From Minisyncoccia bacterium (GTDB lineage: Bacteria > Patescibacteriota > Minisyncoccia > Phycocordibacterales > Phycocordibacteraceae): a stretch of DNA of 64,000 bases. Location of the stretch: the NCBI GenBank assembly GCA_038228545.1, contig JBBRPE010000003.1:64442-128441 (forward strand), written 5' to 3'. The translations under genes were made by a program, and so were the position numbers. Below, one piece after another: positions 1 to 64,000 of this stretch; the stretch's first letter is position 1, and every line of letters starts with the position of its first letter. The notes under the pieces were generated by a model. That model was not told the origin of the DNA. It worked only from the letters and a program-made list of their open reading frames with translations, and made no database searches.

Positions 1-26
1 AAGGTACTCGATAGAACACGTAGAAC

Positions 27-770
27 TTACGCGGCCTTCATGAACTCCATAAGGCGAGACCATTCCAGCTTGGGTTGCCAGACGACCTTGCCTGCGGCGA
101 CATCGCCCGCGACCTCGAAGTCGTCTTGCCGGTACTCAGGCATTGCTTCGTCCCAAAACGCGTACACGGGGTAGGAACCGTCGTCGGTGTCGAAGTTCTC
201 ACGAACGAACATCGACCGATTGAGGAAACAGACGATGGCCACAACGGTGCCACCGAGAATGCTAATTTCCTGTATCAGCTTTGCCGTAGTGGAGAAGTTG
301 TTACAGACGTCCTCGACTATGACTACTTTGTCACCCTTGCGCACCGTGTGCCGAGCGAATTTCAGCTCGGTGACGGCGCGTGACGTTTCCGTCGCTGGAG
401 CGACTTCAATCTTCTCGGGGTAGATGTAGCGAGCACGACGCCGACGGGCAAGGAGGACGGCGACCGTCTTGCCACCCTCCGGAGCTCCACAGTACACGAG
501 CTCCACACCACTGAATTTCCGTCTGAGTGTGGCTTGTAAAGGAGCGATGACACAGCGATCGAGAACATCCGGCCACTGTTCAAACGTCGCTACATTAACG
601 AAGACATCGCCAACGAACTGCCGACGTTCTTCATCACGGCCGGCATAGCCGACCAGAGGACCGATGCGGTGCCCCTTACTGTCTCGCGGGCATTCGTAGA
701 AACCACCGCACGCCGTGAGCAATTCTCGCGGCTTGTTGAAACGACTCAGATCAGGCTGTTGTAGTCGCAT
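27..770 (-). CDS. pyrE: Type I phosphoribosyltransferase, probably orotate phosphoribosyltransferase
   Basis: PRPP-binding motif VVIVEDVCNNFSTT. Sits immediately downstream of the OMP decarboxylase gene. At 247 aa it is longer than a typical OPRTase, so the true start may be internal. Confidence 0.5.
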   Translation of the reverse strand: MRLQQPDLSRFNKPRELLTACGGFYECPRDSKGHRIGPLVGYAGRDEERRQFVGDVFVNVATFEQWPDVLDRCVIAPLQATLRRKFSGVELVYCGAPEGGKTVAVLLARRRRARYIYPEKIEVAPATETSRAVTELKFARHTVRKGDKVVIVEDVCNNFSTTAKLIQEISILGGTVVAIVCFLNRSMFVRENFDTDDGSYPVYAFWDEAMPEYRQDDFEVAGDVAAGKVVWQPKLEWSRLMEFMKAA

Positions 771-785
771 AGTAATTCTCCTTAC

Positions 786-1637
786 TCAGACGATGGCGAG
801 GATTTCGCCGTGGAGTTTGAATGCCTCGCGGCGAGCGGCTTCAGCGAAGTCGCGGCCGGAGGAAGCGAAGATAATTCCGGACGACGAGTTGATTATGAAT
901 CCGACACCGTCCTTGTTGCGGCCGTTACGAACTGCCGCTTCAAGGTCTCCACCCTGCGTCCCAATGCCAGGAATCAGAAGGGGCAGCTGGGGCGCATACT
1001 GTCGCACCTTTGCGATATCCTCGGAGTACGTGGCGCCCGTTACCAGCCCGAGGTTGCGGTTATGGTTCCAAAACTCAGAGACCCGCCAGGCGACATATTC
1101 GTAGAGAGTCATAGTACCTCCCTCCGATTCCTTCATGAACTGCAGGTCTTGGAACTCGCCACTGCCCGGGTTGGACGTGCGGCACAACACGAAGACCAGC
1201 TTGTCAGGATTGTCTGCAAGCTCGCCCAGTGCACGGTGCCCAAGGTAGCAGTGCACCGTTACCGAGTCGGCGCCGAGATGGAGATAGAGTGTCGTGGCGT
1301 AGTGGCTGTTGGTGTTTCCGATGTCTTCAACCTTGGCGTCGATGATGATAAGGACGTCCGGCGCTTCTTGCTTGATGTATTGCACCAGCATACGGAGTGT
1401 CCGGAGGCCGTCATCGCCGAGCGACAGGAAGAAGGCCCAGTTCAACTTATAGGCGCAGACCACGTCCTTGGTCGTATCGATGATGGCTCGACAGAAGAGG
1501 AACACGCGTTTGCAGTGTGATTCGCCGTGACCGACTTCTTCAGGAATCTGCTTGAGGTCAGGATCGAGCCCGACGCACAAGAACTTTCCCTCGGCCCACT
1601 TGGCCGCGAGGATGGCGTTCGCATTTCGAGTGGTCAT
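786..1637 (-). CDS. pyrF: Orotidine 5'-phosphate decarboxylase (type 2)
   Basis: Motifs FLCVGLDPD and IIIDAKVEDIGNT. Start moved to the internal ATG (MTTRNANAIL), which is preceded by AGGCGGA. The upstream ORF extension lacks an RBS. Confidence 0.8.
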   Translation of the reverse strand: MTTRNANAILAAKWAEGKFLCVGLDPDLKQIPEEVGHGESHCKRVFLFCRAIIDTTKDVVCAYKLNWAFFLSLGDDGLRTLRMLVQYIKQEAPDVLIIIDAKVEDIGNTNSHYATTLYLHLGADSVTVHCYLGHRALGELADNPDKLVFVLCRTSNPGSGEFQDLQFMKESEGGTMTLYEYVAWRVSEFWNHNRNLGLVTGATYSEDIAKVRQYAPQLPLLIPGIGTQGGDLEAAVRNGRNKDGVGFIINSSSGIIFASSGRDFAEAARREAFKLHGEILAIV

Positions 1638-1855
1638 TGGGTTTCCGCCTAGCTGAATGTGAATGGTGCGTACGGCGTGATTGCCGTTCCGCATGCACAC
1701 TAGCATGCCATTTGGAGGGGTGCACTCTATGCAACACGGTCACAAATCTTCAGGCGCGCGACGTGGAGAAAGCGGCGAGTGAGCCGTACGAACTGGTACG
1801 GTGATTGAGCCACAGAGGCTCCATAACAAAGCAGCTGGGGATTTTGACGTGTTTG

Positions 1856-2518
1856 TTAGATTTTACCCACAAGTCCCATCCCTGGCTCAAGCGTATCGTC
1901 GCCCTCTTCCCAGTTAGCGGGACATACATTTCCAGGGTGTGTTTCCACATACTGTGCAGCCTGTACCTTACGGAGTGTTTCTGCGGCGCGTCGTCCTATG
2001 GAGTTGTCATGTATCTCCATCGTACGCAGTACGCCGTTCGGGTCGATGACAAACGTTCCTCGCAGAGACTGTCCTTCGTCCGGAGTGCGAGCGAGATCAC
2101 CCCCTTCAATGAGCGTGCCGAATACGTAGGAAATTTTTCCGGAAGGGTCTGCGCCCATTGGATAGTTCACCTGTTTGATTGCGGGAGACGTGTCATGCCA
2201 TGCCTTGTGCACAAACACGGTGTCGGTTGAAAACGAAAGCACTTCCGTGTTTATGGCTTCAAACTGCGGGTACAGGCGTGCCATATCTTCAAGCTCGGTT
2301 GGGCACACAAAGGTGAAGTCACCGGGATAGAACATCACCACAAGCCATTTTCCGCGGTAATCCGAGAACTTCACCGTTTTCTGGTCGTCCTTATGATATA
2401 TATCGAACTCGTAGTCGGGAATTGTTTCGCCGATACGCACACCAGTAACGAAGTCGCCCATATCATGGAAATCGCCACAGTTCTCACAGTAGTTGCTTTT
2501 CTGGCCGTTTTTGTTCAT
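1856..2518 (-). CDS. Peroxiredoxin (AhpC/TSA family, 2-Cys)
   Basis: Peroxidatic-cysteine motif FTFVCPTE. Start set at MNKNGQ. Carries a short N-terminal extension containing CENCGD. Confidence 0.8.
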   Translation of the reverse strand: MNKNGQKSNYCENCGDFHDMGDFVTGVRIGETIPDYEFDIYHKDDQKTVKFSDYRGKWLVVMFYPGDFTFVCPTELEDMARLYPQFEAINTEVLSFSTDTVFVHKAWHDTSPAIKQVNYPMGADPSGKISYVFGTLIEGGDLARTPDEGQSLRGTFVIDPNGVLRTMEIHDNSIGRRAAETLRKVQAAQYVETHPGNVCPANWEEGDDTLEPGMGLVGKI

Positions 2519-2549
2519 ATAAGTAGGATTAGCTTGCGCAAGTAGACCT

Positions 2550-3455
2550 ATGATACCACCGGAAGATACAGGTCTCAAAAACGACTCACGCGAGCGTATT
2601 TCTATTGTGTGCGTCGTGGGGCCAACTGCGTCTGGGAAAACAGCTCGAGGAATAGAGCTCGCACAGGAGCGCAACGGCGAAATTATCTCCGTAGATTCAC
2701 GGCAGGTATACCGCATGCTTAATATCGGCACCGAGAAAATAGCAAAAGAAGAAATGCGTGGAGTCCCTCACCACCTTATAGACATATGTGAGCCTGAAAC
2801 CACCTACAGCGCGGGCGATTTCGTACGAGATGCTGACACTCTCATACAAGAGCTTCATATGCGTGGAAAAACACCAATACTTGTTGGCGGAACACACTTC
2901 TACTTTGATGCACTCCTCTATGGTCTTCCGAGCGATATTCCGCATGATGAGAAACTTCGTGCAGAGCTCGAAGCGTTGTCGAGCGACGAGCTCATGGAGC
3001 GTATACACGCCGCAGACAGCAGACGCGCGAGCCGTCTTGACTCAAACAATCGTCGCCGGCTTATCCGAGCACTGGAGATAATTAGCGAGCACGGCCATGT
3101 CCCCGAGCGAAAGCATGACGAAATGCGCTACGACGTTGAGTGGGTGATTCTCAACCCGGAGCGCGACGAACTTCGTTCCCGTATACATACACGTCTTCAA
3201 TTTGCGCTCAACAACGGTCTGATTGAAGAAGTGAAGAGCGTCCGTGCGCTCGTCGGTGATGAGCGTCTGAATGAACTTGGACTTGAATACAAAGTCATCG
3301 GAGAGTATCTACGCGACGAACGCGACTACGATTCCTTGCTCCCGACACTTTCCTCGCGTCTCTGGCACTATGCCCGCCGTCAGAAAGCGTGGCTCAGAAA
3401 ACTTATGCACGAGAGCCAAATAGCAATGACAGCGAGTGATAAACTATCCTCATGA
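2550..3455 (+). CDS. miaA: tRNA dimethylallyltransferase
   Basis: P-loop GPTASGKT and ISVDSRQVY. Similarity runs the full length. Confidence 0.85.
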   Translation: MIPPEDTGLKNDSRERISIVCVVGPTASGKTARGIELAQERNGEIISVDSRQVYRMLNIGTEKIAKEEMRGVPHHLIDICEPETTYSAGDFVRDADTLIQELHMRGKTPILVGGTHFYFDALLYGLPSDIPHDEKLRAELEALSSDELMERIHAADSRRASRLDSNNRRRLIRALEIISEHGHVPERKHDEMRYDVEWVILNPERDELRSRIHTRLQFALNNGLIEEVKSVRALVGDERLNELGLEYKVIGEYLRDERDYDSLLPTLSSRLWHYARRQKAWLRKLMHESQIAMTASDKLSS

Positions 3456-3952
3456 AGAAATTTGTCGTGATATTTGTACTGGTTTTCTTTTTTATAGCTC
3501 TTCTCGGAGCAATCTTGTTTAAAGTGCTGTCTCCGGGGACACAGCCCAAAAAGCAAGCAACGACTACCTTCCCTACCGCTACGGGAATTTCGTATACGTC
3601 AGTTTCAAACACGCCTGATGCAGTAGCAAAAACATGTGTTAGCTGGTACGTGCAAGCGGAAAACGTGGCACTCGATGACTATGAAAAAGGTATCGAAAGC
3701 TGTTTTACTCCTACCTTTTATAAAAGCTGGGATAGTATTCGCGATGATACAGGCCAGGACCCGGTGCTGTACTCACATACCTACACTCCTAGCTGGTTAA
3801 CGAAGCAAACTGCATCTATAAAAACTCAAACAGACACTGAAAGTACGGTATCTGTCACACTCGGCAACGGCACTACTGCGCTTATGGTAGACGTACAACT
3901 TGAGAAGACGAGTAACGGTTGGCGTATCACAAACGTTACTGAATCGAAGTAG
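3452..3952 (+). CDS. Hypothetical secreted/membrane-anchored protein
   Basis: N-terminal hydrophobic helix followed by a Thr/Ser-rich region. Start overlaps the miaA stop. Confidence 0.5.
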   Translation: MKKFVVIFVLVFFFIALLGAILFKVLSPGTQPKKQATTTFPTATGISYTSVSNTPDAVAKTCVSWYVQAENVALDDYEKGIESCFTPTFYKSWDSIRDDTGQDPVLYSHTYTPSWLTKQTASIKTQTDTESTVSVTLGNGTTALMVDVQLEKTSNGWRITNVTESK

Positions 3953-3995
3953 GTACGTTACGACAATACGGGAACGGCCACCGTTTCCTCAAAAA

Positions 3996-5027
3996 CTATC
4001 TGCCTGATGCAGACCAGTGCGGTGGGTCGTTCGGCAACTGATTATAAAATCCATACTGTCCGGCATGAGCTCTGAGCCACGTGTATGCGCCCGGTCCGAG
4101 TCGTATATCAACAGCAGTTCCTGACGTGTGATTCGAGCCATTGCCTCCAAGCGAGCATGGCACCGCGGCAGTTCTGGTGGAACACACAGCACTGCCATTC
4201 ACCAGACGACACCCGTTGTTATTCCACGCAGCTGTCTGGTCGTCTGGAGATCGATACCCAGACGACACCCGCAAATCTACACCTTCTCTGAGGGCAGCAG
4301 TACGCATAGATACAAAACGCTGAACCGTATCTGCCAAATCTCTATGAGACCCGATGTCAGCAGAACTGGGGAATGGAACGAGCTGTGATTCTGGTATCGC
4401 TGTACAACTACCTCCGCCTCCGCCTGGGCCCGGGCCGCCAGTACCACCTCCAGGACCAGTTAGACTTCCAGCGTCCGTACTACCCACAATTCCGTTTGTG
4501 ATACTCCCAAACAAACCTTGGATACGCTGTGGTGTTGTTTCGCTTATGCACATGTCTTCACCATTGTCAGCAAGAATGCTATTCCATGGACCAAATGTTG
4601 AACCGGAAGCTGTACCGTCTGATGCATTTGGTTTATAGAGTTTTTTCATTATGTAATCGACGATGAGCCATGCGGCAAGCACGATTGCAAGTCCAATCAT
4701 CACATTAATAAACATCCCTCTTCCTTTGCTTCTCGCTTCAGCATTACTGCCGTTAAACATCCAAATAAATCCCGCGTAAACGAGCGCGAGCGTAGCGAAG
4801 ATACAGCCGAGAGAAATCATAAGATTTATGACATTTTGTGTCGTTGCAAGTACACAACCATAGGAAGCGGCCGAGGTATGGCCGGGAACACCATCGCAAT
4901 TACATTCTGTTGGGACTATCGGCCCGAAGAAATTTGCGGTTGCCGCATGGGCTGACACAGGAACTATAAGCACGATGAACGCCAGGGTGAGTCCTGCACT
5001 GAGCTTTGTTAGTGTGCTGTACTTCAT
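3996..5027 (-). CDS. Secreted fusion protein: T4SS-pilin-like (TrbC/VirB2-like) N-domain, Gly-rich linker, C-terminal peptidase M15 (VanY/LAS-type zinc peptidoglycan peptidase)
   Basis: Signal peptide (…VSAHA). Then IVPTECNCDG and two TM helices (LMISLGCIFATLALVYAGFIWMF … INVMIGLAIVLAAWLIVDYIMKK). These match the paralog array at 19.9-22.1 kb. Linker is GPGGGTGGPGPGGGGGS. The C-terminus has SGYRSPDDQ, HTSGTAVDI and DPPHW, which are M15 zinc-ligand motifs. Confidence 0.7.
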   Translation of the reverse strand: MKYSTLTKLSAGLTLAFIVLIVPVSAHAATANFFGPIVPTECNCDGVPGHTSAASYGCVLATTQNVINLMISLGCIFATLALVYAGFIWMFNGSNAEARSKGRGMFINVMIGLAIVLAAWLIVDYIMKKLYKPNASDGTASGSTFGPWNSILADNGEDMCISETTPQRIQGLFGSITNGIVGSTDAGSLTGPGGGTGGPGPGGGGGSCTAIPESQLVPFPSSADIGSHRDLADTVQRFVSMRTAALREGVDLRVSSGYRSPDDQTAAWNNNGCRLVNGSAVCSTRTAAVPCSLGGNGSNHTSGTAVDIRLGPGAYTWLRAHAGQYGFYNQLPNDPPHWSASGR

Positions 5028-5029
5028 TA

Positions 5030-5563
5030 TTACGGGAGCTTCACCGCTCCTGGACAGAAACTAAGTCCGACCGGGTCGGTGCCATAGGTATCACTCAATC
5101 CCGGACCTGCTGAAACATAAGTGTCGAGCGCACAAAGCACTGGATTAGATAGTTTGAGTGTGGTGCGCAATGCGTCTTCTGCAGCTATTCTCGTCGCTCC
5201 GAGAGGTTCCGCAAGAAGTGTAACAAGCACGCGTGCCTTACCTCCATTTTGGGCCGGAGGTACATAAGTTATAAGAAAAGTAGAATACTCTGAGCCTGCA
5301 ACACGATACCCGGACACCGGATCTGCCCATGCGGGCTGGTCTATTTTTGTAAAATCAGGAACTGCTACTTTTGACCCATCGCTCAGAACGATAGTGAGCT
5401 GGTTACCAACGGGTATTACACTGCTCCCAAGACCTCCAAAGGGAGAGGTCGTTGCTGTACCGGATGTGACGGGTGAATACGTTTTTTTAATCAGCCAGTA
5501 CATTCCGAATACGGCGAATACCACGAGAAGTACTGCCAACCCTATAGCCAGCGGCTTATTCAT
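5030..5563 (-). CDS. Hypothetical membrane-anchored protein
   Basis: One N-terminal TM helix. Lies between the two pilin-hydrolase fusion genes and is probably in the same operon. Confidence 0.5.
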   Translation of the reverse strand: MNKPLAIGLAVLLVVFAVFGMYWLIKKTYSPVTSGTATTSPFGGLGSSVIPVGNQLTIVLSDGSKVAVPDFTKIDQPAWADPVSGYRVAGSEYSTFLITYVPPAQNGGKARVLVTLLAEPLGATRIAAEDALRTTLKLSNPVLCALDTYVSAGPGLSDTYGTDPVGLSFCPGAVKLP

Positions 5564-5587
5564 AAAAAAATTGTATCATGCATGATT

Positions 5588-6631
5588 TTAGCGAGCCTGA
5601 CATCTTGGGTCGGACGACCTTGCTCCTGGAACTGCGCAACGAGTCGCCGAGCATTGCCATGCAGAAAGATTCTGTGTGTACAGACTACAGGCCACCTGTG
5701 TGTTAGTTTGACCATTTTGGGCGGCCGAAACACAGTCCTGATAGAGACGTTCCTTACCGGGTACAACCGAGGAGTCACATCCACCGAGTCGTTGACCCGC
5801 ATAGTGGAGCGCGTTTCCCTCGCATCTTTGTGTAAACGCAGTCGTACAGGCTATACCGTTCACTCTAAGGGGCGAGGTTGTGAGGTTAATCTGCCAGAGC
5901 CCAACAGAGTAGCTCCGCCCGTTACCACGATCCAATTTATCCGAGGTGGAAAGGATGGCGACTTGTCCGCCCGCACTCTCGAGATTGCAAGTTCTTGACG
6001 CTGCTTCTCCAAGAGCTGCGAAGCAAGTACTGGATAGACTCTGCACACTACACGCTCCGCTTGCAGGAAGAGTACAACTCCCTCCACCCCCCACTCCACC
6101 AAAACCACCTCCTCCACTTCCAGCGTTCGTGCCTCCCACGACGCCATTTGCAATACTTCCGAATAGTCCTGGGATTACTGTCGTCTCCCTCGGTTGTATA
6201 CACCAGGAGCCTGCCGCTGCAGGAGAGAGAATTTTATTCCACGGACCATAGGAACTTTCGTTGTAGAGCGTCTTCATGATGAAGTCTACGAACAGCCAGG
6301 CAGCAAGAACGATGAACATACCAATAACGACATTCAGTAACATACTCTTCGCCTTACTGCGCATTTCGGGATTTGTCGGATTGAGCATCATACTTGCGCC
6401 TGCGTAGGCTGCGACAAGAACGAATGCAATAACCCCAATGGAAACGGCCGCATTCATAAGGTTCTGAATGAGTTGCAGTACACCTCCGTAATCACACGGA
6501 CATGCGGTGCACTCCGTCGGAACTATTGAAAAGGTTGGGTCAAGAAGCGATAAATTTGCGGCATACACGGGAAGAGCCGCGCTTACAAAAAGAGTAAGCG
6601 AGAGAGAAGTAACCAGGAGAGCCCTACGCAT
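5588..6631 (-). CDS. Secreted fusion protein: T4SS-pilin-like N-domain, Gly-rich linker, C-terminal lytic transglycosylase-like (GH23/SLT-like) domain
   Basis: Start set at MRRALLVTSLSLTLFVSAALPVYA (signal peptide). IVPTECTACPCDYG plus two TM helices are paralogous to 3996..5027. Linker is GSGGGGFGGVGGGGS. The C-terminus has ES…(30 aa)…GLWQIN and HYAG, which resemble the SLT catalytic E-S and GLMQ/AYNAG motifs. Confidence 0.6.
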   Translation of the reverse strand: MRRALLVTSLSLTLFVSAALPVYAANLSLLDPTFSIVPTECTACPCDYGGVLQLIQNLMNAAVSIGVIAFVLVAAYAGASMMLNPTNPEMRSKAKSMLLNVVIGMFIVLAAWLFVDFIMKTLYNESSYGPWNKILSPAAAGSWCIQPRETTVIPGLFGSIANGVVGGTNAGSGGGGFGGVGGGGSCTLPASGACSVQSLSSTCFAALGEAASRTCNLESAGGQVAILSTSDKLDRGNGRSYSVGLWQINLTTSPLRVNGIACTTAFTQRCEGNALHYAGQRLGGCDSSVVPGKERLYQDCVSAAQNGQTNTQVACSLYTQNLSAWQCSATRCAVPGARSSDPRCQAR

Positions 6632-6814
6632 ACTTGTATTGTAGCCTCTCAGAAGGCCCTGGCACTGCTTTGTTCCCACCTTATAAATCTGCTAAGGTAG
6701 CCAAGAGGAAGCTCAAATTCGCTTCGCTCGGGCCATATGCGTTGCTTGCACGTATATGAACCCTTCGTTCGGCGGATTACACTGAATCCTGATTCAATGT
6801 ACTCACCTCACTCA

Positions 6815-6885
6815 GGGTCCATAGTTTAGTGGTAGAACATCGGTCTCCAAAACCGATAGTGTAGGTTCGATTCCTACTGGGCCCG
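6815..6885 (+). tRNA. tRNA-Trp (anticodon CCA)
   Basis: Cloverleaf readable by hand. Acceptor gggtcca/tgggccc with discriminator g. Anticodon loop ctCCAaa. T-arm ggttcgattcc. CCA is not encoded. Confidence 0.8.
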
Positions 6886-6932
6886 CAAATAGAAAAGCGC
6901 CATTCGGCGCCTTTTCTATTTGCGGGCCCAAG
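6886..6932 (+). terminator. Perfect 20-bp-stem hairpin downstream of tRNA-Trp
   Basis: gggcccgcaaatagaaaagcgcc-attc-ggcgccttttctatttgcgggccc. The stem re-uses the tRNA 3' end. Confidence 0.5.
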
Positions 6933-7006
6933 CAAACCTGGGAGGTTTGCTTGTAGGAATCGAAGATGTTGCGGAGAAATGGAGGAAATGGGGTCAGGAA
7001 ATGGGG

Positions 7007-7684
7007 TCAGCCACCATTCTTTTTCGGACGTCCGACTGTCCGGAGAGTTTGCTCGAGACCGTGTCTCTTCACCATGGTATCAAGCCACACGTCGTTCCCA
7101 AACGGAATACTCTTTCTTTCAGACTGTTCGAGTGCTTCTTCTTCGCTTGGGGTCTGCGGCTCGTCGAGCCATGCAAGATAGTCAGGGGGAGAGGATACGG
7201 GCCAGGCTGAGAGGAGTTTCTGTTGTTGTGCAGTACCACTTTCTCTTCGCCAGGCACTTCCCCACCTCCACTGTGGTGCACTCTTTACCAAGTTTGCTTT
7301 CTTAGCGTTTCGCTCAACGTATCTAACCAGAGTTAGAAAATACTTGTCCTCTCCACAGAGAAAGGACTTGTAGCGTCCCTGATACAGATGACCTTCGCCG
7401 ACCGTTCCTTTTGCGATATGCCATCGGCGGGTATGAGTGTTGGTGACCCAAGACATGAATTTCGAGAGATCGCCGTCTTCTTTCGGGTACAGGACAAGAT
7501 GCCAGTGATTGGGCATGAGGCAATACGCGAGTATGCGCATATCGAAGGTTTCTGCTGCTTCTTCCAGGATGGTCTCGAACATGCGATAGTCGTCAGGAGT
7601 GTCGAAAATCTGAGCACGGACATTGGCGCGATTAAGGACGTGATATACATGTTTTCCCACGTCGACACGTTCGATGCGTGGCAT
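7007..7684 (-). CDS. Y1 (HUH) transposase, IS200-like / REP-associated tyrosine transposase-like
   Basis: HuH motif in YCLMPNHWHLVL and conserved HVYHVLNRANVRAQIF. At 225 aa it is longer than classic IS200 TnpA, so it may be RAYT-like. Confidence 0.7.
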   Translation of the reverse strand: MPRIERVDVGKHVYHVLNRANVRAQIFDTPDDYRMFETILEEAAETFDMRILAYCLMPNHWHLVLYPKEDGDLSKFMSWVTNTHTRRWHIAKGTVGEGHLYQGRYKSFLCGEDKYFLTLVRYVERNAKKANLVKSAPQWRWGSAWRRESGTAQQQKLLSAWPVSSPPDYLAWLDEPQTPSEEEALEQSERKSIPFGNDVWLDTMVKRHGLEQTLRTVGRPKKNGG

Positions 7685-7789
7685 GCAGTAAGGGTATCAC
7701 GGGGAAATGGTGGCTGACCCCATTTATCCGAAGAAACTTCTGCGAGCATTTTGTGATTCTGAGAGCAAAATCCGCAAAGTGGACAGCGA

Positions 7790-7818
7790 GTGTAGCTCGA
7801 GTTTCCTACTGGGCCCGC
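7790..7818 (+). pseudogene. tRNA-Trp 3'-fragment duplicate (pseudo-tRNA)
   Basis: agtgtagctcgagtttcctactgggcccgc versus the tRNA 3' part agtgtaggttcgattcctactgggcccgc. Confidence 0.55.
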
Positions 7819-7892
7819 GACCGAGCCGAGTGACGACGAGGCGAGAGTTGTGACCGCAGAGGGCCCAAGCAGGCGTGGGGCGCCTGCGTGTA

Positions 7893-8008
7893 GGAATCGA
7901 AAGGCGCAGGCCGGGTAGGCCGAGCCGGGGTCGACCAAAATCGCAGCAGCGATTTATGGGTGACTGATGCCTGCCTGATTCTTATCAGGACACTTCCTAC
8001 TGCCCACT
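7893..8008 (+). repeat. tRNA-flank structured repeat, copy A
   Basis: Has ggaatcgaaa…ggggtcgaccaaaat-[hairpin aaatcgc/agca/gcgattt]-atttatgggtgactgatgcctgcctgattcttatcaggacac. Ends with a degenerate tRNA-Trp 3' end (ttcctactgcccac). Paralogous to copies at 44143-44260 and 43555-43680. Confidence 0.6.
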
Positions 8009-8507
8009 ACCGCACATACACAAACACTCCATCCTTCTTCTCCCCTTCCCACGTCGGAAGCGGAAATAGATTACAGACAACACGTGCTCCGGGCGCAAGT
8101 TCTCGCGAGAGCTTTCGTTCGAGACGCTTCATAATGTGCGAAATACCAAACACGGTCACTACCGAGTACCGGGATAAATCGACAGACCACATGTCCCTCC
8201 ATTCAACCGATGCACGTGAACCAAGCCCTTCCTTGCGAATGGCTCTATTTGAAAGCCACACAAGAAGTGGATTTATCTCAACACCTCGTGCTTCTATTCC
8301 AAGTCGTGCAGCAGCTATGACGAGACGGCCATCGCCACTTCCAATATCAATAAGACGGTCTCCGGGCCCTAGTTTCGTGCTGCTCAACATACTTTGCATA
8401 AGAAGTGTGTCAGTCGGTATATAGAGCGCCCCATTGAGTAGCCCTAGAAAATAGGCACAGAGCGCTGAACCGACCACAAGCAGGAGGTAGAGGAGAAGTG
8501 CCCACAT
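8007..8507 (-). CDS. Class I SAM-dependent methyltransferase with N-terminal TM helix
   Basis: SAM-binding motif LIDIGSGDGRLV. Hydrophobic N-terminus. Lies downstream of the type IV pilin gene. Confidence 0.6.
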   Translation of the reverse strand: MWALLLYLLLVVGSALCAYFLGLLNGALYIPTDTLLMQSMLSSTKLGPGDRLIDIGSGDGRLVIAAARLGIEARGVEINPLLVWLSNRAIRKEGLGSRASVEWRDMWSVDLSRYSVVTVFGISHIMKRLERKLSRELAPGARVVCNLFPLPTWEGEKKDGVFVYVR

Positions 8508-8534
8508 ACCTACACCATACAGGAATGCGCCTCG

Positions 8535-8993
8535 TTAGCAGTTTGTCGCTACGCCGAGCGCAGCTGCCTTCTGAGTAGATGTACTCGTGCTATCAACGCA
8601 CCAATAGAGGGCGGTATTAGTTTTAAGCTGGGCTGACATAGCCCACGCGGTGGCAGAACTGTTACAGGTAACTGCAGCAGAACCAGAGCTCGCGGCGCCG
8701 TTTTTCATACTGACAATACTCGGCACGTTATTTATAGGAGTCGTTGCTTGGCATACGTCAGTTGCAGCAGATCCTTTGTTGTACGAATTACCATTAGCAT
8801 CATAAAAGAGCTCCGCCTGTGCGAGCGCACTGTGGAGTGAGGCCTTTATGGCGGCGTCAGCACCTTTTTGACGTGCTGTACTGAGCGAGGCTAATACGAC
8901 TGAAGAAAGTATGCCAATAATGGCAATGACAACGAGGAGTTCTATGAGAGTGAAGCCTTTTGGGTGGGAGAGAGTATCGTGGTTCATTATCAA
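8535..8993 (-). CDS. Type IV pilin (prepilin-type N-terminal cleavage/methylation domain)
   Basis: G|FTLIELLVVIAIIGILSSVVLASL, the classic class III signal. C-terminal Cys pair. Confidence 0.85.
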   Translation of the reverse strand: MIMNHDTLSHPKGFTLIELLVVIAIIGILSSVVLASLSTARQKGADAAIKASLHSALAQAELFYDANGNSYNKGSAATDVCQATTPINNVPSIVSMKNGAASSGSAAVTCNSSATAWAMSAQLKTNTALYWCVDSTSTSTQKAAALGVATNC

Positions 8994-9072
8994 GAAACTA
9001 TCAACAATATACGTACTATACAGTCTATTTAACTACAGAGACGTGTTTTGGGGGATAACACTCTAATAAATA

Positions 9073-9093
9073 AAGGCCCCGAAGGGGCCTTTA
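9073..9093 (-). terminator. Intrinsic terminator (ggcccc-gaa-ggggcc) after rpmG
   Basis: Perfect GC hairpin flanked by T-runs on both strands. Confidence 0.6.
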
Positions 9094-9101
9094 CTTGTAG
9101 A

Positions 9102-9257
9102 TTATTTCTTAACCTCCTTGTAGATGACGCGTTCGCGCAGCGTCGGGTCGAACTTCTTGAGTTCGATTTTACGTTCAACCTTCTTCTTATTCTTACGGCT
9201 GAAATAGACGTGATCCGACTTCGTGGAGCGGAGTTTGATGAGGCGGTCTTGTGACAT
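9102..9257 (-). CDS. rpmG: 50S ribosomal protein L33
   Basis: 51-aa ORF absent from the 6-frame track (<60 aa). MSQDRLIKLRSTKSDHVYFSRKNKKKVERKIELKKFDPTLRERVIYKEVKK aligns with E. coli L33 (…[23 protein letters not shown]). Confidence 0.8.
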   Translation of the reverse strand: MSQDRLIKLRSTKSDHVYFSRKNKKKVERKIELKKFDPTLRERVIYKEVKK

Positions 9258-9323
9258 AACCCCACCTTACCAAAAAGGCAACTTTCCCGCAATCTCTGAG
9301 CATTTACCGGGCCGAGCGAGTAC

Positions 9324-11999
9324 CTACACACCAACGGCAACCTTCTTGGCCCGTACAGCAGATTTCTTCTTTACATCGAAATGGGGTTCACCATTCTTGA
9401 GCGTAACCGAAACAGTACCGCCCTCCATCATGCCCTGCGAGACCATATAACTTGCGATAGGCGTGAGAATCTTGTCCTGGATGGCGCGCTTTAAGGGACG
9501 AGCTCCGTATTGTGGGTTGTAGCCCTTGTCAGCGAGCCACGCACGAACTGCCGGATCGATAGTGAGTGTTATGCGCTTACCGCCAAGACGCTCGATGACA
9601 TCCTTGACTTGGTTTTCCACTATGCGTGAGAGGGACTCTTTACCAAGAACGTCGAAGATTACTATTTCATCAAGACGATTCAGGAATTCCGGACGGAAAC
9701 GGTCCTTGAGCGCGACGAGTACCTTTTCTTTTACCTGCTCATACTGCGCAACGTCGTCGGCACCGGAATACCCGAAGCCGATGTTCGCCATACGATCAAT
9801 AAATTCTGCGCCGATGTTCGACGTGAGCACGATGATGGTGTTTTTAAAGTTCACCTTGCGTCCCTTGCCATCAGTAAGGTGTCCGTTATCGAGCACCTGC
9901 AGAAGGATATTAAATACTTCCGGATGTGCTTTCTCTATCTCGTCAAAGAGGATGACAGCGTACGGACGATGACGAATACGCTCAGTGAGTGAACCCGCTT
10001 CTTCGTAGCCCACGTATCCCGGTGGTGCGCCTATGAGTTTACTGACTGAGTGCTTCTCCATGAATTCCGACATATCAACTCGTACGAGTGCTTCCGTGTC
10101 GTTAAACATGAATTCTGCAAGCTTCTTTGAAAGCTCGGTCTTACCCACTCCCGTTGGTCCCATAAAGAGGAACGAGCCGATAGGACGATTTGGGTCTGCA
10201 ATGCCGACACGAGAGCGCTTCACTGCGTCTGAAATTGCCTTAACGGCCACGTCCTGACCAATGACCGCGTCTTTGAGTGTGTCTTCCATGCGCGCGAGCT
10301 TTGCCGCCTCTTCCTCGAGCATTTTGGAGACGGGGATACCCGTCCAGCGCGACACCACACCAGCTATCTCGTGCTCAGTGACTTCTTCATGGAGTACACG
10401 ACGCGACTTCTGAAGTGTTTTAAGGCGCTTCGTCTTGGTATCAAGTTCCTTTTCAAGAACGGGAATGCGACCGTAGCGAATTTCTGCGGTTGTACCAAGG
10501 TCACTCATGGCCTCAGCATTGTCTGCCTGCTGACGCAGCTTCTCGAGCTCTCCTTTTATTTCGCGAATTGCCTGAATGACTTCCTTTTCGTTGCGCCACT
10601 TAAGCTCGAGCTCTCCCGTCTTCTCGCGGAAGTCTGCGATTTCTGCCTCAATAGTCTTAATGCGATCTTTAATTTCCTTACCATGTTCGCTCTCAATGTC
10701 TTTCTGGAGCGCTTGGCGTTCAATCTCAAGGCGACGAATCTTACGGTCAGTCTCTTCGAGAAGCGGTGGCTTGTTTTCAAGCGCAATGCGAAGTCCCGAA
10801 GCAGCTTCGTCTATAAGGTCTATCGCTTTGTCTGGGAGGAAACGGTCGCTGATGTAACGACTGGAAAGGTCCACGGCAGACACAATGGCGCCGTCGGTAA
10901 TACGCACTCCATGAAAGAGCTCGTACTTATCACGCAATCCGCGCAGGATTGCGACTGCATCTTCTACCGTTGGCTCATTAACAAATACAGGCTGGAAGCG
11001 ACGAGTGAGCGCAGTATCTTTTTCTATGTGCTGCTGATATTCCTTCAGTGTTGTTGCGCCGATAAGCCGAAATTCACCGCGCGCGAGCGCGGGCTTCAAC
11101 ATATTGCTCGCGTCCATAGCGCCTTCTGCAGCTCCGGCACCGACGAGCGTGTGCAGCTCGTCGACGAACAGAATGACCTGCCCCTGTGCCTTCTCCACTT
11201 CCTTCATAACGCTCTTCATGCGCTCCTCAAATTCTCCGCGATACTTCGTGCCAGCAATCATAAGACCGAGATCGAGTGAAAGAAGTTCTTTGCCCTTGAG
11301 GGATTCCGGCACATCGCCCGTGGCCATGCGGGATGCCAAACCTTCTGCGATAGCAGTCTTACCTACGCCCGCCTCACCGATAAGTACAGGATTATTTTTT
11401 GTACGACGCGAAAGAATTTGTATGACGCGACTTATTTCCTGGTCACGTCCTATGACGGGGTCGAGCGCGTTATCCGCAGCCATCTTCGTGAGATTACGTG
11501 TGTACTTTGCGAGTGCACGGAATCGTTTAGCTTCCCCTACCTGGCCATCCTTCGTGGACTTCAGCTCCTTAAGGACTGCAAGCACCGTCTCGTCGTCAAT
11601 CTTGAATCGATTGATGATGTCGCTCGCTGGTCCCGGGTTTTCAAGCACTGCTACAAAAAGGTGCTCAGTTCCGATGAATGAATCATTCATGCGCGCCGCG
11701 ACTTTGCCGGCAGATTCCAGTGCCTGTGCAAGGTCCGGCGTGAGGTAGAGCTGGTAGGACGGAGAAAGTGTTGCATTGGTTTCCGGAGCTTCAAGCGTTT
11801 CCAGGACGGTATCTGCAAGAAGCATGGTGTCTATGTCCATGCGGTCGAGTACGGAAAAAACCATGCTCTCTTCTTGATGAATGAGAGCGGCAAGGAGATG
11901 CAGCGGGCTTACGTGATTCTGACCCCGTTCAATAGCGAGCTCATGCGCCTTCCGTATGGCTTCTTTAGCTTTCGTGGTGAAGTTCTTGAATGGTGGCAT
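9324..11999 (-). CDS. clpB: ATP-dependent chaperone ClpB
   Basis: Two AAA+ modules ([16 protein letters not shown]) and a long coiled-coil middle domain. 891 aa. Confidence 0.9.
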
Positions 12000-12009
12000 A
12001 TATCTACTA

Positions 12010-12765
12010 TTACGGCGCAGAAGGCGAAGATGTTGCAGAAAGGAGGGTGTTTATCTTTTCTGTAGGTGCAAATATACCCGTCGAATCGAGCGCAATTCCA
12101 ATAATATTTCCTGAGCTATTCACCGCTGCCGAGCCTATCTGCACGCCCGTGAGGCTTGTATGAATGGTGTCATCGACCTTTGACACGATACCGGTGATGG
12201 CGGACCCGCCGCTACCTATAGCAAGAACCGTCTGTCCCTGCTTGAGGTCACTCTTGAGGACGAGTAGTGGGACCGGAACTTTCGGAAGCTTCGCGATATC
12301 TGAGAATCCATAGATGCTTATGGTGGCTCCTGCACGCGAGAGCGAAGCGGGAACGGCAGTACCATCGGGGAATACTATGAGCGCTTCTTTAGGCAAATCG
12401 GTGCCAGTCGCTGTGGCGACCGCACGAGCCTTTGGGAGATAGGTGCCGATGGCGACAGGTGGTGTTGACGTTGACTTCGAATAGATTGAGACCGTTCGGG
12501 CGACGTTCGCGGCAATAGCTGCTGTTTGAAGGTCTTCGTCATGTATGACGACGGTCGATGGCTGAGACGGAATTATCTGAATCGGTGTCGAAGATGAGAT
12601 GGTTTCCACTGTATGATCGACGATGCGATTCACCGTCTGAGTAATGGTTGGAGGTGCCTGATCAAGCAAGGAAACGGTAAGAACGCCGACCGCAATGGAC
12701 GTAACGAAGTTCACGAGCACCGTGAGGAGCAAGAGCTGTGATTTGCTGAGGTCTTCCAGGTTCAT
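12010..12765 (-). CDS. Trypsin-like (S1C/HtrA-like) domain protein. Catalytic triad not evident.
   Basis: Start set at MNLEDLSK to avoid overlap with the cysteine desulfurase. N-terminal TM. VLAIGSGGSAITGIVS and IGSAAVNSSGNIIGIA resemble HtrA segments, but GNSGG is replaced and no TNNHV motif is present. Confidence 0.35.
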   Translation of the reverse strand: MNLEDLSKSQLLLLTVLVNFVTSIAVGVLTVSLLDQAPPTITQTVNRIVDHTVETISSSTPIQIIPSQPSTVVIHDEDLQTAAIAANVARTVSIYSKSTSTPPVAIGTYLPKARAVATATGTDLPKEALIVFPDGTAVPASLSRAGATISIYGFSDIAKLPKVPVPLLVLKSDLKQGQTVLAIGSGGSAITGIVSKVDDTIHTSLTGVQIGSAAVNSSGNIIGIALDSTGIFAPTEKINTLLSATSSPSAP

Positions 12766-12769
12766 ACCA

Positions 12770-13906
12770 TTAGTATATAGCTTTCTCGTCGAGGAATCGA
12801 ACTGTACGCAGTAGTGCAGGAACCAGTGCGTCGAGGTCTTGTGCCTTCGTTGTTGGTCCCCAGGAAATACGAAGTGTGGAGTCGGCACGTGTAGTATCTG
12901 CAGTCAGTGCGAAGACGGCACGCGAACCGTGCTCATCTGTTTCGCATGCGCTCTTCGTCGACACCGCAAACCCTTCAACGTCCAGTAGCGCGACGACGTA
13001 ATCGGTGTCACGACCGAGTAGTGAGATATTCAAAATATGCGGCGCATTCGCTACACCCTGATTTATTTCCATACGTTCTATCTTCGAAAGAGCGATGCAA
13101 AGATTTGCTCGCATGCGCTCTGACCGTTCGCAAAATTCTTTCCTTTTTTCCTCTGCCTCTTCGAGAGCTGCAGTGAACGCGCGTGCCAATGCGGTGTTCT
13201 CCGTGCCTGCGCGCCTCCCGCCTTCTTGGCCACCACCGCCATAGAGCGGCGACAGAGTAATACCCTGTCGTAGCAACAGAACGCCGATACCCCGCACACC
13301 GCCAACTTTCTGGCTATCAAGCGTCACGAGGTCAGCACCGAGATGAGCCAGTGTGAATGACCGCACGAGGGGTGCTTGGCTTGCGTCCACATGTAAGAGA
13401 ATCCCCGGACGATACGCGTCGAGCGTGCGACGTACGGCAAGGGTGTCGTACAACGTACCTGTCTCACCGCACACAGCGTCGAGCGTAACGAGCACGGTTG
13501 ATGGCGTGAGCTGGCGCGTCAGAGTATCGAGCTGTATCTCTTCAACGGTTGCACCTTCTACGCGAAGTGTCTGTACCGCACTCTGAACCGATGCGTGCTG
13601 GCTAGGGTGATGCAGCACGTGCGCTTTCTGGGCTCCTTTCGCTCGTACAGACCCGAGGAGTGCGAGTGCGTTCGCTTCCGTTGCACCAGAGGTGAATATC
13701 ACGCCGTCTGTCTTCACTTCAGCAATGCGCGCTATGCGTGTGCGAGCGTCTTCGAGCAATGTCTTAGCTTCCCTGCCTTCTGCGTACGGTGCGCTGGGAT
13801 TACCAAAAAAGGGAAGTGTGGCGTCGAATGCTCTTCGTGCACGTGCAGACACTGGAGCACTTGCTGCCCAGTCCAAATACACCCGCTCCTTTTTCGTGCC
13901 CCACAT
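12770..13906 (-). CDS. Cysteine desulfurase (class V aminotransferase; IscS/NifS/SufS-like)
   Basis: Full-length PLP-fold similarity; pattern FTSGATEAN…HKVGGV…. Confidence 0.75.
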   Translation of the reverse strand: MWGTKKERVYLDWAASAPVSARARRAFDATLPFFGNPSAPYAEGREAKTLLEDARTRIARIAEVKTDGVIFTSGATEANALALLGSVRAKGAQKAHVLHHPSQHASVQSAVQTLRVEGATVEEIQLDTLTRQLTPSTVLVTLDAVCGETGTLYDTLAVRRTLDAYRPGILLHVDASQAPLVRSFTLAHLGADLVTLDSQKVGGVRGIGVLLLRQGITLSPLYGGGGQEGGRRAGTENTALARAFTAALEEAEEKRKEFCERSERMRANLCIALSKIERMEINQGVANAPHILNISLLGRDTDYVVALLDVEGFAVSTKSACETDEHGSRAVFALTADTTRADSTLRISWGPTTKAQDLDALVPALLRTVRFLDEKAIY

Positions 13907-13930
13907 ACATGCTTTGTAGCATTTTAGCCT

Positions 13931-13959
13931 TTGAAAATCGAGTTATTTTGTGGTATAGT
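13931..13959 (+). promoter_or_regulatory. Sigma70-like promoter for infB
   Basis: TTGAAA, 17-nt spacer, then TGgTATAGT (extended -10). Sits 10 nt upstream of the infB ATG region. Confidence 0.5.
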
Positions 13960-13968
13960 CCTGCCATT

Positions 13969-15450
13969 ATGGCGAGCAGCACCCGACCACCTATCGTGGC
14001 CGTTATGGGTCACATCGATCATGGAAAGTCTTCCCTGCTCGATTACATCCGTAAGGCCAATGTCACTGCCGGCGAGGCGGGAGGCATTACGCAACACGTC
14101 TCAGCCTATGAGGCGGTACATGAGCACGAAGGTGCCGAGCGCCGCATCACCTTCCTCGATACACCGGGTCACGAAGCGTTCCGTGCGCTTCGCGCACGCG
14201 GTGCTGCTGTTGCGGATGTCGCTATTCTCGTCATCGCTGCTGAAGAAGGCGTAAAGCCACAGACGCTTGAGGCGTATACGGCAGCGACTGAAGCGGGCAC
14301 TCCTATCGTCGTTGCATTCACGAAGATTGATAAGTCGGGAGCAGACATTGAACGCGCTAAGGTCTCCGCACTCGAGCACAGCATCTACCTTGAAGGGCTT
14401 GGAGGCTCTATCGCCTACACCGGCGTGTCGTCAAAATCTGGCGAAGGTGTTCCAGAACTTCTTGACCTCGTCCTACTCACGGCGGACCTTGCTGAACTTA
14501 CGGGCGACCCTGACGTTTCGGCTGAAGGCTTCGTACTCGAATCATCGCAGGACCCGAAGCAGGGTATGACGGCGACACTTATCATGAAGAATGGAACGCT
14601 AAAGACCGGCGACTTCGTCGTTGCAGGTAGCGCACTTGCTCCGGTTCGTTTTATAGAAAACTTCGCCGGCCTTCGCATTCCGACAGCTGGACCATCTCAG
14701 CCAGTACGTATCGCCGGATGGAATGCACTTCCCGCTGCAGGCACCCCATTCCGTGTTGCGTCTTCAAAGAAGGAGGCAGAGAAACTAGCCAGCGAAGCTG
14801 AAGCTCCACTTCTTAAGGTCCGTGTTCCAACGGTAAACGAAGAAGGAAAGGCGGAACTCCCTCTTATCATCAAGGCTGATGTATCAGGCTCCATCGAGGC
14901 AATTAGCCATGAACTCGCGAAGATTGCGCACGACCGCGTTACTATCCGTATAGTATCGGAAGGCATCGGCGCCGTCTCTGAGGCTGATGTAAAGACAGCC
15001 GTTGCTGGTGGCGGGAACATCATCGCGTTTAATGTCGGTACTGATACGAACGCGCGCGACATTGCAGAGCGCACCGGTATCACCATCGATACCTTTTCTA
15101 TAATTTATGACCTCAAGGAGCGTGTCGAAGCGCTCGTCACGGCGCGCGCTCCGCGTATCACTGTTGAGGAAATCCTCGGTGAACTCAAAGTACTCAAGTC
15201 CTTCAGTGTAGCTTCCGGTAAGGCTGTCCTCGGTGCTAAGTGGGTATCCGGTTCCCTTACCGTGGGTGATGTAGTTAAGATTGACCGTCGCGGTATAGAC
15301 CTCGGACGTGGCAAGCTCGTAAACCTTCAAATCATGCGAAGTGACGTAAAAGAAATTCATATTGAGGGGGAATTCGGACTCCAGGTGGAAACAAAGGTGG
15401 AAATTGCCGGAGGAGATACTATTGTGTGTTTCCGGATGGTTGAAAAATAG
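13969..15450 (+). CDS. infB: Translation initiation factor IF-2 (short form lacking N-terminal domains)
   Basis: Start set at MASSTRPPIVAVMGHIDHGKSSLLD. G-domain motifs present. The upstream ORF extension is antisense to the desulfurase gene. Confidence 0.85.
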   Translation: MASSTRPPIVAVMGHIDHGKSSLLDYIRKANVTAGEAGGITQHVSAYEAVHEHEGAERRITFLDTPGHEAFRALRARGAAVADVAILVIAAEEGVKPQTLEAYTAATEAGTPIVVAFTKIDKSGADIERAKVSALEHSIYLEGLGGSIAYTGVSSKSGEGVPELLDLVLLTADLAELTGDPDVSAEGFVLESSQDPKQGMTATLIMKNGTLKTGDFVVAGSALAPVRFIENFAGLRIPTAGPSQPVRIAGWNALPAAGTPFRVASSKKEAEKLASEAEAPLLKVRVPTVNEEGKAELPLIIKADVSGSIEAISHELAKIAHDRVTIRIVSEGIGAVSEADVKTAVAGGGNIIAFNVGTDTNARDIAERTGITIDTFSIIYDLKERVEALVTARAPRITVEEILGELKVLKSFSVASGKAVLGAKWVSGSLTVGDVVKIDRRGIDLGRGKLVNLQIMRSDVKEIHIEGEFGLQVETKVEIAGGDTIVCFRMVEK

Positions 15451-15454
15451 ACGT

Positions 15455-15778
15455 ATGACGATGCGCGACGAAAAAGCAGCCGCCCAGCTTATGGTGCTTG
15501 CCGGTGAATTTATAGCTCGCGAAGCGGGTCGCTCGACGCTCATCACACCAACGCGTGTCGGCTTTGGACGCAATCCGAAGTTTGCGACGGTATTTGTAAG
15601 CGTATTCCCCTTTGAGGAAACCAATCATGCACTCGCCTTCCTCGGACGCAACGTAAACGAATTCCGTGAATACTTAAAGAAGCACGGTAGGTTTAATATG
15701 CTTCCCTTCATAACCTTCGAGGCAGACTATGGTGAGCAGAATCGCCAACGCCTCGACGAGATTTCAAAAGACGTTTAG
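15455..15778 (+). CDS. rbfA: Ribosome-binding factor A
   Basis: Classic position after infB. Size (107 aa) and pattern fit RbfA: ATVFVSVFPFEE…. Confidence 0.7.
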   Translation: MTMRDEKAAAQLMVLAGEFIAREAGRSTLITPTRVGFGRNPKFATVFVSVFPFEETNHALAFLGRNVNEFREYLKKHGRFNMLPFITFEADYGEQNRQRLDEISKDV

Positions 15779-15781
15779 ATG

Positions 15782-15853
15782 AGGCCTGGGCGGGAATCGC
15801 ACCCGCGCATGGAGGATTTGCAGTCCCCAGCGTTACTACTTCGCCACCAGGCC
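15782..15853 (-). tRNA. tRNA-Cys (GCA)
   Basis: Anticodon loop cuGCAaa. U73 discriminator, typical of tRNA-Cys. T-arm gcgggtgcgattcccgc. Confidence 0.75.
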
Positions 15854-15902
15854 GTTAGTTGAATATAACGCGCGGAACATAAATCTGCATCTCCACTTCT
15901 TG

Positions 15903-15925
15903 TACCGGGGGTGGGAGTCGGCTCC
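15903..15925 (-). pseudogene. Duplicate of the tRNA-Leu(TAA) 3' end
   Basis: 18-nt identity (taccgggggtgggagtcg) with 16076-16093. Lies 173 bp downstream of the gene on its strand. Confidence 0.5.
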
Positions 15926-16075
15926 CGTCACTAATTCGCTTCGCTCAGAAGTGCGCCAACCGGAGCTCGTCACATTCTCCTGCCCCGCAGACGTGACTAC
16001 GCTGTTCGACTCCCACACGGACTGTGCGAAGGCACTATCCTCCCCGGTACAGCTTTATGGCTTCGCCTAAATCAG

Positions 16076-16158
16076 TACCGGGGGTGGGAGTCGAACCCAC
16101 ACGGCATTTCTGCCAGGGGATTTTAAGTCCCCGCTGTCTACCATTCCATCACCCCGGC
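16076..16158 (-). tRNA. tRNA-Leu (TAA)
   Basis: Long variable arm. Anticodon loop cuUAAaa. T-arm gggttcgactccc. Confidence 0.75.
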
Positions 16159-16184
16159 CTCTGTGGAAGATACCACATGACCAT

Positions 16185-17360
16185 GTGCTACCGTATATAT
16201 TCATGTCACTCCGTACTACCCTACGCAAAATTCGTCGCGCAATAACGCGCTACACCCCCTTGGTAGAGGTGAGTATTTCGCGAGAGAATCTACTCCACAA
16301 TCTACATACCTATCAAAGCGCTTACTCGAAAGCGGCGTTTGCTCCCGTACTTAAGAGCAATGCCTATGGGCACGACATTGGCACTGTAGCTCGTATTCTT
16401 GACCGTGAGAAGATTGCGTTCTTCATGGTGGATTCCTATTACGAAGCTCGGCGTCTTCGTCAGGCAGGCATTCGTTCACGCATTCTGGTTATGGGCTACG
16501 TACGCCCAGAGGACATAGCTCGGAGCCGTCTCCGCAACGTAGACTTCGGTATCACGGATATTGAACAGCTTCGTACACTCACAGAACTCGTAAAGCATCC
16601 AACACGTATCCACTTGAAGCTTGATACCGGCATGCACCGCCAAGGTATTCCATTTGACCTCATTGCAGAAGCTGAGGATCTTATCAAAGGAGAAGAGCAA
16701 TTAGAGCTCGTCGGTATTTGCTCGCATTTTGCGGATGCGGATAATACTAACGAAACGTTTACCGAACGACAGATTGCAGTATGGAGAGCAGCTGCCGAGG
16801 AGTTTACGCTTGCCTTTCCTACTATCGAATATCGCCATATCGCAGCCACCAAGGGCGTACGTTTCGGGAAAGACACAGAAACAAACGTTGCTCGTCTCGG
16901 CATTGGCCTCTATGGCTTTGACACGTCGCCATCCTCAGAAACTCCTCTTCGGCCAGTGCTTGAAATGCGTTCGCTTATTAGTTCGGTGCGCGACATTCAG
17001 AAAGGGGAATCGGTCGGCTATAACGCAACGTTCACCGCGGACTATCCCATGAAGATAGCTACGGTACCAGTTGGATACTACGAAGGAATAGACCGCCGAC
17101 TTTCAAACAGAGGCTCCATGCTGGTAAAAGGAATAGTCTGTCCAATCATTGGACGTGTTTCGATGAACATGACGTCCATTGATGTTTCGAATGTTCCGAG
17201 CGTAACTGCGGGCGACTCGGTCGTTGCAATAAGTCGAAATCCGGCCGATGATAATTCAGTGAGCGCAATGGTGAAAGCGGTAAGTTGTGAGGACTACCGT
17301 GAGACCGAATACGTACTCCTCGTACACCTTGCCCCGCACCTCGAACGAATTGTGGAATAA
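16185..17360 (+). CDS. alr: Alanine racemase
   Basis: PLP-lysine motif PVLKSNAYGHD. Full-length similarity. Confidence 0.85.
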   Translation: MLPYIFMSLRTTLRKIRRAITRYTPLVEVSISRENLLHNLHTYQSAYSKAAFAPVLKSNAYGHDIGTVARILDREKIAFFMVDSYYEARRLRQAGIRSRILVMGYVRPEDIARSRLRNVDFGITDIEQLRTLTELVKHPTRIHLKLDTGMHRQGIPFDLIAEAEDLIKGEEQLELVGICSHFADADNTNETFTERQIAVWRAAAEEFTLAFPTIEYRHIAATKGVRFGKDTETNVARLGIGLYGFDTSPSSETPLRPVLEMRSLISSVRDIQKGESVGYNATFTADYPMKIATVPVGYYEGIDRRLSNRGSMLVKGIVCPIIGRVSMNMTSIDVSNVPSVTAGDSVVAISRNPADDNSVSAMVKAVSCEDYRETEYVLLVHLAPHLERIVE

Positions 17361-17505
17361 GGTTGAATATCGGAGCACTTCCGTATAGTATTTACCAATC
17401 GTCCGAAAGGACGTGTATTTACGCCCATACGTAGGCTTGTGGCCTGCTCACTCGGCGCACAAGAAATATCTCACCAAGAATGATATATTTCTTGTGACCT
17501 CGTTC

Positions 17506-17578
17506 GCGCCCATAGCTCAGCTGGTAGAGCAGATCCCTCTTAAGGATAAGGTCCCTGGTTCGAGCCCAGGTGGGCGCA
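17506..17578 (+). tRNA. tRNA-Lys (CTT)
   Basis: gcgccca…ctCTTaa…ggttcgagcc…tgggcgca. Followed by a terminator hairpin at 17591-17620. Confidence 0.75.
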
Positions 17579-17854
17579 CATGAAAGAAAACACTGCGTCT
17601 GCACGCAGTTTTTCTTTACATGTGCGAGGCGGAGTCATGTTTTCATTCCCCTGAAAACGGACGAGCCCGGGTCGGGGTTGCGAGCTAATTTGTAAATCCT
17701 GGAACAAATGAGCCGCAAACCGTGACCACAAGTGCGCCCACGCAGACGTGGGGTCGCGGAATCACGTCCCATGCAAGGCAACAAATCACCTAATCTGCTA
17801 CGATACACACATGCCCCTGGGGCGGAATCGGTAGACGCGAATTGGAAGTAAAGT

Positions 17855-17935
17855 GCGGGGATGGCGAAATGGTAGACGCGCCTGCCTTAGGAGCAGGTCC
17901 CTTCGGGGGTGGAGGTTCAAGTCCTCTTCCCCGCA
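17855..17935 (+). tRNA. tRNA-Leu (TAG)
   Basis: Long variable arm (ggtcccttcgggggt). Anticodon loop ctTAGga. T-arm ggttcaagtcc. Confidence 0.75.
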
Positions 17936-17995
17936 CTTTGTTTCGAATAGCCTGCCGCGGGACGTAGATGAAGTGGGGCTTCATCTACGCGCACT

Positions 17996-18046
17996 GGTCC
18001 CTTCGGGGGTGGAGGTTCAAGTCCTCTTCCCCGCACTTTGTTTCCA
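17996..18046 (+). pseudogene. Duplicate of the 3' 44 nt of tRNA-Leu(TAG) plus 9 nt of flank
   Basis: Identical ggtcccttcgggggtggaggttcaagtcctcttccccgcactttgttt. Preceded by a perfect 10-bp hairpin (gtagatgaag-tgggg-cttcatctac). Confidence 0.55.
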
Positions 18047-18125
18047 ATAGCTAATAAGCACAAAAGAAAGACGCCGTACGGCGTCTTGTGCGTTCCGGGG
18101 CAAACAGTCAGTATCTAGCGGATAC

Positions 18126-18154
18126 TTGACTTTAGTTATAAAATGGTGTATTAT
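18126..18154 (+). promoter_or_regulatory. Sigma70-like promoter for the SPFH gene
   Basis: TTGACT, 17 nt, tgTATTAT(AAT). Follows a terminator (aagacgccgtacggcgtctt). Confidence 0.45.
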
Positions 18155-18202
18155 AATACATAACCCCTAACTACTGGGCAAACAGCAAACAGGAGAGTTG
18201 GG

Positions 18203-19318
18203 ATGTTCCTCAACAAAAATATCAGCCGTAATATGTGGATAGTGGCCCTCACGCTCATCGCGTTCGGCTTCTACTACGCATTCCTGGGTCCTCGCTGGCT
18301 CATGATTGTGGGTGCCCTCGGGTGTTCCATCTTCCTCTTGGGTCAGGAGACCATCAAAAACGACCCTCTCGAGGTGGGTTTACTCACCTTTTGGGGCCGA
18401 CGACTGGAAGTCGTCATCCGTGAAGGCAACAAGCTACTTGCACCGTTCTTTCCGTTCATGATCGGCGTCATCAAGATTCCGGTTGGACGAGAAGTACTCG
18501 AACAGAAGTTTGAGGTCGTCGCCCGCAACAAGCAGGTGGACGCTAACGGCAACGTCGAGTTCCAAATGGCAGGCAAGTTGTCTGTCGAAATTTCCCTCGT
18601 CTTTCAGCCTGACTATGAGGCTCACAACGCGGGATACCGCCTGAAGCGCTATCTGATCTCCGGTCGAGCGGCCGGCGTGAAAGTAATGTTGGAGCAAGTG
18701 CTCGTCACCTACACCAGGTACGCAGCGCTTACGCATTCCTGGAATGTCTTCATGTCGCTCAAAGCCCCTCTGGGGGCGGCGATCATCACGAAGATTGCAG
18801 GGTCCCAGATGCGGTCTTTGAATCGCGTTGCTGGTACTATTCCGGCAAACGATCTTCTACTTGAAGGCGACGCCTACTGGGCGCGGCCTGAAATAACGGA
18901 AGCGAGTGCGGTCGAGTACCTCCTCGTACATCCTGTCGACAGTCCAGAGTACAAGAACCGCTATCGTGAAATTGAGCGCTTTCTCGAAATCGCGCTCAAG
19001 AACGGCGGCGGCGACGTGCTCGACCTCGGCATATTGTTGCAACGCGTCAACGTCGAAGCAATCGAACCCACCGGCGATCTCGCCGCTGTGGCCGATGACC
19101 CCGCCGTTGAAGACGTGCAGCGCACGTCTGAGACCAAGGACATTGCCACTGAGCTTGTTTTGGCTCAGATGTACCGCGATGTCGATCCCAGCATGAGCCT
19201 CAAGGACGCTCTTGAGTTTGTCCGCGTGAACCGCGGACGTGCGAAAGAGCTCATTGTCCGCTCAAGCGGCAACCCCGCCGTCGATGCAGCTGCGCTGTTC
19301 GGCAACCTCAACCACTAG
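18203..19318 (+). CDS. SPFH/band-7 (stomatin/prohibitin-like) domain membrane protein
   Basis: N-terminal TM then a core resembling SPFH (LLTFWGRRLEVVIREGNKLLAPFFPFMIGVIKIPVGREV). Long C-terminal coiled/acidic tail. Confidence 0.5.
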   Translation: MFLNKNISRNMWIVALTLIAFGFYYAFLGPRWLMIVGALGCSIFLLGQETIKNDPLEVGLLTFWGRRLEVVIREGNKLLAPFFPFMIGVIKIPVGREVLEQKFEVVARNKQVDANGNVEFQMAGKLSVEISLVFQPDYEAHNAGYRLKRYLISGRAAGVKVMLEQVLVTYTRYAALTHSWNVFMSLKAPLGAAIITKIAGSQMRSLNRVAGTIPANDLLLEGDAYWARPEITEASAVEYLLVHPVDSPEYKNRYREIERFLEIALKNGGGDVLDLGILLQRVNVEAIEPTGDLAAVADDPAVEDVQRTSETKDIATELVLAQMYRDVDPSMSLKDALEFVRVNRGRAKELIVRSSGNPAVDAAALFGNLNH

Positions 19319-19327
19319 GAGACACCT

Positions 19328-19870
19328 ATGGCTGCACATGCCACACCGCCTGTCGCGCCGCGCGCGACAGGCAAGAACTGGCTCCCCGCCACACTCATGA
19401 AGTGGGTCGGGAGTCTCTCGGTGCTATTCGTTGTTGGTGCCATCGTTTTCGGAGTGATGGTACCCTTCATCGGAAGGTTATTCCACCCGCAGCCTACCCA
19501 ACAAAATCAGGCAACGGCTGGTGATAGCCACCAACGCAGCCAGCAGAGCGCAAGCTCTTCTGCACCTGCCCGCGTCGAGACCTCGCCCGTCGCTCTTCCG
19601 GCACCGCTCACTATCCAAGTGCCGGTATGCGGAGATACGGCGAATCGAACTTTCTCGACGCCGACGCCTATTCCGAGTCGCGTCTTCGTGTGTTCCAGCC
19701 GCAACAGCGGATGGAACTACCAAGCACACGACCGGAGCTCGTCAGACATCTCCGACGCCCAATGGGTGGACGGGCCAGGTGTGCACGGCAATGGCGTTCG
19801 CTTCTGCTCGACTACCGGGCAGGCCTACACCATGGACCTAACGTGGTCCAACACCGAAGGCGTCTGCTAG
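19328..19870 (+). CDS. Hypothetical membrane-anchored protein
   Basis: RBS AGGAGA 6 nt upstream. Translationally coupled to the SPFH gene. One TM helix. Confidence 0.5.
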   Translation: MAAHATPPVAPRATGKNWLPATLMKWVGSLSVLFVVGAIVFGVMVPFIGRLFHPQPTQQNQATAGDSHQRSQQSASSSAPARVETSPVALPAPLTIQVPVCGDTANRTFSTPTPIPSRVFVCSSRNSGWNYQAHDRSSSDISDAQWVDGPGVHGNGVRFCSTTGQAYTMDLTWSNTEGVC

Positions 19871-19932
19871 ACACCATCGGCTTGATCTTTCCGAGCCCTC
19901 TTCGCGCAAGCGTTGGGGGCTCTTTCTTTTAC

Positions 19933-20208
19933 TTAATGCGCTGGAGTGAGAGGAACACCGAGCGTTGACGAGACGGTTGCAGTAAGGAGTGCAATGATTG
20001 CGCGTGCACCGAAGATAATAACAAGGCCAATGATTCCCCATATGATGTGCTGTTGACCGGTCTTTCTTTTTTCATCATTTCCGGCGCCTTGTATGAATTC
20101 AACAACGCCCCATACAAATACCACAAAAGCGGCAAGCACCATAAGCTCAATGAGAGGGTTCAGTATTGCGTTCTCGACTTTAACGAGAAAGGCATCGAAG
20201 GCAGGCAT
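19933..20208 (-). CDS. T4SS-pilin-like (TrbC/VirB2-like) protein, N-terminally truncated paralog
   Basis: LMVLAAFVVFVWGVVEFIQGAGNDEKRKTGQQHIIWGIIGLVIIFGA matches the family core. No signal peptide. Separated from the upstream paralog by a terminator at 20226-20250. Confidence 0.5.
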   Translation of the reverse strand: MPAFDAFLVKVENAILNPLIELMVLAAFVVFVWGVVEFIQGAGNDEKRKTGQQHIIWGIIGLVIIFGARAIIALLTATVSSTLGVPLTPAH

Positions 20209-20273
20209 ACCCTAATACTAGCAGAACCCCGCGCCAGAGGCGCGGGGTTCCGTGGAGAAAGCGAACAGTCTAA

Positions 20274-20633
20274 CTAGCGGCCCTGTGTAGTGTAGGGAGC
20301 GGTTGGATACGTCGGTGTGGATGGGTTGAGGTTGAAGGTACCAATAAGAATGTGTACCAAGCCCCAAACCGAGACCATGACAAAGAAGCCGATGAGACCC
20401 CAGAGCATGAGTTGCTTGCCGCTTTCACGCTTCTCTTCATCATGTCCGCCCTGAATGAAGTACTGGAAGATACCCCAGATGAAGACGATGAATGCGAGTG
20501 CGAAAACGATAGGCACCGCGACGTTGTTGATAAGGTCGATAACTATTCTGCTCGCATCGTTGACGCTGTTCACCTGCGCGAAGGCAAGGAACGGGAGAGC
20601 AAAGGCAGCACCGATATAGCCGATTTTCTTCAT
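20274..20633 (-). CDS. T4SS-pilin-like (TrbC/VirB2-like) protein
   Basis: Signal peptide (…LAFA|Q). Two TM helices flank the GGHDEEKRESGKQLMLWG motif. Confidence 0.65.
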   Translation of the reverse strand: MKKIGYIGAAFALPFLAFAQVNSVNDASRIVIDLINNVAVPIVFALAFIVFIWGIFQYFIQGGHDEEKRESGKQLMLWGLIGFFVMVSVWGLVHILIGTFNLNPSTPTYPTAPYTTQGR

Positions 20634-20736
20634 AATGTGTGATTAGTATAACCGCGTAGGTTCTCCTATAGGATAGCGCGAGGGCGAGTTCCGTCAATGG
20701 AATACGGGGCGCTATGTGGAAAACAAAGGAATCTCG

Positions 20737-21267
20737 TTACGGAGGCGTTGGATTGGAGTTAATGATGGTTGTACCTGAATTACTTGGTGCTGGTGTTTGT
20801 GTCGCACCACTCGATGGGAGTGTTGTCTGTGTCTGGGCTGCAGGAGCGTTCGACTGATTAAACACCGGGTACTGCGGACGAACGGCAGAACTGAGGCCGA
20901 GCGTGCCGTTTATGACATTAATCAAGCCCCATACGGAAAGCATGATAACGAACCCGATAAGTCCCCACAGGAGAAGTTGCTGGCCTTCCTTACGCTTCTC
21001 TTCATTACTGCCACCGAGGATGAAGTAACGGTAGATACCGACGATGAAGACAACGAATGCAAGAGCAAAAACAATAGGAACAACAATACTATCGATGAAC
21101 GAGATGCCGCAATTGAGAAACGTGCCGAGATTCGTAATGTCGCAACGTCCGGTGCCGCCGGGTGCAAATGGGTCCGTTGGTGCGGCGTAGGCCAGCTGTG
21201 TGAATCCGAGAAATGCCACTGAAACGAGTGCAAACAGGCGAGCGATAAGAATACGGAAAGATGTCAT
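20737..21267 (-). CDS. T4SS-pilin-like (TrbC/VirB2-like) protein
   Basis: Same core (VVPIVFALAFVVFIVGIYRYFILGGSNEEKRKEGQQLLLWGLIGFVIM). C-terminal Thr/Pro/Ser-rich tail. Start taken at MTSFRILIARL. Confidence 0.6.
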   Translation of the reverse strand: MTSFRILIARLFALVSVAFLGFTQLAYAAPTDPFAPGGTGRCDITNLGTFLNCGISFIDSIVVPIVFALAFVVFIVGIYRYFILGGSNEEKRKEGQQLLLWGLIGFVIMLSVWGLINVINGTLGLSSAVRPQYPVFNQSNAPAAQTQTTLPSSGATQTPAPSNSGTTIINSNPTPP

Positions 21268-21309
21268 ATATATGAAGCGTACCAAGGACGGATAATCGAG
21301 CAAGCTAAG

Positions 21310-21645
21310 TTATGCACTGGTGCCAAGAAGAGTCGTGACGAGGATTTTAATTATTCCCCACACACTGAAGATAATGACCATCCCAACCATGGCCCATATG
21401 ATGAAACCGCGGCCTTGCTCCCGATTCTCTGCTCCGCCCGTAAAGAAATACCGAACGATGCCGATAACCAAGAATAGGAACGCGAGTGAATACAAGAGAG
21501 GAATAACACCCGTGTCAACGAGCGGGACTATCTTCTGGTCTACGAGCTGCTGAAACGTCAGGCCGGCTGTGCTTGTGGTGGCAAAGACCGGAAGTGCTGT
21601 CGTAAGGAGTGCGCCAAGCCCAATAAGCCTCTGTACAATTTTCAT
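21310..21645 (-). CDS. T4SS-pilin-like (TrbC/VirB2-like) protein
   Basis: Signal peptide plus core (LAFLFLVIGIVRYFFTGGAENREQGRGFIIWAMVGMVIIF). Confidence 0.65.
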   Translation of the reverse strand: MKIVQRLIGLGALLTTALPVFATTSTAGLTFQQLVDQKIVPLVDTGVIPLLYSLAFLFLVIGIVRYFFTGGAENREQGRGFIIWAMVGMVIIFSVWGIIKILVTTLLGTSA

Positions 21646-22103
21646 GAGCCAAGACCGGCAACGGTCGCAGTAATAACTACTTCAATGGCTTTCGCCCCGA
21701 GCAAAATAAGTCCACCAATGAGCGTCCATATGAGAGCGCTACGTGCTTTCGATATTTCTTCCGGATTACCTCGGGCAAGAACGAATAGGAATCCGACGTA
21801 TACGAGCATGACAACGAGAAGTACAGAACCGAGCTCAACGACCGCACCAAGTATTGCATCTATGAGTTTCGGTAGACTATCAATATTGCCAAGTGGGTTC
21901 TGCAGCACTGCGGTGCTGCCATCAGAAGCCGGGTTACCTGTTACTGGTGTTGCGGGATTCCCTGTGACGGGAGTGGCAGGATTACCAGTTACCGGAGTCG
22001 GTTCAGCATGAGCAATTGGAGCTGAAATACAGAAAACGGCGAATGCTAGTGTAGCGAGACTTACTACGACAATGTGTGATGAGGAAGTGCGAAGAGTACT
22101 CAT
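21642..22103 (-). CDS. T4SS-pilin-like (TrbC/VirB2-like) protein with tandem PVTGNPAT repeats
   Basis: Signal peptide. EPTPVTGNPATPVTGNPATPVTGNPA occurs three times. Core LLVVMLVYVGFLFVLARGNPEEISKARSALIWTLIGGLILL. Start overlaps the upstream gene (ATGA). Confidence 0.65.
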   Translation of the reverse strand: MSTLRTSSSHIVVVSLATLAFAVFCISAPIAHAEPTPVTGNPATPVTGNPATPVTGNPASDGSTAVLQNPLGNIDSLPKLIDAILGAVVELGSVLLVVMLVYVGFLFVLARGNPEEISKARSALIWTLIGGLILLGAKAIEVVITATVAGLGS

Positions 22104-23407
22104 TGTAGTGCCGCTGTTAGGGATTGATCCGCGGCGACCAGTGCGTCCCGGACGCTCAACTGGCCGCTTACGATACCGTTAATCATATCAGCGAAAACAC
22201 GGTCGGTGACGGCGGGTGCTGGGGACAGCCACCCTTTTGCCTGTAACGCTCCGGCGTTCAGTATAGGTGCATAAATATTATCGCTTGCAGCGGTGAGGAG
22301 CGCACGATTCGATGGAGCCATACCAAGTGCAGTGGCTGCTGTCGTAACCTCGGTCACAGCCCCTAGAGCGCTAGCAACACGGAAGGCTCCACTAGAGTTA
22401 TGGCTCACCTTCGGTATTGCAAAGGCGTAGGCGAGCGCGTAGTCGGTCTTGGAGGCACTTGTCTGTGGCTGCGGTATTTGTGCCATATCAAAATCGAGAT
22501 TGGGGTTCGCACTCTTTAAATAGGCAAGTTCAGAGCCGTAGCCCACATAGAATGCAGCATCCCCGGCAAGGAAACTCTGACGTGCGTCCGTCTTTGAACG
22601 ATTCCAGCTGTAGACAGTCTTCGCGGGGTCTGCGAACTGTGTGTAGAAAGAAACGGCAGACTCTCCTGGAGAACGCGCAGCGCTATCCGCTGCTCCAGAG
22701 GAAAGCGTACTGCGGAATATGCCGGACGAATATTCAACGAGCGAACTGCCCGACTGCAACATCAAAAGAGAAATAATAGCGCGTGCGTCCGGAATGTTCT
22801 GATAGGTGCCAAATGGTATGGCGCTCTTTGAAATAACGCCGGCATCTGACTTTACCGTCAGGTGCGGTGCCAGACCGACAACCGCTTCCCAGGTTGTTGG
22901 TACCTGCGGCACGCTCGCGCTTGAGAGCATGGTGCGGTTGAAGTACAAGACGAGTGGGTCCGCGACGAACGGCACCGCATACGTTCCATTCGATGTCAGA
23001 AACAATTCGTATATAGGAAGGTATTCATCTCTATAGGTCCGCTCGGGGACAGAGGAAAACGGAATGACACTTATCTTATTGCGTTCAGCAAGCAGGTGCT
23101 CTTGGTCGGTAATGATGAGGTCTGGACCGTTTCCAGCTGCAAGCGCGTCCGCAAGAAGCGTATCGAAGCTATCTGTGGATTGCTGTACGTACGTAACTTT
23201 TCCGAATTCCTGATGTGTGCGCTTTAAGTCTTCAAGTGTGCCAACCATAGCGGTAGCGGAAAGCGTTCCCCATATCGTGACGGCACCTACGGGTTTGGCA
23301 CCTCCGAATCCTTTAAAGGTTGAGAAAAGCACAAGACCGCCAACCGCGAGGAACGCGAAGACCGAAATCACGATTATTTGGAACGGGCGCATGTTCATCA
23401 TGGACAA
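22100..23407 (-). CDS. Extracellular solute-binding protein (ABC transporter SBP family 1-like)
   Basis: N-terminal TM/signal anchor. MalE-like segments (GPDLIITDQ, VPFVADPLVLYFNRTML…PTTWEA). Confidence 0.55.
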   Translation of the reverse strand: MSMMNMRPFQIIVISVFAFLAVGGLVLFSTFKGFGGAKPVGAVTIWGTLSATAMVGTLEDLKRTHQEFGKVTYVQQSTDSFDTLLADALAAGNGPDLIITDQEHLLAERNKISVIPFSSVPERTYRDEYLPIYELFLTSNGTYAVPFVADPLVLYFNRTMLSSASVPQVPTTWEAVVGLAPHLTVKSDAGVISKSAIPFGTYQNIPDARAIISLLMLQSGSSLVEYSSGIFRSTLSSGAADSAARSPGESAVSFYTQFADPAKTVYSWNRSKTDARQSFLAGDAAFYVGYGSELAYLKSANPNLDFDMAQIPQPQTSASKTDYALAYAFAIPKVSHNSSGAFRVASALGAVTEVTTAATALGMAPSNRALLTAASDNIYAPILNAGALQAKGWLSPAPAVTDRVFADMINGIVSGQLSVRDALVAADQSLTAALQ

Positions 23408-23940
23408 GTAAAAAGTATTGAATAGTGATGTGGTCCAGCTCGATATGATTTTACCTTATGAAATCCCCTCGTGATGAAAAGTTCCTCTGCTTCGTGCTCG
23501 GAGACGACATGCTTTTCGTGCGGACCGATGCCACCATACGCTCCCGCCCAGTCAGTCACCAATACCTTTCCGCTCGGTTTTAGGATTCGTCGTATCTCGG
23601 TAACTACCACGTCGCGGTTTTCGAGTTGAAACAGGGTGTTGGAAAGAATAACGGCATCAAGAACTCCCTCGCGCAATTTCGTGCCGCCGGGTTTCTCAAT
23701 GTTCCCCCATATCGTTTCAATATTTTTGAACTTCTTTTCGCTTGCGGTGTCTCGAATATGTTTCAGTACATCTTCCTGCACGTCCACTGCATACACATGG
23801 CCGGTGGCTCCCACGATACCTGCAGCCGCGAGCGCGTAGTGACCTACACCTGAGCCAAGGTCGCCGACTTTCATACCGTCCGTAAGTCCCATCTGAAGAA
23901 TATTCTTCGTAGGGTTCGCAAAAAGGTCCTCAAGGTGCAT
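23398..23940 (-). CDS. Class I SAM-dependent methyltransferase
   Basis: Motif I VGDLGSGVGHYAL. Small at 180 aa. Confidence 0.7.
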   Translation of the reverse strand: MHLEDLFANPTKNILQMGLTDGMKVGDLGSGVGHYALAAAGIVGATGHVYAVDVQEDVLKHIRDTASEKKFKNIETIWGNIEKPGGTKLREGVLDAVILSNTLFQLENRDVVVTEIRRILKPSGKVLVTDWAGAYGGIGPHEKHVVSEHEAEELFITRGFHKVKSYRAGPHHYSILFTCP

Positions 23941-23999
23941 ACCATAAAAATAGCACGCGCCGAAGCAAAGCTTCGGCGCGTGCTATTTCACTACGTGGA

Positions 24000-24338
24000 C
24001 TACTGCCCAAGCATCTGTAGCGTTACTTCACCATTTTTATGAAGAGTAACTGCATAGGAATGCCCTGAAGGACTGGTAAACGGCACCGAAACGTCGACGT
24101 GCTCGGTAAGCGGACGGCTATGGTCATACTTATCTTTTCCCCTATCTTCCGCAGAAGTTGCGTTGAAATCCGCAATCCACTTCACGAAGTTTGATTCCGG
24201 TGTGCCAGCTACCTTCATAGCCATCCAGAGGTTAAGTGCTTCGCCTTCAATAGTGTGCTCTAGCGCGCTATACACCTTCTCCTTGTCGGTCAGTACTGAG
24301 GATTCAGGACGCTGCGAGAATGAAGGTACTTGTTCCAT
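24000..24338 (-). CDS. Hypothetical protein
   Basis: 112-aa ORF in an operon-like position downstream of gyrA. No recognisable motif. Confidence 0.4.
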   Translation of the reverse strand: MEQVPSFSQRPESSVLTDKEKVYSALEHTIEGEALNLWMAMKVAGTPESNFVKWIADFNATSAEDRGKDKYDHSRPLTEHVDVSVPFTSPSGHSYAVTLHKNGEVTLQMLGQ

Positions 24339-24354
24339 ATAAATGTGCTAACTA

Positions 24355-26829
24355 TTAAAGCGCCACCATCGATGCGATTGAGTCCCCCTCCCGCATCTTC
24401 ATAATGCGCACACCCTGCGTTGCGCGCGATAGGGAAGGAATCTCACCTGCGGAACAGCGGATGACCTGGCCCTTCTTTGATATCACGACAATCTCTTCTT
24501 CCTTTATTTCTTCGTCGCCACCCACGAGCACCTTTGCGCCGATAATTTCACCGGTTTTCGCCGTGACTTCTGCAGTCTTAATACCGGAGCCGCCGCGACC
24601 CTGAATCTTGTACTCAGAAAGTGCGGTCTTCTTGCCGTAGCCTTTATCCATAATCACGAGGAGCGACGCGTTCTTAGCGCTTGCATCAACTATCTCAGCA
24701 GACACAACACGGTCGTCCTTCTTTACGGCCATGCCACGCACACCTGCTGCGGTACGACCCATAGCGCGTACATCTTCCTCATCAAATCGTATGGATTGTC
24801 CCTTGCTCGTTACTATGGAAATAGAATCGCCGGTACCCGCAAGCGATGCAGAGACGAGGCGGTCGGAGCCCTTAAGGGCGATGGCAATGATGCCGGACTT
24901 GCGTACATCTGCGAAGTTCTTTGCTTCGACCTTCTTTACAACACCCTCGCTCGTTACGAAGAACACACTCATAGCTTCGCGCGCCGCACCCTTTGGTACT
25001 GGCAGCACACTGGTCACTTTCTCATCACCTGCAAGTGGTAGGAAGTTCATGATGGACTTACCCTTCGTCGCACGGCGACCCTCGGGAATGTCATACATTT
25101 TGGTCTGGTACGCTTTGCCCTTATCGGTAAAGAAGAGTAAGTCGGAGTGCGCGGAAGCCGATAGGAAATGCGTTACGACGTCTTCCTCTTTTGTCGACAT
25201 ATCAATGACACCGACGCCACCGCGCTTCTGTATTTTGTACTCCTCGGGATTCGTACGCTTTACGTAGCCACCTGCGGTAAGCACAAGGACTGATTCATCG
25301 TCGGCAACGAGGTCTTCCAGAGATATGTTCTTCACGCCACCCTTTACGATTTTCGTACGGCGGTCGTCGCCGAACTTATCGGAGATCTCTTGCAGTTCAG
25401 CGCGCACGACCGCAAGGATGTTCTTCGCACTCGATAGGATTTTCTTTAGTGCTTTGATGATTTCCTGTATCTCGGCGAGCTCGTCTTCAATCTTCTTACG
25501 TTCAAGTCCGGCGAGCGTCTGGAGACGCATCGCAAGAATAGCTGCCGTCTGAATGGGTGTGAAGGCAAACTTCTTTATGAGTGCCTCGCTCGCGGTGGGT
25601 ACGTCCTTTGATGCACGAATAGTTTTGATGACTTCATCAATGTGATCGAGCGCCTTTACGAGGCCGAGCAAGATATGCTCGCGTTCTTCCGCCTTGCGCA
25701 AATCGTATTCCGTACGACGCTTCACCACCTCCTGACGATGCGCCACGAAATTCTCGAGCATGCCCTTGAGCGAAAGCGTTTGCGGTACGCCATCTACGAG
25801 CGCGAGCATGTTGTAGTGGAACGTGCTTTCAAGTTCCGTGTGCTTATAAAGCGAATTCAAAATGGTCTGCGGATGCGCGGTGCCTTTCAAATCAACGACA
25901 ATGCGAATGTCCGAAGTTGATTCATCACGCAAGTCGCGAATACCTTCAAGCTTCTTGTCACGGACAAGGTCTGCAATGCGTGTGATGAGATCCGCTTTGT
26001 TAACACGGAAGGGAATTGAAGTAACGATAATTTGAGTACCCTTCTTGTCTTCGACAATGTCAGCTTCCCCACGCACCACAACACCGCCCTTGCCGGTAGT
26101 GTACGCATGCTTAATATCCGCCTGATTAAATGCGATAGCGCCAAGCGGGAAGTCAGGTCCTTTTACAAATTGAAGCAAGTCTTCTGTGGTTGCCTCTTCG
26201 TTATCTATAAGGTGCGTCGTAGCCGCAATCACCTCACGCAAATTGTGCGGAGGAATGTTGGTCGCCATACCCACCGCAATACCAAGCGTGCCGTTGAGGA
26301 GCAAATTCGGGAATGCAGCCGGAAGCACGGTCGGCTCTTGCTTACTTCCGTCGTAGTTCGGAACCCAGTCAACGGTTTCCTTATCTATATCTTTCAGCAG
26401 TTCTTCCGCGAGGCGCGACATCTTTGCTTCCGTATAGCGGTATGCAGCGGCCGGGTCGCCGTCGATAGAACCGAAGTTACCCTGCCCAAGTACCAGTGGA
26501 TAGCGCGTCGAGAAGTCCTGCGCGAGTTTTACCATCGCGTCGTACACAGATGAGTCACCATGTGGGTGATACGAACCGAGCACGTCTCCCACGACCGTTG
26601 CCGACTTACGGAACTTCGCAGATGCCGTCAGTCCGTTTTGTTTCATCGCAAAGAGAATGCGGCGATGCACGGGTTTCAGTCCGTCACGCACGTCCGGAAG
26701 TGCGCGCGAGGTAATAACCGTCATCGCGTAGTCGATATACGACTGACGCATCTCGCTTACGATTGGTTGGTCAATTATGGAAATGCGCGGCTCAACTGGC
26801 GCTACTTCTTCTACTGCTTTCTTTGCCAT
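24355..26829 (-). CDS. gyrA: DNA gyrase subunit A
   Basis: N-terminal breakage-reunion domain with the active-site region (…[23 protein letters not shown]…). C-terminal beta-pinwheel repeats. 824 aa. Confidence 0.85.
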
Positions 26830-26841
26830 GGAATAAACGTT

Positions 26842-27234
26842 CTAAAAATGAATGACGGTCGCGTCTGACGAAGACTGTCCACTATCGAGTGTCGAGTGCA
26901 CTTGCGTGTCTACGATAGTGATGGCGGTAGGCGAGGAGGTGGCGCCTACAGCGGCGCCTGCGGCGCCGACAAGCTGTGAAAAACTATTTGAATTCTGCGT
27001 AATCGCCTCTTTAAAATTCGGTGCATTCTGATCGGTCGAAGCGAATGTCGACGGAGCGAGCGAGAACGTGCCACCAAGTGCGTTTGCAGCAAACCACCCG
27101 AGTGCAACGACAAGTGTAACGCCACCAGCTACACCCAAGGCGATATTCTGACGCACATGGAGTGGCTTCTGGCGGAGGTCGTGCACTACTTCATGGACGC
27201 GCTTTGTTTCCATACTGTTACGGGGTAATAACAA
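26842..27234 (-). CDS. Hypothetical membrane-anchored protein
   Basis: One TM helix (IALGVAGGVTLVVALGWF). Ala/Ser-rich. Confidence 0.4.
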   Translation of the reverse strand: MLLPRNSMETKRVHEVVHDLRQKPLHVRQNIALGVAGGVTLVVALGWFAANALGGTFSLAPSTFASTDQNAPNFKEAITQNSNSFSQLVGAAGAAVGATSSPTAITIVDTQVHSTLDSGQSSSDATVIHF

Positions 27235-27859
27235 TTATAGCCCCATCTTTGTCCGCAGCATCCTTTTTCTTGAGGGTAAGTTTGTCGACTGTTTCTGCAG
27301 AGCCACCCTCCTCTTTAAGGTACGCTTCCAGAGACTTTGGCTCGCCCATGCCGTTCCAGTGCATCGGAATTACGATTCGTGGCTCAAGCGTGACTGCGAG
27401 CTTAGCGGCCTTTGCTGCATCAAGCACCCCATCGCCACCAACAGGAAGGAAGAGCACGTCAATTTCATCAATTGCTTCGCGCGCCTCTTGCGAGAGCATG
27501 GGGTCGTTAAGGGCACCAAGGTGCACGAGTGTCATACCTTCGAGCCCCACTGCGTAGACCGTGTTGACTGCGGAGTCTTGGCCGTTACCAAGTGCGTATT
27601 CGCTCTTGGTCAGAAATCCCTGCACGGTGACGCCTGAGTGCTCGTATTCACCTGGGCCTGTGATGGCAAATGGTTCCTTGCCATTAAACGAAACTTCCTC
27701 CAGACCATTCATATTTGGATGATTTCGCGACACGAGTGCAAGGTCTGCGCCAAAGCGTACCGCAGGAAGGGTACCTTTCTTAGAAATAGGATCGAAGACG
27801 ACGGTGAGGTCGCCAAACGTCACCTTGAAGCACTGCCCGCCGTGGTGGGTGATTACCAT
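27218..27859 (-). CDS. MBL-fold metallo-hydrolase
   Basis: Start set at MVITHHGGQCFKV. Beta-lactamase-fold pattern (HHGG…D…H). Confidence 0.6.
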   Translation of the reverse strand: MVITHHGGQCFKVTFGDLTVVFDPISKKGTLPAVRFGADLALVSRNHPNMNGLEEVSFNGKEPFAITGPGEYEHSGVTVQGFLTKSEYALGNGQDSAVNTVYAVGLEGMTLVHLGALNDPMLSQEAREAIDEIDVLFLPVGGDGVLDAAKAAKLAVTLEPRIVIPMHWNGMGEPKSLEAYLKEEGGSAETVDKLTLKKKDAADKDGAIIVITP

Positions 27860-28899
27860 TGTGGAGACATTATACCTTGAAAAAGCTACGTGTGGTAGCT
27901 TCATAGTAGGAACGCAACCCTGCGTTCCTAACCTATGAAAGGTTCGTTTTGCCTTTGAACCAAGCACCCAATTGATGGGGAGCTTGGTTCATTGAAAAAA
28001 CGTTCGCCCCCCACTTCACCCTGTTGAAGTGGTGTTGTTTTACCGGCTCTTCATTGACCCAACAGGGAAGTTAGGTTATATTTCTCATGTCGCCCAACTG
28101 GGGCGATTTCCATTTGGAGGTGAGCTGTGAGCCACACTGACGATACTCTGACTCTGACACGGCCTCCGAAGGCCTCGTTCTTCCAACACCAGGATCCCCC
28201 TCGCTCCAACTTCGTGAGCGTCGCGGGAGGTAGCAATGGCAAGCCGCCTCTGGGCTCTGACGGCAGAAACAACATGCCTGCCGACGATGCCGGCGACCCG
28301 ACGGCCAAGCGTACCGGCACGAACGGCTAGAACATCATGGGCCAAGAAACTCATGAAGAACTTCCGGCGATCCGGCACACGCCAGTGAGCCACGGCGACC
28401 TTGGTCAGGACGACTTTGACGACGACTACCCGGACGGCAGCAAACCGCTCCCGCCGAGCACCGTCTACAACTAACCGAACAGGCGAGCGTAACAGGGAAG
28501 CCGACCCCCTTTAGAGGGTCATAGGGAGGACACCCCCATGTCCAAACCAAAAATCCTGTATGCGCGCCGTGGTGGAGGGGACAGCGTTTCCTCCACCACA
28601 CCAACTTGCTCTTTATGTTCTAAACCTTCGCCACTAGGGCGAACTACACATTCAAGGTCTACCTACACGGGTGGGCCTTTATTCGTTATGTGAAGAGATG
28701 AGAATGTAATGTGCGCACTTCCCTGTCTCGGCTAAAAAAGTTATCCACAGGTGCTTGATTTTAGTAAAAGTTATGTTGGAACCGATTTTCCGACCTATGT
28801 TCAGCTGAAAGATTTGGATTTAAAGTTTCTCGTAATTCGAAAAATATTTGAGTGGATAGAGCGAGAGAACCCCTACTTCCCTGCCTCACTACGGAAAAC

Positions 28900-28927
28900 T
28901 TGACACTAAAATAACGGGTGCTATAGT
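28900..28927 (+). promoter_or_regulatory. Near-consensus sigma70 promoter
   Basis: TTGACA, 16 nt, TGcTATAGT. Followed by a leader hairpin plus T-tract (gagggctcgccctcttttttc) and then the 49-aa ORF. Confidence 0.45.
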
Positions 28928-29027
28928 GCTTTCACTGACTGGTGCGGTAGTTCGTTATTGAGGGCTCGCCCTCTTTTTTCGTTCCCGATGAACTAGACAG
29001 CTGAACCTCGCAAAGGAGATTGCCCAT

Positions 29028-29177
29028 GAAGACCTCTTCGACCCGCTCGATGTTGAAACCCATCCCCCTGGCCGCCGGCCTGGCCCTGTCCGCCGCCGCC
29101 ATCGGCGCCGGCATCATGCTGGCCAAGCGCAGCAACAAGTCCAACCCGGCCGGCGCCGTCCCCAAGGCGGCCTGATC
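29028..29177 (+). CDS. Small hydrophobic peptide (49 aa, single TM), extremely GC-rich
   Basis: RBS AAGGAG 7 nt upstream. Sequence MKTSSTRSMLKPIPLAAGLALSAAAIGAGIMLAKRSNKSNPAGAVPKAA. About 68% GC with GC3 near-saturated, versus about 55% for the genome. Followed by a palindromic terminator (ggcccgac…gtcgggcc). Confidence 0.4.
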
Positions 29178-29377
29178 GGACAAAGGCCCGACACGCCCCC
29201 CCCCGACTAGTCGGGCCTCCAGCCCCCATCGCATGTAAAGTGCGGTGGGAGTTTTGCTTTATTGCTCAATTCCCCACTATTTGCTATATTCCCTGAGTTA
29301 AGGCGAGAGCAGTACGGAGGCGTTAACCCTGAAAGTCGCAAGGCTTCAGCACCCTTCAGAACGTCCGTCTCTTATAT

Positions 29378-30508
29378 ATGGAAACAGAAGAGAAGAAAGC
29401 TGCCCCAGTGGTAGCGTCTACGATAGTTATTGACCCGAGCCACCCGATGGCAGGGCTGATTGACTCTATCCCTACCCCACCTCGCCCAGGCGACTTGGTA
29501 GAAGGAACAATCATCGAGCTCGTCCGCGGCCGCCTCTTTGTCGACTTGCCACCGTTCGGCACCGGCATCATTTACGGACGTGAGTACCTCAACGCTGCTG
29601 ATGTGCTTCGCAAGGCAAACCCTGGCGACACCATTACGGCAAAGGTCGTTGACCCAGCAGGTATCGAAGGCTATATCGAACTTTCTCTCAAGGAAGCTCG
29701 TCAGGCAGCTATCTGGGGAGAGGCCGAGCAGGCTATCGCAGGCCAGGTGGTCTACAACCTCGTCGTTGAGGAAGCAAACAAGGGTGGACTCATCCTCTCA
29801 TGGCAGGGTATCCAGGGCTTCCTCCCTGCTTCCCAGCTCTCGAAGGACCACTACCCACGTGTACCAGAGGGCGACAAGGATAAGATTTTCGGTGAGCTCT
29901 TGAAGCTCGTCGGTGTCGCACTCCCGGTCCGCATCATTACCGCTGAGCCAAAGGAAGGTAAGCTCATCTTCTCTGAGCGCGCAGGTGATGAAGAGCAGGA
30001 AAAGGCAAACCTTATCGACAAGTACCAGGTTGGTGACGAAGTCACGGGCGAGGTTACGGGTGCTGTCGACTTCGGTGTCTTCGTTAAGCTCGAGCAGGGT
30101 CTTGAAGGACTCGTGCACATCTCTGAGCTCGACTGGGGCCTCGTGGAAGACCCACGCGCACTCTTCACGGTCGGTGACCAGGTGAAGGTCAAGGTTATTG
30201 AAATCAAGGACGGAAAGATTTCCCTCTCCATCAAGGCACTCAAGGAGAATCCTTGGAAGACCGCTTCTGACCGTTACACGAAGGGCATGGAAGTAAATGG
30301 CGTTATCATCAAGTACAACAAGCACGGTGCACTCGCTTCCATCGAGGAAGGTGTTGCCGGCCTTGTACACATCAGCGAGTTCGCTTCCCCAGTGGAGCTC
30401 CGCGAGACGCTTGAGCTTGGTAAGAGCTATCCGTTCTCCATTACCCTCTTTGAGCCAAAGGACCAGAGGATGACGCTTGCGTACTCGGGACCGAAGGGCA
30501 AAAAATAG
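29378..30508 (+). CDS. rpsA: 30S ribosomal protein S1 (four S1 domains)
   Basis: Repeated S1 RNA-binding domain pattern (GxV.G.V…G.FV.L..g.eGLvHiSE). Confidence 0.8.
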   Translation: METEEKKAAPVVASTIVIDPSHPMAGLIDSIPTPPRPGDLVEGTIIELVRGRLFVDLPPFGTGIIYGREYLNAADVLRKANPGDTITAKVVDPAGIEGYIELSLKEARQAAIWGEAEQAIAGQVVYNLVVEEANKGGLILSWQGIQGFLPASQLSKDHYPRVPEGDKDKIFGELLKLVGVALPVRIITAEPKEGKLIFSERAGDEEQEKANLIDKYQVGDEVTGEVTGAVDFGVFVKLEQGLEGLVHISELDWGLVEDPRALFTVGDQVKVKVIEIKDGKISLSIKALKENPWKTASDRYTKGMEVNGVIIKYNKHGALASIEEGVAGLVHISEFASPVELRETLELGKSYPFSITLFEPKDQRMTLAYSGPKGKK

Positions 30509-30682
30509 CTCCGCTCGCATAGCGAACAGAACCGCAGCCCGACACTCAGGTGTCGGGTTTTGCGTTGTCTCCTCGTGGCGGAATTTCCCTAGAGCGCTTC
30601 GCTAGTCGGGAAATTCCTTCTCGGCTCTGCGCAAAACTACTCTGCCTTCGGAATAGCGGTTCTGTTCGCTACGCTCGCTCCG
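30509..30682 (+). repeat. Structured intergenic repeat, family X copy 1
   Basis: Starts at the rpsA stop. Outer helix tagcgaacagaaccgc/gcggttctgttcgcta. Terminator-like hairpin cccgacactcaggtgtcggg+tttt. Inner stem ggaatttccc/gggaaattcc around the conserved tagagcgcttcgctagtcgg. Paralog at 41429-41578. Confidence 0.65.
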
Positions 30683-30825
30683 TGAGGTAGATAAGAAAAA
30701 TGAGGAAACCTCGCTTTTCCTCAGTACAGGGTGTCTGGTACGACGTGGGAACCGCGATACTTGACCAAAGGAAATATTAGTATTATAGTTTCCCCACGTT
30801 TACGGGTTTCTTAGAGGAGATTCTG

Positions 30826-31209
30826 ATGCCCAAGGTAACTATGTACTTTCAAATGGACTTACTGCCCCGAGAGTTCATGCTCAAGTTCGACCACAAGAAG
30901 GCGGGATTGGCTATCCGCCAGCTGGTCGCAGACGCGGTGAGCACCGAAGGTACAATCTTCGGCATCGACGACGTGGACTTCTTACCCACTATGTATCCCC
31001 CTGGGACCCAGGTGTCGGCACCGCTCTCGTTCGAAATCGAGACCATCGGCTACACCGACCGGAAAGCGAAGTTGAGAGAGGGCCTGGTGCAGCAACTCAA
31101 GTCTGACATCATCAAGACGATGGCAGACGGGCCCTACGGCGTCGAGCTCGATCCGGACAAGCCGCTCATATGGCTAAAATTCCAGGACCCGGATGGACTC
31201 CACATCTAA
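30826..31209 (+). CDS. Hypothetical protein
   Basis: RBS GGAGA. 127 aa. No motif recognised. Confidence 0.5.
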   Translation: MPKVTMYFQMDLLPREFMLKFDHKKAGLAIRQLVADAVSTEGTIFGIDDVDFLPTMYPPGTQVSAPLSFEIETIGYTDRKAKLREGLVQQLKSDIIKTMADGPYGVELDPDKPLIWLKFQDPDGLHI

Positions 31210-31330
31210 CCGCTTCTTCGGCGAAACGAAAACCAAACCTTCGTTTCGTACGAAGGGGCGGTTTTCTTTTACTTACTTATGATGACTACAATTAATTAAC
31301 GTGCTGGGAGTTTGGGACGACGTGGGAACT

Positions 31331-31786
31331 TCAATCGACATCAACTTCCAACAAGTACTGCCTAGCCGAGTAGTAAAAGACCACGCACGCAAGCACGTCG
31401 CCGACGATATAGGTGAAAATTAAGAGCGAGGAGATTTGACTACGAGCAATGAATATTCCGCTTAGAAAATTTAATACCATTGAAATAAATATATAAAGAG
31501 TTCCTAACACGATGACTTTCTTCCGATTGGGCAATTGATACTTTTTGAGTATGTAACGACAGGCGTATTTTACTCCTAGCCAAATAGAGAAGATTTGAAC
31601 GACTTCGCCAGTAGATTGAAGTAATTGATTGGTGTATGTATCCACAAGATTAAACTTCACTACGCCTGTGAGATAAAAGAGGCCTCCGTACAAGGAAGTT
31701 GGGATTAATGCAATGAGAGAACTTATAACCACAAGCACTAACGCAACCCACCAGTTACTCTTTTCTTTTTTTATGTAAGCTTCCAT
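31331..31786 (-). CDS. Hypothetical integral membrane protein (4 TM)
   Basis: Hydrophobicity pattern only. Confidence 0.5.
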   Translation of the reverse strand: MEAYIKKEKSNWWVALVLVVISSLIALIPTSLYGGLFYLTGVVKFNLVDTYTNQLLQSTGEVVQIFSIWLGVKYACRYILKKYQLPNRKKVIVLGTLYIFISMVLNFLSGIFIARSQISSLLIFTYIVGDVLACVVFYYSARQYLLEVDVD

Positions 31787-31852
31787 TTATTTGAGAATTA
31801 TGACACAAAAATCAGTGACTGGGTGTCTGGTACGACGTTGGAACTTTTTTAA

Positions 31853-32533
31853 CTAAAGGACCGGAAAGACAAGGAAAAGGAGACCAATAACTGCAATGAA
31901 TACTCCGCTAAATACCTCGCCATATTTCTCGAATGCTCCGAACTTCACCTGCTCTAAGCTCGCTGTGGAATAGACACAAAGTAAGACATAGGTCGCAATT
32001 GTGCTGATAGCAAACACAACAGCCATGACGCTAATGACACCGATACCGTACTTCCCCGCCGCAAAGAATGCCGGTATCCCCTCAATCATGGGTGACGACC
32101 CAAGTATTAAAAGGAGTGCGGTGCGGGTCTTCTTCGAGCCATGATCGTGATCTTCGTGAATGCTTCCGTCTTCGTGCGTATGGGTATGGTGACCGTGTCC
32201 GTGAATTTCCTGCCATGCAGAAAGAGCGACCCAGAGACCGAATCCGATAAGTGCTGCGCTTGAAAGTAAATCAACTGCATGTCCGAAACGAGCCGCTACA
32301 ACCACACCAGCAACCCACACAATCACACCGAGAATGAGAGTCGTAACTACATGACCCGTTCCCGCAATAAAAGCTGCACGAGCGGTTTCTCTTCGACTCC
32401 ATTTCCTATCGCGTGCAATAAGAGTGATGGGAACCCAGTGGTCGGGAACCATCGTGTGTAATACGCCAATTATTGCCACTGTAGCGACAAGCAGTAGAGG
32501 GCCACTCCCAAATAAATTAGACAAAGTATCCAT
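31853..32533 (-). CDS. Putative metal-cation transporter with His-rich loop (NicO/RcnA-like)
   Basis: 6 TM. Central HGHGHHTHTHEDGSIHEDHDHG loop. TM motif HTMVPDHW. Confidence 0.4.
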   Translation of the reverse strand: MDTLSNLFGSGPLLLVATVAIIGVLHTMVPDHWVPITLIARDRKWSRRETARAAFIAGTGHVVTTLILGVIVWVAGVVVAARFGHAVDLLSSAALIGFGLWVALSAWQEIHGHGHHTHTHEDGSIHEDHDHGSKKTRTALLLILGSSPMIEGIPAFFAAGKYGIGVISVMAVVFAISTIATYVLLCVYSTASLEQVKFGAFEKYGEVFSGVFIAVIGLLFLVFPVL

Positions 32534-32599
32534 ATTCGGAGTATACCTTCGCGATATACATACAAGAAACCAAGTGCTGGGAGATTAGGACTCGAACTT

Positions 32600-33196
32600 T
32601 TACTTCGTATTCGCAATAAGCATCGCGCGTTCGATGTCGCCTGCGACAAATGCTTCAGTAGCTTCTACCGTACGGTCGAACATTTTCTTAAGGACTTTTT
32701 CTTCTTCCGGCTTGAACTTCCCTATCACGTGCTTGATGACTTTGTCCTCGTCACCCGGCTTCTTTATTTTTCCTTTTGCCGTACTGCCGGAAATGCCAAT
32801 CTTTATCTGAGCGAAGTCCTTGGTCTTAATGGCGCGCATAACGCTCTCAGCGCCCTTGTGACCCCCACTTCCCCGTCCGAACGTCATCTTCATGGTGCCG
32901 AGTGGCATGTCGAGCTCATCACGAATTATGAGCATTTTTTTTGCAGCTGGTTTGCTCTTCACGAAACTCGGTATAACTTTCCCGGAAAGATTCATAAACA
33001 CCTCAGGTAAGACGAGCACTACTTTCTCACCGTCTATAGTGCCCTCTGAGACAAGTGCTTTCGCAAGCTTCTTCAGTGTGAAATCCGGGAAGTGCTCTTC
33101 ACGGGCGATGCGTTCCACCGCCATGCGTCCCGCGTTGTGGCGTGTCTTCGCATATTCTCCCCCTGGATTACCAAGTCCGATGATGATGTAGGCCAT
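32600..33196 (-). CDS. pth: Peptidyl-tRNA hydrolase
   Basis: GLGNPGGEYAKTRHNAG motif. Start set at MAYIIIGLGNPG. Confidence 0.85.
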   Translation of the reverse strand: MAYIIIGLGNPGGEYAKTRHNAGRMAVERIAREEHFPDFTLKKLAKALVSEGTIDGEKVVLVLPEVFMNLSGKVIPSFVKSKPAAKKMLIIRDELDMPLGTMKMTFGRGSGGHKGAESVMRAIKTKDFAQIKIGISGSTAKGKIKKPGDEDKVIKHVIGKFKPEEEKVLKKMFDRTVEATEAFVAGDIERAMLIANTK

Positions 33197-33501
33197 TGCC
33201 GCCATAGTAGCATCTGCGCCCACCTCGCTCATCTTGTGTTATCAAACACAAACTACTGCGGTGACCACCGAGATCGCTAGGATCGCTGACACGACACACT
33301 TGGCAAAATAGACCATCATCAACTTGTGACGACCGTCACAAGTTGATGATGGTCCGGAATAGTAAATAGTGGTGGAAGACAGCGGACGGTCGTGGATAAC
33401 ATGGGCACGACGGAACGAATGTGTACGGCACTAAAGTTGTTTAGCCGAAGTTGAAGTTGTTCGAACTGGAGTACTTGGCGAAGTTGGAAATTGTCGATGC
33501 G

Positions 33502-34029
33502 CTAGCATCCACCTGTAAATGAGCCGATGCCAATATATGCATTATTAACTCCTGAGCACTGACCGTTCGATATCGTGCCACACCTGCCCGTACCAATCTG
33601 CGACGCTTTATAATTATTCATATTTTCAGGCGTGAGATACGTCAGAATGCAGTAGTCGTTGGCAGTTCCCCAAAACAGTACACCAGCTGCCCCTCCAATA
33701 GTGGCTGTGCGCGGATCGCTCACCTTACCGATATACGCTGTGAGCGCCGAGGTGAGATTGGACGCACTGGGTGTGCCACCAATCGGGTTTCCGGAAAATG
33801 TTGGGGAATCAAATGAAGTCCACGTACCTCCCGTATCGGGATAGTGTCCATAGTCGGCATTAAATGCTTCCACTGCCTTTTGTATTTCCACCATTTCCTG
33901 AATACGGCGTGAATCATTGCCTTTTATGCGTGCACTGTTCAGTGATGCAAGCACCACTGATGACAGTAGTCCGATAATGGCTATGACCACGAGTAGTTCA
34001 ATAAGCGTAAATCCCTGTGCTGTTTTCAT
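33502..34029 (-). CDS. Type IV pilin (prepilin-type N-terminal domain)
   Basis: MKTAQG|FTLIELLVVIAIIGLLSSVVLASL. Start set at MKTAQG. The upstream part of the ORF lacks support. Confidence 0.8.
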   Translation of the reverse strand: MKTAQGFTLIELLVVIAIIGLLSSVVLASLNSARIKGNDSRRIQEMVEIQKAVEAFNADYGHYPDTGGTWTSFDSPTFSGNPIGGTPSASNLTSALTAYIGKVSDPRTATIGGAAGVLFWGTANDYCILTYLTPENMNNYKASQIGTGRCGTISNGQCSGVNNAYIGIGSFTGGC

Positions 34030-34031
34030 AC

Positions 34032-34316
34032 TTAGTGCTGTCCAGCGGGGTTCGGTCGCGCAGGACCGAGCGTCGTAGGTGAATTCGATTGAACTTTCGG
34101 TACACCTGTGTGAGAAAACAGAAAAATACCCGCAGCAAGTAGTGACGCAACGACAGTTACACCAAGAAGGACTAATTCCGCCTGGTGTCCGGTCTTTACA
34201 ACCTTTTTCTTCACGAGCCACGCAATCATTCCCGTCGGCGCACTCCGGACAATTTGAATATTGCTTACCGTATCGGCCCCGACCTCATCGATAAATTCAA
34301 CACCATTGACTTCCAT
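34032..34316 (-). CDS. Hypothetical small membrane protein (94 aa, C-terminal TM) upstream of the pilin
   Basis: Start at MEVNGVEF. Stop overlaps the pilin start. Confidence 0.35.
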   Translation of the reverse strand: MEVNGVEFIDEVGADTVSNIQIVRSAPTGMIAWLVKKKVVKTGHQAELVLLGVTVVASLLAAGIFLFSHTGVPKVQSNSPTTLGPARPNPAGQH

Positions 34317-34404
34317 CTCACAATAATGGCCGAGTTCAGCACATGAAGCAAGAACGTGACGTGAAAAAGTTGACGCGGAAAAAAGTAGGAATACAATTCC
34401 CGAT

Positions 34405-34956
34405 ATGAAGTTCCTCGAAGGCGCGTTTAAAGAAATACTCACCTTCATCGTTCTCGCAGTCATCATTGTCGTCCCCATCCGCCTGTTCGTCGCGCAACCA
34501 TTCGTGGTTGAAGGCGAATCAATGCATCCGACATTTGAGAGCACCGACTACCTCATCGTCGACGAGCTCACCTATCACCTCTCTGCACCGAAACGCGGCG
34601 ATGTCATCATCTTCCGCTATCCTGGGGACCCAAATGTTTTCTATATCAAGCGTATTATCGGCCTTCCGGGCGAAACCGTGCACATTGATCACGGTGTAAC
34701 GACCGTCACCAAGACAGACGGGACGACAATTTCGCTCAATGAGCCGTATGTAGTCGCTGAGGACGCTACCTACACACAGGATTCTGCCCTTGGAGCAGAC
34801 CAATACTTCGTTATGGGAGATAATCGTCCTCGTTCCTCGGATTCGCGCATCTGGGGCCCGCTTCCGAAGAAGAACATCGTTGGACGTGCCTATATTCGTC
34901 TTCTTCCATTTGGCGAAGTGGGTGTATTACCTGGAGCGGCAACCGAACCGCAATGA
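34405..34956 (+). CDS. lepB: Signal peptidase I
   Basis: S26 motifs VVEGESMHPTF (Ser) and GDNRPRSSDSR, with RIIGLPGETV. Confidence 0.85.
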   Translation: MKFLEGAFKEILTFIVLAVIIVVPIRLFVAQPFVVEGESMHPTFESTDYLIVDELTYHLSAPKRGDVIIFRYPGDPNVFYIKRIIGLPGETVHIDHGVTTVTKTDGTTISLNEPYVVAEDATYTQDSALGADQYFVMGDNRPRSSDSRIWGPLPKKNIVGRAYIRLLPFGEVGVLPGAATEPQ

Positions 34957-36098
34957 GTACAACCGTAACAGCGTCTGATGTTTTCAAACGCGCGCACGCG
35001 GTTGGCACGTATTACGGATTTGCTTCACTCTCCTCACTCGCCGCAGAGAAAAAAGGGCAAGGTACGAAAGCTCCTTATCCTGATACGCTTAATCTCGATG
35101 CGCTCGATACGAGCGCGCGCGAAGTAACCGGTCTTCTGAAGCAGGTGCGTGACAGTGGCCTCACGCCGTCGGCGCAGACTCCACTCTTTCTCTGGCACAC
35201 GAATGCTGCACCTGGACGCCCTTCGCCAAAATCAATCATCGTGCAATTCCACGCACTCGGCGTTGAGCACGCTATTGCTGACGCAGTGCTCATACGCGCT
35301 GTTCGCTCATTCATGCAAGACCTTACGAAGAACGAGCTCAGTCTTCGCGTCAACTCGATGGGTGATAAAGAGACCCGTAGTCGCTTCGCGCGCGAGCTCA
35401 CCGGATTTTTCCGCAAGAACGGTGCCAATCTTCCTGCAGACTGCGTCGCTTGCGCACGCACCGATGTATTCGAGGCTGCTGAAAAACTCATCACCTGCCA
35501 AGGTGACGACTGTGATATTCCATCACCCACCGATCACCTTTCGGAAGCAAGTCGTAAGCATTTCGAAGCCGTACTTGAATATCTGGAAGCAACAGACACC
35601 CCGTATGAACTTGCTCCGGACATTCTCTCGCGCGGTTCTTCCTGGGCGGAAACCTGTTTTGAAATACGTGCAGATGAAAATCTACACGCTTGGGGCTCAC
35701 GCTACTCGGAGCTCGCAAAGCCATTCTTTAAAGGAAACTTCTCTTCAGTAGGCGCTGTGGTCCGCATTACACTTCCGGACCGCTCTGAAGTAGCCCCAGT
35801 AAAAGAAAGGACAAATCCTCGTTTCGTATTCGTACACATTGGAGACGAAGCGAAGCGCGAGAGCATGAAAATGGTAGACATGCTCCGTCATGCGCGTATC
35901 CCCATGACCCAGTCCATAGGCATTGAGTCCCTTACCGAGCAGATGCGTTTTGTAGACGCCCTCAACCCGCCGTACCTGCTCATTATGGGCCGTAAAGAGG
36001 CTCTGGAACGCTCCGTCATCCTCCGTGAGCGCTCAAGCCATACCGAAACCTTCATTCCCTTCGACTCTCTGGTAGACCGTCTTCGCGCGGTTGCCTGA
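34953..36098 (+). CDS. Class II aminoacyl-tRNA synthetase-like protein (HisRS/HisZ-like), divergent
   Basis: C-terminal HGTP-type anticodon-binding domain (FVFVHIGDEAKRESMKMVDMLRHARIP…LLIMGRKEALERSVILRERS). The catalytic motifs 2 and 3 are weak or degenerate. Confidence 0.4.
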   Translation: MSTTVTASDVFKRAHAVGTYYGFASLSSLAAEKKGQGTKAPYPDTLNLDALDTSAREVTGLLKQVRDSGLTPSAQTPLFLWHTNAAPGRPSPKSIIVQFHALGVEHAIADAVLIRAVRSFMQDLTKNELSLRVNSMGDKETRSRFARELTGFFRKNGANLPADCVACARTDVFEAAEKLITCQGDDCDIPSPTDHLSEASRKHFEAVLEYLEATDTPYELAPDILSRGSSWAETCFEIRADENLHAWGSRYSELAKPFFKGNFSSVGAVVRITLPDRSEVAPVKERTNPRFVFVHIGDEAKRESMKMVDMLRHARIPMTQSIGIESLTEQMRFVDALNPPYLLIMGRKEALERSVILRERSSHTETFIPFDSLVDRLRAVA

Positions 36099-36128
36099 AT
36101 ATAGGCCGCGTGGTACATTGCAACACAC

Positions 36129-36389
36129 ATGCAAAACGCTACACGTATTGAAGTACGCCGCGGCAAGAACGAGAGTGCAGCCTCGCTTATTCGCCGTTTC
36201 TCCCGCCGTGCCCAGGGCCTTAACCTCGTGCGTATGATGCGCAAGAAGCGCTACTATGTTCGTCTTAAGTCTAAGAACGTCGACCACATGCGCGCACTCG
36301 TTTCCGGAGCTCGCAAGGCTGCGTACAACGAACAGGTTAAGCTCGGAAAAATTGACCCGACAGCTCGCCGCGTTAAGGGCAAGCGATAG
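36129..36389 (+). CDS. rpsU: 30S ribosomal protein S21
   Basis: IEVRRGKNESAASLIRRFSRRAQGLNLVRMMRKKRYYVRLKSK resembles S21 (V.VRENE…ALRRFKR…G.L.E.RRR.FYEKP). Confidence 0.7.
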   Translation: MQNATRIEVRRGKNESAASLIRRFSRRAQGLNLVRMMRKKRYYVRLKSKNVDHMRALVSGARKAAYNEQVKLGKIDPTARRVKGKR

Positions 36390-36580
36390 AGCTTGTTAAA
36401 AGCTTCCTCTACTTTGGTACGGGTCCCAAGTGACTCACTTCTTCGTACTATGCACCCCGAGGGCATTACCCATGCACTAATTCACTGCGTTCATAAGTGC
36501 TTGGGGGCAAGTACGTGTCGTTCATCACTTTTCCCGTGTCTCGTATATGAAGCTTTTCTCCAAGCTCTTATACTGTCGGT

Positions 36581-37042
36581 ATGAGTAATCTAGATATTCG
36601 GAACTTCACCCGCAGCAAGCCTGCGGTTTTCCCGTTCGCGAAAGCAGCGGACAAGGTTCTTCCCGGGTGGGAGATTTCGCTCGTCTTCGCCGGAGAGACA
36701 CGTGCGAAGGCTCTCAATATGCAACTTCGCAACAAGGACTACGTTCCAAACGTACTCTCATATGTGTCGGGTACTAAATCGGGAGAAATCATTATTTGCC
36801 CGAACGTTGCGAAGAAACAGGCACCTGAATATGGGTTCACCTACACCCAGATGGTCGGTTTTCTCTTTATCCACGGACTTTTGCATTTGAAGGGCATGCA
36901 ACACAGCGCTACAATGGATAAGCACGAACGCGAGACACTCTCGCTCTTTATTCCTTTACCTAAATTGAATGGCCCGACGCATCGCAACCGGAATCGACAT
37001 CGGAACACACCACACGAAAGTAGTGGTGGTCGAAGAGGTTAG
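36581..37042 (+). CDS. ybeY: Endoribonuclease YbeY (rRNA maturation factor)
   Basis: Zinc-binding motif IHGLLHLKGMQH. The 3' end overlaps the ftsA start, so the true stop is uncertain. Confidence 0.7.
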   Translation: MSNLDIRNFTRSKPAVFPFAKAADKVLPGWEISLVFAGETRAKALNMQLRNKDYVPNVLSYVSGTKSGEIIICPNVAKKQAPEYGFTYTQMVGFLFIHGLLHLKGMQHSATMDKHERETLSLFIPLPKLNGPTHRNRNRHRNTPHESSGGRRG

Positions 37043-38135
37043 CGGTCCGGAAGGAACGGCGATTCACATCATCGGCACGGGTCTTTCCCAAACAGCCGGC
37101 ATGCGCCACGGCTACGTCGTCGATGCGGAAGATGTTGCGGCAAGTGTACGCGCCGCAAAGCACCAGGCAGAGCAAACGGCGCGGGTCGCGCTGAAGAAAG
37201 GTTTCCTTGCCATTGGTGGTGTATCGCTCGATGAGGTGCGTGCGTCAGGGACTACAATAATTTCGCGAGCGGACCAGGAAATTACGGAGCTCGACATGGA
37301 CAAGACACTCGACGCCGCGCGCGAAGCCGCGGCGCCCAATTTTTTAAATAGAAAGATTCTGCATGAAATTCCACTCGAGTATCGTGTGGACGGTGCGAAG
37401 TCGCTCGGAGAGCCGTATGGCCTCAAGGGCACACGCCTGGAAGCTGATTACCTTTTCATAACGTGCCTCGCACAGCATGAGGCTTCACTCACTCAAGCAG
37501 CTGAGGCAGCAGATATTGAAGTCATCGACCGCATGGCCTCCCCACTTGCTGGCTCCTACGTCACACTCACTAAAGATCAAAAAATGAAGGGGTGTGTGCT
37601 TGCCAATATCGGGTCTGAGACCGTTTCTATAGTGGTCTACGACGAAGGTGTTCCTCTTTCCGTAAAGGTCTTCCCTGTTGGTTCAACTAATATCACTGAC
37701 GACCTCGCACTCGGATTTAAAATATCGCTTGAAGATGCAGAGCGCCTCAAGATGGGTAGACTTGGTGGCTCCATGTATCCGCGTAAGAAAGTGGAAGAAG
37801 TTATTGCCGCTCGTTTCCGACACATGTTCGATTTGATTGATAAACATTTGAAAGTACTTGGTCGCAAAGGTGCGCTTCCTGCGGGCATTATTATTTCCGG
37901 CGGTGGTTCCGGGCAAGGTTCCATTGCAGACATTGCAAAAGGTTCACTCTCACTTCCCTCGCGCATTGCAGATATGAAAGTCGGTACGGATAGCAAGGTC
38001 CGCGACGCAACGTGGGCAGTCGCGTACGGTCTCGCGCTCTGGGGACTCACTGGCGACACGGAAACACCAAAGAAAAAGCCGCTCGCAGGAATCGGAATGA
38101 CGTTTGAACGCTTTTTCAAGCAGTTTTTGCCCTAA
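36969..38135 (+). CDS. ftsA: Cell division protein FtsA
   Basis: Actin-fold ATPase. IATGIDIGTHHTKVVVVE. Upstream of ftsZ. Confidence 0.85.
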   Translation: MARRIATGIDIGTHHTKVVVVEEVSGPEGTAIHIIGTGLSQTAGMRHGYVVDAEDVAASVRAAKHQAEQTARVALKKGFLAIGGVSLDEVRASGTTIISRADQEITELDMDKTLDAAREAAAPNFLNRKILHEIPLEYRVDGAKSLGEPYGLKGTRLEADYLFITCLAQHEASLTQAAEAADIEVIDRMASPLAGSYVTLTKDQKMKGCVLANIGSETVSIVVYDEGVPLSVKVFPVGSTNITDDLALGFKISLEDAERLKMGRLGGSMYPRKKVEEVIAARFRHMFDLIDKHLKVLGRKGALPAGIIISGGGSGQGSIADIAKGSLSLPSRIADMKVGTDSKVRDATWAVAYGLALWGLTGDTETPKKKPLAGIGMTFERFFKQFLP

Positions 38136-38235
38136 AAAGACGAAACAAACGGGACGCTTGTCAATATTTGCGTAATCACGTGCCCTGGTATCATGAGCGC
38201 ACCATATTGGCGACTATTAATTACCTGATTATTTT

Positions 38236-39513
38236 ATGTCTAAGCGCGTTGAACCTGAGATTGAGACTTTTGCACGCATCCGCGTGGTGGGCGTAGGCGG
38301 TTCTGGTGGCAATGCAGTCAACCACATGATCAACTCCAAAGTGAAGGGAGTTGAGTTTATCGCGGTTAACTCCGATGCTCAGGACCTACACCGTTCACTC
38401 GCTAAGCGCAAAATCCACATTGGTAAGAATCTCACCCGCGGTCTCGGCACCGGAATGAATCCTGAGCTCGGCAAGCGTGCTGCTGAAGAGACTCGCCAGG
38501 AAATCCAGGAAGCTCTACAGGGTTCCGACATGGTGTTCATCACCTGCGGTATGGGTGGCGGTACTGGTACCGGCGCATCCGCAGTTGTCGCGAAGATGGC
38601 GAAGGAAATCGGTGCACTCACCATTGCGGTTGTTACGCGCCCATTCTCATTCGAGGGAGCACAGCGCAAGGACATCGCTGAGCATGGACTCGCAGAACTC
38701 AAGAAGGAAGTAGACGCCTTCATCATCATTCCAAACGACAAGCTTCTCGCTATCGTTGAGGCGCAGACCTCTGCAAAGTCAGCATTCGCTATGGCCGATG
38801 AAATTCTTCGTCAGGCAGTGGAGGGTGTTTCCGACATCATCACGACACCGGGAGAAATCAATACAGACTTCAACGACATCAAGACCATTATGGAAGGAGC
38901 TGGTCCTGCACTCATGGGTATCGGTATCGCTGACGGCGACCGTCGTGCACAGGACGCAGCCGCTATGGCCGTCAATTCTCCTCTCCTCGATGTCTCTATC
39001 GCAGGCGCGAAGGGCGTACTCTTCGTTGTTGCAGGCTCCGACGATCTCGGCATTCTCGAGGTGCAGGAAGCAGCTAAGGTTATCAGCGACTCCGTTGATA
39101 AGCAGGCACGCGTTATCTTCGGTATCATGCGCGACGAGAAGCTCAAGAAGGGCCAAATCCGCATTATCGTCATCGCTACCGGATTCCCGGAGTCTGAGGC
39201 AGCTGACACGGGCTCAAATGGCCCTGAGCGCTCGCTCTTCGCGATGCCGGCCAAGGAACAGGAAGAGAGTCGCGGAAAGATTTTTAACGACGTCATGAGG
39301 CGCGAGGCAGGCGTAGAGCCAGCCCCGGCTCCGGCCGTCGAAGAAGCTTCTAAGGAGATTCTTCGCCGCGAGGAGCCCATCGTAACGGCTCAGCCAAAGC
39401 CGCGTGATGAGACCCCGAAGACGGTCACTCCCCCATCGGCAAACAAGCCCGCTGAAGAAGAGGACGACGCCTGGGGCGCCATTCCAAACTTCCTCCGCCG
39501 TCACAAGAAATAG
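38236..39513 (+). CDS. ftsZ: Cell division protein FtsZ
   Basis: GVGGSGGNAVNHM and tubulin signature GGGTGTG. C-terminal tail. Confidence 0.95.
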   Translation: MSKRVEPEIETFARIRVVGVGGSGGNAVNHMINSKVKGVEFIAVNSDAQDLHRSLAKRKIHIGKNLTRGLGTGMNPELGKRAAEETRQEIQEALQGSDMVFITCGMGGGTGTGASAVVAKMAKEIGALTIAVVTRPFSFEGAQRKDIAEHGLAELKKEVDAFIIIPNDKLLAIVEAQTSAKSAFAMADEILRQAVEGVSDIITTPGEINTDFNDIKTIMEGAGPALMGIGIADGDRRAQDAAAMAVNSPLLDVSIAGAKGVLFVVAGSDDLGILEVQEAAKVISDSVDKQARVIFGIMRDEKLKKGQIRIIVIATGFPESEAADTGSNGPERSLFAMPAKEQEESRGKIFNDVMRREAGVEPAPAPAVEEASKEILRREEPIVTAQPKPRDETPKTVTPPSANKPAEEEDDAWGAIPNFLRRHKK

Positions 39514-39594
39514 ACCGGCAACAAAAAGAAATCCCGCTTTGCGGGATTTCTTTTTACACAGGTCAAGTCAACTTAACTTTGCTATACTGCGCAC

Positions 39595-40518
39595 ATGAAA
39601 GATCTCATCATCATCGGCGGCGGACCAGCAGGAATTGCAGCAGGAGTGTACGCAGCGCGTAAGCGTCTGCGTTCCTGCCTTATTACCGAAACTATCGGTG
39701 GACAATCGACTGATTCACTTGGCGTGGAAAATTGGATAGGCACTGTAAAGATTGCCGGCATAGATATGGCTAAGGCATTTCGTGAGCATCTCGACGCATA
39801 CAGAGGCGATATTGTTGAAGTAGCTGAAGGCGAGCGTGTTGCAAAACTCGAGAAGACTGAGGCAGGATTTACAGCAACCACAGTAAGCGGTACGACGCAT
39901 AGCGCTCGCGCCGTACTCATCGCTTCCGGAGCCGCTCGGCGCAAGCTCGCTATTCCTGGCGCTCTCGAATACGAGAACAAGGGTGTTGTGTATTGTGCTT
40001 CCTGCGACGGACCTCTCTTCGCAGACCAGGACGTCGCAGTCGTCGGCGGTGGCAATGCTGGCCTTGAGACCTGCGCGCAGCTTCTCGCCTACTGCAAGAG
40101 CGTCACGCTCATACATCGTCACGACATGCTGAAGGGAGACAAGATAACCGTCGAGAAACTTTCCTCAAATCCTAAGTTCAAGACGATTTGTAAGTCCGAA
40201 CCCTCGGAAATAACCGGTGATAAATTCGTTAGTGGAATGAAGGTAAAAAATCGCGATACAGGTGAAGAGATTTCACTTGCGGTCACGGGAGTGTTCGTGG
40301 AGATCGGCGTCATTCCTAGTACTGATTTTGCTACAGGACTTGTTGATATGGACGAAGTAAAGCGCATCAAGATAGACGCGAGGAACCAGCACACGAGTGT
40401 GGATGGCATATGGGCTGCCGGCGACTGTACCGACGAGCTTTACCATCAGAACAATATTGCCGCTGGAGACGCCGTGAAGGCCCTCGAGGACATTTACCAG
40501 TACCTCATGGCGCATTAG
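39595..40518 (+). CDS. trxB: Thioredoxin reductase
   Basis: FAD motif IIGGGPAG. Redox-active CASCDG. NADPH motif VVGGGNAG. Confidence 0.85.
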   Translation: MKDLIIIGGGPAGIAAGVYAARKRLRSCLITETIGGQSTDSLGVENWIGTVKIAGIDMAKAFREHLDAYRGDIVEVAEGERVAKLEKTEAGFTATTVSGTTHSARAVLIASGAARRKLAIPGALEYENKGVVYCASCDGPLFADQDVAVVGGGNAGLETCAQLLAYCKSVTLIHRHDMLKGDKITVEKLSSNPKFKTICKSEPSEITGDKFVSGMKVKNRDTGEEISLAVTGVFVEIGVIPSTDFATGLVDMDEVKRIKIDARNQHTSVDGIWAAGDCTDELYHQNNIAAGDAVKALEDIYQYLMAH

Positions 40519-40568
40519 CGGCACATACAGTCTTCGGCCACCGATTTCTCGGCGGCCGTTGAAGGTAC

Positions 40569-41063
40569 TTATTGTCTCCGTTCATGGAGAAACGGAAAGG
40601 GGTAAACATTTGCCGGTAGCCGATGGCGTTGGTCGTCGAGATTATCCGGGATAAGCACCCAGTTCGCCATACTACCGAAACCGATACACTCGTCGTCGGT
40701 TAGAAACCGACGCACGGAAATCACTCCGATACTGCGAGCTCCCGCAAAACTTGCGGAGAGCATCGACGATAGCAACGATTGCGCGAATAGAAGTCCGCCA
40801 ACAATGACAACATGCCGACCGGCGGTTTCGGAATACGTGCGGTAGTCGCAGTCTGCATTTCGTCCCTCGGCGAACGTAGCTGCGTGCAGTTCGATTCCTC
40901 CCTCTTCTCCTGGCCAGAAGATGATTGTCTCTTTTTCATCAGATGCCCACTCGACCAGGTCGAGTACTTCTGCACACACGTCTTGTAAACGCGTGTGCAT
41001 ATACAAGTGACTACAGAGGCAGTTGCACGCACTCTTGACGCGCTCTTTAGAAATTCCTGACAT
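40569..41063 (-). CDS. Hypothetical protein
   Basis: 164 aa. No confident motif. The start may be internal. Confidence 0.35.
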   Translation of the reverse strand: MSGISKERVKSACNCLCSHLYMHTRLQDVCAEVLDLVEWASDEKETIIFWPGEEGGIELHAATFAEGRNADCDYRTYSETAGRHVVIVGGLLFAQSLLSSMLSASFAGARSIGVISVRRFLTDDECIGFGSMANWVLIPDNLDDQRHRLPANVYPFPFLHERRQ

Positions 41064-41133
41064 AACGTCCCCTTGTTACAATTCCGTCCAAGAACAGTGG
41101 ACCTGCTCCTACCCTAGCATGACGAGAAAAGTA

Positions 41134-41158
41134 AAAACCACCCGTGAGGGTGGTTTTT
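41134..41158. terminator. Bidirectional intrinsic terminator (aaaaaccaccc-gtga-gggtggttttt)
   Basis: Perfect 11-bp stem with A/T tracts on both sides. Confidence 0.6.
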
Positions 41159-41176
41159 ACTTCGATTGTCGAGTGG

Positions 41177-41327
41177 CTTATGCAGCCGCCTCGTCAGTCT
41201 CCTCAGCAGGCATGTCGGTAGCAACTTCTTCTGCTTCCGTACCCTCTTCCATAGGATCAGCGGCAACGCCGTCCTTCATTTCATCGTCCATCATAGTGAT
41301 TTGGGAGAACAGCTCATTCCTTGGCAT
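41177..41327 (-). CDS. Small acidic protein (50 aa)
   Basis: Not in the 6-frame track. MPRNELFSQITMMDDEMKDGVAADPMEEGTEAEEVATDMPAEETDEAAA, followed by the terminator. No RBS checked. Confidence 0.3.
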
Positions 41328-41428
41328 AAACCAAAAAATAAAGCCGTCCAATTAAATTGGCTGGCAATCGACCTACCTCTGAAGTGTACCGTCCTGAGTA
41401 TGGGAATGCAATGAAGCTTCATTCGTAA

Positions 41429-41578
41429 GCAAGAAAGGTCCGCAGCCCGACACTCAGAAGTCGGGTTTTGCGTTGTCGTCTCCTAGCGAAATATGCCTAG
41501 AGCGCTTCGCTAGTCGGCATATTTCTTCTCGACTCTGCGCAAAACTACTCTGTCTTCGGAATAGCGGACCTTTCTTGC
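41429..41578 (+). repeat. Structured intergenic repeat, family X copy 2
   Basis: Outer helix gcaagaaaggtccgc/gcggacctttcttgc. Same conserved core as X1. Inner stem gaaatatgcc/ggcatatttc compensates relative to X1. Confidence 0.65.
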
Positions 41579-41628
41579 ATACTCATTCCGTACTGAACTT
41601 TAGCCATGAGAACGGAGCGAGCGGTCTT

Positions 41629-41775
41629 GAAATAAAAGAATTTCCTGTAAGCAGCCGTAGAATACGAAGCCAGCGAGGTGAGTCATCCGACCGAGGTCTT
41701 CGAGTGGCGGTGCGAGCCGATGGCTGGCGACTTATTCTACGTGTCGCCCTGGAAGGCGGAGTCCTCTTTTATTTT
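41629..41775. repeat. Intergenic repeat, family Y copy 1
   Basis: gaaataaaaga…[long imperfect hairpin ccgtagaata…tattctacg]…tcttttattt. About 95% identical to 56211-56346. Sits immediately 3' of the ATP-grasp gene stop. Confidence 0.6.
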
Positions 41776-42979
41776 AAGATTGCGAGCGGAGCACCATATC
41801 CCAAATAAGTGCCGCTACATTCCGTGGTTCCCCCTCAAACGGCAAATGATGATTATCGAAAAACGGCATTGAATTACATTCGATTACTCCGCATCGCTCC
41901 TGTTCCTTCCAGGACTTCGTAATGTCGTCGATGATGAAATCAATGCCCACAATTGATGCCTTAAGCACCCGCGCCACTTCTTCAAAGAGTTCCGCGTTGT
42001 CCGGATGTACGTCATCAGTAACGTCAGCCGTCGTACCTCCGACGCCCCAGTTTATTTTTTGATTGAGTAGTACTTTCTGGCAGTTTTCAGGAATACTGGA
42101 AAAGGTCATCTTTTGCCAAGCAAGCTCTTTTTCTGCATTGTCATCGAGCTTCATCTGGTGGAAATACGGTCCACTACGCTTCGGGTTCTTATTCGCTTCT
42201 TCTACGAGTTCAGCCACGGTGTGCGTGCCGTCACCAATAACGTATGGCTGGTCACGCCGCAGTGTTGCTGCCAGTTTTCCATCGACAACGGTCGCGCGAT
42301 ATACCGGGCCCACCAGCTCCTCTTCTATGACGGCTGCAGGGCAAATTTGAGTAGCAATCTTAAACGCGCGTTGGAGTTCTTCAAGAGAATCAATGTGCAA
42401 TAGCGTGTGGCGAGAGCCGGAACCGGAATACGGCTTCACAATAACAGGTGGTGTAAGTCCGTTATATATCTTCTTGGCTGCCCACCAATTACTTGCTGAG
42501 CCTCCGCGGGCGACCGGCAGTCCCAGCTTTGAGAAATGTTTCTTAAGAAGTGCTTTATTATCCAGCCATTGAACACGTTGTATAGAGCGCGGTGGAAGCG
42601 GTATACCCTCGTACACTATCTTCTTCCCATCGGGCAATCGCGCCATAAATATATTGCGCGGTAGATTAAAAAGACGTACTTCTTCTATCTGAATTCCACG
42701 AGTATCAGCTTCCTTCCATAACATGAGCGCAAGAAGTTGTGTGCTGTCGTCGGGCCGAGAGATGCGTGTGGCCCAGCCAAGACGCATAAAAAGCTCAAGC
42801 AAGTATGGCGTGAGAGCACGCTCTATGGCGGACGCTCCTTTGCCAAGCACGACCCCGACAAAGCCTGGGTCAAACATGGCGCGCATCGAATCATCGATGA
42901 GAATCGTGTAGTACGTCATCCCGTGAAAGATAGGATCGCCACCGCACTCGGCACACGCTTTTGCTTGAGGCATATTCAT
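41774..42979 (-). CDS. ATP-grasp domain protein (RimK/cyanophycin-synthetase-like ligase)
   Basis: C-terminal half has ATP-grasp pattern (VIVKPYSGSGSRHTLL…VIEEELVGPVYRATVVDGKL…GVIECNSMP). Confidence 0.5.
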   Translation of the reverse strand: MNMPQAKACAECGGDPIFHGMTYYTILIDDSMRAMFDPGFVGVVLGKGASAIERALTPYLLELFMRLGWATRISRPDDSTQLLALMLWKEADTRGIQIEEVRLFNLPRNIFMARLPDGKKIVYEGIPLPPRSIQRVQWLDNKALLKKHFSKLGLPVARGGSASNWWAAKKIYNGLTPPVIVKPYSGSGSRHTLLHIDSLEELQRAFKIATQICPAAVIEEELVGPVYRATVVDGKLAATLRRDQPYVIGDGTHTVAELVEEANKNPKRSGPYFHQMKLDDNAEKELAWQKMTFSSIPENCQKVLLNQKINWGVGGTTADVTDDVHPDNAELFEEVARVLKASIVGIDFIIDDITKSWKEQERCGVIECNSMPFFDNHHLPFEGEPRNVAALIWDMVLRSQS

Positions 42980-42983
42980 AGTG

Positions 42984-43298
42984 CTAATCCTTCCACGCCG
43001 ACGACATCAAATCGACTTTCTCACCTCGGAACGCTACTCCCTCTTTTTGAAGCATTTGTTTCTTGGTCGTAATTCCGTTTCCGAAGGCGTAGCCGGTGAG
43101 CGCGCCGTTTGCAGCAACAACACGATGGCACGGCACTGCTTTCGTGTCGTTGTTTTTACTCATTATCATTCCGACAGCGCGTGCAGCACCTGGCTTTCCC
43201 GCCAGACTCGCCACCTGTCCGTATGTTGCAGCTTTCCCTTTTGGGATTCTTGTTACGACAGCTCGTACACGCTCGGTAAACGTACCTATCGTTTTCAT
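42984..43298 (-). CDS. MGMT-family (6-O-methylguanine-DNA methyltransferase DNA-binding domain) protein
   Basis: Active-site-like PCHRVV with helix-turn-helix context. 104 aa. Confidence 0.7.
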   Translation of the reverse strand: MKTIGTFTERVRAVVTRIPKGKAATYGQVASLAGKPGAARAVGMIMSKNNDTKAVPCHRVVAANGALTGYAFGNGITTKKQMLQKEGVAFRGEKVDLMSSAWKD

Positions 43299-43554
43299 AT
43301 ACCTATTTTACCGTGTCTTTCGAAATCCAGAAACAAGCACTGTGTGTGGGCTATATCTAGATATGGAATGCGACACCGAGATAGTACGGCCAGATAATAA
43401 GTGCGAAAACCGCTGGCCAGAGAGTCAGTTGCAAATAACCGACGGTAAACAACCACGCGGCAATCCAAACACCTCCCCACAAACTATGGTGCTCTACTTT
43501 TATTTTTTCCATATACCTAGTATAGCAACGGAAAATCCGCCCGAAGGCGGTTTC

Positions 43555-43680
43555 CAGTTGCGGAGAGGGAGAGATGTGTCCTCACAAGAATGAGGCACGC
43601 ATCGGTCACAGATATTTTTCTGCTGAAAAATTCCGCGACCCCGCCTCGGCGCCGGCGCGCCTCCGGCTTTCGAATCTCCC
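43555..43680 (-). repeat. tRNA-flank structured repeat, copy C
   Basis: Minus strand reads gggagattcgaaa…gcggggtcgcgg-[hairpin atttttc/agca/gaaaaat]-…gtgaccgatgcgtgcctcattcttgtgaggacac. Then atctctccctctccgca, a copy of the tRNA-Ser 3' end. Confidence 0.6.
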
Positions 43681-43746
43681 ACGTCCAGTCCCCAACTGGA
43701 CTCCTCTCCACAAATGAAAAGACCCGCCTGTGCGGGTTTTCATTTG

Positions 43747-43833
43747 CGGAGAGGGAGAGATTCGAACTCTCGGTACAGTTTCCCATACGCCACATTTCGA
43801 GTGTGGTGCCTTCGACCACTCAGCCACCTCTCC
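43747..43833 (-). tRNA. tRNA-Ser (CGA)
   Basis: Long variable arm. Anticodon loop cuCGAaa. T-arm gagagttcgaatctctc. A terminator hairpin (cccgcacaggcggg) follows on the minus strand. Confidence 0.75.
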
Positions 43834-43998
43834 AGGTTGCTTCGCACACGGGGTGGCTTCGTGTCCTGCTCGGACACTCCCTTCGGATGAATTGTAGCCC
43901 CGCTACAATTCATAGCCACCTCTCCAGAGTCGAACGTTCGTAATCCTAGCATTTATGGCCCTAAAAATGTAGGATGTATCTGTTCCGACCTTATATAA

Positions 43999-44070
43999 GG
44001 TCCCATCGTCTAACGGTTAGGACGCGGCCCTTTCACGGCTGAAATCGGGGTTCGATTCCCCGTGGGATCA
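43999..44070 (+). tRNA. tRNA-Glu (TTC)
   Basis: ggtccca…cggccctTTCacggctg…cggggttcgattccccg tgggatc a. Terminator gccgccgcaaggcggtttt follows. Confidence 0.75.
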
Positions 44071-44142
44071 TGAGACACGAGCCGCCGCAAGGCGGTTTTG
44101 TGCTACATGGTCCCACGAGCACGATGTGGGACATCGTGCGGG

Positions 44143-44260
44143 GGAATCGAAACGCGGAGCCGTGTCGACGGCGAGCGGGGGTCGACCAAAATTGTAGCAA
44201 CGATTTATGGGTGACCGATGCGTGCCTGATTCCTATCTGGACACTTCCCCGTGGGATCAC
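44143..44260 (+). repeat. tRNA-flank structured repeat, copy B
   Basis: ggaatcgaaa…gggggtcgaccaaaat-[hairpin aaattg/tagcaa/cgattt]-atttatgggtgaccgatgcgtgcctgattcctatctggacac. Then ttccccgtgggatcac, a copy of the tRNA-Glu 3' end. Confidence 0.6.
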
Positions 44261-44328
44261 CAGTTCCGTCAATCTCGCGTTTGAGCACGATACAGTAAGA
44301 GCATCCTTACTCATTCGTCACCTAGTGT

Positions 44329-45342
44329 ATGAAAGCATCCCATATCGTACTTACCTCGCTCGTGTTTGCCGTTGTTGCCTTTTCCGGCGTCGGTGTAGAA
44401 ATAGCTAATGCACAGACGTCTACAAAGACCTGTGTCTCACTCTCGAGCAATATCCGCTACGGGACGACCGATGCGCGCACTGATGGCGACGTAAGCCGCC
44501 TTCAGGCGTTTCTTGTGACCCAGGGCCTTTTCAATCAGAACGACATGGGTACGCTCCACTTCGGACGCATCACGCTTGCATCCGTCGTAAAATTCCAAGC
44601 CCTAAACGGTCTCCCAACCACTGGATACGTCGGTCCTATGACTCGGTCTGCAATTAGCTCCATTACTTGTGGCGGAACTCCTACCTCGCCCGTGTCGCTC
44701 TATAGACTTAACCCGGGTATCAGCGCGGTCGGCTCAACAGTTTCTATTACCGGCTTCGGCTTCACGGCTAACAACACGGTTCTTATGGACGGTAGTGTTG
44801 CGGCACGCGACGTACCCATAACGTCTTCCATCGCCATCGCCTGCACAACCAGCCCGTCATGCCATGGCGGAATCAATCAGACGATTCAATTCACCATTCC
44901 GTCCTCCCTTGCACCAAACTGCCCTATCGGCTCCATGTGTCCGATGTACATGCGCCTCGTAACACCTGCTACGTATCAGATAACGGTTCAAAATGATAAT
45001 GGCACTAGCAACACGCTCTCATTGGTAATCGGCACACTGAACGGAACCCAAACACTTTCCATTACGAGCCTCGATGCTCCATCGTCACTCTCGAGTGGCC
45101 AGACCGGAACATGGACCGTACATGCGCAGTCGTGGGCGAACATGAATCTTCACTACTCGGTGGTATGGGGAGATGAAGTAAGCTATGGCGTGACTTCAAA
45201 TGTTGCGGCTATGGAAACCACATCAAGTTCTGCTACCTTCACACACGTATACTCTCGCGGAGGTACCTATACACCCACGTTTACCGTTACGGATGACCAA
45301 GGCCACAACGTGACCGCATCCAATACCCTCACGGTCTACTAG
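44329..45342 (+). CDS. Secreted peptidoglycan-binding-domain protein with Ig/PKD-like repeats
   Basis: Signal peptide. PG_binding_1-like segment (DVSRLQAFLVTQGLF…FQALNGLPTTGYVGPMT). Thr/Ser-rich beta-repeat C-terminus. Confidence 0.55.
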   Translation: MKASHIVLTSLVFAVVAFSGVGVEIANAQTSTKTCVSLSSNIRYGTTDARTDGDVSRLQAFLVTQGLFNQNDMGTLHFGRITLASVVKFQALNGLPTTGYVGPMTRSAISSITCGGTPTSPVSLYRLNPGISAVGSTVSITGFGFTANNTVLMDGSVAARDVPITSSIAIACTTSPSCHGGINQTIQFTIPSSLAPNCPIGSMCPMYMRLVTPATYQITVQNDNGTSNTLSLVIGTLNGTQTLSITSLDAPSSLSSGQTGTWTVHAQSWANMNLHYSVVWGDEVSYGVTSNVAAMETTSSSATFTHVYSRGGTYTPTFTVTDDQGHNVTASNTLTVY

Positions 45343-45346
45343 CTCG

Positions 45347-45967
45347 CTAGAGTCCGAGTTCTTCCCTACTGATTGCCCCTTCACGGAGAATATAGGGTGT
45401 GCCATCGATAAACGTAACCACAGTAGAGGGTGTCCCGCCCGCACGCTCTCCAGCGTCAATCACCATGTCTATGAGATGCGAGAACTGTCCGAATTGACTG
45501 AGTATTTCTTGCACAGTAGCCAGTGTTTGAAATCCCGAACGATTTGCAGATGTAGCGGTAATAGGCCCATCGAGTGCGTGCGCGAGTGCACGAGCAAAGT
45601 CTTCGTCCGGTATACGCACACCCACCTGCCCATTCAACATGAGTTCGTCAGGAAGATGGCTCCTACCGGGGACAACAAGAGTGAGCGCTCCAGGAAGATG
45701 TCGTTGTATAAGTTCACGACCCTTCTCGTGCAGCTCGGTGTGTTTTTCTACTGCAGTCATATCCATAAGCACGATTGAAATTGGTTTCTTTTTTTCACGT
45801 CCTTTGAGCTCACGAAGTGTCGCAAGTGCTGGCCGATTAAGTGCGTCCACTGCGAGGCCGTAGAGTGTATCCGTTGGATAGAGCACGATGCCACCTTTCT
45901 TAAGGACATCACGAGCGCGCGACAGTGCCGTGTCGAATGTATCCTCGCTGAGACGGATAATTTCCAT
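45347..45967 (-). CDS. tsaC: L-threonylcarbamoyladenylate synthase (YrdC/Sua5 family)
   Basis: YPTDTLYGLAVDA and SANRSG motifs. 206 aa. Confidence 0.8.
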   Translation of the reverse strand: MEIIRLSEDTFDTALSRARDVLKKGGIVLYPTDTLYGLAVDALNRPALATLRELKGREKKKPISIVLMDMTAVEKHTELHEKGRELIQRHLPGALTLVVPGRSHLPDELMLNGQVGVRIPDEDFARALAHALDGPITATSANRSGFQTLATVQEILSQFGQFSHLIDMVIDAGERAGGTPSTVVTFIDGTPYILREGAISREELGL

Positions 45968-46010
45968 ATATTGAATACTAGGCTAAGAATTGCTATTCTG
46001 CGAGAGTTCT

Positions 46011-46053
46011 GCGCGGTTACCTGCCTGCCGGCAGGCAGGGCTCAGTTGGTAAG
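46011..46053 (+). pseudogene. tRNA-Val 5' fragment duplicate interrupted by a 20-bp perfect palindrome
   Basis: gcgcggtta-CCTGCCTGCCGGCAGGCAGG-gctcagttggtaag versus the tRNA-Val 5' end gcgcggttagctcagttggtagag, which lies 17 nt downstream. Confidence 0.5.
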
Positions 46054-46069
46054 TTGAATGTGTGAATAT

Positions 46070-46142
46070 GCGCGGTTAGCTCAGTTGGTAGAGCGCGTCA
46101 TTGACGTTGACGATGTCGGGGGTTCGAATCCCTCACCGCGCA
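46070..46142 (+). tRNA. tRNA-Val (GAC)
   Basis: gcgcggt…cgtcaTTGACGTtgacg…ggggttcgaatccc…accgcgc a. Anticodon GAC. Confidence 0.75.
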
Positions 46143-46237
46143 CAAAACGAAGTCGCCTCAAGCGTAAGCTTGGGACTGCTATCGTTTTGCAGTAGCGGTG
46201 AGAGATTCGAAAACCGTGCGACTGAATCCCAGTATTT

Positions 46238-47296
46238 TTAAACTCTCGTCACATTCCTCCAAAATATCTCCCCCGCCTTCTTCCACGAAAACTGTTCCGC
46301 TTTCTCACGACAGGCAACGCGAGACAGCGTAAGACATTTAAGAGCCGCTTTTTCTAGGTCGTCACTGAGTACACCGTCCACACCATTCGTGATAATGTCG
46401 CGCGGACCGAGAACATCGTGCGCGGCTACCGGCACACCACATGAAAGCGCTTCTATAACGACAAGCCCGAATGTATCAGTACGAGATGGAAACACACATA
46501 CATCTGATGCAGAAAGCCAGTCAACAAGCTCCTGCCCTTTTTTGTAACCCAAAAAAGTAGCGGACTTGGCATAGCGCTCGCTGAATTCTTCGAGTTGAGG
46601 ACCACCACCGATAACCACCTTGGTACCAGGTAGATTGAGCTGTAGAAATTCTTCAACGTTTTTCTCATGGGCAACGCGTCCGACATAGACAAAAAGCGGA
46701 CGTGGAAGCACCTTCGCTTCTGCAGGCGTTCGCTCTTCGTTCCGAACAAAGAAATCTATATCAACGCCGTTTGGTGTTATGACGACATTCGTATTCTTTC
46801 GTTTCTCAAATTCACTCGCGAGGGTTTGCGTGGCCACAAATAATGCCTTAGCGGGAGCGTGGAACCAATGCAGATACCAGTACGCAGGCTCCACAAAGAG
46901 TTTTCCAAGAAAGACGTAGTGCTCCACATACAACGGCCAATTCGTATGGAAGTAGGTAGTGAACGGAATATTGTCTTCAATACATACGTTACGTGCGCTG
47001 TAACCAAGCGATCCTTCCGTGGATATATGAACATAATCCGGTTTCTCGAAGCGAATATGTTCCCGCATTCCGTGTTTTGGAAAGAGCGTAACGGAGACCT
47101 CAGGATAGATAGGGAGAGGACTCACGAGTGAAAAAAGTCCGGGATGCACAATAGTAACCTCAACGCCTTTTTGTTCGAGTTCTTTTTTTATATTTTGAAT
47201 ACTCGTAACGACACCGTTCACTTGAGGAGTCCATGTGTCCGTTACGATAAGCAGTTTTGGCATAGGTCGAGGCGAGTCAGGGCGAGTATAGCGCAC
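46238..47296 (-). CDS. Glycosyltransferase family 4 (GT-B, group 1)
   Basis: C-terminal GT1 domain with FVYVGRVAHEKNVEEFL (EX7E-like region). 352 aa. Confidence 0.75.
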   Translation of the reverse strand: MRYTRPDSPRPMPKLLIVTDTWTPQVNGVVTSIQNIKKELEQKGVEVTIVHPGLFSLVSPLPIYPEVSVTLFPKHGMREHIRFEKPDYVHISTEGSLGYSARNVCIEDNIPFTTYFHTNWPLYVEHYVFLGKLFVEPAYWYLHWFHAPAKALFVATQTLASEFEKRKNTNVVITPNGVDIDFFVRNEERTPAEAKVLPRPLFVYVGRVAHEKNVEEFLQLNLPGTKVVIGGGPQLEEFSERYAKSATFLGYKKGQELVDWLSASDVCVFPSRTDTFGLVVIEALSCGVPVAAHDVLGPRDIITNGVDGVLSDDLEKAALKCLTLSRVACREKAEQFSWKKAGEIFWRNVTRV

Positions 47297-47381
47297 TTTC
47301 GTGAACAGGCTTTAGTAAAGTGTATAATCGCCGAATCCACGTATACCAGTGCTACTATTTCTTCCTAGGGAGGAAGAAAAT

Positions 47382-47486
47382 ATGCAGCAATTGCTCGAAC
47401 TGCCGTGGCAGGTCTACGTCTTTGGAGGATTCTCTCTCGCCATATGCTTCGTGATTTTCATGAAGAATTTCGGCGTCAAACGATGA
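47382..47486 (+). CDS. Small hydrophobic peptide (34 aa)
   Basis: Strong RBS GGGAGGAAG 8 nt upstream. MQQLLELPWQVYVFGGFSLAICFVIFMKNFGVKR. Not in the 6-frame track. Confidence 0.35.
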   Translation: MQQLLELPWQVYVFGGFSLAICFVIFMKNFGVKR

Positions 47487-47573
47487 GTGCAACACCACTG
47501 CCGCGCCGTCCCCTCTTGGAGACGGCGCGCACACGTTCTCGCGATTACCTCCTAAATACGCTATAACTGAGCT

Positions 47574-48443
47574 ATGGAACGAACCATTGTCTTCTACCAC
47601 GCAAACTGCCCAGATGGCTTCGGAGGCGCGTATTCTGCCTGGAAGAAGTTTGGTGACACCGCTCAATACTGCCCGCTTTCGTACGGTAAACCCATTCCGG
47701 AGAACCTCGATGGCGCACACCTCTTTTTCATAGATTTCTGCTACGACCAAGAAGTAATGGACAGTATCAAGGCTGTTGCAGGCTCACTCACCGTGCTCGA
47801 CCATCACGAGGGTGTTGAGGAAGTGACACGCAGCATGCCGGAATTTGTGTACGATGTTAATCGTTCCGGTGCTTCTATAGCCTGGGCATATTTCCATCCC
47901 GACGTACCGCTTCCCACTCTCCTTACTCTTATCGAAGACGACGACCTCTTCCGCTTCAAACTTCCGGACACGAAAGCGATGTTGGCATATATTGCCGTAA
48001 AGCCATTCACGTTTGAATTCTGGGATGAACTCGCGCAAGTCCTCGACGATCCGGAGCAAAAAGAAAAAATGCTAGAAAAAGTTCGCGCCTACCGCGAGTA
48101 CTTTGATTTACTCGTCGAGCAAAGTGTGGAGCGTGCCAAACTTCTGCAGTTTGAGGATTACCAGATACTTGCCGGTGTTACGCATCCCATGAAGCCAATG
48201 GTATCGGCTCTTGGAAATGCACTTGCGAAGAAGCAGGGACCGTTCGCATTCGTTCTCCAAGTACGCGAAGAAGGTATTGCGGTCTCGGTACGTGGCGACG
48301 GCTCCATTGATTTGGCTGCACTCACGCAAAAATACGGAGGTAATGGTCATCACGACTCCGCTGCGTTCTTCGTGCCATGGGGCGCTCCCCTTCCATGGAC
48401 ACCCGTACCAAAAGAAGACGAACATGAAAGTCCTCGCAATTGA
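47574..48443 (+). CDS. DHH-family phosphoesterase (NrnA-like nanoRNase / pAp phosphatase)
   Basis: DHH motif LDHHEG. DHHA1 motif GGNGHHDSAAF. Confidence 0.7.
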   Translation: MERTIVFYHANCPDGFGGAYSAWKKFGDTAQYCPLSYGKPIPENLDGAHLFFIDFCYDQEVMDSIKAVAGSLTVLDHHEGVEEVTRSMPEFVYDVNRSGASIAWAYFHPDVPLPTLLTLIEDDDLFRFKLPDTKAMLAYIAVKPFTFEFWDELAQVLDDPEQKEKMLEKVRAYREYFDLLVEQSVERAKLLQFEDYQILAGVTHPMKPMVSALGNALAKKQGPFAFVLQVREEGIAVSVRGDGSIDLAALTQKYGGNGHHDSAAFFVPWGAPLPWTPVPKEDEHESPRN

Positions 48444-49599
48444 GACATCGTGCGATGAAACTGCAGTAGCTATTCTCGAAGCCACCGGCGACGAGTCGTC
48501 GGCAACCTTTACCATTCTCGGTAACGCACTTATTTCACAGATAGACATACACCGCGAATACGGCGGGGTATTCCCCGCCGTCGCAAAACGCGAGCACGCA
48601 AAAAATCTCGTACCGCTTCTTGAGAATGCCCTCGCAGAAGCAGAGCTTCTTGTTGAGACTACTCAAGCAATCCCGACTGAACTGCACGATGAGCTCGCCG
48701 TACTCCTTGAGCGCGAGCCGGAATTATCGAGCGCTTTTCTTGCTCGCCTCGCACAAATAGAACGCCCAGCACTAGACGCGATAGCCGTGACGGCAGGCCC
48801 GGGACTCGAGCCAGCACTCTGGGTTGGCATCAACTTTGCGAAAGCGCTCGCACGTATATGGAATCTTCCGCTTGTTGCGGTAAACCACATGGAAGGTCAT
48901 GCGCTTTCTGCACTTGCCGTACAAGAAGGTAATCAGCTCACCATACACGCAACGAAACTACCACTCTTAGCGCTTCTCATTTCCGGCGGACATACGGAGA
49001 TTCTTCTGATGAAAGAGTGGCTTTCGTATGAAATGATCGGCCAGACCAAAGACGACGCAGTTGGTGAGGCATTTGATAAAGTAGCCCGCATGATGGGTCT
49101 GCCCTATCCGGGTGGTCCTGAGATAGACCGACTCGCAGCACTCGACCGTGAAGATTTTTCTACCGCACCCTTCAAGCTCCCACGTCCCATGCTGCATGAC
49201 GCGAGTTGTGATTTTTCATTCAGTGGCCTTAAGACTGCAGTGCTCTATATCATCAAAGACCTGGGCGAACTAACCGGTACACAGAAGGAACAGATGGCTC
49301 GAGAATTCGAGGACGCGGTCACAGAAGTACTCTGGGCCAAGACCGCTCGCGCGCTCGAAGAAACCGGAGCCAAAACTCTCGTGATAGGTGGTGGAGTCTC
49401 AGCGAATCGCCACATTCAGGAAACCTTCGCGCAAAATATCGAAAAGGATTTTGGAGACGTCACACTGCACATCCCGTCCCGAGAGCTTTCAACAGATAAC
49501 GCGATAATGATTGGCATCGCCGGCTATTACCGCGCCCTACAGAAAGACTTTGCCGACCCTGCCACCTTACGTGCTAATGGCAATCAAAGTCTCGCATAG
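48424..49599 (+). CDS. tsaD: tRNA N6-adenosine threonylcarbamoyltransferase
   Basis: Start set at MKVLAIETSCDETAVAI. Kae1/TsaD metal-binding region …NHMEGHAL…. Confidence 0.85.
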   Translation: MKVLAIETSCDETAVAILEATGDESSATFTILGNALISQIDIHREYGGVFPAVAKREHAKNLVPLLENALAEAELLVETTQAIPTELHDELAVLLEREPELSSAFLARLAQIERPALDAIAVTAGPGLEPALWVGINFAKALARIWNLPLVAVNHMEGHALSALAVQEGNQLTIHATKLPLLALLISGGHTEILLMKEWLSYEMIGQTKDDAVGEAFDKVARMMGLPYPGGPEIDRLAALDREDFSTAPFKLPRPMLHDASCDFSFSGLKTAVLYIIKDLGELTGTQKEQMAREFEDAVTEVLWAKTARALEETGAKTLVIGGGVSANRHIQETFAQNIEKDFGDVTLHIPSRELSTDNAIMIGIAGYYRALQKDFADPATLRANGNQSLA

Positions 49600-49640
49600 G
49601 CCCTCGCTCGAGTCCCGTTTTCTGCTATATTCAGAGAATA

Positions 49641-51815
49641 ATGGACGAGAAATTCAAGAAGCCGTACGACCCAAGCGCTACCGAGACGCGCATCTACGAG
49701 GCCTGGGAAAAAAGCGGTTATTTTAATCCGGATAACCTTCCGGGCCCTAGAAACGAGACTTTCACCGTGGCACTCCCGCCACCAAACGTGACCGGTATTC
49801 TCCACTTAGGCCATGCGTATGAAGATTCTCTTCAGGACGCAGTCGTGCGGTACATGCGTATGCAAGGCAAGAAAGTGCTCTGGGTTCCAGGAGCGGACTC
49901 GGCAGCCATTGCTACCCAAGCGCGCGTGGAGAAGAATATTCAAAAAGATGAAGGTAAGAGCCGTCATGACATTGGGCGCGAGGAGCTCGTGAAGCGCGTT
50001 GGGGAGTTTGCGAAGAACAGTGAGAGCTCAATCCTTTCGCAGGTACGACGTATGGGCGCGTCGCTCGATTGGTCGCGCTACGCATATACTCTCGATGACA
50101 AACGTACCAGCGCAGTACTGACTGCGTTCGTACGCATGTACGAAGCGGGTTTGATTTATCGAGGCAATCGTATCGTGAACTGGGACCCAAAGGGCCAGAC
50201 AACTATCTCTGACGACGAAATAGTCCACGAGGAGCGAAAGTCAAAACTCTACACCTTCCTGTACAGTAAGGACTTCCCTATTCCAGTCGCTACAACTCGT
50301 CTTGAAACAAAAGTTGGCGATGTTGCCGTTGCGGTGCATCCAGACGATGTCCGGTATAAGGAATTCGTCGGCAAAGAATTTAAACTCACCTTCTGTGAGA
50401 CACCGCTCTCTATCCGAGTTATCGCTGACAAGGAAGTAGACCCTGAATACGGCACAGGCGCGCTCGGTGTTACCCCCGCTCACAGCATCATCGACTGGGA
50501 AATGGCAGAACGCCATAATCTACCCAAGGACAAAATCGTCATAAACGAATACGCCAAGATGAGCGTCGAAGGACCCCTCAACGGTCTCAAGGCAGTTGAT
50601 GCACGCGAGAAAGTCGCGGAGTGGCTCCGTGAGCAAGGTCTTATGGAGAAGGAAGAAGAGGTCACACAGAACGTGGCGACTGCAGAACGCACGGGCGGCA
50701 TCATCGAACCGTTACCTAAATTGCAGTGGTTTATAGGCGTAGATAGGGTATTCACCATTCCCCATTCCGAGATTCCTGGAATTGAATCCGGAAGTGAGAC
50801 AACACTCAAAACTATTATGCGCACCGCAGTTGAGAGCGGAGAAGTCTCTATGCCACAGGAAAACTTCCGTAAGGTATACATGAATTGGATTAGTAACCTT
50901 CACGATTGGTGCATTAGTCGCCAGATTTGGTTTGGTCACCGTATCCCTGTTTGGTATAAGGGTGACGAAATTTTTTGCGGATTAGAAGCTCCTGGGGGAA
51001 CAAATTGGGAACAAGACCCGGATGTACTTGATACCTGGTTCTCATCTGCACTCTGGACTTTTTCAACACTCGGGTGGCCAGAGAAAACACTCGACCTCAA
51101 GGAATTCCATCCAACTTCATTCATGTCGCCAGCGTACGAAATTCTTACGCTCTGGGTATCCCGCATGGTTCTTATGTCCGGATTTCACCTTGGCCAAGTA
51201 CCATTCCGCACTGTCATGATTCACGGCCTCGTGCGTGATAAACAGGGACGAAAATTCAGTAAATCACTTGGTAACGGAGCGGACCCTATCGACACGATTG
51301 ATAAGTACGGGACCGACGCACTTCGCATGGGTCTTCTTGTCGGCACAGCTATCGGAAACGATATCCGTTTCGATGAAGACAAGGTAAAGGGCTACAAGCA
51401 TTTCGCAAATAAGCTCTGGAACATCACTCGTTTCATTCTTGAAAGTACGGAAGGTGCAGACCCACATATGTCACTCAATGAGACGGACCAAGCGCTCATC
51501 GCTGAGCTCGATGCGATTGTTGTAGACGTAACTCTCGATATGGAGAATTACCGCATCTACATGGCGGCCGAGAAGCTCTACCACTATGCTTGGGACAGAC
51601 TTGCAGCAGAACTTATTGAAGATTCAAAACCGATACTACTCGGAACAGACGAAACGGCGAAAGCTTCTCGCCAGGCAGTTCTTCTCGTATTGCTTTCTAC
51701 GACCATAAAGCTGTTGCATCCGTTCATGCCGTTTGTGACAGAAGAAATATATCAATCGCTCCCCGGAAAGTCTTCCGATTTTCTTATGGTCGAGAAGTGG
51801 CCAACGAATTCATAG
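49641..51815 (+). CDS. valS: Valine--tRNA ligase (short form lacking C-terminal coiled coil)
   Basis: HIGH region PPPNVTGILHLGHA. KMSKS as KFSKSLGN. Editing domain present. 724 aa. Confidence 0.85.
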   Translation: MDEKFKKPYDPSATETRIYEAWEKSGYFNPDNLPGPRNETFTVALPPPNVTGILHLGHAYEDSLQDAVVRYMRMQGKKVLWVPGADSAAIATQARVEKNIQKDEGKSRHDIGREELVKRVGEFAKNSESSILSQVRRMGASLDWSRYAYTLDDKRTSAVLTAFVRMYEAGLIYRGNRIVNWDPKGQTTISDDEIVHEERKSKLYTFLYSKDFPIPVATTRLETKVGDVAVAVHPDDVRYKEFVGKEFKLTFCETPLSIRVIADKEVDPEYGTGALGVTPAHSIIDWEMAERHNLPKDKIVINEYAKMSVEGPLNGLKAVDAREKVAEWLREQGLMEKEEEVTQNVATAERTGGIIEPLPKLQWFIGVDRVFTIPHSEIPGIESGSETTLKTIMRTAVESGEVSMPQENFRKVYMNWISNLHDWCISRQIWFGHRIPVWYKGDEIFCGLEAPGGTNWEQDPDVLDTWFSSALWTFSTLGWPEKTLDLKEFHPTSFMSPAYEILTLWVSRMVLMSGFHLGQVPFRTVMIHGLVRDKQGRKFSKSLGNGADPIDTIDKYGTDALRMGLLVGTAIGNDIRFDEDKVKGYKHFANKLWNITRFILESTEGADPHMSLNETDQALIAELDAIVVDVTLDMENYRIYMAAEKLYHYAWDRLAAELIEDSKPILLGTDETAKASRQAVLLVLLSTTIKLLHPFMPFVTEEIYQSLPGKSSDFLMVEKWPTNS

Positions 51816-51827
51816 TAAGATGAAGGC

Positions 51828-52553
51828 ATGACCTTCCCTTTCATGACGCTCGGGTATTCGTTCCTGGGTGGAGTTCTTCCTGCAATGATATGGCTGTACT
51901 TTCTTCTGAAAGAAGACTCGCGTTGTCCGGAACCTCGTCACATGATTATCATCGCGGTACTCGCCGGCATGATTGCCGTTCCACTCGTACTTCCGCTTGA
52001 GCATATTGCAATCATTACCCTTCCGAAGGCAGACCCAGGGCCAGGCACATCCGTACTTATCGCATGGGCAACCATAGAAGAGACTGCAAAGTACGCTCTC
52101 GCGGCCATTCTCGTTCTCTGGCGACGTTGGGTAAACGAGTCCGTCGACTTTGTTATTTACATGATTACCGTAGCGCTGGGCTTTGCGGCTATTGAGAACA
52201 TGCTCTTTCTTATTCAGCCGCTTGCACAAGGACACATTGCAGCAAGCATCGCAACGGAGAATCTCCGCTTTGTCGGCTCAACACTAGTGCACGTCATTTC
52301 GTCGGCAGCAGTCGGATTCGCACTCGCGTTTTCCTTCAAACTCAATCGAACACTCAGAGCTTTTGCTGCTGCGGCAGGACTTGTCCTTGCTATCGCATTG
52401 CACAGCCTATTCAACTTCCTTATAATTATGCGAGATGGCTCACACACATTGCTCGCGTTTTTCATCGTGTGGACTGGAGCTGTCGTCTTCCTCGCACTCT
52501 TCGAGATACTGAAATACTTTCGGTATCGTAAATTACCAAAAAATACCTGCTAG
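51828..52553 (+). CDS. PrsW-family intramembrane protease
   Basis: Motifs IEETAKY (EExxK), FAAIEN (FxxxE), HSLFN (HxxxN/D) in a polytopic membrane protein. Confidence 0.6.
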   Translation: MTFPFMTLGYSFLGGVLPAMIWLYFLLKEDSRCPEPRHMIIIAVLAGMIAVPLVLPLEHIAIITLPKADPGPGTSVLIAWATIEETAKYALAAILVLWRRWVNESVDFVIYMITVALGFAAIENMLFLIQPLAQGHIAASIATENLRFVGSTLVHVISSAAVGFALAFSFKLNRTLRAFAAAAGLVLAIALHSLFNFLIIMRDGSHTLLAFFIVWTGAVVFLALFEILKYFRYRKLPKNTC

Positions 52554-52562
52554 ACTACGCGT

Positions 52563-53066
52563 ATGCCTCCAAAAAAGCGTTCCTTCTTCGATAGACTCTC
52601 CGGCGCACTTCCAGCCGACGACTACGAGGCGTTCGAAGACGATGTGCCTATGACACAATCTCCTACACGGAAGATTATTCCGAATGCGGGCGTAAGCACA
52701 CCTATACAGGTGCATCACGAAGAGGAGGTCGAAGCTGAGGGACAGCTTCCGGTGGACGTGTACCAAACACAAAACGAAATCGTCATCCGCGCATTCGTAG
52801 CAGGTGTTCGCGCTGACGAACTTAATGTTTCTATCAGCCGCGACATGGTGGAGATTGAAGGCTCTCGTGAAGAGCGCGATCAGGTTTCAGTCCCTGATTA
52901 CTTCAGCCAGGAACTTTTCTGGGGCTCTTTTGCACGAACCATTCTCCTTCCCCAGGAGATAGACGTCGATGCTTCGACCGCAGGAGCTAAGGACGGTCTT
53001 TTGACACTCGTTCTTCCGAAACTGGATAAGACCCGCCAGACCAAGCTTCGCGTCAAAGCAGGCTAG
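52563..53066 (+). CDS. Hsp20/alpha-crystallin family small heat shock protein
   Basis: ACD pattern (LPVDVYQTQNEIVIRAFVAGVRADELNVSISRDMVEIEG… GLLTLVLPK). Confidence 0.8.
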   Translation: MPPKKRSFFDRLSGALPADDYEAFEDDVPMTQSPTRKIIPNAGVSTPIQVHHEEEVEAEGQLPVDVYQTQNEIVIRAFVAGVRADELNVSISRDMVEIEGSREERDQVSVPDYFSQELFWGSFARTILLPQEIDVDASTAGAKDGLLTLVLPKLDKTRQTKLRVKAG

Positions 53067-53194
53067 CAATTCACGCAGTCCACATGTCCTGTGCTGAAAG
53101 TTTGTAGCTTTCATTAAAAGTACTTTTACGTACGACTTTTCCGAGTTTGCTCATCGCCTTGTGCTGAAAATCCGCGGTGCTTCCTAAGAAAGTG

Positions 53195-54280
53195 TTAGCG
53201 AATTTCTTCCCGTATGAGCGGTGGGCTGTCGACGTCCACTAACGTAAAGTACAGACGTCCAATTATCTGATGATCAATTGTTTCTATGGTCACGCGCCAT
53301 TTTCCTGCTTGTGGATTAGCAGTTTCTGAATAGCCACGATACCCTCCATCGCGTCCGCCCGCTATATGAAATGTAATGCGATTCCATTCACGCCATTTCT
53401 TTGTGCTTACGTCATAGTAGTCCCATACATGTACAACGCTCGTACCGAAATTAAAGGGAGCGGAGACTGAGGTAAAGACATACAGGGCTGTGCCAGGTAC
53501 ATGATGTATGACTTGATTGCGTAGGTTCCACCACGCTTTAGTGTCTTCAAGCGTGACGACATAGCCACCATCGCGATGTGTTACTGAATGATAGACACCC
53601 GCTTCCGGGAGCGTGAGTGGTATGGGAGGAATAAGCCCTGTGAAATAAAAGATGTTCATTGCTGAGATGATGACCACAACTCCAGGAATGACATAGCGGA
53701 GACTTGCGAAGAAGCCGGTACGCTGGATGCGAAACAGGATGTATAAGAACAGAATAAATCCAACTATGCTTACAGCCGTAGAAGCAAGAAATATGAACGG
53801 TCCAAGCTGATGTAGGAAAAGTGGGAGCGCGAATATTGCATAGGCGTAGATACCGAAGAACAACAGTACTGCCTGGAATGCGAGATATTTATAGTAGGTA
53901 CGAAAATATTCGTTCCCGATAAACACGAGAGCAAGCAACAGCAGGAACGGCCATGACACCACAGCCGAAGCGCTCTTCGCATAGAAAATAAGGCAACCTG
54001 AGAGCAGACTGCCGATAGCGTACTGTGCGCCGAGCGGAAACACTATTGAAAGTGTCCGACGCCACAGCGTCGCGTGTTCACGCGCACCCGCAAACAGATG
54101 ACTTCCGAGTGTACAGACCACGGCGATAACGAGGTAGCCAATGAATGCAAGATTCACGAGCGACACAGACAGTACTGCAAACGTGAACAGGTCCGTTATA
54201 AACCCAAAGACGAAGAGTACTGCTCCGAGATGGCGCTCGTTCCGCTGTGCCCACGCGAGAACACGCTTTAAGATTTCCAT
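53195..54280 (-). CDS. Hypothetical polytopic membrane protein with C-terminal extracytoplasmic domain
   Basis: Start set at MEILKRV so the CDS does not run into tRNA-Phe. 7-8 TM helices. Confidence 0.45.
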   Translation of the reverse strand: MEILKRVLAWAQRNERHLGAVLFVFGFITDLFTFAVLSVSLVNLAFIGYLVIAVVCTLGSHLFAGAREHATLWRRTLSIVFPLGAQYAIGSLLSGCLIFYAKSASAVVSWPFLLLLALVFIGNEYFRTYYKYLAFQAVLLFFGIYAYAIFALPLFLHQLGPFIFLASTAVSIVGFILFLYILFRIQRTGFFASLRYVIPGVVVIISAMNIFYFTGLIPPIPLTLPEAGVYHSVTHRDGGYVVTLEDTKAWWNLRNQVIHHVPGTALYVFTSVSAPFNFGTSVVHVWDYYDVSTKKWREWNRITFHIAGGRDGGYRGYSETANPQAGKWRVTIETIDHQIIGRLYFTLVDVDSPPLIREEIR

Positions 54281-54285
54281 ACTGG

Positions 54286-54358
54286 TGCTTGGGACCGGGG
54301 TCGAACCGGTGACCCTTCCCTCTTCAGGGGAATGCTCTACCAACTGAGCTACCCAAGC
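54286..54358 (-). tRNA. tRNA-Phe (GAA)
   Basis: gcttggg…ttcccctGAAgagggaa…ccggttcgaccccgg…cccaagc a. Confidence 0.75.
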
Positions 54359-54439
54359 ATGTATGCCCCTAGGGCAACGAACTAGGCCATAGTAGCGTAA
54401 AAACCGCCCTTGTGGAAGGCGGTTTTTACGCTAGGAATT

Positions 54440-54802
54440 CTATTTCTGTCCGGCCCTATAGATGTCTATGAACTTCTGAATCTGTGCGGCTGATGGCAGT
54501 CCGAGGAGGCGTTCTTCTGGAGTTGTTGGGCTAACTTTTACGGCACCTCCACTAAGTGCAGACATGAGCGGCCCGAAGTACGAGCTGAGGAAGAATATCG
54601 GCACACCAAGAACAATCAGCCACACGAGTACCTTCAGCACAAAGCCAATCAGCGCATTGCGCTCCATGCGCTTCAATATCTTATGGTTCTGCTTCGCGAC
54701 CTCAAGATTCTGTTTGAGCAAATCTTCAAGGTGCCCGTAGGGCATGCCTCCCGAAACCGGTTGTGGAGGCGTATCCATGATTACGACTTGAGGACCGTGC
54801 AC
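54440..54802 (-). CDS. Hypothetical membrane protein
   Basis: One TM (IGFVLKVLVWLIVLGVPIFFL). Downstream of the DoxX gene. Confidence 0.4.
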   Translation of the reverse strand: MHGPQVVIMDTPPQPVSGGMPYGHLEDLLKQNLEVAKQNHKILKRMERNALIGFVLKVLVWLIVLGVPIFFLSSYFGPLMSALSGGAVKVSPTTPEERLLGLPSAAQIQKFIDIYRAGQK

Positions 54803-55233
54803 GTACCTGCCTCACCGTTGCACAGCATGCCACCACAGTGTCTGCACTCCATCTTGTAGATTGAATACTTGCCGCTACCGGTAAGCATAATACCGAACGA
54901 AATGAGCATGAGTACGAACTCAAGACCGATGCCACGACCGAATCCAATGAGTAAAGTTGCAACGAGCATTTCAATACCGAACAGGAAACCGAAGATGCGT
55001 GTAGCAACACCTACGATGAGAGCAACTCCACCAATGACTTCAAGCCATGAGATGAAGTACACCAAGAGCGGTGCAATGCCGAAATGTCCGAGCATGGCGA
55101 CGGTACCACCGAGGTTTTGAACCTTCAGCCATCCATGGGTAAGGAAAATGATGCCGGCAGAAACACGAATAAGGAGAAGACCAAATGCCGGATTATAGAA
55201 AAAGCGACTGGTCTTGTTCACGAGTATTTTCAT
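54781..55233 (-). CDS. DoxX-family membrane protein
   Basis: N-terminal GLLLIRVSAGIIFLTHGWLK pattern typical of DoxX. 4 TM. Confidence 0.6.
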   Translation of the reverse strand: MKILVNKTSRFFYNPAFGLLLIRVSAGIIFLTHGWLKVQNLGGTVAMLGHFGIAPLLVYFISWLEVIGGVALIVGVATRIFGFLFGIEMLVATLLIGFGRGIGLEFVLMLISFGIMLTGSGKYSIYKMECRHCGGMLCNGEAGTCTVLKS

Positions 55234-55270
55234 AGGTCTAACTAGACTGGTATAGCTCTAGTATATCAGC

Positions 55271-55300
55271 ACGAAACCGCGCCAGAGGCGCGGTTTCGTG
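55271..55300 (+). terminator. Intrinsic terminator (cgaaaccgcgcc-agag-gcgcggtttcg)
   Basis: Perfect hairpin. The core ccgcgccagaggcgcgg also occurs at 20226-20250. Confidence 0.5.
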
Positions 55301-55317
55301 CTAGTCTCGGACTGTTA

Positions 55318-55389
55318 GCCTTCGTAGCTCAATGGATAGAGCATCTCACTCCTAACGAGACGATGTAGGTTCGATTCCTGCCGAAGGCA
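55318..55389 (+). tRNA. tRNA-Arg (CCT)
   Basis: gccttcg…ctCCTaa…ggttcgattcc…cgaaggc a. Anticodon stem has one A/C mismatch. Confidence 0.65.
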
Positions 55390-55393
55390 CTTG

Positions 55394-55663
55394 TTACTCA
55401 GCCGGAGTGGTGGAAGCGCCTCCCGTGATTCCAAGAAGAGATTCAAGGCGATTCTTGTCAAATCCGATAGTCATCTCGTCACCGACAAAAATTACCGGCA
55501 CGCCCATCTGACCGCTCTTCTCAATCATTTCCTGACGCTTCTCGGTATCGGTTGCTACGTTGTATTCCGTGTATTCGATGCCATTTGCCTTAAAAAGCTC
55601 CTTGCTCATCTGGCAGAAATGGCACGTTGGTGTTGTATAAATGCTAACTGTTTTCTGTTCCAT
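55394..55663 (-). CDS. Glutaredoxin-like protein (NrdH/Grx family)
   Basis: VSIYTTPTCHFCQ (CxxC) with thioredoxin-fold pattern GVPVIFVGDEMTIGFD. Confidence 0.75.
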   Translation of the reverse strand: MEQKTVSIYTTPTCHFCQMSKELFKANGIEYTEYNVATDTEKRQEMIEKSGQMGVPVIFVGDEMTIGFDKNRLESLLGITGGASTTPAE

Positions 55664-55719
55664 ATACGATACGTAAATTTATGTCGTTGAATTATATCAT
55701 ATCTGTTCTGTGGATAACC

Positions 55720-55793
55720 TGGTGCGGATAGGGGGAATCGAACCCCCGCCCGGTGCTTGGGAAGCACCAGTTCTACCACTAAACTATATCCGC
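55720..55793 (-). tRNA. tRNA-Gly (CCC)
   Basis: gcggata…ggtgcttCCCaagcacc…gggggttcgattccccc…tatccgc a cca. CCA is encoded. Confidence 0.75.
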
Positions 55794-55797
55794 TTTC

Positions 55798-56178
55798 TTA
55801 TAGGTGGAACCAGCCAAGTACCTTCCTCCACCAGGGGAGTACGGGCGTACTGGTCGCCACCTTCGGTGGCACCACGATAATAACGCTCTCGCCTGGCTTC
55901 GCAACGCCGTAGGTTTCTCGGAGCACTGCTTCCTGACCCCGCTCCGTATTCTGCTCAGCTAAATTTGTTTTCAGCGATACTTCGCGTGTCTGCAAACTGG
56001 CAAGCTCTGCCTTCGTGTCAGCAACTGCGTGACGAGCTATCTCCTCTTTTCGGATAATCCCGAACAAAAGCCAGAGTAACCACAGCACAAGGATAGTCAT
56101 CAGTCCCGCAATAACGTACTCACTCATTCTTCGTCTACTAACGCGTCGTGGCATGGCTCTCAGTATACCAACCCTCAT
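55798..56178 (-). CDS. Septum formation initiator (FtsB/DivIC-like)
   Basis: TM, then coiled coil, then C-terminal YGVAKPGESVIIV motif. Confidence 0.5.
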   Translation of the reverse strand: MRVGILRAMPRRVSRRRMSEYVIAGLMTILVLWLLWLLFGIIRKEEIARHAVADTKAELASLQTREVSLKTNLAEQNTERGQEAVLRETYGVAKPGESVIIVVPPKVATSTPVLPWWRKVLGWFHL

Positions 56179-56210
56179 CCTCCCTCGAGCGAGGGAGTGC
56201 GAAATAAAAG

Positions 56211-56346
56211 ACTCTCTGGAAGCAGCCGTAGAATAGGAAGCCAGCGAGACGAGTCATCCGACCGAGTTCTTCGAGTGGCGGTGCGAGTCGATGGCTGGCG
56301 ACTTATTCTACGTGTCGCCCTGGAAGGCGAAGTTTTCTTTTATTTC
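56211..56346. repeat. Intergenic repeat, family Y copy 2
   Basis: gaaataaaaga…ccgtagaata…tattctacg…tcttttatttc. Lies 18 nt downstream of the lepA stop on the minus strand. Confidence 0.6.
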
Positions 56347-56364
56347 GTACACCCGAGCGACTTT

Positions 56365-58155
56365 TTAGCGTTCGCTGTCTTGAACCATTTTCATAAAGAC
56401 TTCTTGCGGTATCTCCATAGATGCATGCGCACCACGACGCTTTTTTCCCTTCTTTTGCTTCTCGAGGAGCTTCATACGACGGGTAATATCACCTCCGTAG
56501 AGATAACCGGTGACGTCTTTGCGAAGTGCCGAGATGGACCGCGACGAAATAATGCGTCCGATAGCGTGTGCCTGAATCTTCACGACGAACATCTGGCGCG
56601 GAAGAATATCATGGAGTTTCTCTACCATGCGTTCCCCTTCTTCTTGTACACGACGACGGGAAACCACACGTGCAAATGCCGGAACCGCTTCCTCCGCAAC
56701 ATATATCTCCAGCTTCACGACATCAGCAACGCGTTCTTCAAGAAACTCGTACGAAAGAGAAGCATATCCGGACGAGACGTTCTTTACCTTATCGAAGAAT
56801 CCGCGCATGAGTTCACGTAACGGCATCTGTGCTGCGAGCTCGATGCGACCATCAAGATGCGTCTGTGTATCCATAACGGCGCCCTCGTGATCATGGAACA
56901 CTTGCAATAGCCCCGAAAGAGATTCCGGTGGCGTAATGAGTACGACTTTCACCCAAGGCTCTTCAATCGTTTGAATATCGCCAAACGCGGGAAACTTGGA
57001 AGCAGTATAAATAGTTTCTCGCTTCCCTTTCGTATCGGTCACGATGTACGCAATGGTAGGAATGGTGACGATGAGTGAGAGGTCAAACTCGCGTTTCAAA
57101 CGCTCGACGATAATTTCCAAGTGGAGCATGCCGAGGAAACCACAGCGGAAACCACGGCCAAGCACACCCGAAGATTCTTCCTCAAACGAGAGGGATGAGT
57201 CCGAAAGACGGAGGCGTTCGAGGGCCTGACGCAGCTCGGTGAGCGTGTCCTGATTCTCGGGGTAGACTGAGGCCCACACTACCGGACGAGGGCGCTCAAA
57301 GCCTTCCAGAGCGCCTACAGAGGCCCTATCCGAGGTAATGGTGTCTCCCACAGCGACGACGCCTGCCTCCTTAATACCGGTAACAATATAGCCGATTTCT
57401 CCCGCCTCGAGACCTTCCGTCGGGGTTTCGTCCGGCATGAATATGCCCGTCTCAAGGGCTGTGAATTTCTTGTCAGCAAAGGCAAATTTAAGGGCAGAGC
57501 CTTTCTTAACGGAGCCATCAAACACGCGGGCGTACACCGCGATACCACGATGCGTTGAGTAGGAGAAATCAAAAATGAGTGCGCGTGGTTCGGTCGAAGT
57601 ACTTGGACGTGGAGCAGGTACACGAGCAAGTATTGCCTCAAGCAAGTCTTCAACACCTTCACCCGTGCGACCGGAAACAGCGAGCACACTTTCTTCGTCT
57701 ACTCCGAGAAGCGCCGCAAGCTCCGTGGTTACTTCCTCCGGACGAGCAGCGGGTGCATCAATCTTCGAAATAACCGGAATAATGACGCAGCCCGCTTTCT
57801 TTGCCATCCCAAGTGTGGTGAGCGTCTGTGCCTGGACGCCCTGTGTAGAATCAACGAGCAGGATAACACCCTCCACTGCCGAAAGAGCACGTGAGACTTC
57901 GTACGCAAAATCGATGTGTCCCGGTGTGTCGATGAGGTTCAGTACGTAGTCGATGCCATCTTTACCTTTGTACTTCATGCGCGCTGGCTGCATCTTAATC
58001 GTGATACCGCGCTCGCGCTCAAGGTCCATTTTGTCGAGCACCTGGTCGCGCATTTTACGTGCTTCGATGGTGCCGGTACGTTCAAGAAGCCGGTCCGCGA
58101 GGGTCGACTTGCCGTGATCGATATGAGCAATGATTGAGAAGTTTCGGATATTCAT
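56365..58155 (-). CDS. lepA: Elongation factor 4
   Basis: NFSIIAHIDHGKSTLADRLL. Full-length LepA architecture including the unique C-terminal domain. Start set at MNIRNF. Confidence 0.9.
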   Translation of the reverse strand: MNIRNFSIIAHIDHGKSTLADRLLERTGTIEARKMRDQVLDKMDLERERGITIKMQPARMKYKGKDGIDYVLNLIDTPGHIDFAYEVSRALSAVEGVILLVDSTQGVQAQTLTTLGMAKKAGCVIIPVISKIDAPAARPEEVTTELAALLGVDEESVLAVSGRTGEGVEDLLEAILARVPAPRPSTSTEPRALIFDFSYSTHRGIAVYARVFDGSVKKGSALKFAFADKKFTALETGIFMPDETPTEGLEAGEIGYIVTGIKEAGVVAVGDTITSDRASVGALEGFERPRPVVWASVYPENQDTLTELRQALERLRLSDSSLSFEEESSGVLGRGFRCGFLGMLHLEIIVERLKREFDLSLIVTIPTIAYIVTDTKGKRETIYTASKFPAFGDIQTIEEPWVKVVLITPPESLSGLLQVFHDHEGAVMDTQTHLDGRIELAAQMPLRELMRGFFDKVKNVSSGYASLSYEFLEERVADVVKLEIYVAEEAVPAFARVVSRRRVQEEGERMVEKLHDILPRQMFVVKIQAHAIGRIISSRSISALRKDVTGYLYGGDITRRMKLLEKQKKGKKRRGAHASMEIPQEVFMKMVQDSER

Positions 58156-58156
58156 G

Positions 58157-59839
58157 TTACGTGTCAGAGCGATCTTCAAGAATAGCTCCATGTGGCTGAA
58201 GCGCCTTTGTGGAGGTGAGGCGCTTTAAGGAATCAATGAGTTCTTTGAATTCCTGATTCTCGAGAAGTGCAAGGACTGCGGCGGCGACGGCTAGCCCCAC
58301 CATACCAGCAACAGCACCCTCAAGGAAGACGGTCGTGAGACGAGTGAGCGGAGCAAGGGTACCCATAAATGAGAGTACGCCGTAGCTTGCTGTGCCTCCC
58401 AAAATTGCCGCTCCGAAGCCTTCAAACATAGGACGCACGAGCGAGCCCGCTACACCGGGCGCGACCGTACGTAGTGTTATAAGAGCAACCAGACCCATAA
58501 GTACCTGCCCTATCGTTGCTCCAAGTGCGATGAAAAGAATGCTGGTACCCGGTACATCTCCCACACGGAACAATGCTTCAAGGAAGTAACGAATGGCGGG
58601 ATAGTGCGAAGCCAGCGCAACAAGACCCCATGCTGACGCAACCGAAATACCACAGTCAGCAAGCTGCACCAGGAGCGGATTCCAGGATTTCTGCGCAGCA
58701 TAGAACGCTCGAGCAGCGAGAAGTATGAGCCCTTGCGCCATGAGTCCAACGACGAGGATAGCGAGTACTGCCGCAGTGAGGCGTGTGTCATTCCAATCGA
58801 ACGCGCCTGAGCCAAGAATGATACGCACAATATACGCGCGCATCACGATAGTGAGCACCGTAATGACTGCTGACCAGAAGATAATGTGACGCGCTGCCGC
58901 AGTGAGCGTTGTTTTAAACTCTCCGAATCGCTTCGCACTAATATGTTCTGCAAGCACGGGGAACGCGGCTGTGGCGTACGACGCACCAATAAGCGAGAGT
59001 GGCACTGCCTCAAGATTTCCTGCAAGCGTATATACCGAGACTCCACCGGATGAGGTGCGTGATGCAAGCGAAATCAAGAGAAGTGTAATGACAGAACTCA
59101 TACCAAGCGCCATGGAGCGCGGTACCGAGCTTTTCATCACGGACCACATTATTGCAGGCGACGGAATAACCAGTCGTGGCAAGAGCTTAGCTTGCATCAC
59201 TACCGGAATGTGAATAGCCAAGTGGAAGAACGCTCCAATCACAACACCCATGCCAATGCCAGGTAATCCGAATATCGGGTACAACACTACGGTACCGAAG
59301 ATAATGCCTACGTTGTAGAGCACTGGCGACAGGGCAAACAAAACGAATCGCCGATGTATCTGCGTCACGCTTGTGAGGATTCCCGAGAGTCCGAGGAATA
59401 TCGGCTGGATGAGAAGTAGGCGTGCGAGTAGTACGAACTCAGCGGCGTGTGCCGAATTCTTAAATGTCGGAAACAAGAGAAAGAGGAATGAAGGCGCGGC
59501 GAAGGCAAGCACCCCACAGATTATTCCTCCGCCGATAAGTAGGAACGACGCGCAGTGTGAGAGTAATTTCTTTGCGTCACCGGTGTCTGCTTTGGCAATA
59601 CGCGGAATGAGTACGTATGCCGAGACTAACGACGCGACCAACGCAAATACGACGTCCGGCACCTTGAAGGCGGCGTAGTAGAGGTCGAGTATTTCCCCTG
59701 CCCCAAACTGGTGTGCAAAGAGACGGTCGCGAAACAACGCGAGCGCTTGGGACACCAGTGTTAGGGCTGCAAGCAAGTACGCGGCCTGATGTAGGCCGCG
59801 TACCGGGGATACTAATGTCTTCAGTATCCTGCTAACCAT
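58157..59839 (-). CDS. murJ: Lipid II flippase MurJ (MviN)
   Basis: 14-TM MOP-superfamily pattern. N-terminal AFKVPDVVFALVASLVSAYVLIP. Confidence 0.8.
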   Translation of the reverse strand: MVSRILKTLVSPVRGLHQAAYLLAALTLVSQALALFRDRLFAHQFGAGEILDLYYAAFKVPDVVFALVASLVSAYVLIPRIAKADTGDAKKLLSHCASFLLIGGGIICGVLAFAAPSFLFLLFPTFKNSAHAAEFVLLARLLLIQPIFLGLSGILTSVTQIHRRFVLFALSPVLYNVGIIFGTVVLYPIFGLPGIGMGVVIGAFFHLAIHIPVVMQAKLLPRLVIPSPAIMWSVMKSSVPRSMALGMSSVITLLLISLASRTSSGGVSVYTLAGNLEAVPLSLIGASYATAAFPVLAEHISAKRFGEFKTTLTAAARHIIFWSAVITVLTIVMRAYIVRIILGSGAFDWNDTRLTAAVLAILVVGLMAQGLILLAARAFYAAQKSWNPLLVQLADCGISVASAWGLVALASHYPAIRYFLEALFRVGDVPGTSILFIALGATIGQVLMGLVALITLRTVAPGVAGSLVRPMFEGFGAAILGGTASYGVLSFMGTLAPLTRLTTVFLEGAVAGMVGLAVAAAVLALLENQEFKELIDSLKRLTSTKALQPHGAILEDRSDT

Positions 59840-59855
59840 GTGCTCAAGTGTAGCA

Positions 59856-62327
59856 CTACTTGGTCGTTGTGGTGCCAGCTGGTGCAGGCGGAGTCACTCC
59901 GGCCTGTCCGGGCTTAGCTGTTGGTTCTGCTACTGGCTGTGGAATCCCGAGTGCGCCGAGGCGAGATGGCGGGAACGGATTCTTGCCGGCCGTGAGGCTT
60001 GCGATATCCGGCGCCACTGCCTTTGCGTTATCCGGTGAGAACGCTGCGACCGTGTTGAGTTCCGTGAGGGACTTCGCAAGGTCACCCTTGATGGCGTACA
60101 TCACACCGAGGAAGAAGTGAGCGTTTGCGTACTGCGGATTCGCCTGAATTGCAGCCTGAAGTGCCTGAATGGCGCCATCAGTGTTGCCGTTAGCCGAGCG
60201 CAGGATGCCGACCTGGAAGAGCACGGTTGGGTCGGTTGGGGCGAAGTATGCCGCTGCTTCAGCTGCCTGAAGAGCTTCCTTCGCCTTGCCCTCCTGAGCC
60301 TGAAGCTGCGAGAGGAGGAAGATGGCCTGCGTGTAGTCATGCTTAAGCGTAATAGCCTTCACAAGATCTTCTTCTGCAGGAGCACCATTACCCTTCGCAA
60401 TTTCAAGTTGAGCGAGAATGAACGGAAGCGTCGGATTTGTTGGCGATAGCGTCTGGGCCTGCGTAAATGCAGCCTTCGCGTTATCGAATGCGCCCTCGAT
60501 ATTGAGAGGCACCACCGTTTCGTAAACGTTTCCGAGCATTACCCAGTTCTGGTAGTTCTTCGGCCAGAGGCGGGTTGCCGTTGTTCCAGCCTGAATACCA
60601 CCAGTAAGCGCTGCCTGGAACTGCTGCTGTGCATCTGCCGGGCTGAGTGCGGTGTTAGCCACAATCTGACGCATGCGTGCGATGCCGATAGCCGCAGCGA
60701 GCTGATACGCTCGTTCGCTTGGAGCGAAGAGAATAGAGCGGTTCACTGCAGTCGTAGCGCCGGCAAGGTCGCTCTTCGCGTAGTCAACGGTCGCCGTTGC
60801 GTAAGCAAGGTCACCGAGGTAACGCTCAACGACAACGTATGCGGCAACTACTGATGCAAGAAGCAGGAGCGTAAGGCCGAATACGATGACGAAGCCGATG
60901 CGCGGACTACGAGCGAAGATGACACCGTATTCACGACGCTCTCGGCCGTAGCGGAGAGACGATATGAATATACCGAGCATCATAAACCCGACCATCAGCA
61001 CTATCGGACCGGGCACCGTAAGAATCGAAAGTACGAATACGTACAGCGTTCCCGTAAAGGAAGCGAGCGATACGTACCGCATAAACGGATCAGACGGTGT
61101 ACGGAACAGAAGTGCACGAATACCGAAGAACCGTAACATCCCGAGGAATGCGAGCCACGCGAGCACGCCGATTACTCCGGTCGTCACGAATGACGTTGGA
61201 AGATAGCCGATGCCGGACGTGAAGTCTACATTCCAGAAGATAGTGTCGTTAAGCGAGCGGTCACGGAACTTGAGCCACTGCGTACCGAACGTTCCTGGAC
61301 CGGATCCGAAGATTGGCGAGGTTGCGTAGGTGTGGCTACCGACATCAAACGTTGACTGCCACGATGGACGGACGTCGATGACGTTCGCATTGAAGGCAGT
61401 CACAAGTGCGTTTCCAATGGTCGATCCTCCAATAAGGAAGAAGAGGGCCACGAGAAGCGTTATGAGAGGTGCGGCAAGAGCGGAAGAATCCGGCTCTGCG
61501 GTCTCCATATCGCGTTCACCTGATACGACGGACACGCCGTCGAAATCAGCGTCGTCCCCTTGAGGACGTTTCTTCATAATTGCCTCGATAAAGAGACCGA
61601 GAGCAACGAGCGCCACCATACCCCAGACAATCTGGGAGTTCACGAGTGCGAGCACGGCAAGTCCGATAGCAGCACCGACGTATATCGCTATGCGAGCACG
61701 TCCGGTGATAGTAAGGAACCTAAGCGCAAGCAACGTGAGCGTAAGTGCGAGACCAATGAGGATACCCAAATCCCCAAAGGTGCCGACCAAGTTCACGGTA
61801 GGCGTCACCAAAGATGGAGCAATCTTGCCCACGATGATGAATCCAAGCTGCGCGACAAGCACGACGCCCATAAGCACTGCACCCCACTTGAAGAACGTGC
61901 GGTAGTGCGGGCCACGACGGAATGCGAGTGCGGTAAGCGTTGCTATCGCAGCCATGAGCACCATAAATCCGAGCGTATCGGATTCAAGGTCAGTGCCGAA
62001 AAACGCCGTAACGAGATTCGTACCGGAGAAAAGTGCCGAAAGCAGGTATGCAATCGGAACTATCCACAGTGCTCCAAGAAGCGGAAGCGGCGGAACAATG
62101 ACGTTACCGCGACGCAAGCGAGCGAGGATGAAGAACACGAGAGCGACCAATCCACCGATAGCGAGGATCGAAATCTTCGTATAGATAAACGGAATCGTCT
62201 GTGACGGAATAAAGGCAATAGTGGCAAGACCGCCTGAGGCGATCAGTGCCCATATTGCTGCAGCATCGAACGAAAAACGCCGAGGGTTAGGCGTAGTCGC
62301 CGACACAGGTGTAGCTGTATCTGACAT
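59856..62327 (-). CDS. O-antigen-ligase-like polytopic membrane domain fused to C-terminal TPR repeats
   Basis: About 12 TM N-terminal half. C-terminal about 250 aa of TPR-like helical repeats (…ANAHFFLGVMYAIKGDLAKSL…). Confidence 0.55.
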   Translation of the reverse strand: MSDTATPVSATTPNPRRFSFDAAAIWALIASGGLATIAFIPSQTIPFIYTKISILAIGGLVALVFFILARLRRGNVIVPPLPLLGALWIVPIAYLLSALFSGTNLVTAFFGTDLESDTLGFMVLMAAIATLTALAFRRGPHYRTFFKWGAVLMGVVLVAQLGFIIVGKIAPSLVTPTVNLVGTFGDLGILIGLALTLTLLALRFLTITGRARIAIYVGAAIGLAVLALVNSQIVWGMVALVALGLFIEAIMKKRPQGDDADFDGVSVVSGERDMETAEPDSSALAAPLITLLVALFFLIGGSTIGNALVTAFNANVIDVRPSWQSTFDVGSHTYATSPIFGSGPGTFGTQWLKFRDRSLNDTIFWNVDFTSGIGYLPTSFVTTGVIGVLAWLAFLGMLRFFGIRALLFRTPSDPFMRYVSLASFTGTLYVFVLSILTVPGPIVLMVGFMMLGIFISSLRYGRERREYGVIFARSPRIGFVIVFGLTLLLLASVVAAYVVVERYLGDLAYATATVDYAKSDLAGATTAVNRSILFAPSERAYQLAAAIGIARMRQIVANTALSPADAQQQFQAALTGGIQAGTTATRLWPKNYQNWVMLGNVYETVVPLNIEGAFDNAKAAFTQAQTLSPTNPTLPFILAQLEIAKGNGAPAEEDLVKAITLKHDYTQAIFLLSQLQAQEGKAKEALQAAEAAAYFAPTDPTVLFQVGILRSANGNTDGAIQALQAAIQANPQYANAHFFLGVMYAIKGDLAKSLTELNTVAAFSPDNAKAVAPDIASLTAGKNPFPPSRLGALGIPQPVAEPTAKPGQAGVTPPAPAGTTTTK

Positions 62328-62431
62328 ATTTTTGTTGTTACTCCGTAATCACGGGATTAACCCAAGCACATTAATAATGCCTCTTTAGTATAGCTAGATA
62401 TGCCCTGGTCAAGGCGATAAGGTGTGGGGAT

Positions 62432-62470
62432 AGAAAAGCAAAAGCTCAAGCCGTAGGCTTGAGCTTTTGC
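62432..62470 (-). terminator. Intrinsic terminator of rnpB
   Basis: caaaagctcaagcc-tac-ggcttgagcttttg followed by cttttc on the minus strand. Confidence 0.6.
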
Positions 62471-62477
62471 ATGTTTG

Positions 62478-62812
62478 TTGGACTGGTTCGATAAGCCGAA
62501 TTCTGTCATTCCCGGAGGAACGGACGACCATTTATCTGGGCCGTATGTTGCCATACGGCTCGAGCGGCACCCCTTCCGAAGAAGGTACGGCCTTGCACCG
62601 AAGTAAGGATTTTGCCGTTTCAGCCTGAAGTCGCCCTCAGGACGCTCTACGAGAGAGCATCTACCCTTTCGGGATCGATCGTTTCTGTTCGCACCTCGCA
62701 CATTACTGTGGACGGGCGTTACCCGCTACCCTTCTGCCTGCATTGCTGCAAGCCGGAGTTCGGACTTTCCTCAGCACGCGAGCGGTGTTGCGATCGTCTG
62801 AACCAGTCCGAA
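62478..62812 (-). ncRNA. rnpB: RNase P RNA (bacterial type A, reduced)
   Basis: Minus strand carries AGGAAAGUCCGAACUCC (P4 5' strand with bulged U), GGGUAACGCC, and ACAGAAUUCGGCUUAUCG (P4 3' strand; GAA/UUC compensates the usual GGG/CCC). P1 is GGACUGGUUC/GAACCAGUCC. TGgTATAAT -10 box at 62813-62821. Confidence 0.85.
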
Positions 62813-62849
62813 ACTATTATACCACGCGAAGTGGATTTCGCCAGTTTAC

Positions 62850-63338
62850 CTACTTTGCGTAGGGAGCCGGAAGTGGAATTGTTGTGCCCACTGTCCACCC
62901 ATGGTCGTTGGCGTAGCCTGCTTGTGTCTCAACAACATAGCGGACAGGCACCGGTGGATAGAACGGATGCGGATAGGTAGAAGGGTCAACTGAGTGGTCT
63001 ATGAGAATGATAGTGCCGGTGTCCGATAGCCAGGTGATATCGAGAGGAACAAGCATGTCCTTCATCCAGAATCCGTAGCGGTCCGGTGTTTTAAAGACAA
63101 ACAACATGGCGTAGTTGTCAGGAATCATTGCTCTGTTACTTAAGCCAAGTTCTTGCTTTGCTTCTGTATCAGCTATTTCAAACTGCAGTGCCACAGCAGG
63201 AGTCCTGGCAATAGTCGCAAAAATGTCCTTTAGAGGATTTCTATAGGACATCTGAGAGCTTGCGAGCAACGCTCCGACTCCTATAACAACAAGGACTGCA
63301 AGAACACCGAACACAACGCGTGAATGTAGAAACTTCAT
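62850..63338 (-). CDS. DUF192-family protein
   Basis: N-terminal TM, then pattern …AMLFVFKTPDRYGFWMKDMLVPLDITWLSDTGTIILI… typical of DUF192/COG1430. Start at MKFLHS. Confidence 0.6.
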   Translation of the reverse strand: MKFLHSRVVFGVLAVLVVIGVGALLASSQMSYRNPLKDIFATIARTPAVALQFEIADTEAKQELGLSNRAMIPDNYAMLFVFKTPDRYGFWMKDMLVPLDITWLSDTGTIILIDHSVDPSTYPHPFYPPVPVRYVVETQAGYANDHGWTVGTTIPLPAPYAK

Positions 63339-63407
63339 ACGTATATGATAACGCACCCATGTAAGGACCAAAGTGCTTAGTATGGTACGGTACGCACATG
63401 CACTGGC

Positions 63408-64000
63408 TTGCCACCTTCTTTATAGGGCTTCTCTCGCTTATGGGTGTGGGTCATGTTTCGTTTATAGACAGCGTTGCAACCACAACGCCCGCACATCCGG
63501 TAGATACGAGCGGCGCTCCTTTGCGGATTCCAATTTTTATCTATCACACGACGAAGCCCGAAGACCCTCAGAAACCAAGTAAACCGACCGACTACGTCAC
63601 CGATCCGTCACTTCTGGACGAACAGCTCACCTACCTCGACACGCACGGGTACACTACCGTCACCATGAAGCAGGTCGCGGATATGCTCAAGCGAGGAACA
63701 ACGTCCCCGTATATAAAACCGGTGGCGCTTACGTTCGACGACGGATGGGTTACGCAATACAAGTACGCTCTACCGCTTTTAAAAAAGCACCACGTGCAGT
63801 CAACGTTTTATATCTATCCGAACCCTATCGGCAAGGACGATCGCTTCATGACCTGGGACGAGCTTAAGGAAGTACGGGACTCAGGTGCAGAAATTGCAGA
63901 CCATACGCTCACACATCCCCTTATGTCCAAGCAAACACCCGAGATGCTCCACCACGAGATGTATGACAGCAAGACCATCCTTGAAGAGAAACTTGGAGTA
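63408..64000 (+). CDS. Polysaccharide deacetylase (NodB-homology) family protein, 3'-truncated by the window end
   Basis: Signal anchor. NodB motifs LTFDDGW and HTLTHP. The ORF has no stop within the window. Confidence 0.7.

Follow-up and report, generated by a model that had tools for sequence, protein, structure and literature searches.

The five small pilin genes on the minus strand between positions 19933 and 22103 of the 64,000-nucleotide stretch of DNA analysed here (the window) appear, from comparison with their relatives, to be an old operon kept in a fixed order in 70 or more related species, and not a recently expanded or decaying set. We give a probability of roughly 0.55 to the reading that the locus is a conserved Paceibacteria operon for the major (P4) and minor pilins of a patescibacterial type IV secretion system (T4SS), encoded apart from the machinery that would assemble them. 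Arrays of this kind are known, since tandem PF18895 genes in Patescibacteria have been described before (Wang 2023; Quinonero-Coronel 2025). The genes concerned are as follows:

23398..23940, minus strand: class I SAM-dependent methyltransferase (MTase), with Methyltransf_31/11/25 matches
22100..23401, minus strand: membrane-anchored family-1 solute-binding protein (SBP), SBP_bac_8 71.2 bits and SBP_bac_1 68.8 bits
21642..22103, minus strand: P1, 153 aa, PF18895 37.8 bits, signal peptide, N-terminal extension with PVTGNPA three times
21310..21645, minus strand: P2, 111 aa, short PF18895 pilin, 36.9 bits, start overlapping the P1 stop (ATGA)
20737..21267, minus strand: P3, 176 aa from ATG, PF18895 38.3 bits, C-terminal tail rich in Thr, Pro, Ser and Gln
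20274..20633, minus strand: P4, 119 aa, PF18895 46.4 bits, signal peptide ending AFA, then Q
19933..20208, minus strand: P5, 91 aa, short PF18895 pilin lacking a signal peptide, 38.6 bits

The original prediction of five consecutive small minus-strand genes behind an SBP gene was borne out by the open reading frames and by the Pfam matches of both the pilins and the SBP. When the HMM search was run, the proposed T4SS-pilin-like identity also held, in that all five genes matched PF18895 (T4SS_pilin) at 36.9-46.4 bits against a gathering score of 26.6, but the TrbC/VirB2 part of that search yielded only matches to PF04956 of 18.4 (P1) and 12.2 bits, below the threshold of 27.9. The best NCBIfam match of all five was NF045849 (Mbov_0395 family), at 26-37 bits and below its 40-bit cut-off. 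Orthologues of the array proteins are named 'pilin' by NCBI, and a protein identical to P5 is recorded in both NCBI and Logan. The mechanical ORF of P3 begins at TTG 21303, and the 176 aa are counted from an ATG; Logan contig L001 also carries a 176-aa product call. Although the array of five stands as described, the window holds seven PF18895 genes overall, the other two lying at 3996-5027 and 5588-6631.

The motif GG.(D/N)EEKR..G.Q..(L/I)WG(L/I)IG, said to be shared by all five, is complete in P3, P4 and P5 but degenerate in P2 and P1. Core identity to P4 is 55% for P3, its closest paralog (71% DNA identity over 190 nt), 31% for P2, 30% for P5 and 17% for P1. Both ATGA start/stop overlaps noted earlier, at 22103-22100 (SBP/P1) and 21645-21642 (P1/P2), are present, and the long Thr/Pro-rich tail is that of P3. 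The threefold repeat of P1, by contrast, is exact only as a 7-residue unit: it reads PVTGNPAT, PVTGNPAT, PVTGNPAS, with Ser as the eighth residue of the third copy. Its 24-nt DNA copies are 76% alike while the peptides are nearly identical, and such differences at synonymous sites indicate an old repeat under selection.

The SBP gene was followed by two to seven PF18895 genes in all 76 related Paceibacteria loci whose contigs reach past it, and no PF18895 genes were found elsewhere within 10 kb on either side of these loci. The usual array size was five, complete loci having four to seven genes and counts below four occurring only where the contig ended no more than about 700 nt from the last pilin gene. 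The same gene order is seen with precomputed Pfam labels in one relative (L002), and the 47 other species with five-gene arrays keep that order too, their five genes being positional orthologues. Best matches fell on the positional orthologue in 2170 of 2256 cases for P1, 1692 for P2, 2136 for P4 and 2154 for P5, and orthology is clear for these four; the best matches of P3 were split between P3 and P4. In the nearest relatives P4 was 84-91% identical, compared with 85-90% for GyrA and 56-64% for the SBP, and its median identity across all loci was 61%. The N-terminal extension of P1 orthologues ranged from 4 to 296 aa and the C-terminal tail of P3 orthologues from 8 to 360 aa, whereas that of P4 was merely 11-22 aa.

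Upstream of the array, the SBP probably starts at ATG 23401 within the ORF 22100-23407, and its N-terminus is a membrane anchor. It shows distant kinship to sugar/maltose SBPs in the PDB and had 528 homologues at E <= 1e-10; among the 120 matches listed, identity was 50-65% (the window's own copy excepted), and those that were named belonged to Parcubacteria/Paceibacteria. The MTase gene is probably the first of transcription unit 1. Of 80 related loci, 78 have it immediately before the SBP gene, the median distance between the two being 3 nt. The SBP-to-P1 junction measured -4 to +15 nt in 67 of 76 loci and the median P1-P2 gap was -4 nt; from MTase to P2 the genes are tightly packed, either overlapping or a few nt apart. 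The SBP may be an accessory receptor or substrate-capture component. However, because synteny from GyrA to IF2 is kept across the lineage, adjacency alone is weak evidence that the SBP and MTase work with the pilins.

Conserved signals in and around the array, listed below, point to three predicted transcripts:

upstream of 23940, minus strand: extended -10 of the MTase, reading GTGCTATTTT-TATGGT-ATG in the window
20715..20723, minus strand: TTTTCCACA, a conserved box ahead of the P4 promoter
20670..20697, minus strand: predicted sigma-70-type P4 promoter from a consensus scan, -35 TTGACG, 16-nt spacer, -10 TATCCT
20252..20259, minus strand: TTCTCCAC, a box conserved in an alignment of 36 P4-P5 spacers, adjoining the hairpin on its 5' side
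20222..20252, minus strand: 14-bp GC-rich hairpin that follows P4, with one G-U pair and a TCT loop
20215..20223, minus strand: extended -10 TGCTAGTAT, 6 nt before the P5 ATG
19893..19922, minus strand: hairpin after P5, between convergent genes, -16.4 kcal/mol

The first would be a leaderless MTase-SBP-P1-P2-P3 message: a TAnnnT hexamer stood 5-9 nt before the in-frame MTase start in 72 of 78 loci, at 6-7 nt in 62 of those 72, and 61 of the 72 carried TG. The second would carry P4 alone, driven by the gene's own -35/-10 promoter and ended by a strong hairpin terminator. Specifically, 44 of 48 loci have the arrangement TTGAnn-N16-18-TAnnnT before P4, while each of the other four genes has it in 0-2 of 48 loci, and the pattern T[TG]TCC[AC]CA precedes P4 in 40 of 48 but never P2, P3 or P5. 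In 44 of the 48 loci P4 was followed by a hairpin of -12 kcal/mol or lower (median -27, compared with medians of -7.5 to -12.5 kcal/mol after P1-P3), with compensatory changes in 9 of 11 consensus pairs; the 78-nt stretch that holds it in the window folds at -32.9 kcal/mol, and it is proposed to be an intra-array terminator or attenuator. The adjacent box TTCTCCAC is not a genome-wide motif (13 window matches against 7.4 expected). The third would carry P5, leaderless and with a terminator of its own, as predicted from the extended -10 placed 6 nt before the ATG. TAnnnT preceded the in-frame P5 start by 5-8 nt in 43 of 48 loci (by 6-8 nt in 42 of the 43), with TG in 38 of these and an SD-like core in just 5, and a hairpin of -12 kcal/mol or lower followed P5 in 47 of 48 loci (median -23).

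P5 had been suspected of being a decaying or phase-variable copy because it lacks a signal peptide and has a hairpin upstream. Both observations are correct, but the absence of the hydrophobic leader is shared by 41 of 47 orthologues, and the signals on either side of the gene are conserved. Positional orthologues, the near GyrA-level conservation of P4 and the retention of P5 argue together against decay, phase variation and antigenic variation.

Each array protein would form a hairpin of two membrane helices, its two ends lying outside and a short charged loop inside. The AlphaFold2 model of P4 (mean pLDDT 76) has a signal helix followed by a hairpin of helices 24-61 and 66-100, and the orientation is indicated by the two separate PF18895 genes of the window:

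5588..6631, minus strand: PF18895 hairpin plus a Cys-rich lysozyme-like (SLT_3-type) domain, PF18895 45 bits
3996..5027, minus strand: PF18895 hairpin plus a VanY D,D-peptidase domain, PF18895 39.4 and VanY 40.3 bits

In both proteins a Gly-rich linker separates the hairpin from the enzyme domain, and fusion to cell-wall hydrolase domains places the C-terminus of the hairpin outside the cell. For the first, an orthologue (P0246) has a PF18896 (SLT_3) match of 28.2 bits (threshold 27), P0290 and P0260 being below threshold; E218 is invariant and an S-x-G-L-W-Q-I-N motif nearly so among 46 sequences, and Foldseek gave no confirmation of the fold. The second has a TrbC match of 23.2 bits, below threshold, and lies in a gene trio also present in a relative (L084). 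The hydrolase domains are of the enzyme class of VirB1.

The operon would thus supply five different VirB2-like PF18895 subunits together with a membrane-anchored SBP and a SAM methyltransferase. P4 is plain, best conserved and separately transcribed by prediction, and is therefore likely to be the major building block; P1, with its N-terminal repeat extension, and P3, with its C-terminal tail, would be decorated minor subunits, and P2 and P5 short ones. This division fits the major and minor pilin set that the original prediction had offered as one possibility. By analogy with published work on other Patescibacteria, the subunits would be taken from the membrane and assembled by VirB4-type T4SS machinery encoded elsewhere, giving a surface filament or conduit for host-cell contact.

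As stated earlier, no VirB4, VirB6 or VirD4 genes occur in the window: Pfam searches of 54 window ORFs, including every ORF of at least 206 aa, found none of these families, which covers about 20 kb on one side of the array and about 40 kb on the other. No T4SS neighbourhood, whose lack was named at the outset as a point against pilins, was found in the window. Three relatives with the operon, C7867-007 (L018), C7867-008 (L028) and GW2011_GWA1_56_13 (L074), are nonetheless listed as VirB4-positive elsewhere in the genome (Table S1 of PMC12102498). Ca. Southlakia epibionticum has six PF18895 genes (SEML1_0014-0019) that stand beside VirB4/PrgI/VirB6-like genes and are essential (PMC10633639), and in many Patescibacteria PF18895 genes adjoin virB4, with 441 arrays of 2-11 pilin genes reported (PMC12102498). 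According to published work, no patescibacterial T4SS pilus has been seen to date.

One point against the T4SS reading is that throughout the lineage the array is linked to the SBP and MTase genes, with no T4SS genes nearby. The five hairpin proteins and the SBP could instead be a fixed hetero-oligomeric membrane complex working independently of any T4SS, such as an uptake channel supplied by the SBP or a scaffold in the envelope, more like a c-subunit-type hairpin ring than a polymerising pilus. We regard this as unlikely, although several features favour it. The array always accompanies an orphan SBP and never has T4SS genes within 10 kb on either side in the 76 loci; the scan of 54 ORFs turned up neither an ABC permease nor an ATPase for the SBP; most arrays have five subunits, in a constant order; single polypeptides elsewhere in the PF18895 family have 2-8 tandem hairpins, implying that these are packed side by side in a fixed way; and P5 could do without a signal peptide, as do YidC-type hairpin proteins. 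The very high conservation of P4, like that of a housekeeping protein in close relatives, fits such a complex and the pilin set equally well. Against the complex, PF18895 genes lie within an essential T4SS locus in other Patescibacteria, the separate P4 promoter and terminator signals suggest unequal subunit amounts, which fits poorly with a 1:1 complex, and complete arrays vary from four to seven genes. In addition, no such transporter is known.

A rather improbable reading is that the PF18895 hairpin is a mere membrane anchor for surface display of low-complexity tails or enzymes, forming neither filament nor channel. The variable outward-facing extensions of P1 and P3 and the VanY and lysozyme-like domains of the two fusions are what it would predict. 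P2, P4 and P5, however, have almost nothing to display, and P4, whose tail is only 11-22 aa, is better conserved than the rest and has a predicted promoter to itself; nor would an anchor function explain five co-conserved paralogs.

The remaining part of the original prediction, read as a recently expanded, diversifying set with a decaying last copy that serves antigenic or phase variation, we now find very improbable. Low paralog identity (17-55%), the P1 peptide repeat and the P3 tail are compatible with it, and antigenic variation or host range is the model cited in PMC12102498 for the tandem VirB2 paralogs found in Bartonella and Anaplasma. Here, though, the copies are stable positional orthologues under strong purifying selection: recent expansion does not agree with their fixed order in 47 other species, nor antigenic variation with the near-relative identity of P4 and the lack of long identical tracts among paralogs (71% over 190 nt at best). 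Tandem Repeats Finder reported no array besides the diverged, apparently selected 24-nt repeat of P1, P5 keeps its own predicted promoter and terminator, and nothing in the sequence points to recombination or switching. That these are holin-like or unrelated membrane proteins matching by hydrophobic composition is scarcely credible, since sub-threshold matches to many two-helix families (e.g. Phage_holin_3_6, 12.8 bits) and the poor information of helical hairpins in fold searches are outweighed by PF18895 margins of 10-20 bits in P1-P5 with other families far below their thresholds, by the conserved loop motif and positional orthology, and by the absence of phage genes among the 54 ORFs scanned.

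Among known systems, VirB2/TrbC/TraA (PF04956) are similarly small, with a signal peptide that is cleaved off and a short charged loop between two hydrophobic helices, and P1 and the VanY fusion match them weakly. P4 has Gln after its predicted cleavage site, as has Agrobacterium VirB2. The PF04956 scores, 12-23 bits, stay short of the threshold of 27.9. Unlike these proteins, the array has no adjacent virB genes, comprises five co-conserved paralogs of which P5 lacks a signal peptide, and bears long extensions on P1 and P3; a profile search of PDB sequences and Foldseek gave no significant match to solved conjugative pilins, helical hairpins holding little information for fold searches. The shared NF045849 match, to a pilin-like protein of Mycoplasma ICEs, is consistent with a T4SS-pilin-like superfamily that would span wall-less or monoderm bacteria, but all such matches are sub-threshold and the ICE context is absent. 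In regulation only, the strong stem-loop after one subunit gene of a multi-subunit operon recalls E. coli pap, where a stem-loop after papA raises its expression over that of downstream minor subunits; protein families and assembly are unrelated, and P4 also has its own predicted promoter.

The closest parallel is with the patescibacterial PF18895 arrays (SEML1_0014-0019; PMC10633639, PMC12102498), which are likewise chromosomal tandem sets of 5-6 small paralogs of the same Pfam family in monoderm ultra-small bacteria, alike in predicted structure and divergent in sequence (17-55% within-array identity here; published average 25%, maximum 54%). Unlike SEML1_0014-0019, the present array is neither in nor near a T4SS locus, and unlike the published arrays it follows the orphan SBP in every relative examined, usually with the MTase before that. 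Neither paper brings up an SBP link: PMC12102498 contains neither 'solute' nor 'ABC', and PMC10633639 lacks 'substrate-binding'. To the known kind of array, this locus adds the linkage with an SBP and MTase, the positional orthology of five copies in at least 47 species, and the conserved signals predicting three transcripts.

Seven tightly packed genes occupy 19933-23940 on the minus strand, in which a methyltransferase gene (MTase) and a solute-binding protein gene (SBP) precede five small genes, P1 to P5, all matching the Pfam family PF18895 (T4SS_pilin):

23398-23940, minus strand: MTase, class I SAM methyltransferase, 180 aa
22100-23401, minus strand: SBP, solute-binding protein, 433 aa
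21642-22103, minus strand: P1, PF18895 T4SS_pilin, 37.8 bits
21310-21645, minus strand: P2, PF18895 T4SS_pilin, 36.9 bits
20737-21267, minus strand: P3, PF18895 T4SS_pilin, 38.3 bits
20274-20633, minus strand: P4, PF18895 T4SS_pilin, 46.4 bits
19933-20208, minus strand: P5, PF18895 T4SS_pilin, 38.6 bits

The HMM search, in which all five scored 36.9-46.4 bits (gathering score, 26.6 bits), confirmed the T4SS-pilin membership proposed in the original prediction, and no other Pfam family came near its own threshold for any of the five proteins. For PF04956 (TrbC/VirB2), the threshold of 27.9 bits was not reached (P1, 18.4; P5, 12.2; no match for P2, P3 and P4), and the best NCBIfam match of all five, the Mycoplasma ICE pilin-like conjugal transfer protein NF045849 (Mbov_0395), scored 26.2-37.1 bits, below its cut-off of 40 bits. 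The sequence details reported earlier were also found to hold, namely the ATGA overlaps at 22103-22100 and 21645-21642, a threefold repeat in P1 (PVTGNPA), the Thr/Pro-rich tail of P3, the lack of a signal peptide in P5 and a hairpin of 14 bp between P4 and P5 (20222-20252). The family is large, with 25,731 clusters at E <= 0.001 in an exhaustive search; an exact-match look-up of P4 returned a single 1.8-kb Logan contig, and an Rfam search of the array found no known RNA family.

A scan with an SBP alignment, taking one genome per species, yielded 80 loci with SBP identities from 64% down to 36%, including those of Kaiser-, Adler-, Nomura-, Wolfe- and Zambryskiibacteria. In all 76 loci reaching past the SBP gene, 2-7 PF18895 genes followed at once on the same strand, the usual number being five and fewer than four occurring only where the contig ends about 700 nt or less past the last pilin gene; no further PF18895 genes were present within 10 kb on either side of these loci. 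For example, independent annotation of one relative, locus L002, gave the order GyrA, MTase, SBP, five T4SS_pilin genes (171, 108, 226, 119 and 85 aa), alanine racemase, RbfA and IF-2. The named homologues of SBP and P4 were from Parcubacteria, Paceibacteria and the "Patescibacteria group", the exception being one 67.8-kb MAG labelled Bacillota. MTase adjoins the SBP gene in 78 of the 80 loci, and the SBP-P1 junction measures -4 to +15 nt in 67 of 76, including 18 ATGA overlaps. Because the synteny from GyrA to IF-2 is kept throughout the lineage, adjacency alone is weak evidence of a functional tie; the overlapping or near-overlapping junctions argue more strongly that SBP and MTase are co-expressed with the array.

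To assign positional orthology, the best cross-species match of each copy was taken among the window and 47 five-gene loci (2256 matches per position). P3 was divided in its matches because P4 is its closest paralog.

Best matches at equal position, and median identity over all loci
P1: 2170/2256; 51%
P2: 1692/2256; 44%
P3: best matches divided between P3 and P4; 45%
P4: 2136/2256; 61%
P5: 2154/2256; 55%
SBP: median identity 50%
MTase: median identity 64%
GyrA: median identity 81%

The copies also keep a common size pattern: P1 orthologues have an N-terminal extension of variable size, P3 orthologues a variable C-terminal tail of 8-360 aa, and P4 orthologues a signal peptide and a short tail of 11-22 aa. 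That positional orthologues are stable across 47 species contradicts a recent paralog expansion, and P5, suggested earlier to be perhaps a decaying or phase-variable copy, keeps its form without a leader in 41 of 47 orthologues. Antigenic variation is contradicted by P4, which is 84-91% identical in the nearest relatives, the corresponding values being 85-90% for GyrA and 56-64% for SBP. No switching device in the form of long identical tracts between paralogs was found, the best pair sharing 71% DNA identity over 190 nt. Apart from the diverged 24-nt unit of P1, whose three copies are 76% alike as DNA and encode near-identical peptides, there was no tandem repeat. Orthology, size pattern, P4 conservation and the lack of a visible switching device thus exclude recent expansion, P5 decay and antigenic variation; the original observation and family assignment were right, but the evolutionary interpretation was wrong.

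The array lies in a housekeeping stretch of a small genome, with genes for ClpB, IF-2, alanine racemase, GyrA, FtsA, FtsZ, a class I aminoacyl-tRNA synthetase, TsaD, LepA, MurJ, peptidyl-tRNA hydrolase, RNase P RNA and eleven tRNAs. In agreement with what was first reported for VirB4, VirB6 and VirD4, a Pfam scan of 54 ORFs, which take in every ORF of at least 206 aa, found none of these families in the window, nor PrgI or TrsD. Two type IV pilin-like genes with an N-terminal methylation motif (N_methyl) lie at 8535-8993 and 33502-34221, both on the minus strand; type IV pilus components, distinct from the PF18895 proteins, are also encoded in this genome. The genes convergent with the array (18203-19318 and 19328-19870, plus strand) had no Pfam or NCBIfam match; in L002 that position is taken by a Band_7 protein of 469 aa and another protein of 211 aa, the spot between the array and alanine racemase being the variable part of an otherwise conserved region. 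The largest unassigned protein of the window is a 401-aa ORF with no Pfam match (41774-42979, minus strand).

The expression signals of the array are predictions from sequence. Of 48 loci, 44 have a strong hairpin after P4 and 47 after P5, with median energies of -27 and -23 kcal/mol, respectively; the best hairpins after P1, P2 and P3 reach medians of only -7.5 to -12.5 kcal/mol. An alignment of 36 P4-P5 spacers showed compensatory changes in 9 of the 11 stem pairs of the P4 hairpin. Before P4, 44 of the 48 loci carry a -35/-10 pair; for the other four genes the count is 0-2 of 48. The P4 signals of the window are:

20715-20723, minus strand: conserved box TTTTCCACA, upstream of the P4 promoter
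20697-20670, minus strand: predicted P4 promoter (TTGACG, 16 nt, TATCCT)
20252-20259, minus strand: conserved box TTCTCCAC, just before the P4 terminator hairpin

The upstream box, TT(T/G)TCC(A/C)CA, is present in 40 of 48 loci, about 17 nt before the -35 element of P4. The two boxes flanking P4 resemble each other and keep the same positions in loci L002-L083, and may serve a shared regulator as its operator. TCTCCAC and TGCTANNAT were rejected as genome-wide modules, their counts in the window being near chance.

Directly after the P4 hairpin comes TGnTAnnnT, located 6-8 nt before an in-frame P5 start in 43 of 48 loci, with the TG in 38. Since this extended -10 element is so close to the start, and a Shine-Dalgarno-like core between the two was found in only 5 loci, the P5 mRNA is predicted to be leaderless. 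Upstream of MTase, 72 of 78 loci have the same layout as at P5 (hairpin, extended -10, 6-7 nt, ATG), and a leaderless mRNA is predicted there as well; this reading replaced that of a conventional -35/-10 promoter, which was present in 1 of 76 loci. The spacer itself (23941-24000, minus strand) and its counterparts in 78 loci contain a TGTTGATT-like box, a GC hairpin, GTGCTATTTT, 6-7 nt and the ATG, mirroring the P4-P5 spacer, and the -35-like box, at 26-30 nt from the -10 element, is too far away for a standard promoter. Among the window genes, 21 of 64 have a -10-like TAnnnT hexamer 5-8 nt before the start codon and only 7 of 64 a Shine-Dalgarno-like core; often, such a hexamer comes immediately after a terminator hairpin and overlaps its T-rich tail. 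These patterns suggest that leaderless mRNAs and fused terminator-promoter modules are widespread in this genome. From the sequence signals, three transcription units are predicted for the array: MTase-SBP-P1-P2-P3, P4 alone and P5 alone.

The proteins showed the PF18895 architecture of a signal peptide and two hydrophobic helices joined by a short charged loop, with P5 consisting of the hairpin without the signal peptide. An AlphaFold2 model of P4 (40 homologues; mean pLDDT, 76) consists of a signal helix and a long two-helix hairpin (helices 3-18, 24-61 and 66-100), and the AFA-Q junction, which is nearly invariant in the P4 alignment, is a site of the signal peptidase I type. In the membrane, the charged loop GGHDEEKRESGK would lie on the cytoplasmic side, with both termini pointing outward. 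A profile of P4 orthologues searched against PDB sequences found no solved pilin, only chance matches to membrane helices, and Foldseek with the P4 model found nothing in the PDB below E = 0.7, a helical hairpin being too information-poor. Because neither search provided a link, the case for kinship with VirB2/TraA comes from how Pfam defines the family and from its genomic associations in other lineages.

Searching the window with a local HMM of the five cores located exactly two further family members, both pilin-hydrolase fusions:

3996-5027, minus strand: signal peptide, PF18895 hairpin, Gly-rich linker and VanY D,D-peptidase domain
5588-6631, minus strand: the same N-terminal module with a Cys-rich lysozyme-like (SLT_3-type) domain

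Orthologues of the Cys-rich domain reach the threshold of Pfam SLT_3 ("lysozyme like"), and, like lytic transglycosylases, the domain combines an invariant Glu (E-S context) with an S-x-G-L-W-Q-I-N motif; fold searches with it did not confirm a lysozyme-like fold. The two fusions and a 177-aa single-helix protein between them are kept as a trio between ClpB and MiaA in the related loci L084 and L085. In the window, an IS200-like Y1 transposase gene (7007-7684, minus strand; Y1_Tnp, 67.5 bits) sits between this locus and ClpB, beside a tRNA gene (6815-6885), and is absent there in L084 and L085. The outward-termini topology fits both the extensions of P1 and P3 and the extracellular enzyme domains following the hairpin in the two fusions. 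These tethered cell-wall hydrolases recall VirB1-type T4SS enzymes and add an indirect tie of the family to envelope-crossing machinery.

Elsewhere in the family, the exhaustive search showed many single polypeptides, among them P0324, P0328, P0332, P0325 and P0329, with 2-8 PF18895 hairpins in tandem and in frame, with linkers of 30-40 aa and no internal signal peptides, for example one of 820 aa with eight hairpins. We found no description of such "polypilins" in the literature searched. They imply that different hairpins are packed side by side, and although compatible with a filament of subunits with outward termini, they suit a fixed membrane assembly equally well or better.

Pilin arrays have been published, and the kind of object is therefore already known. 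In Ca. Southlakia epibionticum, six PF18895 genes (SEML1_0014-0019) are situated beside VirB4-, PrgI- and VirB6-like genes, and they and the neighbouring T4SS-like genes are all essential for epibiotic growth (Wang 2023, PMC10633639). A survey of 3,035 Patescibacteria genomes found VirB2-like pilins in 1,948 VirB4-positive assemblies, in 1,135 of them near virB4, together with 441 arrays in which 2-11 pilin genes share on average 25% and at most 54% identity (Quinonero-Coronel 2025, PMC12102498); the identities to P4 within our array, 17-55%, fit this published range. According to Table S3 of that survey, many genomes have PF18895 genes next to virB4, while some arrays lie far from it, so that proximity to a T4SS cluster is a usual but not a strict feature of the family; in L002, no VirB4, TrsD, PrgI/VirB3 or VirB6 family was found in the Pfam-labelled 10 kb on either side. 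Three relatives carrying the operon, L018 (C7867-007), L028 (C7867-008) and L074 (GW2011_GWA1_56_13), are marked "VirB4: Yes" in Table S1 (PMC12102498). A 2025 review regards such pilins as the first candidates for the pilus of a Gram-positive-type T4SS (PMC12857230), and a T4SS-built extracellular filament is reported for no Patescibacterium in either source (PMC12102498, PMC12857230). The array described here is thus of the published kind in a previously undescribed and deeply conserved configuration, with linkage to SBP and MTase, no linkage to virB4, five positional orthologues and internal promoter and terminator signals around P4.

The data may best be explained, with a probability of about 0.55, by a major (P4) and minor (P1, P2, P3 and P5) pilin set of a patescibacterial T4SS, located away from its ATPase and channel genes and partly co-transcribed with SBP and MTase. 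The T4SS link is supported by the other lineages and by the three VirB4-positive relatives with the operon. P4 is as expected of the major structural subunit, having its own predicted promoter and terminator and being the plainest and best conserved member, and the major/minor division proposed originally fits these signals and this conservation, as a proposal. The textbook parallel for such control of a major subunit is the stem-loop that follows papA in fimbrial operons.

The main rival, which we consider unlikely, is a T4SS-independent, SBP-associated complex of hairpins, for which one may cite the unfailing link to SBP, the order of the five members that all species share, the conservation of P4 like that of a housekeeping protein and the family members with 2-8 fused hairpins. 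That the PF18895 hairpin is purely a membrane anchor for display is quite improbable; it would account for P1, P3 and the enzyme fusions but leaves P4 unexplained. The remaining readings are contradicted by the data: a decaying pseudogene was considered and rejected, a phase-variable or antigenically variable locus has neither a switching device nor fast copy turnover between relatives to support it, and a holin is opposed by a Phage_holin_3_6 score of 12.8 bits against a cut-off of 28.4 and by the housekeeping neighbourhood.

SBP matched SBP_bac_8 (71.2 bits) and SBP_bac_1 (68.8 bits), indicating a family 1 ABC-transporter solute-binding protein; its profile retrieved sugar and maltose SBPs from the PDB as distant kin (E down to 1e-11), and its N-terminus is a hydrophobic anchor, not a lipobox. 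No ABC permease or ATPase was present among the 54 scanned ORFs of the window or in the 10 kb on either side of L002. The invariable SBP link, the five-member order, the missing permease and the fused hairpins elsewhere are hints at a more speculative and very doubtful reading, in which the MTase-SBP-five-hairpin operon would be a surface machine complete in itself and confined to Paceibacteria, a device for uptake or contact that is coupled to SBP. The anchored SBP would bind a sugar-like compound from the host and hand it on to a conduit in which the five VirB2-like hairpins form a hetero-oligomer, and either the device would work without a T4SS or the T4SS pilus would become an import organelle.

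Partnership of pilin arrays with SBP and MTase was not mentioned in the literature searched. A functional SBP link would suggest substrate capture at the pilus, hence import and not export; failing such a function, the locus is an unusually well conserved further example of the published arrangement. Among uncultured bacteria, Patescibacteria account for a large proportion; they seem to live in attachment to host cells, and the locus bears on the question of how they obtain their needs from the host. In the single species for which genetic work exists, both the T4SS and the pilin array are essential (PMC10633639). The present locus overturns nothing, but it offers a five-pilin set conserved in the same order across many Paceibacteria, sequence-based predictions of major (P4) and decorated or minor subunits, and two constant partners, an orphan SBP and MTase, and thus yields testable predictions on subunit roles.

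Follow-up and report, generated by a model that had tools for sequence, protein, structure and literature searches.

Patescibacteria (CPR) are abundant, mostly uncultivated bacteria with tiny genomes, and to our knowledge almost nothing is known about gene regulation in them. A full-text literature search found no description of a structured regulatory RNA in this group. Autoregulation of ribosomal protein S1 is known from gamma-proteobacteria, and the translational operator of rpsA, the gene for S1, was reportedly described in E. coli and other gamma-proteobacteria by Boni, Tchufistova and colleagues (2001-2003). The 5'-terminal stem-loops that stabilise highly expressed mRNAs are generic and need no sequence invariance. 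Small membrane proteins of the YtxH type combine an N-terminal TM helix with an amphipathic Ala/Lys-rich tail, and those of the ElaB/YqjD type (DUF883) have the reverse arrangement. Type I toxins are hydrophobic peptides, usually of fewer than 60 aa. Each of these systems resembles some part of the locus analysed here, which lies between the gene for an MBL-fold hydrolase and rpsA.

The window, by which we mean the whole stretch of DNA that was analysed (64,000 nucleotides), contains the hydrolase gene at 27218-27859 (assigned to Lactamase_B_3 in Pfam). This gene starts at ATG 27859 and encodes 213 aa, the same as in its orthologues; the intergenic region was therefore taken as 27860-29377. 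The gene order gyrA-p130-MBL-[gap]-rpsA is syntenic across about 75 related Paceibacteria species, with a gap of 12-3037 nt (median 1003; 75 species). The gap content is mostly species-specific and differs even between species whose rpsA genes are 91% identical; at the relatives' loci the island DNA is unconserved except for the rpsA leader. The initial 40-65 nt or so 5' of the MBL ATG can be aligned with the loci L001 and L003. What the initial annotation called an island is probably a hypervariable divergent intergenic region in an ultra-small CPR member of the Paceibacteria (Parcubacteria, 'Kaiserbacteria'-like), and a mosaic of four units, not a single element. The features of the region are listed in Table 1.

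Table 1. Sequence features between the MBL-fold hydrolase gene and rpsA (positions in the window).
Feature	Position	Strand	Basis or remark
Promoter region of the divergent gene for the MBL-fold hydrolase (27218-27859)	27860..27900	-	-10 TATAAT 27869-27874, 9 nt from the ATG
Cluster of four strong hairpins	27884..28032		Fold z-score -6.7 (+), -6.2 (-)
Promoter-like site of the upstream orphan unit, TTGACC-17-TATATT	28054..28082	+	10/12 match
o67+o45, single reading frame broken by TAG 28328-28330	28127..28474	+	ORF list
Structured tail of the orphan unit	28475..28690	+	Fold z-score -4.9 (+) vs -1.1 (-), strand-specific
Decayed duplicate of the cassette promoter region	28717..28800	+	Direct repeat; alignment with L001 and L006 promoters
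Active cassette promoter TTGACA-16-(TG)cTATAGT	28900..28927	+	Sigma-70 scan, orthologue comparison
5'-terminal rod hairpin of the cassette leader, ~70 nt	28934..29003	+	nhmmer E=2e-10; CM R2 30.7 bits, E=1e-4 in 740 kb
Small stem GCAA/TTGC with SD AGGAGA in the loop	29010..29023	+	By eye; most orthologues have equivalent stems of other sequence
49-aa single-TM protein MKTSSTRSMLKPIPLAAGLALSAAAIGAGIMLAKRSNKSNPAGAVPKAA	29026..29175	+	SD AAGGAGA upstream; narrow Paceibacteria family
Cassette 3' end: palindrome GGCCCGAC...GTCGGGCC 29185-29217, intrinsic terminator 29225-29249 with T-run	29185..29255	+	Fold z-score -3.85
Extended -10 promoter TGCTATATT of rpsA	29282..29290	+	Clade consensus TGcTAta.t from 79 upstream regions
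Structured rpsA 5'UTR	29311..29363	+	CM R3 53.6 bits, E=1e-11; covariation

The region had been described as largely non-coding, without a credible long ORF between the two genes, and this was borne out: no ORF on either strand exceeds 102 aa. Its uneven composition was also found as described. The whole window has a GC content of 0.52, compared to 0.60-0.63 at 28.1-28.6 kb; the AT-rich stretch placed near 28.7-28.9 kb has a GC content of 0.405-0.43, measured over 28.6-29.0 kb, and at 29.0-29.2 kb the value is 0.685. The gap is richer in GC than the rest of the locus in 41 of 63 species (p=0.009), and the gaps of 23 of 76 sequences contain ORFs with a GC3 of at least 0.85; small GC-rich, GC3-saturated genes thus recur at this locus across species. 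A covariance-model scan with Rfam 15 of positions 27000-30000 on both strands returned no match at E<=1, and across the whole window RNase P and tRNAs were the sole matches at gathering thresholds. A sigma-70 consensus scan over 20 kb, whose total number of matches was at chance level, contained only four promoter-like sites with a match of 10/12 or better.

One conserved element of the region is the leader of rpsA, whose ATG (29378) is not preceded by an SD. Transcription from the extended -10 promoter is predicted to start near 29297, about 7 nt past the -10 element. Helix P2 (29316-29322/29352-29357) closes an internal loop formed by TTAACC (GCUAWCC in relatives) and AGCA (AGUA), and P3 is CUGAAAGUC-GCAA-GGCUUCAG at 29329-29349. 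The covariance model R3 had 75 matches, one per locus, each directly 5' of rpsA; the rest of the 758 kb searched had none. When the leaders were aligned by sequence only (MAFFT, alignment A13), 83.6% of the cells were paired, compared to 32-44% in slid controls, and 14 of the 16 pairs had double-sided changes (0/500 shuffles). The corresponding values for alignment A16 were 85.7% and 15 of 16 pairs (again 0/500 shuffles), with slid controls overall at 29-46%. The initial annotation did not contain this leader.

We infer that the rpsA leader is a candidate operator for autogenous S1 control. It shares with the E. coli and gamma-proteobacterial rpsA operator a location in the 5'UTR directly before rpsA, the missing SD, a conserved structure and the occurrence as one copy per genome. 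It differs in being a single bipartite rod (P2 and a GNRA-capped P3) with the GCUAWCC/AGUA loop, whereas the E. coli operator consists of three successive hairpins, and, unlike the gamma-proteobacterial operator, it is restricted to Paceibacteria and has no Rfam 15 family. Neither rpsA nor Parcubacteria/Patescibacteria is mentioned in a 2020 survey that presented 20 new r-leaders (PMC7247131).

At the other end of the region, the hairpin cluster beside the MBL gene is not conserved among relatives. Within it lie a perfect core of 10 bp (27907-27930), a palindrome with 28-nt arms (27945-28002) and a terminator-like hairpin (28011-28032). The hairpin at 27900-27938 (GCAACCCT...GCGTTCC) was considered as a relic of a cassette leader and dropped, since the leader CM fails to detect it.

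The GC-rich part is flanked by a promoter-like site and a terminator (28654-28679), both absent from the initial annotation. Together they would delimit a transcription unit (28054-28690) with the order promoter, 5' hairpin, SD, 115-codon frame with one TAG, structured tail and terminator. This predicted unit is an orphan, present in this genome alone. In relatives, the same slot is occupied by other species-specific small genes, which often encode secreted or membrane proteins and have a GC3 of about 0.9.

Two short acidic ORFs had been reported here (28127-28330 and 28337-28474). Both are present; but they are really one frame, one TAG and two codons apart. The first (o67) starts at GTG 28127 behind an SD (GGAGG, 28116-28120), the second (o45) at ATG 28337. 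The SH.DD motif that they were said to share is exact only in the first (SHTDD, compared to SHGDL in the second), and its statistical weight is none. The frame possibly belongs to an orphan, acidic, proline-rich product and is either coding or pseudogenised. Its length is not significant given DNA of 62% GC, and the only signs of coding are the SD, the GC-position pattern (GC1/2/3 of 0.60/0.56/0.74 in o67 and 0.70/0.39/0.72 in o45) and the absence of structure (fold z-score about 0 over 28127-28474). A search of 5.8 billion protein clusters with o67, o45, o51 and o50 as one concatenated query gave no match at E<=1; none of the four had a Pfam match, and no homologue of o67/o45 was found in the relatives' gaps. 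The possibility that o67/o45 is a degenerate copy of the relatives' secreted G/D/S-rich family was rejected, as the family HMM gave nothing. For the same reason, the sole outstanding pairwise score, between o45 and L091_110, was judged to be compositional.

The unit might instead yield a non-coding RNA some 600 nt long, or bear a structured RNA of about 200 nt at 28475-28690, and not be a protein-coding operon. The tail has a hairpin of 14 bp (about 28567-28601) and a small second one besides the terminator; the first corresponds to the strong hairpin gtggtggagg…cctccaccac of the initial annotation, which we recovered as GTGGTGGAGG/CCTCCACCAC at 28569-28599. A 51-aa ORF that overlaps the tail has a non-coding GC pattern (0.40/0.67/0.42). 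The strand-specific structure of the tail, a z-score of -3.6 for the entire unit, the in-frame TAG in the sole coding-like frame and the lack of homologues among the protein clusters all favour an RNA. However, the o67/o45 part is unstructured, its SD is strong and well spaced, its base composition follows GC1>GC2<GC3, and the Rfam 15 scan gave no match. With these points against it, a non-coding RNA is possible but on the unlikely side.

The AT-rich stretch to the right of this unit is explained in part by a second, decayed copy of the promoter region of the cassette. The duplicate retains ACTTCCCTGTCTC (second copy at 28875-28887), a DnaA-box-like GTTATCCACAGGTG at 28740-28753, with a perfect DnaA box (TTATCCACA) at 28741, and TATGTT at 28772-28777. 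The DnaA-box-like operator is kept in the duplicate and missing from the active cassette promoter. This box is enriched at promoters of the MBL-rpsA locus in relatives, where TTATCCACAGG denotes the promoters with the putative operator. A replication origin at 28741 was considered and rejected: the box is single, there is no cluster, and the GC skew does not turn.

The remaining unit is a cassette (28900-29250) made up of a promoter, a structured leader, the gene for a small membrane protein and a terminator. An nhmmer search found 8 copies among 80 species loci, in addition to that of the window, and diverged copies are present in L004 and L006. A metagenome scan with the exact leader pattern, which has zero chance matches within the window, returned 8 matches, 6 of them true cassettes. 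Seven contigs were fetched by protein homology alone; the leader was found in all seven, with the ATG of the peptide 188-209 nt from the MBL start. In all, no fewer than 10 of the 80 species, and 13 metagenome contigs, have the cassette in synteny. Samples that supplied such contigs include the Hainich groundwater assemblies ERZ1292624/25/32/40 and the Logan runs SRR34292222 and SRR11476867. Judged from these sequence comparisons, it is vertically inherited.

The promoter given in the initial annotation for 28900-28927 (TTGACA, a 16-nt spacer and TATAGT with a TG) matches the consensus at 11/12 positions and is the top match of the 20-kb sigma-70 scan. The transcription start is predicted at A28934, 6 nt from the -10 element, in the sequence ACTGAC; the geometry between the -10 element and ACTGAC is kept across all orthologues, and the leaders measure 92-109 nt. 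The leader hairpin with T6 was likewise recovered, as GAGGGCTCGCCCTC + T6 at 28960-28979. It forms the apical helix P2 (GAGGG-CUCG-CCCUC, 28960-28973) and is followed by U6 and CGUUCC (28974-28985); the invariant core of the family is GAGGG-N4-CCCUCUUUU-NN-CGUUC. At the base of the leader, the first nucleotides pair to form P0 (CUG/CAG). In MFE predictions for 12 leaders, each folds as a rod from +1.

In two sets of leaders, 84% and 82% of the pairs were formed, compared to 38-63% in slid controls. The covariation scores were 0.254 and 0.228, compared to 0.117-0.119 in shuffles, and none of 500 shuffles reached them; the alignments were fitted to the model, and the covariation is moderate only. 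In the larger set, pairs with double-sided changes numbered 6, with a shuffle mean of 5.9, and the rod of the window copy does not exceed its shuffles in stability (z=-0.5). The stem that holds the SD in its loop is rated weak, because an automatic MFE test places the SD in a loop in only 6 of 18 leaders. The palindromic terminator reported behind the ORF is resolved into a palindrome followed by an intrinsic terminator (Table 1), and strong equivalent terminators lie 3' of every orthologous ORF.

The RBS-equipped ORF for a 49-aa peptide is as reported, except that its coordinates are those in Table 1 and not 29028..29177. Its saturation with G and C in third positions is confirmed: the GC content is 0.71 and the GC3 0.94-0.96, compared to 0.37-0.77 in the 53 long ORFs of the window. 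Every complete orthologous ORF has a GC3 of 0.81-0.96, in host genomes of differing GC content, and a frameshifted ORF of 17 codons in L019 has 0.76. As the high GC3 is common to the complete orthologues, we regard it as a trait of the family and not as a foreign signature; it may reflect codon optimisation. Pfam annotation of the high-GC3 genes was uninformative on this point, and the window has too few genes known to be highly expressed to calibrate GC3 against expression.

The protein family comprises 14 clusters among 5.8 billion, and 12 among 1.84 billion representatives. The 14 clusters, recovered by profile search, consist of proteins that have long hydrophilic tails and measure 78-114 aa. 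The copy in the window is one of the short forms; others, of 41-58 aa, are found in L001, L004, L006 and L034. The window peptide and six orthologues had no Pfam match and nothing relevant in NCBIfam. In architecture, with a short basic N-terminus, an Ala/Gly-rich TM segment, a K/R cluster and an A/G/K-rich tail, the protein resembles YtxH (PF12732), or ElaB/YqjD (DUF883) in reverse; the likeness is architectural only, as permissive thresholds gave no sequence match in Pfam or NCBIfam. Membership in YtxH was rejected because neither the window peptide nor the six orthologues matched at E<=5.

The suggestion of a small-protein module with leader control stands, in that promoter, structured leader, RBS, single-TM ORF and terminator are all in place. 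In the mechanism that we propose, the near-consensus sigma-70 promoter would start the transcript at the invariant ACUGAC, whose nucleotides would pair into the rod of about 70 nt; a CA-rich linker and the SD come next, then the ORF and the strong terminator. The 5'-terminal stem-loop would guard the mRNA against 5'-end-dependent decay, and the invariant P2, U-tract and CGUUC could serve for binding or pausing. Combined with the strong promoter and the C/G-ending codons, such a leader would give a high, possibly tunable output of an abundant small bitopic membrane protein.

As a candidate stabiliser, the leader resembles the E. coli ompA 5'UTR, the B. subtilis aprE leader and the STAB-SD of B. 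thuringiensis cryIIIA in having a stem-loop 0-1 nt from the 5' end and in preceding an envelope-protein gene with a strong promoter. In contrast to those leaders, its apical hairpin, U-tract and CGUUC are invariant in sequence between species. A pure stabiliser role does not account for this invariance, and L004 has retained the gene but has no P2.

Alternatively, the leader could be mainly a transcription attenuator and not a stabiliser, with P2 and the U-tract as an intrinsic terminator regulated by a protein, a small molecule or NTP levels, so that either an RNA of about 45 nt or the full mRNA is made. The leader has in common with attenuators of this kind a GC-rich hairpin and a U-tract about 27-46 nt from its start. 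The element at 28960-28979 (five pairs, four of them GC, a loop of 4 and T6) qualifies as a GC-rich stem with a U-tract, P2 with U4-6 satisfies the terminator-like rule here as in most orthologues, and in some species (L040) the A-rich 5' flank is able to lengthen the stem. The invariance of P2, U-tract and CGUUC suggests specific recognition and not a generic hairpin. However, a stem of 5-6 bp is short compared to the 8-20 pairs of gene-end terminators in the same genome, and five-pair matches are common by chance. In the MFE folds of the 12 leaders, P2 is enclosed by outer helices that do not compete with it, and these folds contain no mutually exclusive antiterminator. The Rfam scan gave no riboswitch match, and the roughly 25 nt 5' of P2 are too short for a typical aptamer. 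In L004, moreover, the gene is retained and P2 is missing. We consider attenuation as the main role unlikely, and prefer the stabilising leader.

The initial annotation also proposed that the region was acquired horizontally. An insertion of foreign DNA between the two genes, spanning all of the region or no less than the left 0.8 kb of it, appears quite improbable. Positions 27900-28716 have no counterpart in 80 related species, in metagenome-derived proteins or in any protein cluster, the local GC content departs from the genome mean, and the slot is unlike even between species with 91% identical rpsA genes. This segment alone is unique to the genome, whereas the cassette and the rpsA leader occur at the same locus in relatives, with clear synteny and vertical descent. 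The synteny of the same cassette in related species and metagenome contigs speaks against horizontal acquisition of the peptide module. Nor does the composition point to a foreign origin: GC3 is similarly high in the orthologues, and high GC and GC3 recur at this locus. No similarity to phages or plasmids was found; integrase, transposase, nearby tRNA and att-like repeats are all absent, and those small island ORFs that were scanned have no Pfam match. Flanking repeats were at chance level except for one of 13 nt, which is explained by the promoter duplication. A mobile-element origin was rejected on these grounds; moreover, the lone pattern match in a viral contig was due to chance, and no viral contig carried the cassette. 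Because 27900-28716 is unique to this genome, a foreign origin is conceivable for that segment, which carries no positive sign of one either.

A type I toxin-antitoxin system, also suggested earlier, in which the hydrophobic peptide would be a toxin restrained by its structured 5'UTR and an antisense RNA, is very improbable: the window copy resembles Hok/Sok, TisB/IstR, Ldr and Ibs in being a small hydrophobic single-TM peptide behind a 5'UTR structured from +1, and the short forms in four other loci agree with this, but in contrast to those systems the opposite strand has no promoter-like site in 27500-29800 (by a consensus scan, which is a weak test), the SD is accessible and not sequestered through long-range pairing, most recovered family members are longer and have hydrophilic tails, the gene has one copy, whose syntenic location is conserved, and the consensus promoter and the extreme use of C/G-ending codons fit constitutive high expression.

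Our reading of the locus as a whole is tentative and falls a little short of probable. The MBL-rpsA spacer would be a fast-turnover locus dedicated to the expression of small surface proteins, whether of the membrane or secreted, with promoters that often have a DnaA-box-like operator. It would hold two classes of RNA without an Rfam 15 match, a CPR-specific autoregulatory leader of S1 (rpsA) and a 5'-terminal rod leader, with its invariant hairpin/U-tract/CGUUC core, that controls an abundant lineage-specific membrane protein. The spacer would then be a hot spot at which species-specific genes for small secreted or membrane proteins are exchanged, often behind a DnaA-box promoter. The locus also calls for caution in reading composition, since the extreme GC3 of a small ORF is here a conserved, gene-specific trait and not a mark of foreign DNA.

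The rpsA leader, present in about 70 species, would take S1 autoregulation to a distant phylum and an unrelated RNA fold. If both RNAs are functional regulators, they would be, as far as the literature search shows, the first cis-regulatory RNAs defined specifically for Patescibacteria. The small membrane proteins, whose genes have the sequence hallmarks of very high expression, may for that reason be a major constituent of the envelope in these episymbionts.

The genome is that of a member of the Paceibacteria (Parcubacteria, near 'Kaiserbacteria'). A scan with the rpsA protein, using one genome per species, gave 80 related loci (L numbers below) in which rpsA is 77-91% identical. The gene order gyrA, a 130-aa gene, the MBL hydrolase gene, a gap, and rpsA is kept in about 75 of the 80. 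The gap measures 12-3037 nt (median 1003); 12 species have less than 250 nt, and 38 have 1 kb or more. At the DNA level the spacer of the window matched its relatives only in the last ~100 nt. Because of the variable gap and the scarcity of DNA-level matches, we regard this locus as a hot spot of turnover in content, even between species with 91% identity in rpsA. In 41 of 63 species the gap is richer in GC than the sequence around it, a slight but significant difference (p = 0.009). Of 76 gap sequences (the window and 75 relatives), 23 contain ORFs with a GC3 of at least 0.85, many of them for proteins in which signal peptides or TM segments are predicted. The spacer in the window is a mosaic within this hypervariable housekeeping spacer. 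It holds two conserved structured 5' UTRs, the leaders of rpsA and of a small-protein cassette; neither matches an Rfam 15 family, and both belong to known kinds (r-protein leader and structured 5' leader, respectively). The functions discussed for the elements of the spacer are inferred from sequence.

The initial annotation began the island at 27968; however, the ATG of the MBL-fold hydrolase (213 aa, Pfam Lactamase_B_3) is at 27859, so the spacer starts directly upstream of it. Its description as largely non-coding holds, the longest ORF between the flanking genes having at most 102 aa in the ORF listing, as does its division into a GC-rich part (0.60-0.63 at 28.1-28.6 kb) and an AT-rich part (0.405-0.43 at 28.6-29.0 kb); GC is 0.685 at 29.0-29.2 kb, and the window average is 0.52. 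The cassette promoter, TTGACA-16-TG-c-TATAGT, scored 11/12 and was the top match in a 20-kb scan. It is followed by the hairpin GAGGGCTCGCCCTC and T6, by the SD AAGGAGA, by a 49-aa single-TM ORF two bases away from its first assignment, and by a palindrome and then a terminator. The GC3 of this ORF (0.94-0.96) is unlike that of the 53 long ORFs of the window (0.37-0.77).

Coordinates of the features in the window and in related loci (L numbers)
Feature	Locus	Position	Strand	Remark
MBL promoter	window	27860-27900	minus	conserved with L001, L003
TATAAT to ATG of MBL gene	window	27857-27874	minus	9 nt upstream of ATG
Spacer	window	27860-29377
Four very stable hairpins	window	27884-28032		within 150 nt; z = -6.7 and -6.2 on the two strands
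Apparent transcription unit	window	28054-28690
Second promoter-like site	window	28054-28082		10/12
TAG in acidic frame	window	28328-28330
Terminator of GC-rich part	window	28654-28679
Decayed promoter duplicate	window	28717-28800		AT-rich
Repeat of ACTTCCCTGyCTC	window	28875-28887
Cassette promoter	window	28900-28927
Leader hairpin and T6	window	28960-28979
49-aa ORF	window	29026-29175
rpsA leader	window	29311-29363
Promoter, 127-aa ORF	window	30761-30789		10/12
127-aa ORF	window	30826-31209		GC3 0.77
RNase P RNA (bacterial class A)	window	62476-62809	minus	127 bits
DnaA-box site	window	28740-28753
DnaA-box site	L001	2978-2995
DnaA-box site	L004	3009-3030
DnaA-box site	L006	1848-1870
DnaA-box sites	L040, L020, L010
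Frameshifted cassette ORF	L019	3241-3294
Gly/Asp/Ser-rich family	L004	3465-3782
Gly/Asp/Ser-rich family	L091	1158-1490
Gly/Asp/Ser-rich family	L093	2120-2548
Gly/Asp/Ser-rich family	L010, L011, L020, L026, L040, L042

The first lead to a homologue of the cassette was a weak tblastx/blastn match to L034, where a homologous arrangement was then found. Iterated nhmmer placed the leader in 8 sequences, and an exact-pattern scan of metagenome contigs returned 8 matches, six of them complete cassettes and two due to chance. A profile search with the cassette proteins recovered 14 clusters among 5.8 billion, and only 12 matches turned up when 1.84 billion representatives were scanned exhaustively with HMMER. 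The contigs for six cassette proteins were retrieved via protein identity alone; in all of these the leader lies directly upstream of the ORF and a divergent MBL hydrolase is 188-209 nt away, and rpsA lies downstream wherever the contig is long enough. Diverged copies are also present in L004 (lacking the apical leader hairpin, P2) and L006. Every copy shares the promoter geometry (-35, 16-17 nt, -10, 6 nt, ACTGAC) and a strong terminator 3' of the ORF, and the leaders are 92-109 nt long. Complete ORFs have a GC3 of 0.81-0.96, and the frameshifted 17-codon ORF of L019 has 0.76. In L019 the frame appears to shift near the start, the ATG frame ending after 17 codons while the family frame runs on; either a genuine disruption or a mistake in the assembly could explain this, and the product is partial in the NCBI listing (P0004).

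The cassette proteins match no Pfam or NCBIfam family and have little in common (mean column identity 23-35%) beyond their architecture, in which a basic N-terminus leads into an Ala/Gly-rich TM helix, followed by a K/R cluster and then an A/G/K-rich tail. The peptide in the window is a short form, like those of L001 and L034, and covers the first ~46 residues of the family in the alignment. A second fast-evolving family in the gaps of the relatives, with no copy in the window, comprises Gly/Asp/Ser-rich proteins of ~95-140 aa with N-terminal predicted signal peptides (GC3 0.86-0.98); its genes are often driven by a promoter with a DnaA box.

Each cassette leader folds into a rod that begins at or next to nucleotide +1. 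The base of the rod is ACUG/CAGU or CUGAC/GUCAG, GGA..CG pairs with an invariant CGUUCC in the variable middle helix, and the apex is GAGGG-N4-CCCUC, often with a GNRA loop. Covariance models built by iteration recovered the leader of the window with a score of 30.7 bits (E = 1e-4 in 740 kb); they found no second site. In the model-fitted alignments A8 (12 sequences) and A10 (18 distinct sequences), 84% and 82% of cells were paired, compared to 38-63% and 40-55% in slid controls. The covariation scores were 0.254 and 0.228 (shuffle means 0.117 and 0.119; reached by 0/500 shuffles in each case). Double-sided changes occurred in 8 pairs in A8 (shuffle mean 5.0) and in 6 in A10 (shuffle mean 5.9), and the count in the larger set is not above shuffles. 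For this reason, and because the alignments lean towards the model, support for a conserved structure is moderate. In the window itself, the rod does not exceed shuffled sequence in stability (z = -0.5).

The primary sequence is invariant across P2, the U-tract, and CGUUC. This suggests that a protein specifically recognizes this part or that polymerase pauses there; either function would come on top of a generic 5'-terminal stem. The main rival reading takes the leader as a transcription attenuator. However, P2 is weak as a terminator, with 5-6 bp compared to 8-20 for gene-end terminators of the same genome, and no competing antiterminator was seen in the leader folds. On these grounds we favor a putative 5'-stabilizer or binding site over a classical attenuator. 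The suggestion of a small-protein module with leader control stands, but a type I toxin is unlikely: the promoter scan found no antisense promoter-like site, the SD is unsequestered, family members mostly have 78-114 aa, and this single-copy, syntenic gene combines a consensus promoter with extreme use of C/G-ending codons. The proposed horizontal acquisition of the peptide module is excluded by synteny, orthologues, and the family-wide GC3; no similarity of the region to phages, plasmids, or viral contigs was found.

Clade-wide conservation in the spacer is limited to the ~100 nt before rpsA, where the extended -10 TGCTATAnT is conserved across 79 upstream regions. The rpsA leader has no SD; the boxes GCUAWCC and AGUA flank a variable, usually GNRA-capped hairpin, and a second helix with a one-nucleotide bulge closes the whole. 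When 35 species were aligned by sequence only (MAFFT), 83.6% of cells were paired (slid controls, 32-44%), 14 of 16 pairs had double-sided changes (shuffle mean 9.4, reached by 0/500 shuffles), and the covariation score was 0.428 versus 0.156; in a larger alignment, 15 of 16 pairs covary. The model from the 35-species alignment gave 75 matches, exactly one per locus, all just upstream of rpsA (about 20-110 nt), and none elsewhere in 758 kb. The conserved structure is strongly supported. There is no mention of rpsA or of Patescibacteria in a survey of new ribosomal leaders from 2020 (PMC7247131). We infer autoregulation by S1, for which this leader would be a Paceibacteria-specific candidate.

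At the left end of the spacer, a perfect TATAAT lies close to the ATG of the MBL hydrolase gene, and the gene lacks an SD; its mRNA therefore probably has little or no leader. The adjacent hairpin cluster was found in this genome only; with no repeats elsewhere in the window, it is not a REP-like family here, and an insulator, a terminator, or an sRNA are candidate roles. The GC-rich part is bracketed by a second promoter-like site and a terminator, both absent from the initial annotation, and it looks like a transcription unit: promoter, 5' hairpin, SD GGAGG, a 115-codon frame, a structured tail, and the terminator. The two acidic ORFs reported there are a single frame broken by a TAG. This frame has a coding-like GC pattern, is unstructured, and had no homologue among the protein clusters or the relatives' gaps. 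The 216-nt tail is structured on the plus strand only (z = -4.9 versus -1.1). The unit may be a young gene, a decaying gene, or a non-coding RNA.

Downstream of rpsA, the long ORF with the highest GC3 (127 aa) is preceded by a promoter. Pfam gave no match for this ORF, and tblastn found no counterpart of it in the 80 related loci, so lineage-specific genes, probably highly expressed, lie on this side as well. Eleven tRNA genes are scattered across the window, which also carries an RNase P RNA gene.

The AT-rich stretch upstream of the cassette aligns to the cassette promoter regions of L001 and L006, with ACTTCCCTGyCTC, GTTATCCACAGGTG, and TATGTT in common, and it is a decayed tandem duplicate of the cassette promoter region. 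The DnaA box of the window lies in this dead copy, and the active promoter has none. With only one box and no turn in the skew, a replication origin is excluded here. Of 21 occurrences of the DnaA-box core TATCCACA in 653 kb, 17 fall within the MBL-rpsA gaps of the relatives, a ~30-fold enrichment (0.213/kb compared to 0.007/kb). The core is found at a promoter in one of two places: 5-7 nt upstream of TTGACA (the -35), or within the promoter spacer after TTGACG, as TTGACGTTATCCACAGG. This suggests that DnaA, or another factor, may regulate the small surface-protein genes at this locus.

Follow-up and report, generated by a model that had tools for sequence, protein, structure and literature searches.

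What kind of element retains base pairing in helices whose sequences keep changing, and does so in contact with the stop codon of rpsA? The question is raised by X, a non-coding sequence of ~165-175 nt without an ORF, which occurs twice in the window analysed here (the whole stretch of 64,000 nt from a Minisyncoccia bacterium, contig JBBRPE010000003.1). The preliminary description of this DNA had located both copies, the first starting exactly at the rpsA stop codon, and had taken the compensatory differences between them as the mark of an RNA gene rather than of a mobile element. We find both copies where they had been placed, and X1 indeed opens at the base following the rpsA stop codon. With the end motifs included, X2 reaches beyond the limits first given for it (41429-41578) on both sides (Table 1).

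The loop 18-mer TAGAGCGCTTCGCTAGTC occurs exactly two times in the 64-kb window against an expectation of 0.07, and the fold z-scores of X1 and X2 relative to shuffled sequences are −6.9 and −8.8 on the plus strand and −5.9 and −7.4 on the minus strand. As had been described, the outer and inner helices differ between the copies and stay complementary: the outer helix, P1, comprises 19 bp with one mismatch in each copy, and the inner helix, P4, is paired at 10 of 10 positions in both. The core had also been called identical in the two copies, which is too strong, since identity outside P1 and P4 is 92%; the copies differ atop the first hairpin, where GT has become AA, at two single positions, and in an internal loop that varies. 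X2 is antisense to both of its flanking genes, which lie on the minus strand. A plus-strand ORF ending just before it (41166-41414) was considered and rejected, the true neighbours being these minus-strand genes.

Table 1. Coordinates of X, of the related Y elements and of the RAYT-like gene within the window.
Feature	Position	Strand	Remarks
X1, full element	30509-30684	+	Model R1, 198.6 bits; first base directly after the rpsA stop TAG (30506-30508)
X1, 5' end signature CTCCGCTCGCA	30509-30519	+	Holds direct repeat CGCTCGC (30512-30518)
X1, P1 5' arm (terminal inverted repeat)	30517-30535	+	Pairs with 30656-30674; 19 nt, 95%
X1, P3 5' strand TTTTGCGT	30558-30565	+	Pairs with 30629-30636
X1, P4 hairpin	30580-30617	+	Variable 10-bp stem 30580-30589/30608-30617; conserved 18-nt loop 30590-30607
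X1, P1 3' arm	30656-30674	+	Partner of 30517-30535
X1, 3' direct repeat and 3' end signature	30672-30683	+	CGCTCGC 30672-30678; CTCGCTCCGT 30674-30683
X2, full element	41417-41592	+	Model R1, 190.5 bits; site orthologous to that of X4 in L030
X2, left target duplication TCATTC	41419-41424	+	Reverse complement GAATGA; relative to empty allele in L029
X2, P1 5' arm	41425-41443	+	Pairs with 41564-41582
X2, P4 hairpin	41488-41525	+	Stem 41488-41497/41516-41525; conserved loop 41498-41515
X2, right target duplication TCATTC	41583-41588	+	Relic of the ancestral ...GAATGA stop region of the ATP-grasp gene
RAYT-like Y1 (HUH) transposase gene	7007-7684	-	Pfam PF01797 (Y1_Tnp), E 1.5e-18
Y1 element	41612-41791	-	End signatures of X1, different core; R1 17 bits, E 0.006
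Y2 element	56185-56362	-	Starts 4 nt after the lepA stop codon; R1 16.9 bits

A metagenome scan yielded three true copies (X3), all from the 0.1 µm fraction of Hainich groundwater: X3a lies directly after the rpsA stop codon in contigs L006 and L007, and X3b directly after the ftsZ stop codon in L008. Contigs retrieved around homologues of neighbouring proteins added X4 in L030, at the site orthologous to that of X2 and likewise antisense to its neighbours. Over 285 kb of sequence (the window and its relatives), the covariance model R1 returns exactly six copies in four lineages, and with filters off it finds no copy in the window beyond X1 and X2. Searches elsewhere gave chance matches or none. 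The loop 18-mer, used as an exact pattern on GTDB species genomes, gave four chance matches with dissimilar flanks; four exact patterns run on viral contigs gave nothing, or chance matches to the 18-mer without extended similarity; BLAST against phage and plasmid collections gave no match; and in the literature on MITEs and structured RNAs of the Candidate Phyla Radiation (CPR) we found no description. The search of Rfam proposed in the preliminary description places X in no known family: Rfam 15 has no match at X, or at the related Y, at gathering thresholds, and up to an E value of 10 only chance-level hits appear (E at least 4, 11-15 bits), none of them to a ribozyme model. Retrons, group II introns, diversity-generating retroelements, bridge RNAs and omega-RNAs were dropped as candidates, there being no reverse transcriptase, IS110, IscB or TnpB gene nearby and no model match.

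The further copies allow the helices to be followed across lineages. Pairs were counted in a model-fitted alignment (A7) of the six copies from four lineages, an alignment biased towards the structure of the model. Double compensatory changes occur at 13 of the 18 pairs of P1 and at 4 of the 10 pairs of P4, in which 100% of cells are paired. P3 shows them at 3 of 8 pairs by way of X4, where TTTTGCG/CGCAAAA has become CTTCGCA/TGCGAAG. The earlier claim of three covarying helices accordingly holds for P3 once X4 is added and does not hold within the window, where only P1 and P4 covary and GTTTTGCG/CGCAAAAC is invariant. Altogether 20 pairs are changed on both sides over the four lineages, compared with 9.2 ± 2.1 in column shuffles and at most 5 when the partners are slid, and the compensatory pattern first seen in two copies thus persists in the others. 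A MAFFT-only alignment of three lineages presents the same picture, with 17 double and 0 one-sided changes in P1 and P4, and RNAalifold independently recovers P1, P3 and P4, favouring a rod over the P2 and P5 hairpins. Over the four lineages, no covariation supports P2 (the first hairpin), P5 (the small 3' hairpin) or the mini-hairpin of the conserved loop, and P2 is broken in X4. These statistics are thin, given only four lineages and six copies. Between lineages, P1 is 31-58% identical, with no terminal bases in common, and pairing is kept in each of them: pairing is preserved through double changes while the helix sequences turn over.

Compensatory double changes in excess of controls, found here over four lineages, are the generic sign of a structured RNA; folded single-stranded DNA is expected to show the same. 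In P1 and P4, almost all changes are clean Watson-Crick double changes, and G:U pairs are nearly absent. Moreover, A·C mismatches balance G:U in the variable helices, leaving no strand asymmetry, and the comparison of G:U with A·C mismatches, tried as a test of which strand folds, is uninformative because the counts are symmetric. The folded strand is therefore not assignable, and RNA is not singled out over DNA.

Could the pairing be maintained by a process acting on the DNA itself, such as templated quasi-palindrome correction or gene conversion between the arms, with the element inert once inserted? The clean double changes, with no one-sided change against 17 double ones, and the lack of strand asymmetry are what such a process would produce, and it would also account for the persistence of pairing in X4 despite a core at 72% identity and the loss of P2. 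We nevertheless consider this quite improbable, as it leaves unexplained both the 91% conservation of the unpaired core between hosts whose rpsA genes are 77% identical and an end signature that is common to several families (see below), and as a distance of 120 nt between the arms of P1 does not favour template switching.

The main idea of the preliminary description, a family of trans-acting small RNA or ribozyme genes inherited as genes, draws on the covariation in three helices together with the conserved unpaired segments, on the very stable folds and on the lack of a known family match, which would make it new. Several observations speak against it. No promoter-like site is found upstream of X1 or X2, and X1 abuts a stop codon; the copies stand in opposite orientations relative to local transcription; the variable helices hold almost no G:U pairs; and no ribozyme model responds even at the relaxed Rfam threshold. 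X is also absent from most close relatives, and its placement is incongruent with host relatedness. We therefore judge this reading improbable.

The distribution of X is best seen locus by locus. Behind rpsA, X is present in the window and in the Hainich contigs L006 and L007, L013 bears a different structured element (Z), and a plain terminator hairpin follows the stop codon in L005, L012, L014, L018, L019-L022 and L033. Six relatives that are closer or comparable have the plain terminator only, and in most close relatives a 30-nt hairpin occupies the place where X would stand. At the ftsZ site, X3b is found in L008 and a plain terminator in the window, L022, L030 and L031; a further element, V, takes this place in L005 and L013. 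L029, L031 and L022 have no X at the X2/X4 site. The empty allele of L029 reads ATGGT TCTAGAAACGGAATGA AGCCTTC (also written as ...ACGGAATGA followed by AGCC), and the filled alleles read ...GCGGAATGA, X4, GAATGAAGCC in L030 and ...ACGGAATGA, X2, GAATGAAGC in the window. Relative to L029, both insertions carry a 6-bp target duplication, GAATGA, which includes the ancestral stop codon TGA of the ATP-grasp gene. The direct repeats that flank P1 are GCTCGC, or TCATTC at the X2/X4 site; X1, X3 and Y1 have flanking direct repeats of 7-8 nt, for which no empty allele with the target was found.

Host relatedness does not predict where X occurs. The Hainich host is the most distant (S1 84% identical in amino acids, 77% in nucleotides), and relatives at 92-93% lack X at rpsA. 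The cores of X1 and X3 are 91% identical, those of X2 and X4, from closer hosts and at one site, 72%. X3a and X3b are the same at two loci, helices included, a sign of recent copying; they come from the same sample, though not provably from one genome.

Judged from the aligned genomes, presence and absence at three loci, one target duplication and a distribution that does not follow host relatedness establish X as mobile and not as a resident gene. The step from covariation to an RNA gene rather than a mobile element consequently does not stand: relatives have empty sites at all three loci, GAATGA is duplicated, and congruence with the hosts is lacking. Compensatory changes across a hairpin are common in REPINs, which provide a precedent among mobile DNA (PMC3116915). 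The core of X is conserved about as well as the surrounding coding sequence; against the mobile reading, so strong a conservation could reflect a host function instead of the binding site of a transposition enzyme. We also considered whether the core was inserted into the loop of a pre-existing terminator, P1 being host-derived. This was rejected as a general rule because X3a and X3b have the same P1 at two loci; in addition, the X2/X4 duplication lies outside P1, although P1 is terminator-like.

In its small size, lack of coding capacity, several copies, presence and absence between relatives and target-site duplication, X resembles a MITE. A classical double-strand MITE, whose conserved terminal inverted repeats are bound by a DDE transposase and whose helix differences represent decay, would share the order of target duplication, terminal repeat, core, terminal repeat and target duplication, but is highly improbable here. 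The terminal repeats of X diverge between lineages to the extent given above, without common terminal bases, and still pair, and the conserved part is the internal core, the reverse of a DDE MITE. Pfam scans of the window detect neither a DDE transposase nor an integrase, and no insertion sequence with ends matching P1 was found in the window.

X also proves to be one member of a superfamily, comprising X, Y, U, V and probably Z, whose cores are unrelated and which have in common an end signature, CTYCRYTCG...CTCRYTYCRT, and the clamp architecture. It is found in a narrow clade of Parcubacteria; homologues of S1 assign the window to this group (Paceibacteria). Scanning 263 kb for CTYCRYTCR followed by CTCRYTYCRT at a spacing of 100-300 nt, we find the motif pair 8 times, with ~0.5 expected, and every match is a structured element (X1, X2, X3a, Y1, U in L030, and V in L005 and L013). 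R1 weakly matches Y1, Y2 and U over their full length and in the predicted orientation. Y1 lies tail-to-tail with X2, overwrites the last codons of the ATP-grasp gene and has the same 12-nt flanks as X1, GCTCCGCTCGCA...CGCTCGCTCCGT. Y2 is ~92% identical to Y1 and has different flanks (TCGCTCG direct repeats). The Y fold is multi-branched, similar to that of X, and closed by a long A/T-rich outer helix.

Different members occupy the same sites. The rpsA stop codon is taken by X, X and Z, and the ftsZ stop codon by V, V and X. At the end of the ATP-grasp gene, Y (window) and U (L030) are inserted at the same nucleotide, where they replace the last codons and bring a new stop, Z (L022) lies across the stop codon, and X2/X4 sit at the old stop. 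Of 13 superfamily elements, 11 either overlap a stop codon or have their start no more than 4 nt away from it. The nature of the end motif differs between sites: at X2/X4 it is duplicated host sequence, and at Y1/U the empty alleles have neither copy of the motif. The motifs are thus neither purely a target duplication, which is true at X2/X4 and fails at Y1/U, nor purely the ends of the element, which X2/X4 contradict. An exact 3' end motif, CGCTCGCTCCG, at 27052-27062 on the minus strand was rejected as a footprint, since it belongs to a native gene and encodes FSLAP, a conserved segment of the small protein; natural, unoccupied look-alikes of the insertion target therefore exist.

Further elements were noted in the relatives. 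A longer Y variant, Y3, lies in a divergent intergenic region of L013 (9424-9631, minus strand). Additional families of structured elements (Z, U, V and others), in most cases in contact with a stop codon, are found at L013 6729-6862 and 15332-15496, L022 10461-10545 (minus strand), L030 11189-11351, L005 19714-19875, and L033 ~7040-7210 and 10835-11075. In Z1, the three mismatches of the outer helix would all become G:U pairs if the strand that folds were the one antisense to rpsA. L021 (11126-11145) and L019 (7230-7245), whose S1 proteins are identical, differ just after the rpsA stop codon, with TATCTTCGCTCTAG in the former and ATCTAAAGCAAG in the latter; TATCTTCGCTCTAG looks like an end motif standing alone, possibly a footprint.

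Placement next to stop codons raises the possibility of a role at the transcript end. P1 resembles the local terminator stems in that its 5' arm is rich in A, its apex in GC and its 3' arm in U, and R1 matches plain terminators through P1 alone. Neither X1 nor X2 contains a plus-strand terminator-like site, P1 being terminator-like in composition only. The sole other plus-strand hairpin between X1 and the next promoter, at 30701-30723, has no U tail on that strand, which, together with the lack of a promoter-like site before X1, makes co-transcription of X1 and an effect on the transcript end likely. The P1 clamp helix of X probably shapes this end. As for the hairpin at 30701-30723, the minus strand is the only one on which it makes a good terminator (tail TTTTTCTTAT); no gene on that strand obviously reads into it, and it may be a relic of a convergent gene that is present here in relatives.

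X might accordingly be a host-beneficial, cis-acting 3'-UTR module, that is, an elaborate terminator, a stabiliser or an RNase III site, kept by selection for gene expression and spread between strains by recombination and not by its own transposition. In addition to the stop-codon adjacency of 11 of the 13 elements and the local terminator character of the P1 arms, rpsA, ftsZ and lepA count among highly expressed or essential genes, the core is highly conserved, and no canonical plus-strand terminator lies between X1 and the next promoter. The terminator or 3'-UTR element that the preliminary description had entertained thus remains plausible from the composition of P1 and the placement of X1, but other copies do not conform. 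X3a and Z1 each have an ordinary terminator behind them and are not needed for termination, and X2 and X4 are antisense to both neighbouring genes; consequently, a host function is not needed to explain the family. Moreover, a 30-nt hairpin suffices at the same sites in most close relatives, and the 6-bp target duplication marks insertion, not homologous exchange. We regard such a module as unlikely, if still a serious contender.

With slightly better than even confidence, we favour the reading that X is a non-autonomous mobile element whose movement depends on its structure and which is transcribed within the 3' UTR. In this mechanism, the terminal inverted repeat P1 (16-19 bp) would clamp a multi-helix fold containing P3, P4 and the conserved unpaired core. 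The form that is recognised and propagated would be a folded single strand, either ssDNA or RNA, as the drift of the helix sequences under retained pairing and a retained unpaired core suggests. An enzyme acting in trans may handle the folded strand. Elements of the superfamily land repeatedly at or beside the stop codons of housekeeping genes. After insertion, the element would be co-transcribed with the upstream gene, its A-rich/U-rich clamp helix presumably forming a transcript-end structure, either a terminator or a block to 3' exonucleases. Against this reading, X2 and X4, being antisense to their neighbours, leave no room for a sense-strand RNA role in every copy, and neither a circle nor an excision product was seen.

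The RAYT-like HUH transposase gene (Table 1) is the only gene for a mobile-element enzyme seen in the window and is a candidate, and no more than that, for the mobiliser of X. Its protein scores 62.9 bits with NCBIfam REP_Tyr_transpos, under the cut-off of 80, and 20.7 bits with IS200. A search with R1 finds no X-like sequence near the gene, which is flanked by other hairpin repeats, unrelated to X, at 6924-6964 and 7861-7901; X thus lacks the REP-RAYT arrangement in which repeats of the same family flank the RAYT gene. In the flanking hairpins, the stems vary and covary, and the TGGGA/TGGGG loop and the tail, (T/G)RGGAATCGAA, are conserved; the complement of the tail mimics a tRNA T-arm. The gene itself adjoins a tRNA (6815-6885), and a third such hairpin (44100-44160) lies beside another tRNA (43999-44070).

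The closest known kind is structured small mobile DNA, namely REPINs and transcribed MITEs. The presumed mobiliser of REPINs is the RAYT, an HUH enzyme that acts in trans and is encoded by a single-copy gene. Like X, REPINs are small, non-coding, interspersed and extragenic, and form long hairpins in ssDNA or mRNA. However, the ends of a REPIN (the REP with its GTAG head) are conserved and its spacer covaries; X shows the opposite, with covarying ends around a conserved interior. X is not built of two inverted REP units (palindromes of 20-40 nt with a GTAG-type head), and no conserved tetranucleotide heads its arms. X further departs from REPINs in its low copy number and in the direct repeats at its flanks, which at one site are a demonstrated target duplication. 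Transcribed MITEs (ERIC/IRU, Correia/NEMIS, RUP, BOX and the Rickettsia palindromic elements) have stable RNA folds that can alter mRNA stability or termination. X resembles them in a length of 100-200 nt, the lack of an ORF, terminal inverted repeats, target duplications and its position in transcribed regions, but their terminal repeats are conserved in sequence and traceable to an IS family, whereas those of X are variable. To our knowledge, non-conserved terminal repeats of this kind are unlike those of any transposon with a characterised enzyme, a point against the reading that we favour, and we know of no family of transcribed MITEs that sits systematically against stop codons or shares an end signature across unrelated cores. 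X is set apart by variable ends around a conserved interior, by the end signature common across families and by its adjacency to stop codons.

Three other systems share individual traits with X. The attC sites of integrons (e.g. Vibrio VCRs) are ~60-140 nt long, lie immediately 3' of ORFs and are recognised as folded single strands; as in X, they often touch the stop codon, and structure is conserved more than sequence. Their ends are inverted core sites, RYYYAAC/GTTRRRY, with the outside conserved, whereas the end motifs of X are direct repeats without GTTRRRY, and no integrase or cassette array is found nearby, the neighbours being rpsA, ftsZ and lepA. PATEs, which derive from IS200/IS605 and move by ssDNA "peel and paste", likewise depend on structure for recognition of a single strand, and their short specific target may reappear at the other end, where it mimics a direct repeat. 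They have a subterminal hairpin at each end and no target duplication, in contrast to the one long-range clamp helix of X and its true host duplication at one site. Intrinsic terminators, finally, are similar in the composition of the P1 arms and in their place just after stop codons. X lacks their GC-rich stem with a short loop and a directly following U tract; it has a conserved, structured core of ~120 nt in place of a loop of 3-8 nt, and no uninterrupted U tract.

On a more speculative note, the superfamily could represent an undescribed class of cassette-like, mobile 3'-end modules in Parcubacteria, with several families and one end signature, inserted and possibly exchanged at a few stop-codon positions. 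Instead of conserved terminal repeats, the machinery would recognise a short GCTC-rich target together with a folded single strand, and the modules would serve as transcript-end structures. We know of no transposon, integron or REP system that combines stop-codon-adjacent targeting with the swapping of terminator cassettes, and we put this proposal forward tentatively, with a clear lean against it.

CPR genomes are tiny and had been considered poor in repeats. The X superfamily suggests a single-strand, structure-reading insertion mechanism with an unusual choice of target, and is a source of natural 3'-UTR structures in unculturable organisms. It also calls for caution in RNA-motif discovery, as RNA genes cannot be told from structured mobile DNA by covariation alone.

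We note several other repeats in the window. A 77-nt repeat (90% identical, 7921-7997 and 44172-44248) follows the REP-like hairpins at both tRNA-adjacent sites; its copy at 44172-44248 ends in a duplicate tRNA 3' end, CCCCGTGGGATCA, and looks like a tRNA-targeted insertion without its transposase. The 3' half of the tRNA at 17855-17935, together with its trailer (17896-17951), is duplicated 100 nt downstream (17996-18051, 98% identity), and the 5' leader of this tRNA (17841-17861) can pair with either copy. The 27-nt motif ACAGGGTGTCTGGTACGACGTGGGAAC occurs three times on the plus strand (30726-30752, 31303-31329 and 31818-31844, spaced by 515-577 nt); its copies are spread around three small, functionally unassigned genes that follow closely behind X1, and the first copy abuts a promoter-like site at 30761-30789. 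A 190-nt direct repeat (71% identical, 20327-20516 and 20892-21081) lies in a T4SS-pilin-like gene cluster and probably reflects paralogous genes.
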